In this document: piece by piece, positions 1-29,607 of the stretch
How positions within the stretch are numbered: the stretch's first letter is position 1
Layout of the letters: the number at the start of each line of letters is the position of its first letter
The notes under the pieces: model-generated
Database searches by the model: none
Seen by the model: only the letters and a program-made list of their open reading frames with translations
Told to the model about the DNA's origin: nothing
From: Promethearchaeota archaeon
Lineage (GTDB): Archaea; Asgardarchaeota; Lokiarchaeia; Sigyniarchaeales; SOKP01
Assembly (NCBI GenBank): GCA_048938445.1
Contig: JBHLME010000043.1
Span: 4,082 to 33,688, forward strand
Direction of reading: 5' to 3'
DNA: 29,607 nt
Translations under genes and position numbers: made by a program

Positions 1-484
1 TTGCTCCACCCCATGGATTAAATCTCTCATCTTTCCAATCTAATCCCATTTCAAAACAAGATGCATATACAACAGGGCTAAATGCTTCGTTTATTTCAAT
101 GAAAGCCATATCATCAAATGACATATTAGCTCTTTTAAGTGCTTCTGGATCAGTAATTTTTGGATTAATTGAAACATTAATTTTTTTCACTCTCCAAAAG
201 CCTTTTTCATTACGAGCAATTTTGACCTCAGCTTCAGAGTTGAAATCATCTACTTTCAAGCCTCTTTTTTGAAGGCAAAATATAAAACTAGCACTAAGAC
301 ATCCTAAAACACCCAAGGCTAATAATCTGGAAGGATTTGGACCTAACATGTCAACTTCTTCTCGATGCTCCTCATCAATATAACAATCCTTTACTTTCAT
401 TGAGCCCATATCACATTTAAAAATCATTTGTGATTCAACTTCGGTTAAATTTATACTTACTTTTGTTCCCATTTCGTCAGACAT
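1..484 (-). CDS. OsmC/Ohr-family protein (partial, runs off window edge); its C-terminal ~42 codons are thiolase-like
   Basis: Not in the ORF track; translated by hand from ATG at 484: MSDEMGTKVSINLTEVESQMIFKCDMGSMKVKDCYIDEEHREEVDMLGPNPSRLLALGVLGCLSASFIFCLQKRGLKVDDFNSEAEVKIARNEKGFWRVKKINVSINPKITDPEALKRANMSFDDMAFIEINEAFSPVVYASCFEMGLDWKDERFNPWGGA. GPNP..LL....GC is the OsmC signature. EINEAF...NPWGGA matches the thiolase C-terminal region. Confidence 0.8.
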   Translation of the reverse strand, partial: MSDEMGTKVSINLTEVESQMIFKCDMGSMKVKDCYIDEEHREEVDMLGPNPSRLLALGVLGCLSASFIFCLQKRGLKVDDFNSEAEVKIARNEKGFWRVKKINVSINPKITDPEALKRANMSFDDMAFIEINEAFSPVVYASCFEMGLDWKDERFNPWGGA

Positions 485-755
485 TTTAGACATACCAATT
501 TTTATTTTATATTTTACTTTGATAGATTCGCTCTTAAATATTTTCAATTTAAATTATTAGATAAGATAATAGGAATTTATTTAGTCAGAATTATTGTCAT
601 ATGTTATAAATATAAGAAAAATTAGGTGTAAATCAACAGTTATTAGGATAATGATGCAAGATCATCTATAATTCATAAATATAATATTTAAGAATCTGGT
701 TATAATGTAATATATTGAAGTTTTTTGAGAATTATATTAAATAAAGGTGTATTTC

Positions 756-1073
756 ATGAGTGAACAAGAACAAGAGATTGAAAAACTGATAATTTCTCCA
801 AACACGTGGATGTGGCCAGATGATGAACATTTGAATTATCACATCGAAGTTGAATTGCCTGGGGCAGAAAAAGATTCAATTTCCTTGAAAATGCATGAAG
901 ATTCTTTCTTTATCAAAGCTGAGACCGAAGATACCGTTTATATTGGATCTTATTCTGTGTGTTGTGAAATTGATCCTTCGAAAGCAGTAGCATCTTATAA
1001 AAATGGTCTTTTAAAGGTAGACGTGCCATTTAGAGAAGCAGAATTCCAAAGTGTAGAAATTAAAATTGATTAA
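756..1073 (+). CDS. Small heat shock protein (Hsp20/alpha-crystallin family)
   Basis: VELPG...A.YKNGLLKVDVP alpha-crystallin motifs and a C-terminal V/I-x-I motif (VEIKI). ATG at 756 follows an AGGTG SD-like site; the track starts at GTG 747. Confidence 0.9.
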   Translation: MSEQEQEIEKLIISPNTWMWPDDEHLNYHIEVELPGAEKDSISLKMHEDSFFIKAETEDTVYIGSYSVCCEIDPSKAVASYKNGLLKVDVPFREAEFQSVEIKID

Positions 1074-1075
1074 AT

Positions 1076-1089
1076 TTTCCTTTTTTTTT
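1076..1089 (+). terminator. Oligo-T archaeal-type terminator after Hsp20
   Basis: TTTTCCTTTTTTTTT-type run directly after the stop codon. Confidence 0.5.
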
Positions 1090-1161
1090 ATTATTAAGTT
1101 TTAAATAGAAAGAAAATAAAAATTATTTAATTATATTATATCAATTAAAAATGGATTAAAT

Positions 1162-1617
1162 ATGGTTGACTCTAAAGAAGCTCAAATATTTTTTGTTGGA
1201 TCAGTTATCACCAGTTTAGTAGCAGCTATCTTAATGATTGCGACAGATTTTGGTAGTTGGTATATCACTGGGTGGGGATATGGTTGGATTGAAGCTAATG
1301 CCACGATAACAGGGGGAATTATAATATTTATAATATCATTGTTCTTCATATGTTTTACTATTTCGATTATCGCACTTATTAAATCCGATTTACTCCCAGA
1401 TATCGTATATCTTATAGGATTATATGTTGCTATTACAATTCTAATCTTGACTATTATAGGAGCAAGCGTATTTGTTGTAGAAATGGTTAAATTGGATCCA
1501 ACGAATTGGTGGTTTGGAGCATCATTTTATGGGGCTCTAATTGGAAGTATCTTGACAACTATTTTCTTTATTTTAGCCTTAATAAAAATGGAACTTTCAT
1601 TTATACCTAAATTTTAA
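1162..1617 (+). CDS. Four-TM membrane protein of unknown function (weak PMP22/claudin-like features)
   Basis: 151 aa with four hydrophobic segments; ATDFGSWY after TM1 and WWFGASFY before TM4. Confidence 0.75.
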   Translation: MVDSKEAQIFFVGSVITSLVAAILMIATDFGSWYITGWGYGWIEANATITGGIIIFIISLFFICFTISIIALIKSDLLPDIVYLIGLYVAITILILTIIGASVFVVEMVKLDPTNWWFGASFYGALIGSILTTIFFILALIKMELSFIPKF

Positions 1618-1804
1618 ATTATCAATTCTACTTTATTTTTTTTATTTTATCTAATAAAATAGTATTAATGTATCTCATACTTTTTTCCTTAACTAATTAA
1701 AAAACCAATTAAAAAAGAGATAATTATGAATTAAAAAATAAAGGTTTTTATATTGAACAATAAATTTATTTTATGATCGTTATGAATTTCTATCTTAAAA
1801 ACGG

Positions 1805-3472
1805 GTGTCAAATATGATTGAAGATGTATTTACATTTATAGTTGGAGGGAAAGCAGGTGAAGGTGTCAAAAAAGCGGGTTCAGTTGTTGCAAAAATCTTT
1901 GCAAAAAAAGGCCTTTATGTATTTGAAATGGATGATTACATGAGCTTGATACGAGGAGGACATAATTTTTCAGTTGTTAGCACCTCTAATAGAGGGATAA
2001 CTAGTCATTACCTGAAAGCTAATGTAATTATATGTTTTGATAAGCGAAGCTACGATATGCATTCTGATAAACTAGCAATTGGAGGTTATTTAATCTATAA
2101 TTCTGACGAAAAAGGAACTATGAAAGGGATTGGCATTCCGTTTTCTTCCGAAGCAAAAAAATATCCCGTAAAAACTCTTTTATTTGGTGTTGGAGCTGTC
2201 GCTTCTTTGGCGGCCATTATTGGAATAGGATTGGAAGAATTAAATCGAATTATTATTGAAGAATATCCTAAGGCAATTGATGATAACATTGCTTATGCTA
2301 AGATAATATATGAAGAAGTAAGTAAAAAGATTGAAACTATTTTAGAACTTGATCAAGGAGAAAAATCACTTCCAATTATTTTTGGGAATCAAGCGATCGC
2401 GCTTGGAGCAATCGCAAGTGGTTTAAGCGTGTATTATGCATATCCAATGACTCCTGCGTCTTCACTCCTTCATTATTTAGCAGATCAAGCTGAGAAGTTA
2501 GGCATAGCAGTCATACACCCTGAAAATGAAATTGCTGTTATGAATATGGCTATAGGTTCGGCGTTTACAGGTGCACGAACGATGGTTGGTACAAGCGGTG
2601 GTGGTTTTGCACTCATGGTTGAGGGATTTTCCTTAGGAGGGATAACTGAAGCTCCAGTCCTTTGTGTTTTATCAATGAGACCTGGCCCTGCAACAGGAGT
2701 TCCTACCTATACGGAGCAAGCAGATTTAAATTTTGCTCTGAGCGCGGGACATGGTGAATTCTTACGAATTGTTGCATCTCCAGGATCTATTGAAGAAGCT
2801 TTTTATTTGTCAGCTGAGATGTTAGATCTCGTCTGGAGATTTCAAACGCCGGGAATATTGCTTACTGAAAAACATTTATCAGAAAGTAGTATGACCGTTG
2901 ATATTCATCTTGAGGAAATTAAAAGGATAAATCCATTAATGTCTGAAAATGAGGATTATAGACGATATCAAGATAATGAAGAAGGAATTTCACCATTCTC
3001 TTTCCCTCCTTCATCTAATGTTATAAAATGGAATAGTTATGAACATGATGATTATGGAATTACAACTGAAGATCCTAATTGGATATCGAAAATGCATGAT
3101 AAAAGAAATAAAAAGGTGAAATCGCTCGAAAATTTAATGAAAAATATGAATACGGTCAATATAACTCGAGGAGAATTACCATTGAATATTTTTACCTACG
3201 GATCTACAACAATGAGCGTACTTGAAGCTTTAAAATATGGAAAATTAAATCCTACAATAGTACAACCTATTTATCTCAATCCATTACCTATTTGGGAATT
3301 GAATGAATTTAAAGATCAAGAAAGCATCGTCATAGAAATGAGTTCTACAGAACAATTCGCTACTTTATTAAGGGAAAAAGTTGGTCTTAAATTTAAAGAA
3401 GTGATCAAAAAGTATGATGGAAGACCTTTTGATCCGATTGATTTATCAAAAAAAATCAAGGAGGTCATCTAA
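1805..3472 (+). CDS. korA: 2-oxoacid:ferredoxin oxidoreductase alpha subunit (gamma-alpha fusion type)
   Basis: GGKAGEGV, SLIRGGHN, YAYPMTPAS, ENEIA, TSGGGFALM, RPGPATGVPT motifs. Substrate specificity is not determinable. Start could be ATG 1814. Confidence 0.93.
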   Translation: MSNMIEDVFTFIVGGKAGEGVKKAGSVVAKIFAKKGLYVFEMDDYMSLIRGGHNFSVVSTSNRGITSHYLKANVIICFDKRSYDMHSDKLAIGGYLIYNSDEKGTMKGIGIPFSSEAKKYPVKTLLFGVGAVASLAAIIGIGLEELNRIIIEEYPKAIDDNIAYAKIIYEEVSKKIETILELDQGEKSLPIIFGNQAIALGAIASGLSVYYAYPMTPASSLLHYLADQAEKLGIAVIHPENEIAVMNMAIGSAFTGARTMVGTSGGGFALMVEGFSLGGITEAPVLCVLSMRPGPATGVPTYTEQADLNFALSAGHGEFLRIVASPGSIEEAFYLSAEMLDLVWRFQTPGILLTEKHLSESSMTVDIHLEEIKRINPLMSENEDYRRYQDNEEGISPFSFPPSSNVIKWNSYEHDDYGITTEDPNWISKMHDKRNKKVKSLENLMKNMNTVNITRGELPLNIFTYGSTTMSVLEALKYGKLNPTIVQPIYLNPLPIWELNEFKDQESIVIEMSSTEQFATLLREKVGLKFKEVIKKYDGRPFDPIDLSKKIKEVI

Positions 3473-3473
3473 A

Positions 3474-4316
3474 ATGGAAAATTTAGGAACAACCGCAGAA
3501 AATACATGGTGTCCTGGTTGTGGGAACTTTGGAATTCTTACAGCGGTAAAAAAAGCTATAGTAAAACTACAGGAGAATGGAATTTCTAAAGATCAAATAG
3601 TAATATGTGCGGGAATTGGATGTAGTGCAAAAATTTTTGATTATTTAAATCTCAGTGGTGTGTATTCCCTACATGGTAGAGACATCGCCACGGCTCAAGG
3701 GATAAAAATAGCGAATCCTGATTTAAAAGTAATATCATTCTCTGGAGATGGAAATGCAATGGGTGAAGGATTATCGCACTTACTATTTGCTGCTAAGCGA
3801 AATGCAGATATTACGATTTTAATGCATGATAATGGAGTATATGCATTGACAACGGGACAATTTACACCTATTACAAATAAAGGTTGGAAAGGCCCTTCTA
3901 CACCAAGAGGTAGTGTAGAAGAACCGTTTAATCCTTTAGCTCTTTTATTGGAAGCTGGAGCAACCTTTCTAGCACGAGCTTATACTGCAAAAATAGACCA
4001 TCTCTCTAATATAATCGTTCAAGCAATTGAGCATAAGGGTTTTTCATTTGTAGATATATTACAACCTTGTGTGAGCTGGAATAATACGTATAATCTCTAT
4101 AATAAAATTGTTGAAGTTCTCGAAAGTGAACCAACAAATTTAGAAGAAGCTTTAAATATCACTAAAATAAAGGAAAAGTTACCAATTGGCGTGATTTGGA
4201 AGAAAAAAAGACCTGTATTTCATGATGCTCTATATGGAAATTTAAATCCCGTTAAAGACGGATTGGCAAGACACACGAGGCTAGAATTTATAAAAAAAAT
4301 ACTAACTAACGATTAA
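3474..4316 (+). CDS. korB: 2-oxoacid:ferredoxin oxidoreductase beta subunit (TPP-binding)
   Basis: WCPGCG, GIGCS, LHGR, GDG...DNGVYALTTGQ, LQPC motifs. Start corrected to ATG 3474, 1 nt after the alpha stop, with GGAGG at 3460-3464. Confidence 0.93.
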   Translation: MENLGTTAENTWCPGCGNFGILTAVKKAIVKLQENGISKDQIVICAGIGCSAKIFDYLNLSGVYSLHGRDIATAQGIKIANPDLKVISFSGDGNAMGEGLSHLLFAAKRNADITILMHDNGVYALTTGQFTPITNKGWKGPSTPRGSVEEPFNPLALLLEAGATFLARAYTAKIDHLSNIIVQAIEHKGFSFVDILQPCVSWNNTYNLYNKIVEVLESEPTNLEEALNITKIKEKLPIGVIWKKKRPVFHDALYGNLNPVKDGLARHTRLEFIKKILTND

Positions 4317-4447
4317 TATCTATTTATTAATATTTTTTTTGTGAAAAAGAGAGATATATATATTTTAACTTTTTTTATCTAATTGAATTAATATTCAACT
4401 TCTAGAATTAAATAAATACTAAAACTAAATTAAAGAGTTCTCTATAG

Positions 4448-5596
4448 GTGATTAAATTAGAAATAGCTCATAAAAGCACTAAATATGCTCCCGCTGAACG
4501 TGAATCTAAAGAGAATATACAAAAGAAATTTAAAAAGTTTAAAAATAACGAGATTTTGAATAAAATTTTAACTAAGATCCCTGCGATTTTTTTAATTCTA
4601 AATAAATATCGACAAGTTGTATATATGAATGAAGGTGCTTTAGAATTCACTGGTTTAGAGGATTTTTCTTCTATTATCGGAAAACGACCCGGCGAAATTT
4701 TAGGTTGTATTCATCATGACGAAGAAGAAGGAGGATGTGGTACTTCGGAATCATGTACTTACTGTGGAGCTGTTAATGTTGTATTATCAAGCCAAAAAGG
4801 CAAGCTCTCAGTTCAGGATTGTAGAATTACTTGTATGCCAAATGAAAAAGCGTTTGATCTTCGCATTTGGGCGGCTCCACTTGAGATAAATGGAGAAGAA
4901 TTTTCTGCAGTTACCATACAAGATATAAGTGATGAAAAACGTCGCGCAATATATGAGAGAATATTTTTTCATGATATTGTTAATACACTCACAGGATTGA
5001 CAGGAACTCTTCAATTTTTACGGGATAATCCCGATAAAATAAATGTAGAGGAGTATCTAGATAAAATTGACTATTTCAATAGAAATATAATGGAAGAGGT
5101 CAATTTTCACCGCATTTTAACAGCCGCGGAGAAAAATTCTTTAAAATTAAATTTAACAAAATTCAAAACATTAGATTTTATTAATCAATTAGTTAGAAGT
5201 TATGCTAACCAACCCATTGCTCGACATAAACAAATTATAATTAATCCGGGTTCAGAGGATATAGAAATAGATTCGGATAAAACTATTCTTAGAAGAATTT
5301 TAAGAAATATTATTAACAATGCATTAGAGGCATCTCAAGAAAATGACATGATAATAATTGGATGGAAAATAAAAGGGAAAAATATTGAATTTTGGATTAA
5401 TAATCCTGGCGTTATTTCTCGAGAAGCAGAATTACAAATTTTTCAACGCTCATTTTCAACTAAAGGGCGCAATAGAGGATTAGGTACTTACAGTATGAAA
5501 TTATTAAGTTCCTTTTTGAATGGAACTGTTGATTTTAATACATCAGAAGAAAAAGGGACTACTTTTAAAGCAATATATCCTTTAAAGCAAAATTAA
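4448..5596 (+). CDS. Cytoplasmic PAS-domain sensor histidine kinase
   Basis: H-box FFHDIVN, N-box NIINNALEA, F/G boxes IFQRSFSTKG..RGLGTY. N-terminal PAS-like region with GCIH...GCGTSESCTYCG. Confidence 0.9.
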   Translation: MIKLEIAHKSTKYAPAERESKENIQKKFKKFKNNEILNKILTKIPAIFLILNKYRQVVYMNEGALEFTGLEDFSSIIGKRPGEILGCIHHDEEEGGCGTSESCTYCGAVNVVLSSQKGKLSVQDCRITCMPNEKAFDLRIWAAPLEINGEEFSAVTIQDISDEKRRAIYERIFFHDIVNTLTGLTGTLQFLRDNPDKINVEEYLDKIDYFNRNIMEEVNFHRILTAAEKNSLKLNLTKFKTLDFINQLVRSYANQPIARHKQIIINPGSEDIEIDSDKTILRRILRNIINNALEASQENDMIIIGWKIKGKNIEFWINNPGVISREAELQIFQRSFSTKGRNRGLGTYSMKLLSSFLNGTVDFNTSEEKGTTFKAIYPLKQN

Positions 5597-5629
5597 TAAT
5601 GTTTAAAATTATAATGATTATAAATTAGT

Positions 5630-6586
5630 TTATTGCTTTTTTTTTTTAATTTTACTAAGATAATCAAAAGCAGAATAAGCAGCAATTACTCCTTCTGAAA
5701 CTCCTGTTATTGCTTGTTTGAAAGGAGCATCAGCAACATCACCAGCAGCATAAATACCTGCGATATTGGTTTCAGATTTACGGTTGATCATTATTTCTTT
5801 CTTATCGTTTACTTTAACTCCTATATCAATAGCAATTTGAGATTGTGGAATGGATCCGACTTCAATAAAGACGCCATCAACTTTAAATTCATCACCATTT
5901 TCAAAAATTACAGATGTTACAGAATTGTTTCCTTTTATTTCTATAATATTTGTATTAATAATGATTTCAATTTTATTATTTTCATCAACTCTCTTTTTGT
6001 TTATCGGTTCTGCACGAATTTCTTCCCCTCTATAAATTATAAACACTTTTTTCGCATGTTGAGAGAGAAATAATGCTTCCTTTGCAGCAGAATCGCTTCC
6101 TCCTATAACAGCTAAGATCTTTTCTTTAAAAAATATTCCGTCACATGTGGCACAATAAGAAACCCCTTTACCTGTGAATTCATCTTCTCCTGGAACATTT
6201 AATTTCTTTCTCTCTGAACCTGTCGCTATGACAACAGTATATGCTTTAAATGACATGAAAAATGACTTTAAAATAAAATAATCATCAACTTTTTCAATAC
6301 TATTTATCTCATCAGTGATATAGGGAATGCTTAAAGAATTGATATGATCACGAAACATTTCCATTAATTCAGGACCACTTACCGATGTAATTCCGGGGTA
6401 ATTTTCAACAATATGAGTAGAGGCAATTAGTCCCCCATAAGTCTTCCCGATAACTAACAGATCGAGAGCAAACCTTGCAGCATATATTGCACAACCAAGA
6501 GCAGTTGGCCCCCCTCCTAAAATGATGATATCATATATCTTATTCGGATCGGGCATTCCAGAATCAATATTAAACATATAAATCAA
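5630..6586 (-). CDS. trxB: Thioredoxin-disulfide reductase (low-MW, FAD/NADPH)
   Basis: GGGP FAD motif, VENYPG, GVSYCATCDG active site, GGSDSA NAD(P)H motif, GIYAAGDV...QAIT. Confidence 0.93.
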   Translation of the reverse strand: MIYMFNIDSGMPDPNKIYDIIILGGGPTALGCAIYAARFALDLLVIGKTYGGLIASTHIVENYPGITSVSGPELMEMFRDHINSLSIPYITDEINSIEKVDDYFILKSFFMSFKAYTVVIATGSERKKLNVPGEDEFTGKGVSYCATCDGIFFKEKILAVIGGSDSAAKEALFLSQHAKKVFIIYRGEEIRAEPINKKRVDENNKIEIIINTNIIEIKGNNSVTSVIFENGDEFKVDGVFIEVGSIPQSQIAIDIGVKVNDKKEIMINRKSETNIAGIYAAGDVADAPFKQAITGVSEGVIAAYSAFDYLSKIKKKKQ

Positions 6587-6768
6587 TAAATTAGGTTACA
6601 ATAATTGATTATAATAGTAAAAGAATTTTTTTAAAGTTATGAATTTTCAAATAAAAGTATTCTTTTAATTTCTTAGGATGACCACAATATTTATGATATA
6701 ACTATAATTTATGGATAAATGCTGAAAATTAAACAAAAATAAAAAATATTAAAAAAGATATGGTTGAT

Positions 6769-7482
6769 TTAATTGCTACTGCTTGGTTTAGGCATGAAAT
6801 TATATAACCACAGCGCAAATTCTCGTGGATTTCTTGATTGCATGATAACTCGTCCAGGGCCAGTCAATTGAGCGATTAATCCCTCTCCTGAAAGAAAAGT
6901 TGACTTTAGACCTCCAACTCTTTTAATATCAAAAGTAACACTTGTCTCCATTGCGACTAGATGTCCATTATCACAATTGAAGATTTGACCATCTCCAAGA
7001 TTGATTTCATGGAAGGCACCCATGGAACCTATAAATAAATCCCCAGGACCATTTAATGCTTCAACTCGTAAGAAAAAAGCTCTTTCTCCTCCAAAAATTC
7101 CTCTCTTTAAACCTAAGAAATTTGTTTGTGTTTCAAAATGCATAGAACTCGCAACAAAGCTACCACTAAAGAGAATCCAACTTTCATTCTGCTTTAAAGG
7201 TATATGCATCATATCTCCAGGAAATGCGGGAGCCAAACCTAGATATCCATCATCATGAGCGGTAAAAGTATTCATGAAAAAGGTTTCTCCAGCAAGAACG
7301 CGTTTCAATGACTTTAAAAAACTTTTAGAAGCTTTTTTTGTAGAAATTTCTAAAGTAGGTTCAAAATAAATCATTGTTCCCCCCTCGCATTGTATCATCT
7401 GACCTTTTTTTAAATGTATTCTTAGATAAGAAAAAGTAGGGGTTTCAAAAACATCATATTCATATTCTATTCCTTGTGGCAT
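6769..7482 (-). CDS. AIM24/TIGR00266-family protein
   Basis: GETFFMNTF, LAPAFPGD, DNGHLVA, SGEGL...LTGPGRVIMQSR motifs. Confidence 0.88.
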   Translation of the reverse strand: MPQGIEYEYDVFETPTFSYLRIHLKKGQMIQCEGGTMIYFEPTLEISTKKASKSFLKSLKRVLAGETFFMNTFTAHDDGYLGLAPAFPGDMMHIPLKQNESWILFSGSFVASSMHFETQTNFLGLKRGIFGGERAFFLRVEALNGPGDLFIGSMGAFHEINLGDGQIFNCDNGHLVAMETSVTFDIKRVGGLKSTFLSGEGLIAQLTGPGRVIMQSRNPREFALWLYNFMPKPSSSN

Positions 7483-7498
7483 ATTTAATCATATTTCA

Positions 7499-7556
7499 AA
7501 TGTTTTATGTGAATAAATGACTCATGCTATCATTATAAACCTTTGCATAAAACATT
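7499..7556. repeat. Perfect 11-bp inverted repeat with an inner 5-bp stem, enclosing a TATA-like box
   Basis: AATGTTTTATG (7499-7509) / CATAAAACATT (7546-7556); inner AATGA (7516-7520) / TCATT (7530-7534); minus-strand TTTATAA at 7539-7533. Confidence 0.5.
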
Positions 7557-7643
7557 ATTTTATCATTTAATCAGATATTAAACAATAAAGATGTTGATTA
7601 GTGGATATGATTGACATTAGATCTAATTCTTTTTTAAAAAAGT

Positions 7644-8327
7644 TTAATATTGAACACGAATGTTTCCTCCAATCAAGGATCTCAAAACTACGTCAGGTCC
7701 AACCAACCCAGAAATGGCTTTTTGATCATTTACTATGGTGTATGGTACTCCGGCTGCATCGTAATATTGACCAATATCTAAATTCGCTGAAATATCAATT
7801 ATTACAGTTCTAATTTTTCCATCTCCTGCTATTGCAAATAAATTTGCTATACTTACCATCTGAGGGCAATATGGGCAAGTATTTGTAATCATTACTTTAA
7901 TCGTTGAAGGCTTAATCCTGTTAAGGTTTTGTTTTATAGTTGCGGCATAATAATTTGGTGCTCCTGCGAAAGCAAAAAGGGCTTGGACAAATGGTTGAAT
8001 TTCTTGCCCTCTTGGAGCTGCTAAATATCTAATTATCTCCCTTCCATTATCATCTATGAATAAAATGGTAGGTACTCTTTGAATATCATATTGCTGCGCA
8101 AATTTGGGATTATCATCAATTGATAATTCTTCTATAGTAAGCATGCCATTAGAATGTTCTTCATAAATTCTCAAGAGAGCCATGAATTGATCACAATCCA
8201 TGCATGCTTGAATTTTCCTACCATTTGGTTCGATACCTCTTGAAGTAAATACTTTTAACTTTACAGGTTTTTTTAATTTTGCCATTTCTTGATTGATTAC
8301 TTGTTTGTAATGGTCATCTGAAGCCAT
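7644..8327 (-). CDS. Protein disulfide oxidoreductase (two thioredoxin folds, PDO/AhpF-NTD-like)
   Basis: Two CxxC sites (CMDC, CPYC) and two cis-Pro loops (RVPT, GVPY). Confidence 0.88.
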   Translation of the reverse strand: MASDDHYKQVINQEMAKLKKPVKLKVFTSRGIEPNGRKIQACMDCDQFMALLRIYEEHSNGMLTIEELSIDDNPKFAQQYDIQRVPTILFIDDNGREIIRYLAAPRGQEIQPFVQALFAFAGAPNYYAATIKQNLNRIKPSTIKVMITNTCPYCPQMVSIANLFAIAGDGKIRTVIIDISANLDIGQYYDAAGVPYTIVNDQKAISGLVGPDVVLRSLIGGNIRVQY

Positions 8328-8358
8328 TTTTACTTACACCTCCTTTATTAATTCACTC

Positions 8359-9048
8359 TCATGAATACATTCCATCAAAATCTCTTTTTCCTTTTGTTAA
8401 TTTTTCTAAAATGTCTTGAAGTGTTACCATTCCGGAGATTTGATCCTTTTCATTGATTAAAGTATGAGGTACTCCTTGAACGTTATATTTTAGTGCAATG
8501 TCTGGATTCATGTTAATATCAATAATCTCGACTTTAATCTTTCCTTTTGATAATAAAGCGACCAGATTCAATAAAGGGACAATCCCCGGACAATATGGGC
8601 ATGTCAGTGTTATGAATAATTTGATGATTGATTTTTCAATTTTTTTCAAACTTGAAGCTATCACATCTCTATAGTAAGAATTTACTCCAGAGAAGTATTG
8701 TAAGGTTTCAATGAATGGAGCTAGCTCGGGGCCTGTTGGGTTTGCCGTGTATCTTATCACTTCTTTTTCATTTTTGTCCATAAAAAGAATCGTTGGAATT
8801 CTAACTACATTATATTTTTCGGCAATATCTTGGTTTTCTTCAGTTGATATTTCTTCAATTTTTAATTTATTATTAGATAATTCTGATAATGTTTGCAACA
8901 GGTTAAAAATCCCTTCACAGGCCATACATTTCCTTAGTTTATTTCCATCTTCGCCATTTTTATAGTCTGTAAATAATTTTATTGTAATATCGTCTTTTAA
9001 TTTTTCCATTCCTCTTTTAATATTTTCTATCTCATTAGTCGAGAACAT
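8359..9048 (-). CDS. Protein disulfide oxidoreductase paralog (PDO/AhpF-NTD-like)
   Basis: CMAC and CPYC sites, RIPT and GVPH loops; colinear with the downstream paralog. Confidence 0.88.
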   Translation of the reverse strand: MFSTNEIENIKRGMEKLKDDITIKLFTDYKNGEDGNKLRKCMACEGIFNLLQTLSELSNNKLKIEEISTEENQDIAEKYNVVRIPTILFMDKNEKEVIRYTANPTGPELAPFIETLQYFSGVNSYYRDVIASSLKKIEKSIIKLFITLTCPYCPGIVPLLNLVALLSKGKIKVEIIDINMNPDIALKYNVQGVPHTLINEKDQISGMVTLQDILEKLTKGKRDFDGMYS

Positions 9049-9217
9049 TACTAATTCTTCTCCTTTTTACCCATTCTAATATTTATTAGGGAATATTCAA
9101 TTAAAATTTTATTACATTAAAATCATAAATCATTAACCTTAATGCTCTAGATTGAATAACTATTTAGGATTATTTTTTAATACTTTAAAAGTTTAAAAAT
9201 TAAGTTTTAAAATAAGT

Positions 9218-10207
9218 TTATTTGATATTTTCATTTAAGAGTTCTTCTCTTCTCCTGCGATAAATAACAATTGGAATATCTCCTTGAATTAGCTCCTCTC
9301 CCATTTTCAAATTTGTTTTAATTGGTTGTTGAGTTATTACAACTCTTCTATCTTGATGAAGGATAATGATATTAAATTTATTTGCCAACCAATTGACAAA
9401 TGATTTTAAAAGAGGGATTCTTATAAATTTTTGATAAAAACGCATGTAGAATTTTGTGTGTTTCTCATCTATCGGCACGAAAGCAATGAATATTCGAACT
9501 TTATCACCTAAATAATTTTGCCATATATGTGGAAATTTAAAATGAAGATGAAACTTTTTCATTTCTTTAGTAAATCGTTCCGGTTTCAATGGTTTAGTCT
9601 TTCCATCATCCTTTTGGTTATATACCCAGAGAATAAATTCATTTTTATCTTCAGAAAATTCAACTAAGGGACCATGAACGAGAGTTTGATTCCCACGACC
9701 AATTGTATTGTGATGGACGAATGGTAAATGAACAACATCTAATTGATTTTCAATTGCTCGAGAATAATGGACAGGCCACACTTCAGAAAAAGTTTTATAT
9801 GAGAATTTTTTATCTATATCCTCAAAAAATGGAACAGGAGGATATTCTTCCCTAGGTTCCCCCCACCATATCCATATGAAATCATGTTCTTCTCTAGTCG
9901 GATATGAAATTACTTTAAACCGCTCAGGAACAGGTGAATTTTTCCCATTTGCGGGTATGATCGTGCATTTTCCTGTTCTGTCATATCGCAATCCGTGAAA
10001 AGGACATTCAATTATTTCAAACTTATCACATATTTTACCAATACTCAGTTGAGCTCCTCTATGAGCACATTTATCTCTCAGACATATTACGTTTTTATTA
10101 TGATTTCTCCAAAAAACTAACTTCTCTCCAAGCCTTGTTACTCCCATTAATTTTCCTTTTTTAACTTCTTTTGACTCCAATACAGCATACCATTGATTCC
10201 GAATCAT
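9218..10207 (-). CDS. Rieske non-heme iron oxygenase, alpha/monooxygenase type (VanA/KshA-like architecture)
   Basis: RNQWY start, Rieske ligands CAHR...CPFH, mononuclear Fe motif ENQLDVVHLPFVH, distal Asp in ILHQD. Confidence 0.9.
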   Translation of the reverse strand: MIRNQWYAVLESKEVKKGKLMGVTRLGEKLVFWRNHNKNVICLRDKCAHRGAQLSIGKICDKFEIIECPFHGLRYDRTGKCTIIPANGKNSPVPERFKVISYPTREEHDFIWIWWGEPREEYPPVPFFEDIDKKFSYKTFSEVWPVHYSRAIENQLDVVHLPFVHHNTIGRGNQTLVHGPLVEFSEDKNEFILWVYNQKDDGKTKPLKPERFTKEMKKFHLHFKFPHIWQNYLGDKVRIFIAFVPIDEKHTKFYMRFYQKFIRIPLLKSFVNWLANKFNIIILHQDRRVVITQQPIKTNLKMGEELIQGDIPIVIYRRRREELLNENIK

Positions 10208-10348
10208 ATCTGATCTATTATATTATTTTACCTGTAAAATTAACTTCTTTCATAATAAATTATAAATAGAGATTGATAAGTTAAATACAAATGAATTTTT
10301 TAATCTGAATTTTTATTAAATTAAATAAAAATAAAATAATTTTTTAAT

Positions 10349-11473
10349 GTGAGTGAAATGATATTTCAATTAAATCCTATTGCAGGAGTTATTCTTTTAA
10401 TACCAATTATATTTTTTATTTTTACGATTGGTTTTTTAGTATTTTTTTTAAGACGATATCTCGAAACAAAACATAAAATGTTTGGTTATTTAACAGTCTT
10501 CCTTTTAACTTATCTTTTACAGAATATATTTCAAATTGGTGAAATAGTTTCTAATACTAGAGCATTAATTGATTTTAATTTTATCATGCAAGAAACGTTT
10601 AATATGTTAGTATTATATTCAATGGTAGTACTTCTTGAAGTATTTGAGAGGGATGTTAGTTTTTCACGTAGGCAATCAATATTGACTATTCTTGTTTTTG
10701 CTACAATTGGTGGTATGATTTCTACACCAAAATTTATATATGACGAAAGTCTAATTTTTAGCACGAGCTTTTCATGGGAAGAACCAACCACATATATACA
10801 AATGATTTTTTATTTAATTGCCGGAATATGGTTAATATCAATGTTATATAGAAACTTTAAAACCGCATGGTCAAAAAAACAAAAAAGAATCATACGGTGG
10901 CTCTGGTGGGGTGTTTTTTTTGGAATATTTTATCCTTTTATAGCATATATCGGTATCATGTTTTTTTCAGCAATAAATACAATATTATTGATGACTCTCC
11001 TCATTATTACTTTAATTATAAGAAATATAGGAATTCTTTTCATTGCTGTTGCTTTTTTACAAGCAAGTAAGGAACCTTGGTTATTACAGAGACACAGAGC
11101 GCATTTCCTCATAGTTTATTCCAAAGATGGAATTCAATTATTCTCCAAGGTTTTTAATAAGAAATTGTCAGATGATAAGACACTACTATTAGCAGGAGGT
11201 TTTTCAGCGATAACTTCCATATTTAAAGAAGCAACTGAAACTACAGGAAGTATTAAATCTATATTATTAGAAGATAAAGAACTCCGTATAATAAATAAAA
11301 AGAATTTTATTTGTGCTATTTTGGTAGATTTTTCAACTCAAGCATCAGAAATTGCTCATGAACATTTTGCCGATGAATTTGAAACGATGTTTAAAGAAGA
11401 TTTAGAGGACTTTAATGGTGAAGTATCAAAATTTGATGTAGCTGATATAATTGTAGTGAAATATTTTTCATGA
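10349..11473 (+). CDS. Seven-TM membrane protein with C-terminal longin-like domain
   Basis: About seven hydrophobic helices in residues ~10-237. The tail FLIVYSKDGIQLFSKVF...LLAGGFSAITSIFKE...IKSI...FADEFETMF..DLEDFNGEVSKF follows the Asgard longin pattern. Confidence 0.75.
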   Translation: MSEMIFQLNPIAGVILLIPIIFFIFTIGFLVFFLRRYLETKHKMFGYLTVFLLTYLLQNIFQIGEIVSNTRALIDFNFIMQETFNMLVLYSMVVLLEVFERDVSFSRRQSILTILVFATIGGMISTPKFIYDESLIFSTSFSWEEPTTYIQMIFYLIAGIWLISMLYRNFKTAWSKKQKRIIRWLWWGVFFGIFYPFIAYIGIMFFSAINTILLMTLLIITLIIRNIGILFIAVAFLQASKEPWLLQRHRAHFLIVYSKDGIQLFSKVFNKKLSDDKTLLLAGGFSAITSIFKEATETTGSIKSILLEDKELRIINKKNFICAILVDFSTQASEIAHEHFADEFETMFKEDLEDFNGEVSKFDVADIIVVKYFS

Positions 11474-11484
11474 AACTATTTCTA

Positions 11485-12483
11485 TTAGAATAATAGTTCA
11501 CACATATCTTTCAAAATTGGTTTAATTTTTTTTTTCTTTCCATATACTTTAATGATCCAATAAGCATCAGGACAATATGTTGTTATGAATGTTTTATTTT
11601 CATCATAATTTCCAAGACTTTTAAAGTCCTCCATTCTTTTTAGGGCAATCTGGTTAATGACATCCGTCCTGAGTTGATGGCCAATACCACCTCCACAACA
11701 CCTATTAGGCACATCTTTCAATATAGAATAACCACTTTTTTTATACAAGTTCTCTAAATTTTCAACAATTTTTGGTATCTCTCCATTTCTTAGTGGACAA
11801 GCATGTTGAATGATTAATTTTCCCGATTTTTTTATTTTAGAAGGTTCTAAATACTCGGTAAAAAATTTAATATTCATTTTTATGGTACTAAATTCCTTTT
11901 TAAAAACCAAATAGCAACTTGGACATGTAGTAATGATTGTTTCAATTCCCTTTTGTTGAAAAAGTTCTTTATTCTTCATTACTAATTCATGATATGATTC
12001 TATCGCACCATTGCATAAAATAGGATAACCACAGCATATTTCCTCATTTAAAACTGTAAAGTTTACTTTCTTTTTAAGTAAATATTCTATAATGTTTTCA
12101 GCATATTTAGGAGTTTTAATGCTTGTAAAGCATCCCATGTACAATAATGTTTTTGATTTTTCAGGAATATTTTCAAAATGGCGAACCCTACTTTTATTTT
12201 TAATGAAAGGAGTTCCATGGATTTCAAGCGCCTTTATAGTATCTTCTAATCCTTCGATTCTACCGCCATCTTTTAAAAATTTTTCCTTTAGAATGAATCG
12301 TTCAGCAGTAGTCCCACAATCATTGCAGTGAATACAATTATAAACTCTCAAGTAATCCTCTTGAGAAAACTTGTATTCTTTTTGATGGTCAACAAGCCAC
12401 TTGACTTCCTCGTTTTCTATGAAATGATCTGGATCAGCTTCTCTACAGGGACAATAGAATTCTTCATTAGATTTTTCGCTCAT
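11485..12483 (-). CDS. CCG-domain Fe-S protein (HdrD/GlpC-like)
   Basis: CIHCNDC; CCG repeat 1 GC...CCGYP...CPSC; repeat 2 HAC...CCGGG...CPDA (last Cys missing). Confidence 0.85.
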   Translation of the reverse strand: MSEKSNEEFYCPCREADPDHFIENEEVKWLVDHQKEYKFSQEDYLRVYNCIHCNDCGTTAERFILKEKFLKDGGRIEGLEDTIKALEIHGTPFIKNKSRVRHFENIPEKSKTLLYMGCFTSIKTPKYAENIIEYLLKKKVNFTVLNEEICCGYPILCNGAIESYHELVMKNKELFQQKGIETIITTCPSCYLVFKKEFSTIKMNIKFFTEYLEPSKIKKSGKLIIQHACPLRNGEIPKIVENLENLYKKSGYSILKDVPNRCCGGGIGHQLRTDVINQIALKRMEDFKSLGNYDENKTFITTYCPDAYWIIKVYGKKKKIKPILKDMCELLF

Positions 12484-13481
12484 GATAATAATTCAAAAAT
12501 ATCCTTTGCTTTTGGTTTAATCTTGCATTGCTTACTAAATCGTTTTAATATCCACCAACAACTCACGCAATATGTAGTTGCATAGTCAACATCATCTCTA
12601 TCAAAATCTTCCATCCTTTTTCTTGCGATGGCATCGATGATATCAATTCTATGCATGTATCCCAATCCCCCGCCACAACACCAATGTGGGACATTGGCGA
12701 TCTCATATCCACTTTCTATTAAAGTATTATCAACGAATTCTGAAATATCTTCCCGACCACGATTTATAAGTTGACAAAGATGCTGAAGTTCCACCTTTCC
12801 AGATTTTTTTGTTTCAGCTGGTTTTAGATAATCAATTGCAAACTCAAATTCAGTATCAGAATCCATTTCTGGCTTATAAAATTTGTTAAATAAGAAATAA
12901 CATGCTGGACAGAGGCAAATTACTTTTTTATAATTCTTAAATATCTCAATATTTTCTTCTTTACATTTTTCAAATTCTTGCATTGAACCACTTGCAAACC
13001 AAGGCCATCCACAACAAATTTCTTGCTCCAAGATCGTAAAATCTATTCCTTGTTTTAGTAAATATTCTAAAGAATGTTCAGTATAACGGGGAATGCGAAT
13101 CGTGGACAAGCATCCCATAAAATACAACGTATCTGATTCTTCCGGAATTCCTTCTGGACGCTTTATCCTCATTATATTCGTGGGATATGGACTTCTAAAT
13201 TTTTCAAAACACTCTCGCATTTCATCTAATCCTTTGAGAGTAAAACCTTGTTTTAAAAACTCTTCTTTTAGCTTGATGCGCTCCATTTCTGTATCGCACA
13301 ATCCACAATGCACGCAATTATAGATACGATAATAATCTTCTTGTTTAAATTTGAGATCATCAAGATTTTTTATCATCTGTTCTACGTCTTCATCCGAATA
13401 AAAGTTATCTTTATCAACTTCTTCAGTTGGATATTTTTTTCTATCTTTCGGATATTCTAAGTTTCCTTTCATGGTAACCAT
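12480..13481 (-). CDS. CCG-domain Fe-S protein (HdrD/GlpC-like), paralog of the downstream gene
   Basis: CVHCGLC; GC...CCGWP...CPAC; HLC...CCGGG...CVSC. Stop overlaps the start of the paralog (ATGA). Confidence 0.85.
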   Translation of the reverse strand: MVTMKGNLEYPKDRKKYPTEEVDKDNFYSDEDVEQMIKNLDDLKFKQEDYYRIYNCVHCGLCDTEMERIKLKEEFLKQGFTLKGLDEMRECFEKFRSPYPTNIMRIKRPEGIPEESDTLYFMGCLSTIRIPRYTEHSLEYLLKQGIDFTILEQEICCGWPWFASGSMQEFEKCKEENIEIFKNYKKVICLCPACYFLFNKFYKPEMDSDTEFEFAIDYLKPAETKKSGKVELQHLCQLINRGREDISEFVDNTLIESGYEIANVPHWCCGGGLGYMHRIDIIDAIARKRMEDFDRDDVDYATTYCVSCWWILKRFSKQCKIKPKAKDIFELLS

Positions 13482-13610
13482 TAAATTTTATTAACTCGGG
13501 TATCAAATAAATATAATTATTAATTTTTATAAAGTTAGTTGACTTAAAGAAATTAAACTATAACTTTCAAAATCTTTCTCAATTGTTATAAACTAAAATT
13601 TATTAGAGGA

Positions 13611-14735
13611 TTGTCTGGAAATATGGAAGAACTTTTTATAATAACCGAAGGTGGTCAATTAATTTTTAGCTGGCATCCAAGAAATTTATCAAAGGATTCA
13701 AAACAAGATGATGATTTAATCACGGGATTTCTCTCAGCACTTAATAGTTTTGCTACCCTTGAAAGGGGGGAAGACATCAAATCTTTAAAATTAAAGGAAA
13801 CCACGATCATATTTGAAAAGAATGATGATTTGGTCCAGAAACTTACATTTGTTATAACTACAAAAAATGAATTATTGATTGAGATTTGTCATTCTATTGT
13901 TCATGATCTTATGGATTTGTTTTTGAAAACCTATGAAGACATACTTAATAGAGAATTTGATGGTGAAATCTCAAAATTTTTGCCATTTTCGCAACAAGTT
14001 GAAAAAATAGTATATAATCATGGTTTGGATATCTTAAATGATTCTGTTATCGAAATAAATAAAGGAGGCATCATGAAATCAATAACACTTATAGAACCAA
14101 AAAGCGCTCAAATCTTTTATATTCATTCAAAACAATATGTAGATAAAGACAAACTTAGCTTTCTAATCCCTCTAATTGCTAATTCTTCTCGATTATTATA
14201 TAAGAATAATCTTGGTGAAAACGTCAGGTGGATCTTGCTTACTACTGCTAGGAGTGAAATCATGTTAGTAGAAATAAGGAATAAGTTATTAATTATTAAG
14301 CAATATCAATTAGAAAAAAATATCGAAAATGATTTCCTCTCTTTAGAATATTTTAAAAACAAGGATGTATACGTGAAAAAACCTAAAAAAGTAGTAAAGA
14401 CATTTGAGAATTTAATTTGGAGCCCTAAAATAAAGCAATTATTTCTAGTTGATTTGGTTGGAAAGATTCTTTATTCGAGGATCTTTGATGAGTCTTATAA
14501 TTGTATGGATTATATTCCCGAAACAATAAGCTTCTTAACGTCATCTAAAAAAACCAGTGAGCAAATCTATAATCAAGTCTTATTTCATTCAACTATCGGT
14601 GGGGACAAACAGTTAACTACCATTTGCATTAATTTTAATAATCTAGCTTTGATATTGATTGGAGATATTCATGAATTGAGCGATTTTAAAGTTATCGAAA
14701 ACATTTGCGAAGAAATTGTCATCCAACTGATATGA
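13611..14735 (+). CDS. Soluble multi-longin/roadblock domain protein
   Basis: N-terminal longin pattern (ELFIITEGGQLIFSW...LITGFLSALNSFA...IKSLKL...FDGEISKF), then two more beta-beta-alpha-beta units (SITLIEPKSAQIFY...; QLFLVDLVGKILYS...). Start may be ATG 13623. Confidence 0.7.
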   Translation: MSGNMEELFIITEGGQLIFSWHPRNLSKDSKQDDDLITGFLSALNSFATLERGEDIKSLKLKETTIIFEKNDDLVQKLTFVITTKNELLIEICHSIVHDLMDLFLKTYEDILNREFDGEISKFLPFSQQVEKIVYNHGLDILNDSVIEINKGGIMKSITLIEPKSAQIFYIHSKQYVDKDKLSFLIPLIANSSRLLYKNNLGENVRWILLTTARSEIMLVEIRNKLLIIKQYQLEKNIENDFLSLEYFKNKDVYVKKPKKVVKTFENLIWSPKIKQLFLVDLVGKILYSRIFDESYNCMDYIPETISFLTSSKKTSEQIYNQVLFHSTIGGDKQLTTICINFNNLALILIGDIHELSDFKVIENICEEIVIQLI

Positions 14736-14847
14736 ATTTCAAATCCTCTTACTTTATTTTATAACTGATAAATTTATATGTTAATTTTGAATTAAAGGCA
14801 TTAACTCATAATGAGATTTAAATTATATATATTAAAGGAAATGATAA

Positions 14848-15924
14848 ATGATTTTTCAAGATATTCCCGTTGAAATAATGACCTCTCTAATTCATTTAAT
14901 GTTATACATGTCTACTATAGGTTTTGGTTTTGCCATAGCAAACTTTTTTATTGGACTTTCCTATCTAAAAGATTTAAATGAATTAACAATCGTGGAAATT
15001 AAAGCTCATAAGTTATATGGTAGAATAGGCGCCATGGTGTTTTATATCCTAACGATTTTATGCATAGTTACTGCTGTCATTCCACGATTGAATCTTGAAA
15101 GATTTGATGAATTTTTCATAGCTACGATATTCTGGCATACTGGTCTGGGCGGATTCATCGCATTCGTGTTATTTGAAATCAAGATATTTTTTGCTGTATT
15201 TAAAAAGGATACAATTTATAAAAAAGGAAAATTTATAGGTCCAATAGGGTTTTTTGGCTGGGCACTTGCTTACTTTACCTCAAATATAGATTTCTATTTT
15301 TACGTCAATCCAATCGGGAAGATTGATTATCCAATATTGATACCCAATTACTTGATATCGCTCATAATTTCTATTTTCATAGGAGGAATATTATTTGCTG
15401 CAATAAAAGCCATAAAATTCAAAAAATATGGAATAGCAGATAAAAAATCAAACTTACATGGTGTTGCGATGATCTTACATGGGATTACTTTTGGTTATGA
15501 GGGAAGTACAAAAGACTTGGTTGGAACTCCTGTATTATACAAGTATGTGTTCCCCAAGACTTACAAGTTCCTTGAACGATATGCTGAAAAAATTGGACTT
15601 GAATTAGATGATTTAAGAAAATATAATTTAAACGAGGCCATGGATATTGCAATGAAAAAATTTGCCGAGATTGGAATGGCAGAAAAAATAAAGATTGATT
15701 GGTTATCTGAAAGTGAATTTACCGTTGAATCAATCAATTGTTCTACTGCCGTGGTCAGGTCATATATGGATAATGAAGAATTAATAAATTCTATTTGTCC
15801 TTGGGCAATTCTAGCAGCATCAATCGTGAATGCTTTAACAGGAAATGATTTAGAGATAGCTCCAAGTGAATTCAACAATATTGGAGCAAAAAGCAAGCTA
15901 AAGATCATAAAGAAGGATAAATAG
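14848..15924 (+). CDS. Membrane protein: His-containing ~5-TM domain (DUF6529/cytochrome b-like) fused to a V4R-like cytoplasmic domain
   Basis: HKLYGR...C...WHTGLG...K...G..GF...FTS pattern in the TM region. C-terminal FTVESINCSTA...ICPWAILAASIV resembles the V4R fold. Family calls are from motif recall. Confidence 0.6.
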   Translation: MIFQDIPVEIMTSLIHLMLYMSTIGFGFAIANFFIGLSYLKDLNELTIVEIKAHKLYGRIGAMVFYILTILCIVTAVIPRLNLERFDEFFIATIFWHTGLGGFIAFVLFEIKIFFAVFKKDTIYKKGKFIGPIGFFGWALAYFTSNIDFYFYVNPIGKIDYPILIPNYLISLIISIFIGGILFAAIKAIKFKKYGIADKKSNLHGVAMILHGITFGYEGSTKDLVGTPVLYKYVFPKTYKFLERYAEKIGLELDDLRKYNLNEAMDIAMKKFAEIGMAEKIKIDWLSESEFTVESINCSTAVVRSYMDNEELINSICPWAILAASIVNALTGNDLEIAPSEFNNIGAKSKLKIIKKDK

Positions 15925-16078
15925 TCATATTCTTAAGTAACATTTCTATTTTTTTTTTCACAAAAATCAATTATCATACTTTCATCTAATTTTTTCATAC
16001 TCAATTTTAAATAAATAATTTAACCAAATTTTCATATTGGCTTCGGAATTATTCATATTATATTCTATAGTGATAGGA

Positions 16079-16086
16079 TTTAAATA
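16079..16086 (+). promoter_or_regulatory. Candidate TATA box for the Cys-rich peptide gene
   Basis: TTTAAATA about 50 nt upstream of ATG 16137. Weak evidence because the background is very AT-rich. Confidence 0.3.
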
Positions 16087-16136
16087 AAACTTCACTAATA
16101 ATTTTATTAACTAAATAAATTTGTTTAGGGAAAAAA

Positions 16137-16262
16137 ATGAAAATTGTTAAAAAAGAAAAAATGACCGCAACAGCATGCAAATGCGGTAGTGCCTGCATTT
16201 CCGCAAGTTGTAAATGTGGAAGTGCTTGTATTAGCAGCTGCAAATGTGGAAGCTCATGCTAA
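16137..16262 (+). CDS. 41-aa Cys-rich repeat peptide: putative radical-SAM-modified RiPP precursor (alternative: metallothionein)
   Basis: Below the ORF-track cutoff. Translates as MKIVKKEKMTATACKCGSACISASCKCGSACISSCKCGSSC*. Three CKCGS(A/S)C repeats differ mostly at synonymous positions (TGC/TGT, GGT/GGA, AGT/AGC, GCC/GCT), indicating selection on the protein. Followed by an oligo-T tract. Confidence 0.88.
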   Translation: MKIVKKEKMTATACKCGSACISASCKCGSACISSCKCGSSC

Positions 16263-16280
16263 AAAATCTATTTATATCTC

Positions 16281-16289
16281 TTTTTTTTT
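16281..16289 (+). terminator. Oligo-T terminator after the peptide gene
   Basis: T9 run 19 nt after TAA. Confidence 0.5.
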
Positions 16290-16440
16290 ATATATCCTTT
16301 ACTTTTTCATAATATATCAATTGTAAGGCAAAATCAATAAGGTTATTCTAGATTTACTCTCTTTTCCTAATATTTTTAAAATTACATAATATGATATCCT
16401 TTCATTAAATTAATGTATATAAAAAACATTTATATTGTCA

Positions 16441-16740
16441 TTAAAAAATAATACAAATAATAACGCCAAAAAGCATAAATCCTATCATTATAGAGAGAAC
16501 TATTATTGAACGATTTCTATATTTTTTTTTTGTATAAGATTCAACAAGATATCTTAAACGAAAGATCCATAAGTACAATGAGCCATCAATGAGGATAATA
16601 AAAATGAATATTAAAATCCATATCTCCTTGAACCTAGGATCAGTCCCAAAAATATTCGAGAGAAGTATTGCACCCACCAAGATAAAATAATAAAAGTTCT
16701 TAATTGTTTCTAATTTTTTGATCTTATCTTCTATTGACAT
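16441..16740 (-). CDS. Small three-TM membrane protein, unknown function
   Basis: 99 aa, three hydrophobic segments with a basic loop. Confidence 0.65.
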   Translation of the reverse strand: MSIEDKIKKLETIKNFYYFILVGAILLSNIFGTDPRFKEIWILIFIFIILIDGSLYLWIFRLRYLVESYTKKKYRNRSIIVLSIMIGFMLFGVIICIIF

Positions 16741-16916
16741 TTTAAATCTCTTATTGATTTTTGATTAATCTGTGCATTTTGGTATTATTTAAGAATATAT
16801 TCCTCAATATTCTTTAAAAATGTATTTATTAAAATTTGATTATTTTTTTTTTTCAAACCCTTTTTTTTTAAATTAAAACCTTAATCTTTATATTACGCTT
16901 AATTTTACTTTATTTC

Positions 16917-18194
16917 ATGGACCAGAGTTATTATCCATGTATTTTTGACCACATTAGTTTCAGGAGATATTCTGAAATAAATATTTATGATTTGAAAAAT
17001 GATGATTCATATGTTATTGATGATGAAGCGTATGAATTATTGATGAAATTCGATGGTCAAAAAACAATTCAAGAAATACTTGAGCAGTATCCCTCCAATA
17101 AACAGCAAGAAATTACCAACGCTATTAATGATTTTTATGAATTAAATGTTATTAAATTTAGTACAAAAAAAACTGAAGATATTCCCATTCCAATAAAACT
17201 AAAAGAGAAAATACCAAAAAAAAATTACATTGGATTACCATATTTTAAGAATTTAATGCTTAATGTAACCGAAAAATGTAATTTGACATGTAAGCATTGC
17301 TACATTACTAATAAAAATCCAATAGATTTTCCATTTGATAATTTAAAGGAAATAATCAAAAAATTTTTTGATTTACAGGGAATAAAGATAATTTTGACTG
17401 GAGGAGAGCCATATCTTTACACTCACCTGAAAGAATTGTTAGTATTTTTAAAGGCTTATCCTTTACAAAAAGAAATGCTCTCCAATGGAGTTTTAATTAA
17501 AAAACATCCTGAAATTCTAACTTTATTGAAAGAAAATTATTTCGATGTTTACATTAGCATTGATGGTATGAAAGATACTCATAATGATTTTAGAAATTCA
17601 AATTGTTTTCAGGATACGATCGAGGGAATTAAATTACTGCTTGAAAATGGTATTAATACTTCAATCAATACCATGGTTCATAAACAAAACCTTGATGAAT
17701 TTGAATCAATGTTAAACCTGATAAATTCTTTAGGAAAAATAAAAAACTGGTCAATTGATATCCCAACATTTAATAATTCCATATCAAAAGATATAATAGA
17801 TAAATATGCCATAACACCGGATGAAGGAGGAAAAATATTAAAAGATTACGGATGGGGTGTTATTTACGAGTCTGAAGGGGGAAACTATGCCTGTGGACCA
17901 AATCTAATGGCAATTGATGTGACAGGAATTGTTACAAAATGTGGATTTTTTTATGAAGAAAGCGTTGGGAATGTTCATGAAATTGGACTCGAAAAAAGTT
18001 GGAAACTCATTCAAAAACAGCTTAATTGGTCCATTGATGATTTAAAATGTAATGAACTGAACTGCGAATTTTTAGATGAATGTAGAGGGGGTTGTAGATA
18101 TAGAGCATATCAACATTCTGGAGATATTCGCGGTATTGATACTTATAAATGTTTTCAATATGGAAAACTTAAAAATAAATCCGAATTAAAATGA
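16917..18194 (+). CDS. Radical SAM/SPASM-domain protein with N-terminal PqqD/RRE-like domain (putative peptide maturase)
   Basis: CNLTCKHC (17277-17300), TGGEP, SIDG. SPASM cysteines ACG...KCG...GNV...C...C....CRGGCRYRA...KC. N-terminus IYDLKNDDSYVIDDEAYELLMKFDGQKTIQEIL...INDFYELNVI fits the three-strand plus winged-helix RRE pattern. Confidence 0.92.
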   Translation: MDQSYYPCIFDHISFRRYSEINIYDLKNDDSYVIDDEAYELLMKFDGQKTIQEILEQYPSNKQQEITNAINDFYELNVIKFSTKKTEDIPIPIKLKEKIPKKNYIGLPYFKNLMLNVTEKCNLTCKHCYITNKNPIDFPFDNLKEIIKKFFDLQGIKIILTGGEPYLYTHLKELLVFLKAYPLQKEMLSNGVLIKKHPEILTLLKENYFDVYISIDGMKDTHNDFRNSNCFQDTIEGIKLLLENGINTSINTMVHKQNLDEFESMLNLINSLGKIKNWSIDIPTFNNSISKDIIDKYAITPDEGGKILKDYGWGVIYESEGGNYACGPNLMAIDVTGIVTKCGFFYEESVGNVHEIGLEKSWKLIQKQLNWSIDDLKCNELNCEFLDECRGGCRYRAYQHSGDIRGIDTYKCFQYGKLKNKSELK

Positions 18195-18220
18195 ATATAG
18201 CGAAGCAAAGAGGTGTAAAA

Positions 18221-18466
18221 ATGACAAAAAAACATGAAATAATCAGGTCTGAAGAAGATATAAGCCCATTAAATAGACAATTAATAAATGCTGTCTGTCA
18301 TAAGTGTAATTTTTATGCAAAAGACCAAGAATATTGGGAAAAAGAATATGAATGTGGAGCTTATAAATTTGTAAGACAACTTGTCGAAGATAATATCATA
18401 AATATTGATGAAATTGAAGATCTTTTTAAAAAAATTGATTTAAATCCTTTAAGAGAACTAAGATAA
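18221..18466 (+). CDS. Small CxxC...C protein co-transcribed with the rSAM gene
   Basis: VCHKCNFY...YECGAY. GAGGTG SD (18210-18215) before ATG 18221; the alternative ATG 18191 overlaps the rSAM stop. Confidence 0.75.
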   Translation: MTKKHEIIRSEEDISPLNRQLINAVCHKCNFYAKDQEYWEKEYECGAYKFVRQLVEDNIINIDEIEDLFKKIDLNPLRELR

Positions 18467-19041
18467 AATAAAATTACAAGTTCTAAATTTTATATTGAGT
18501 ATTATTTTATTATAGATAAATTCAATTTCAGCATTATTAGAATTATCCACTCTTTTTTATAATATTTTATTCAATTTAATCAGAAGAATTATTTTATTAT
18601 CAATATTTCTTAAAAAAAGAATTCAATAAATATGATTGATTAATTAAATCTCCATAATTTTCCTCTAAAGATAGAAAGAGTCCCATTTTAAGCGTTAATA
18701 TATCATATGAACATTTTTTGAATTCGGAATTTGGAAAATAATAAAAAATCAAATGATAAAGGAATTCTTTATGAATTTAATAACTTAATCTATTACGTTA
18801 GTAATACTAAAACTAATACCGTAAAATTAAAAAATAAAGCAAGGTAATTCCTCTTTAATGTCTATTAGAATTACAAAAAAACATTCACGGTCAATTATAA
18901 CTTAAAATTAAATAAATATGATAAATGAAGTTAATCAGAATTAACCTGTCTTAGTAAAAGGTAAATATTATAAACAGATATTATAAAAAAAGGTTATATA
19001 TAAACTCTATTAAAGAAAGATCAATTTTACTGAATGAAAGT

Positions 19042-21960
19042 ATGATGAAGATAGAAAGAGATGAGCCTATATATTTTGAGGGATTTGAAGTTGGAACTGT
19101 TTCTGTAAAATGGGTTCGTAGGATGAAAAATGGAAAAATAATCCGTGAATTTTTACGACATGAAGGGCATCCAAAAGAAATAATTAGAGATATTTTTAAA
19201 AGAAATAATATTTCAGAAAGTTCAAGGATTGTTATTACTGGATATGCTACTAAAAGCTATCTTAACTTACCTTATTATTCAGAAGCCGAATGTCTAGAAA
19301 AGGCACTCTCTTTTTACAATTTAAAACCAGATATTTTACTATCCCTAGGTGGCGAGACCTTTAGCATATACCCAATGAAAAATGGAATTATCAAAAACAT
19401 TATATCAACTACGAAATGTGCAGCTGGAACGGGAGAATTTATTGTTCAACAACTCCAACGCATGGGATTATCCCTTGAAAAAGGGATAAATGAAAGTGAA
19501 AAAGGCACGATTACGAAACTTGCAACACGCTGTTCTGTTCATTGTAAATCCGACGCAACACATAAGCTCAATAAAGGGGAATGTCAACCGGAAGATATAG
19601 CGAAAACATTAATTTATGATTTAGCAAGAAAAGTAAGTGACATGATTAAATCCGCTCAATGGCCTTCAAAACTAATTGTAATATCGGGAGGTGTTGGATT
19701 GAATAACGTGTTTATCAAGGATTTGAAGGAGTTTTTTCCTGATTCGGAACTTAAAGTATTACCCGAAAGTTCTTTTTTTGAAGCATTTGGTGCCTCATTG
19801 ATTGCTTCTGAATTAGATAGTATGATTCCACCAATCGAAACCTGGATTATTAATAAGGAAATGGATTTTGAGATTCGTGATCCATTAAGGAATATAGAAC
19901 CATTAGTGGAATATAGAGTGAGTTACAATTCTATCGAAAAAATCATTGATAATGATAAATATATTTTAGGTGTCGATGCTGGTTCAACTACTACAAAAGC
20001 AGTATTGTATAATATAATTGATCACTCTATTGGAGCTAGTATTTATTTACGCACTTTAGGTAATCCTATTAAGGCAACAAAAAGATGTCTTGAAGAACTT
20101 ATAAAACAAGTAGGGAAAACCTCGATAAATATCGTTCAATGTGGAGTAACCGGTTCAGCTAGAGAAATGGTTTCAGTTTATTTAGATAATTGTCTAACTT
20201 TTAACGAAATATTAGCACATGCGCGATCAGCAGTAGAAGAAGTACCCGATGTAGACACGGTTTTTGAAATTGGAGGTCAAGATTCAAAATTTATATCATT
20301 TCTCAAAGGCATCCCAATAGATTATGCTATGAATGAAGGTTGTTCAGCGGGAACGGGAAGTTTTCTTGAAGAATCCGCTTCAGTCGATATGGGAATAAAC
20401 GTAGAAAATATCAGCGATATAGCAATTAATAGTAGTAATCCAATTGCCTTCGGAGAAAGATGTGCTGCTTTTATCAATACTGATTTGAGAAACGCTCTTC
20501 AGCAAGGTGCAAAACAAGAGGATGTAATTGCAGGATTAGTGTATTCAATTGCAGATAATTATCTCTCTCGTATTGTTGGTCCTCGCCATATGGGAGCACA
20601 TATTCTCTTTCTTGGAGGCGTGGCATTGAATAAATCAGTTGCTCTAGCAATTGCCGCTTGTTCAGGACGAAAAGTCACCGTGCCTACACATCCGGAGCTT
20701 ATGGGCAGTATTGGTACTGCCTTAATGGTTCTAGACTTAATTAAAAATGGGAGTGTTATTGAACGAAAATTTGTATTAAATGACCTTATCCAAGGAGATA
20801 TGAAGGTACAAAACAATTTTCAATGTAATGCTTGTGAAAATCATTGTATGATTCAAAATATTTCAATTAGAGGACAAAAATATCCTTTTGGCGGATATTG
20901 TTCAAAATATAGATTATTAAGACGCAATAAAAAAGTAAAAGAAGGGCAGAATCTCATAGAAATAAGAAATAACCTAATGTATACGATATATGGACCACAA
21001 AATATGGAAAAATCTCCATATAATATTGGAATACCAATGTCACTAACAACACATGTATTATTTCCATTATTTTCAAGATTTTTCAATGAGTTAGGTTTTA
21101 AAATAGTAATATCAAATCCTACAAAACTCGATTCTTCAAAATCACTTGGAGCAATATGTTATCCTTGTGAAATTGTACACGGTGCTGTAATGGATCTATT
21201 AGAACGAAACATCGATTATATTTTCTTACCTTATGTAATAGAGTTGGAAATACCTTCTGGATATCTTCATGGATATACATGTCCATCAACGGCAGCAATT
21301 CCAGATATTATAAGAGCCGCTTTTGAACATGATGCTAATAAGATATTATCACCGCATATCAATATGTCTGAGGGCAATATTGAAACCACGATAAGAGAAT
21401 TAGTAACTATTGCAGAAAAACTAGGTGTTGAACAAAAAATTGGAGAAAGTGCAGCAGAAGCAGCTCTTGCACATTATTATAGTTTCATAAAAGAATATCA
21501 AACAGTGGGTAAAGAAGCGTTGAAAGCACTCAATCAAGAGCCTTCTATAATTATTGCTGGAAGACCATATGTGATTTATCCCTCTGATGTGAATTTAGCA
21601 TTACCGCGAAAGATTACTAGTAGAGGATATAACGTGATTCCAGCCGATATATTACCTAATTTAAATGATGGAAGAAATCAAGATCGGAATGTATGGTGTT
21701 TTACTCAGCAAATCGAGAATGCGATATACTTCGTGCAAGAGAATCCAAATGTTTACATTTGTCTTCTTTCCTGCTTTTCATGCGGTCCTGATAGTATCAT
21801 GTATCACCACTTTCGACAGGAATTAGAAGGATCAATCTTTTGTTATCTCGAAATAGATTCTCATACTGCTCATGCTGGTTTTGAAACAAGAATAGAAGCT
21901 TTTCTTGATATTATAGAAGAACGTCGTCGTAATTTAAACTATAATCTAAATGTGATATAA
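19042..21960 (+). CDS. CoA-substrate-specific enzyme activase (two BadF/BcrAD-type ATPase domains plus DUF2229-like domain)
   Basis: KCAAGTGEF, RCSVHCKSD, GVDAGSTTTK, EIGGQDSK, MNEGCSAGTGSF, ERCAAF, CYPCEIVHG, SCFSCGPDS, LEIDSH. Confidence 0.92.
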   Translation: MMKIERDEPIYFEGFEVGTVSVKWVRRMKNGKIIREFLRHEGHPKEIIRDIFKRNNISESSRIVITGYATKSYLNLPYYSEAECLEKALSFYNLKPDILLSLGGETFSIYPMKNGIIKNIISTTKCAAGTGEFIVQQLQRMGLSLEKGINESEKGTITKLATRCSVHCKSDATHKLNKGECQPEDIAKTLIYDLARKVSDMIKSAQWPSKLIVISGGVGLNNVFIKDLKEFFPDSELKVLPESSFFEAFGASLIASELDSMIPPIETWIINKEMDFEIRDPLRNIEPLVEYRVSYNSIEKIIDNDKYILGVDAGSTTTKAVLYNIIDHSIGASIYLRTLGNPIKATKRCLEELIKQVGKTSINIVQCGVTGSAREMVSVYLDNCLTFNEILAHARSAVEEVPDVDTVFEIGGQDSKFISFLKGIPIDYAMNEGCSAGTGSFLEESASVDMGINVENISDIAINSSNPIAFGERCAAFINTDLRNALQQGAKQEDVIAGLVYSIADNYLSRIVGPRHMGAHILFLGGVALNKSVALAIAACSGRKVTVPTHPELMGSIGTALMVLDLIKNGSVIERKFVLNDLIQGDMKVQNNFQCNACENHCMIQNISIRGQKYPFGGYCSKYRLLRRNKKVKEGQNLIEIRNNLMYTIYGPQNMEKSPYNIGIPMSLTTHVLFPLFSRFFNELGFKIVISNPTKLDSSKSLGAICYPCEIVHGAVMDLLERNIDYIFLPYVIELEIPSGYLHGYTCPSTAAIPDIIRAAFEHDANKILSPHINMSEGNIETTIRELVTIAEKLGVEQKIGESAAEAALAHYYSFIKEYQTVGKEALKALNQEPSIIIAGRPYVIYPSDVNLALPRKITSRGYNVIPADILPNLNDGRNQDRNVWCFTQQIENAIYFVQENPNVYICLLSCFSCGPDSIMYHHFRQELEGSIFCYLEIDSHTAHAGFETRIEAFLDIIEERRRNLNYNLNVI

Positions 21961-21963
21961 AAT

Positions 21964-23376
21964 ATGTTGGAAAATGTAATTGAAAGAAAAATATTGAATC
22001 CTGAATGCAGTTTTTCTGATGATTATCATTTCATTATAGATAGTGAAGGTAAACAAGTACCTTTAGACGATCCAAGAATAGTATTTGTATTTCCTGAAGC
22101 CCGAAATTCATATGGAAGGCGATTAGTCATGGATCTTTATGAAAACTATAATCGAAATATTCGCATTGCACCAAAAACGGATTCAAGTATAATTCAATTT
22201 GGAAAAAAAATATGTTCAGGGAGAGAATGTCTGGCAGCTGTTGCAATGACCGGAGCAATATTGAAAGATATTAAAGAAAATCGAAATCATGATGAAATTA
22301 CCATTTATAGAGCTCCTATAGATCAACATGGTCCTTGTCAAAATGGAGGTTGGCCAGTTTTATGGAAAACTTTTTCAAAACGATTGAATGTCAAAAATGC
22401 AATGTATTTTATAGCACCTAATTATCGTAATAAATTTTTGGGGCTTCCTCTAGATCTGATTGCGATGGAAAATATTTGCTTCTTAATTGGTAATTATATT
22501 GTGGAAGCTCGAAATGCGTTATATTGCATAGCTGAGGATAAAACTTCTGCACTTGATCTTTTTGAAACCATAACTGATAAATTTATAATGGGTGTAAGGA
22601 CAAAAGCACATGGCTTAAGACCAGGATTGTTAAAATGGGCAAAAGAAGTAGCAAAAATACCCTGTAAAATGAATGTTAGAGAAGCTCCAAAAGTACTAGT
22701 TATTGGAGGGCTTAATTTAATGTTTGATCATTATCCCGTGGAAGAATTTTTCCTAAACAAGGGGATCATACCTAAAATCGTTGATTTTTCTGAATCAGCT
22801 CTTTTAATCTTATCGGAACCTATTATACGATATGGATTCAAGAAAGGATTAATTTCACCAGAAGAGCAGTTTGATTTCTCTAATATTGATGATTCTGAAC
22901 TTAAACCAAGTGATGAAATAAAAGAAATTACAAAAGTAAGACGGAGTAAAATGAAAGTTGAGCTCTTGGAGACTCAAAGCAAATCCTTTAGAAAAGCAAT
23001 GAAAAAATCAAATTTATTGTTTGATTCCAACTCAAATGTCTTGACATACTTGATAAAAGGACACTCATATGTTACTTTAAACAGTTGTACTGAAACTACT
23101 TGCATAATAGGACGCTATATCGATTCAATTGAAAAAGATATCTATGATGGATTAATTAATCTTGGAACCTTTAACTGCCAACCAGCAATGAACTCTCAAG
23201 CTATTATTAGACCATTGGCAAATAAATCTGATATACCATACGCCGCGGTAGATTGTGAAGGTCCATGGATTTCTTCCAATCAAAAGAGACTTCTTGAAAC
23301 GATAGCAATCCAAGCAAAAAGATTACGTGAAAGTAAAAATAAAAAATTGAGACCTAATGATAAAATGTCCTTATAA
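21964..23376 (+). CDS. 2-hydroxyacyl-CoA dehydratase-like partner of the activase
   Basis: CSGRECL, GPCQNG, TFNCQP motifs typical of the C-terminal module of activase-associated proteins; 3 nt downstream of the activase stop. Confidence 0.8.
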   Translation: MLENVIERKILNPECSFSDDYHFIIDSEGKQVPLDDPRIVFVFPEARNSYGRRLVMDLYENYNRNIRIAPKTDSSIIQFGKKICSGRECLAAVAMTGAILKDIKENRNHDEITIYRAPIDQHGPCQNGGWPVLWKTFSKRLNVKNAMYFIAPNYRNKFLGLPLDLIAMENICFLIGNYIVEARNALYCIAEDKTSALDLFETITDKFIMGVRTKAHGLRPGLLKWAKEVAKIPCKMNVREAPKVLVIGGLNLMFDHYPVEEFFLNKGIIPKIVDFSESALLILSEPIIRYGFKKGLISPEEQFDFSNIDDSELKPSDEIKEITKVRRSKMKVELLETQSKSFRKAMKKSNLLFDSNSNVLTYLIKGHSYVTLNSCTETTCIIGRYIDSIEKDIYDGLINLGTFNCQPAMNSQAIIRPLANKSDIPYAAVDCEGPWISSNQKRLLETIAIQAKRLRESKNKKLRPNDKMSL

Positions 23377-23433
23377 TTTCTGTAAAATAGAAAAATTTAA
23401 TAAAATAAAATTAAAAATAGAAATAATTAGAGG

Positions 23434-24687
23434 TTAAGATAATATCGCTTTTTTACGTTGGAATAATAATATCCCTATAGTTGTAACTATTAGGGTAAAA
23501 ATGATCAGATATGTGACTCCAAAACCAATTATATCCCAAGAGTCTAATGCATAAAGCATTATCATTCGTAATACATAGGAAGCCCAATATGTTGGAAAAA
23601 AATAACTATATTGATATTCAGCACCCCAAGTAAAAATACCTCCCAAAAATAAAAGTGGGAGGATGATAAACCATGCAAATAAACCCGCTTGGTTATATGT
23701 TTTTAGGAATGATGCAAGTAATAACCCTAATCCTAAAGCACTGAATGTCACTAATGCTAATACCATAAATATCAAGAGCCAATTGGCATTAGGATGAACA
23801 TATGCTCCTATAAGCATTCCTAAAGTCAGCATGATCGTCACTTGAAAAGCAGTTATCATGAATTGGGATAACGCCCCAGATATTAGAATTTGAGAACGAG
23901 AAACTGCAGTTGTGCTTAACCGTCTCATGGTCCCAGTTTCCTTTTCTCCTGCAAAATGAGTTGCAACTTGAGAAATACATATTAATATTGAAGCAACTAG
24001 AATTGGTGGAAGAAACACATCAAAAAACGTAAATGTTTGTAGATTTAAATCACTATCAATTTCTAAACTTGTAGGATTACCCCCCTTATATAAAATAATC
24101 ATTGAATTAACTATTTGAGTGGTTACTTGAGTAATTACTTCATATGCAATTTTATCATCTATCGTCTTGACTTCGATTTCAGGTTGTCCAGTTACCTCAG
24201 AACCTATAATTTTTTCTGTAAAATTTTGTTCTATTATAATAATTCCGTGACATTTTTCAGTATTTAAAGCTTGTATCGCCTCCAATAATGTATAATTATT
24301 TGTCCCTATAATTTTAACATAATCCTTGAATTCGTCATAATTTAATGCTTGAATAAAAGCATCAGATCCACCCGCTTTTGACAAATAATCTATACTTCCG
24401 GGTTCACCAGCTCCTTCAACATCATGATTTATGATTATTAGATTGTATGAAATATGAGATACGGATTCGATTTGCATTGAAAATAAAAGCATGAATAAGA
24501 TTGGAAATCCTATAATAAAGATCACTTGAATTCTATCACGCAACATGTTCTTAAGGTGATTATTAGTCAGATGTAGAATGCGTGGTAATCGGAATCTTGC
24601 TACATGTCTATAATGTTTGGCAACAAAATCTCTTTTTTGATCTTTAAAATATACAAGATCCCGATCAAATTCATCATAATCTTTCAA
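23434..24687 (-). CDS. ABC-2 type exporter permease
   Basis: One N-terminal TM, extracellular domain, then five TMs; EKETGTMRRLSTTAVSR motif, FPTYW. TTG start overlaps the ATPase stop. Confidence 0.9.
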   Translation of the reverse strand: MKDYDEFDRDLVYFKDQKRDFVAKHYRHVARFRLPRILHLTNNHLKNMLRDRIQVIFIIGFPILFMLLFSMQIESVSHISYNLIIINHDVEGAGEPGSIDYLSKAGGSDAFIQALNYDEFKDYVKIIGTNNYTLLEAIQALNTEKCHGIIIIEQNFTEKIIGSEVTGQPEIEVKTIDDKIAYEVITQVTTQIVNSMIILYKGGNPTSLEIDSDLNLQTFTFFDVFLPPILVASILICISQVATHFAGEKETGTMRRLSTTAVSRSQILISGALSQFMITAFQVTIMLTLGMLIGAYVHPNANWLLIFMVLALVTFSALGLGLLLASFLKTYNQAGLFAWFIILPLLFLGGIFTWGAEYQYSYFFPTYWASYVLRMIMLYALDSWDIIGFGVTYLIIFTLIVTTIGILLFQRKKAILS

Positions 24688-25631
24688 GTATCTCTCAAAC
24701 TCCTTCCCGTTAAATTGATAAAAACATCTTCGAGACTATTTCTTCGAATAGTAATATCTAGCATCTTTACTTGAACGGCGTCCATAATTTCAGATATGCG
24801 TCTTAAACCATCAAGTGCACGTAACTCTATTCTCTTATCATCTATTTTATAAACACTATCGATAAAATCTAACATTTGTATTCTTGGAATCACTTCATCA
24901 CTACGCATGTAACTATTAATTCTAAAGTTTATAATATCACCACGTCCTAACGTTCCTTTAAGTTCCTCAGGTGTACCAGCTGCGATGATCCTTCCATGAT
25001 CTATGATGACCAAATTATTTGAAAGAACATCTGCCTCCTCCATGTTATGCGTGGTGAGAATGATGGTTTTATTCTTATTTTGAAATTCTTTAATAAAATC
25101 CCATACCACCCTACGCGATTGTGGATCTAAACTCGTACTGGGTTCATCAAAGAATATTATTTCAGGATCATGGACAACCGCCATCAAAACATTAACACGG
25201 CGCTTCATGCCATATGAAAATTTCTTAACTTTATCATTCGCACGATCTGTAAGACCCATTTTGCCTAAGAGCTCATCTGTACGTTCAACATAATCCCTTT
25301 TCCTCATTTTATGCATTTTAGCAATGAGATATATATTTTCTCTAGCAGTTAAATTATCATATATACTCAATTCTTGAGGGCAAACGCCAATTATTTGTCG
25401 AATTTTCTTGGTATGTTTTCGTATATCAAATCCAGAAATGATTGCTGTACCCTTTGTTGGAGGAAGTATGGTGGTCAACATTGAAATTGTGGTACTTTTT
25501 CCTGCTCCATTTGGCCCTAGAAACGTGAAAAGAGCACCTTTAGGAATTCTTAAATTGATGCCATTAACAGCCCTTATAGATTTGCCATAATATTTTGTGA
25601 GCTTTCGAGTTTCTATTATATATTGGATGAT
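24684..25631 (-). CDS. ABC exporter ATP-binding subunit (DrrA-like); true start lies upstream of the track call
   Basis: The frame extends 50 codons upstream of 25481: IIQYIIETRKLTKYYGKSIRAVNGINLRIPKGALFTFLGPNGAGKSTTIS, including Walker A. Signature FSYGMKRR, Walker B FFDEP, H-loop TTH. No ATG/GTG/TTG lies between the in-frame TGA (25637-25635) and Walker A. Confidence 0.88.
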   Translation of the reverse strand: MIQYIIETRKLTKYYGKSIRAVNGINLRIPKGALFTFLGPNGAGKSTTISMLTTILPPTKGTAIISGFDIRKHTKKIRQIIGVCPQELSIYDNLTARENIYLIAKMHKMRKRDYVERTDELLGKMGLTDRANDKVKKFSYGMKRRVNVLMAVVHDPEIIFFDEPSTSLDPQSRRVVWDFIKEFQNKNKTIILTTHNMEEADVLSNNLVIIDHGRIIAAGTPEELKGTLGRGDIINFRINSYMRSDEVIPRIQMLDFIDSVYKIDDKRIELRALDGLRRISEIMDAVQVKMLDITIRRNSLEDVFINLTGRSLRDT

Positions 25632-25690
25632 TTTTCACTTCTTGTATGTAATTTTAATTATTTTAATAAATTCTTTTCATATTTTTATTA

Positions 25691-26851
25691 TTATGTTATT
25701 GCTTGCTTTCGACTGAAAGATAATAATCCTATTAATATTGTTATTGTTCCAAATAATGTAAGCATGAGTAAATCAAAACCTATATCAATTAAAGTCCACT
25801 TTCCATATAACATGATATTACGAACTGCATCAACTGCATAAGAATTTGGAACAACCATGGACCCTGATAACTGACCTGGAATTGTATAGATATTACCAAT
25901 CATCATCATGGTAAAAGCAACAAAAAATGAGATAAGTGCCGCCGATTTACCATTTTTCACGATTGATCCTAAGAACAAACCGATCCCCATAGAACTTAAA
26001 TTAAATAACATTGCAACTAAAAATATTAAACCCCAATTTACGTTAGGATGAACAAAAGTTCCAAACAGTAATGATAGTGATACTACAACGAAAAATTGAG
26101 CCGTTGCTGCAACAAATTGCGTGATCATAATTGATGTAAATATTGTTCTTTTATCAACAGGTGTTGTAATTAAACGATGTAAAGTTCGAAATTCTTTTTC
26201 CCTACCGAATACAATAGTTAAAAGACTTAGACATATAGAAATTGATCCAATTATTATTCCTGGTGTTAATAAATCAAATAGAGTAAGATCATATTCTGCT
26301 TCATCTCCTAATTTTGATGAAGTAACCTTAGGTGTTGGAGTATTTTGTACATCCATTATGATTTCATTTGATATATTTAAAAGAATTACACCTAAAACAG
26401 CTGTTATAACAATATCATCGTTAACGGTGATTTTAGCAGTAGGAATTTCTGCTTCATATCCTGGTGCATTATAAATAGCTTCTGAGAAATTGCCATCTAT
26501 CTCTACAATTGCATCAATCCTTCGTGTATCTAATAATTCAACTGCTTCCTCCATTGTATGAATATTAATACCTTCTATAATAAACGTATTTTTATATTGA
26601 TCTGAGGATAAGACTTTACAAAAAAGCAGAGAAGCATTATGCAAATTTTCCGGTTGAGGCACCTCTTCAATATCATTATTAACTATCGTAATTGTAAATA
26701 TTTCAGTTGATTCAAAACTGTAATTACCATATGCGATGAATACCATTGAAATTAATAATGCAGGGTAAGCAATTAATCCCAATACTGCATATTTATTTCT
26801 ATATATATTTTTTAAATTACTGATTGTTAACGAAAATAACCTACTGGGCGT
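25691..26851 (-). CDS. ABC-2 type exporter permease; N-terminus extends upstream of the track call
   Basis: EKEFRTLHRLITTPV motif, PNSYAVDAVR. In-frame extension TPSRLFSLTISNLKNIYRNKYAV aligns with LPRILHLTNNHLKNMLRDRIQV of the paralog. Candidate ACG start at 26851. Confidence 0.85.
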   Translation of the reverse strand, partial: TPSRLFSLTISNLKNIYRNKYAVLGLIAYPALLISMVFIAYGNYSFESTEIFTITIVNNDIEEVPQPENLHNASLLFCKVLSSDQYKNTFIIEGINIHTMEEAVELLDTRRIDAIVEIDGNFSEAIYNAPGYEAEIPTAKITVNDDIVITAVLGVILLNISNEIIMDVQNTPTPKVTSSKLGDEAEYDLTLFDLLTPGIIIGSISICLSLLTIVFGREKEFRTLHRLITTPVDKRTIFTSIMITQFVAATAQFFVVVSLSLLFGTFVHPNVNWGLIFLVAMLFNLSSMGIGLFLGSIVKNGKSAALISFFVAFTMMMIGNIYTIPGQLSGSMVVPNSYAVDAVRNIMLYGKWTLIDIGFDLLMLTLFGTITILIGLLSFSRKQAIT

Positions 26852-26859
26852 TTTTTTGT

Positions 26860-29523
26860 CTACCTCCTATATCCTCTAGGCTTTTTTATTATTATGAGGA
26901 ATGCTAATCCAAAGATTACTGAAATGGATAATAAGATGATTACTCGCGAATCGAATATTCCCTTAAATTTAAAAAAACCGTCATCATTATCATCACCACC
27001 ATCAGGGACTCCTGGTATATCAGGAATGGTTGGTTCCACGTAAAATGATAATTCATATAATACTATTCTAATAGGTTCATTTAAAAGCTCTTCATATATT
27101 GTATCAGCATAAAATCCCGTACTTTTTACCATACCATCGTTATCATATGTAATGCTATATGTAAGATTGACTTCTTCAAGCTGAACATTAGTAAAATTTT
27201 GACCCATATACTCAATATGTTCGAATTCTGCTGGTCCTGAATAAACTACTTCATAAATAGTATTACCATCATGTATAACATCTTCCCACCAATCAATATA
27301 TTCCAAGTTAAGATCAACTATTATTGGAACTACATCTTGTTCCATCAGAGTCATTCTTGCCACGGTAATATTAATTCCAAGATTACTTGCATCTTTATAT
27401 ACTGGTACAACAATAGTATTTATGGCAGAAATATTTTCATTATTAAAATCGTCCGGATTTGTTGTATAGTTCCATTTATCAATAATTACATTCCATCCCT
27501 CTGGAGTTTCAATAATATCCGTGATTTCAGAACAAGTTAAATCTCCTTTTACTTCTGGACTAGCAACCACTTTCTCAAATACATCCATATATTCAACTTG
27601 AGGCTTTCTTTCTTTAACTAATGGCCAAATCATTTCCATTGCAATAGGGCACCAATAATCCCTGAAGTAATCAACCAATATTCCAAATTTTTCCCACGCA
27701 GTAATTAAACCTGAACCATAACCTTGATTTGAAATGTCATATTCAGATATCATCTGATTTTTTAAATCATCATCACCGTGAGAAGATTCATTTACCGCTC
27801 TATCATAGAGTTCGAGAAATTCAATTACTCCCTCTCCTAACTCGTTATCTGCTACCAAACCTGGAAGGTTAGTTGTACCATCGATGAGTTTACACACCCA
27901 ATATTGATTTGCTTGTCCTTCATTATAAAGATCACCATATACAAGATCTGTAGGATCATTATATGTATCTGAGTACCATTCTGAGATACCCTTGATCGGG
28001 GGATAGGGGGGATCAAAAAACATTGGATCTGATAAGAACTTGCTTACAGAATAAGTTTCTCCGTTATATGGTGAAGTATATACGTTTCTTTCAAAGTAGA
28101 AATGAATTGGAGTACAATAAACATCAAGCCCGATGAGCCTGTCTTCTAACATGTAATTACCCAAATCCTTGGTTTCGTTAAGAACTACAAACCAAGCGGT
28201 AGCATTGACAAATTCACGCATATCTTTTAATGTATCATTGTCTAATGTGTCTGTATTCTTTTCAACTACTTCATAGATGTATTTATCTCCTACCTTAACA
28301 CCAATATCTGTTGTAGCGTTAAATTCTTCACTTATAGTATAATAATTGTTTGGATTCTTTTGGTTTCTATATTCCGTAGTAATCCATTCGTTTGTACGCT
28401 CTATATCAGAGATGTGAACTTCATCCAACACCCCTACATATGTTAGACTTGTAGATATTTTTCTAGGTTTCCCAAATCGTAAATATTCATCATTGGTTGT
28501 AATATCATATGTAATACCTCTATTTGCTTCTTCAACACCATCAACGTATACCCTTGCAATACTCCCATCATAAGTACATGATACGTGCACCCATACTCCT
28601 GCGGTATATATCGGATTCTCAGGATCAGGAGAGCTAGTAGTAACTTCACGAACATAAAGGTCACTACCAATACAAAACGTAATATCCCCACCAGATTCTG
28701 TCCTGATTGACCAACCTTTAGGATTAGAATCAAAATATCCATCATCTGGATAGTTATCTATTAATCTCATGTGTCTATTTGCACCAGCATTCATCCAAAA
28801 TGATACCGTGATCGAATTTCTCGTGTCATAATAACTGCTAAAATCAATATAGTCATTACTATTACCATCAAAGTCAATGGCACCATCAATCATTCCATTG
28901 ACTTGATCAGCAGAGGTCATTCCACTATTTGGATTTCCATTAATATTGTTGCTAGTTGAATCATAAATGATGCTAGTTGGATTTTCAGATAAGTGCCATA
29001 CTCCCTTAAAATCACTATTCCACACATCTTCCTCATGTTCTTGAGAACCCAAACCATCAGCACCATAATGCATTAATATAATTGTATCTTCATCACATTT
29101 TAATTCAGGTATTCTGACCCACGCGATTAATTGAGCCTGATCAACACTATAATCATAAATATAGCGTTCTACTTCATGATCTAATTGTTCCAAACCATCG
29201 AAAAATGCGATATCTTCACCCGTAGGTTTAGCATGTAATTTTAAATCTGAATCAATTATAGAGATTAACAACGGAAAGTCTAAAAGATCTGCGGTCCCTT
29301 CAACTAAGTTGTGATTTATCACGATCTCTTTGTAATATGAAAAGTCACTTGGATGTGATGATGTTTTAATGATAGTATTCTCTTCATTCGTAGTATCTTG
29401 CATGAAATCATCTTTGATGGGATTAAAATTAAAAAAAGCAGCGAAGTTAAAACAGCAAATAATTAAAAGAGTGAAACCTATAATTCTATCCTTTCTATTA
29501 AATGATTTTTTTCTTTTTTTCAA
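26860..29523 (-). CDS. Large secreted, C-terminally membrane-anchored protein with DUF2341 and LamG/ConA-like domains
   Basis: Basic plus hydrophobic N-terminal signal. DFPLLI...GEDIAF...LDHEVE...AWVRIP...VWNSDFKGVWHL (DUF2341); WVHVSCTYDG...YVDG...LDEVHIS (LamG). Acidic C-terminal half, final TM then KKPRGYRR. TTG start after GAGGT. Confidence 0.85.
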   Translation of the reverse strand: MKKRKKSFNRKDRIIGFTLLIICCFNFAAFFNFNPIKDDFMQDTTNEENTIIKTSSHPSDFSYYKEIVINHNLVEGTADLLDFPLLISIIDSDLKLHAKPTGEDIAFFDGLEQLDHEVERYIYDYSVDQAQLIAWVRIPELKCDEDTIILMHYGADGLGSQEHEEDVWNSDFKGVWHLSENPTSIIYDSTSNNINGNPNSGMTSADQVNGMIDGAIDFDGNSNDYIDFSSYYDTRNSITVSFWMNAGANRHMRLIDNYPDDGYFDSNPKGWSIRTESGGDITFCIGSDLYVREVTTSSPDPENPIYTAGVWVHVSCTYDGSIARVYVDGVEEANRGITYDITTNDEYLRFGKPRKISTSLTYVGVLDEVHISDIERTNEWITTEYRNQKNPNNYYTISEEFNATTDIGVKVGDKYIYEVVEKNTDTLDNDTLKDMREFVNATAWFVVLNETKDLGNYMLEDRLIGLDVYCTPIHFYFERNVYTSPYNGETYSVSKFLSDPMFFDPPYPPIKGISEWYSDTYNDPTDLVYGDLYNEGQANQYWVCKLIDGTTNLPGLVADNELGEGVIEFLELYDRAVNESSHGDDDLKNQMISEYDISNQGYGSGLITAWEKFGILVDYFRDYWCPIAMEMIWPLVKERKPQVEYMDVFEKVVASPEVKGDLTCSEITDIIETPEGWNVIIDKWNYTTNPDDFNNENISAINTIVVPVYKDASNLGINITVARMTLMEQDVVPIIVDLNLEYIDWWEDVIHDGNTIYEVVYSGPAEFEHIEYMGQNFTNVQLEEVNLTYSITYDNDGMVKSTGFYADTIYEELLNEPIRIVLYELSFYVEPTIPDIPGVPDGGDDNDDGFFKFKGIFDSRVIILLSISVIFGLAFLIIIKKPRGYRR

Positions 29524-29607
29524 TTACCTCATCCCTTTTTTTTTAATATTTCGTTGTGATCTTTATCTCAATAATATTTTTTTCTATATATTTATTAAAT
29601 GTTGACT

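Follow-up and report, generated by a model that had tools for sequence, protein, structure and literature searches.

A 41-residue peptide with three CKCGxxC modules as the probable precursor of a three-gene radical SAM cassette in Asgard archaea

The short open reading frame (ORF) described here lies on the forward strand of a stretch of 29,607 nucleotides from a Promethearchaeota archaeon, and this whole stretch of analysed DNA is referred to below as the window. The ORF encodes a 41-aa peptide in which three CKCGxxC modules come after a Lys-rich N-terminus, and downstream of it the window encodes a radical SAM (rSAM)/SPASM enzyme and a small protein with three invariant Cys. The features of the window that enter the argument are the following:

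5630-6586: pyridine-nucleotide disulfide reductase
7644-8327 and 8359-9048: two thioredoxin-fold proteins
9218-10207: 329-aa ORF, putatively Rieske-like from sequence inspection
11485-13481: two CCG-domain proteins, common to L021 and L022, which belong to the same genus
13611-14735, plus strand: 374-aa protein with a weak longin-domain match (Fuz_longin_1, E 5.6e-4)
16079-16086, plus strand: TATA-box-like sequence TTTAAATA, 58 nt 5' of the ATG, a putative archaeal promoter
16137-16262, plus strand: peptide ORF of 41 codons, ATG at 16137 and TAA at 16260-16262, MKIVKKEKMTATACKCGSACISASCKCGSACISSCKCGSSC
16137-16175, plus strand: leader part, residues 1-13, MKIVKKEKMTATA, supported by the homologue alignment and, for residues 1-9, by the complex model
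16176-16262, plus strand: core, with three CKCGxxC modules, ISAS and ISS linkers, and Cys then TAA at the end
16281-16289, plus strand: oligo-T tract (T9), 19 nt past the stop, a putative archaeal terminator
16917-18194, plus strand: radical SAM/SPASM enzyme, 425 aa, assigned from Pfam, conservation and predicted fold
18221-18466, plus strand: 81-aa protein, encoded immediately after the rSAM gene, with three invariant Cys (CxxC...C)
19042-21960, plus strand: fusion of a BcrAD/BadFG-type activase and DUF2229, 972 aa

The genes at 5630-13481, upstream of the peptide, make up a thiol-redox neighbourhood; its part from 9218 onwards, which was compared with other loci, is shared at most within the genus. 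A stretch related to the 374-aa longin-like protein is found in another locus (L022, 10677-11045), where it lies between the rSAM and the 81-aa genes. On the other side, the activase-DUF2229 fusion precedes a 470-aa ORF that has no family assignment, and the pair spans 19042-23376 on the plus strand. Both were considered as members of the cassette and rejected, because they have no counterpart in other loci (the fusion does not recur beyond the genus). In the window, 654 nt (16263-16916) separate the peptide gene from the rSAM gene, against about 90-150 nt in L022, L023, L033 and L034. This gap holds a 99-aa membrane-like ORF (16441-16740, minus strand) that is not conserved elsewhere, and its 627 bases from 16290 to 16916 have no repeat elsewhere in the genome. 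The region from 15950 to 18500 was matched in 8 runs, all of them as sediment-metagenome DNA contigs, from 2 studies; one of these runs may be the source of the window, and no RNA run was among those listed.

A preliminary description, made from this DNA alone, had called attention to the nine Cys in a 28-residue core, to a composition restricted to C, K, G, S, A and I, and to the CxC pairs. These observations are borne out by the window copy, in which residues 14-41 hold the nine Cys in three CKCGxxC modules and the core contains no other kind of residue. The lack of aromatic residues, which had also been pointed out, is true of this copy but does not extend to the family, as some homologues carry Tyr or Phe in the linkers or just ahead of the first Cys, outside the Cys modules. 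Modules 1 and 2 both read CKCGSAC and use different codons, and the comparison of codons agrees with the earlier remark that the three modules have diverged at synonymous sites. A degenerate DNA pattern for CKCGxxC finds three matches in the window and none in 100 shuffles. The peptide gene is present as a single copy in its own genome. In one other genome (G008), two copies of a 39-aa peptide gene that differ in one residue were observed on contigs L025 and L026; their upstream regions are similar, and only one of them adjoins an rSAM gene.

The oligo-T tract that had been noticed after the gene is indeed present, and its role as a terminator would fit its position. A run of at least six T occurs 8-31 nt past the stop in all 18 peptide loci examined, and an element of the type TTTA(A/T)A(A/T)A or TTTAAA is found at -52 to -60 in 12 of them. 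According to the conserved position of the promoter-like box and the oligo-T tract, the peptide gene looks like a small transcription unit of its own. Since it holds these two signals, and is placed 3-10.5 kb from the enzyme gene in five loci, the peptide may be transcribed separately and could possibly act alone. A second ATG at 16161 (Met9) would give a 33-aa product if used, which had been proposed as a nearly leaderless form. However, Met9 is kept only within the genus and is replaced elsewhere by I, R, T, K or V, so that the 33-aa form is not supported.

A search with the single sequence gave full-length matches in related genomes; within the same family, 14 of the 36 genomes had a match at E <= 0.01. 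Across the phylum, a profile built from 17 homologues (alignment A3) detected the peptide in 27 of the 400 genomes searched, distributed over the families f1 (20/134), f6 (2/3), f5 (1/2) and f21 (3/6), and gave no match in the other families sampled among these 400 genomes. The hosts of the homologues are Asgard archaea, in line with the host that the preliminary description had assumed, and the phylum has been placed in the kingdom Promethearchaeati. Across 22 pairwise codon comparisons the pN/pS ratio ranges from 0.00 to 0.38, with synonymous sites near saturation. The 41-aa ORF is a real gene under purifying selection, and the conservation on which the preliminary description had made its own reading depend does exist. 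Gene callers almost never report this peptide: among 5.8 billion proteins only 6 match the profile, and the sole one of these named by its source is called 'hypothetical'.

The alignment of the 17 homologues reveals a conserved N-terminus and a modular remainder. The N-terminal MK(I/V)xKKxK is kept throughout, with M1 and K8 invariant, and a short spacer of small residues separates it from the first Cys. Behind the spacer, the module C-K-C-G-x-x(-x)-C appears in one, two or three copies joined by linkers of 0-5 residues; its C, K, C and G vary little or not at all, and the C-terminal residue is Cys in all homologues. The peptides range from 20 to 43 aa and hold three, six or nine Cys (four in L042). 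Single-module peptides of 20-21 aa are seen in f1, f5, f6 and f21, while L042, from family f7, encodes a divergent 21-aa form with the same N-terminus and four Cys at the end. A conserved leader joined to a variable core is what characterizes RiPP precursors. It had been suggested that a conserved MKIVKK leader would speak for a RiPP and an absent one for a metallothionein; the N-terminus is conserved in the homologues, which favours the RiPP side.

The enzyme encoded downstream has the architecture of a RiPP maturase. It starts with an RRE-like winged-helix domain (about residues 1-85), in which D35, E37 and A38 are invariant or nearly so among 18 homologues. The same 18 homologues preserve without exception the CxxxCxxC motif (C121/C125/C128) and the seven Cys of the SPASM region (C326, C342, C378, C383, C389, C393 and C412). 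Pfam recognizes Radical_SAM at 6.1e-24 and gives no match to PqqD. As many as 72 NCBIfam models match the protein, every one of them far below its own cut-off. The top ones are AhbD and NirJ, followed by ScmF, StsB, GeoRSP, ScmE, AlbA, ACGX, DynA, MftC, WgkB and PapB, and none of the peptide-maturase scores inspected comes near its cut-off (PapB 64.8/340, ACGX 68.1/400, ScmF 78.3/400, ScmE 72.5/400, StsB 76.9/625, AlbA 71.9/850). The AlphaFold model of the enzyme (pLDDT 89.2) begins with four strands and three helices (strands within 6-34, helices within 36-75), which is the winged-helix build of the RiPP recognition element (RRE). The top folds for this model are SuiB, SkfB, CteB and TigE, over 394-464 aligned columns, and SkfB is also the best PDB match by sequence. 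Full-length profile matches to the PDB entries of CteB (5wgg) and SuiB (5v1q), and to 8vpo, start at enzyme residues 22-30 and reach into the N-terminal domain. Both fold and profile alignments thus place a PqqD-like RRE domain on this maturase.

The third gene encodes the 81-aa protein. Read from its most upstream start, at 18191, the ORF overlaps the rSAM stop; the homologues begin at the Met equivalent to 18221. The protein is 63-88% identical within the family, carries a QEYWEKEYECGAYK-like block, and retains C26, C29 and C45 invariant; in distant homologues the N-terminus is not conserved. In other lineages (L042, L068 and L088) the domain is tandemly duplicated. The protein has no match in Pfam or NCBIfam, none in the PDB by sequence below E 0.16, and none in Foldseek at E <= 0.001 with an AlphaFold model that is weak (pLDDT 69.5); in the Atlas it falls in clusters of hypothetical proteins only.

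The enzyme gene lies directly upstream of the 81-aa gene in 23 of 24 loci from species-representative genomes. In one genome (L066), the 10 kb on either side of a copy of the 81-aa gene contain no rSAM gene. The peptide gene takes up three arrangements relative to this pair, the divergent one with two ranges of distance:

Same strand, 87-774 nt upstream of the rSAM gene: window, L022, L023, L025, L028, L029, L033, L034 and L068
Divergent, 183-326 nt from the rSAM start: L035, L052, L054, L042 and L088
Divergent, 1.9 kb from the rSAM gene: L089
3-10.5 kb from the rSAM gene: L024, L030, L031, L044 and L091

Loci L042, L088 and L089 belong to other families, and as their rSAM proteins are only 34-38% identical to the window enzyme, the linkage has outlasted both deep divergence and changes in orientation. 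Altogether, the peptide is linked to, and co-occurs with, the rSAM and 81-aa proteins across at least four families of the phylum. It was undetected at 10 of the 24 loci. In three of them (L047, L061 and L063) the contig breaks at the enzyme gene or within 36 nt of it, in two (L055 and L069) the peptide sits on another contig of the same genome, and in two more (L067 and L070) it lies slightly beyond the stretch first examined; at L051, L053 and L066 none of these circumstances accounts for its absence. In genome G019 (locus L038) the enzyme pair is present and the peptide is absent within 17 kb.

Co-occurrence within the family points in the same direction. The 81-aa protein is strongly matched (E < 1e-30) in 17 of the 36 genomes of the family, and the peptide is found in 14 of these 17 and in none of the remaining 19; in two of the three misses the contig stops at or inside the rSAM gene. 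These counts are not independent, as the genomes of a family are related; at the level of genus, seven genera hold both genes and six neither. In an all-against-all comparison of the ORFs of 23 loci, only two families recur, the rSAM enzyme in all 23 and the 81-aa protein in 20 (with a threshold of 70 aa per ORF). The next cluster consists of Ras-type GTPases, which appear in 8 of the 23 loci and are numerous in these genomes. The same comparison yielded no protease or exporter conserved with the cassette, and no conserved metal-resistance gene was found near it in the 23 loci. As for RiPP precursors, the peptide is linked genetically to an rSAM enzyme that has both the CxxxCxxC motif and the seven Cys of a SPASM region.

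Two further observations concern the surroundings of these loci. In 5 of the 23 loci (L023, L029, L031, L035 and L052), a gene for CbiM-type cobalt/nickel uptake lies at a distance of about 2-7 kb, which is perhaps plain synteny, as four of the five are in one genus. A second, distant rSAM gene is located about 4-5 kb from the cassette in L028 (1176-2720, the same stretch as 14188-14748 of L062), with 32% identity over 195 residues.

Complexes between leader peptides and RRE domains have already been solved for CteB, SuiB and ChlB. The predicted complex of the window enzyme and peptide obtained a score of 0.69, against 0.01 for the best control, and received the verdict 'supports binding'; because such leader-RRE complexes exist, this pass may express likeness to solved complexes and is not proof of binding. 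A mark of 0.69 is reached by 58 of 80 solved complexes and by 2 of 110 mismatched pairs, counts that hold only roughly here since custom alignments of the enzyme and the peptide were used. The runs agree in at least 32% of their contacts, and the peptide, whose own fold is uncertain, has a pLDDT of at least 36, at values of 37-39. In the model, peptide residues 1-9 would lie against the strand and helix of the RRE, touching enzyme residues 20, 22, 30-35, 37-38, 41, 65, 69, 72-73 and 76, and likewise 316-319. The invariant D35 and E37 of the enzyme would adjoin Lys2 of the peptide.

According to these data, it is proposed that the 41-aa ORF is probably the precursor peptide of a three-gene cassette for radical-SAM peptide modification, and that this cassette consists, with the same probability, of the peptide, the rSAM/SPASM enzyme with its fused RRE, and the 81-aa tri-Cys protein. 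Residues 1-9 would dock as a leader on the RRE, as the complex model suggests, and the enzyme would abstract a hydrogen atom within each CKCGxxC module. A Cys sulfur would then be linked to a carbon atom in an adjacent Lys or Gly, giving a thioether linkage of the sactionine or ranthionine type and small rings, one set per module. We infer purely by analogy that the modification probably consists of thioether cross-links; CKCGGGC modules leave Lys, Gly or Cys as the sole possible acceptors. Thioether formation is described in PMC10114670 as the common reaction of RRE-SPASM enzymes on Cys-rich cores. In a methanogen, the archaeal SPASM enzyme CrpC is reported to put thioethers (ranthionines) on the Cys-rich repeats of CrpA (PMC13692751), and for BlaA, sactionines that run from a CxC motif to Gly have been presented (PMC10288494).

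Since the cassette lacks a conserved protease or exporter, its product would probably remain in the cell as a cross-linked mini-peptide. SCIFF-type peptides are likewise presumed to stay inside the cell. Several points count against the precursor reading: the leader would be very short, of about 9-13 residues, the enzyme scores below every curated cut-off, G019 holds the enzyme pair with no peptide within 17 kb, and the separate promoter-like box and oligo-T tract, together with the distance of 3-10.5 kb in five loci, would let the peptide gene act alone.

Among the alternatives, the one that survives best, although it is improbable, is that the peptide gives rise to a small cofactor or metallophore derived from it, much as PQQ and mycofactocin arise from their precursors. 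In such a case, the modules would be modified and excised, one to three copies per precursor, and the 81-aa protein would carry or finish the product. The variation of identical modules from one to three with very short or absent linkers, the near invariance of C, K, C and G within them, the small size of a cassette without exporter, and the tight coupling to a highly conserved partner with three invariant Cys would all suit this idea. Nevertheless, neither a protease nor a further tailoring enzyme is conserved with the cassette, and linkers of 0-1 residues leave no room for a cleavage site.

A free-standing metallothionein, of the sort that the preliminary description had considered, is very unlikely. 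The peptide would in this case be unmodified and form a metal-thiolate cluster (for instance M3Cys9) to buffer Zn, Cu or Cd, and its gene would lie close to that of the rSAM enzyme by coincidence. Motifs of the CxCGxxC type are characteristic of metallothioneins from plants and fungi, and the window peptide does show a high Cys content in CxC/CxxC-type motifs without aromatics. As in the plant-type metallothioneins (PF01439, PF02068), its sequence is Cys-rich and of low complexity, with CxC and CxxxC spacing. The claimed likeness stands at the level of the motif but lies far below significance at that of the profile. With PF01439 (Metallothio_2, plant) the score is 8.5 bits (E 5.2), the cut-off being 23, and 5 of 17 members match this model, with a best E of 1.7; PF02068 (Metallothio_PEC) is matched by one of the 17, at E 0.076. 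No metallothionein profile in Pfam is found for the peptide at E <= 0.01, and none reaches its cut-off for any of the 17 members. The own promoter-like box and oligo-T of the peptide gene, as well as its distance of 3-10.5 kb from the enzyme in five loci, would also fit a gene that acts independently.

In contrast to the plant-type proteins, the peptide has a conserved Lys-rich leader, a varying number of Cys and a link to an rSAM maturase. A match to an M3Cys9 cluster had been drawn from the nine Cys of the window copy; this argument fails, because the cluster requires nine Cys and the family has three, six or nine. The conserved Cys set that a defined metal-thiolate cluster demands is thus lacking, and single-module forms of 20-21 aa occur in four families (f1, f5, f6 and f21). 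A metallothionein would leave the Lys-rich N-terminus, which is modelled on the RRE, without a role; it would not account for linkage and co-occurrence with the rSAM pair across families, and metal-resistance genes are not conserved nearby. The proposal of a eukaryote-like metallothionein independent of any RiPP reading is hence contradicted by a leader that is both conserved and modelled on the RRE and by a gene that travels with the enzyme. Judged from its sequence, membership of the peptide in a metallothionein family is not supported. Metal binding by the peptide or by its product may still occur, for instance through Cys left free.

There is equally little chance that the 81-aa protein is what the rSAM enzyme really modifies, the peptide being an accessory (an Fe-S or sulfur-handling subunit, or a regulatory one) that docks on the RRE. 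The 81-aa protein is the tighter partner of the enzyme, encoded directly downstream, 63-88% identical and with its three Cys invariant, and SPASM enzymes with protein-sized substrates are on record (PMC13692751). However, its N-terminus is not conserved in distant homologues, and the peptide has the build of leader and core and is placed on the RRE in the complex that was modelled. Finally, an ORF arisen by chance in AT-rich intergenic DNA, to which its very short length and the lack of matches to gene-family models might point, is hardly conceivable, being refuted by conservation across families of the phylum and by pN/pS of 0.00-0.38, with the motif present three times against none in shuffles.

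Returning to the precursor reading, it can be extended to a bolder proposal, which we regard as rather doubtful. The cassette would be a system of the Asgard archaea not described before, made of a modular (CKCGxxC)n precursor, an RRE-rSAM-SPASM enzyme and a new 81-aa partner, probably intracellular, whose product would be a new type of cross-link or a thiol-rich cofactor or metallophore. If so, the product could hold, for example, Cys-Lys or Cys-Gly rings and would in effect be an enzyme-tailored analogue of a metallothionein. The hybrid idea of the preliminary description, a metal-binding scaffold that is at the same time an rSAM substrate, would then be right.

Knowledge of peptide chemistry in Asgard archaea is very limited, and a compact cassette of three genes, conserved over several families and covered by no curated model, offers a clearly defined substrate, the outcome of which would be either an added cross-link chemistry or an enzyme-tailored thiol-rich peptide. 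The passages available from PMC12144867 mention rSAM RiPP clusters in Asgard archaea in general terms only. In the literature searched, nothing was found that describes the cassette, although supplementary files, which lie outside such a search, might list clusters of this kind; nothing relevant was found on metallothioneins in Asgard archaea, and five module strings occur in no searchable paper. Cys-rich precursors that adjoin rSAM/SPASM enzymes are already known as a kind. What distinguishes the present one is that none of the three parts belongs to a curated family, together with the modular core, the new accessory protein and the Asgard host range.

Several known systems can be compared with the cassette. 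Among the peptide maturases that the enzyme matches best are two of the sactipeptide type, StsB (76.9 bits) and AlbA (71.9 bits), both far below their cut-offs of 625 and 850, and the sactionines from CxC to Gly described for BlaA/BlaB (PMC10288494) are a possible model for CKCG. The peptide differs from the substrates of the StsA/StsB, BlaA/BlaB, AlbA and SkfB systems in that it has no hairpin-type acceptor region after the Cys.

CrpA/CrpC from Methanococcus voltae, as reported in PMC13692751, also combines an archaeal SPASM rSAM enzyme bearing an RRE with repeated Cys motifs that are C-terminal to a leader-like N-terminus. Nevertheless, CrpA is described there as large, with ten repeats of 17 residues and with C-X-X-Q/D motifs; the family of the window peptide measures 20-43 aa and is built on CKCGxxC. 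CrpC is assigned to TIGR04463, and this model does not appear in the top 25 of the window enzyme's 72 NCBIfam matches.

The SCIFF/ranthipeptide systems (CteA-CteB, PDB 5wgg/5why, and PapA-PapB) likewise join a short Cys-rich precursor to a maturase with RRE, rSAM and SPASM parts. No member of the peptide family (0 of 17) has any NCBIfam match at E <= 10, the SCIFF models included. On the side of the enzyme, CteB is among the best matches both by sequence and by fold. SCIFF cassettes are minimal and are not known to include a conserved protease or exporter, and the minimal cassette found here resembles them in this respect as well. It differs from them in the tandem CKCGxxC core of one to three copies, in the extra 81-aa tri-Cys partner, and in its archaeal host.
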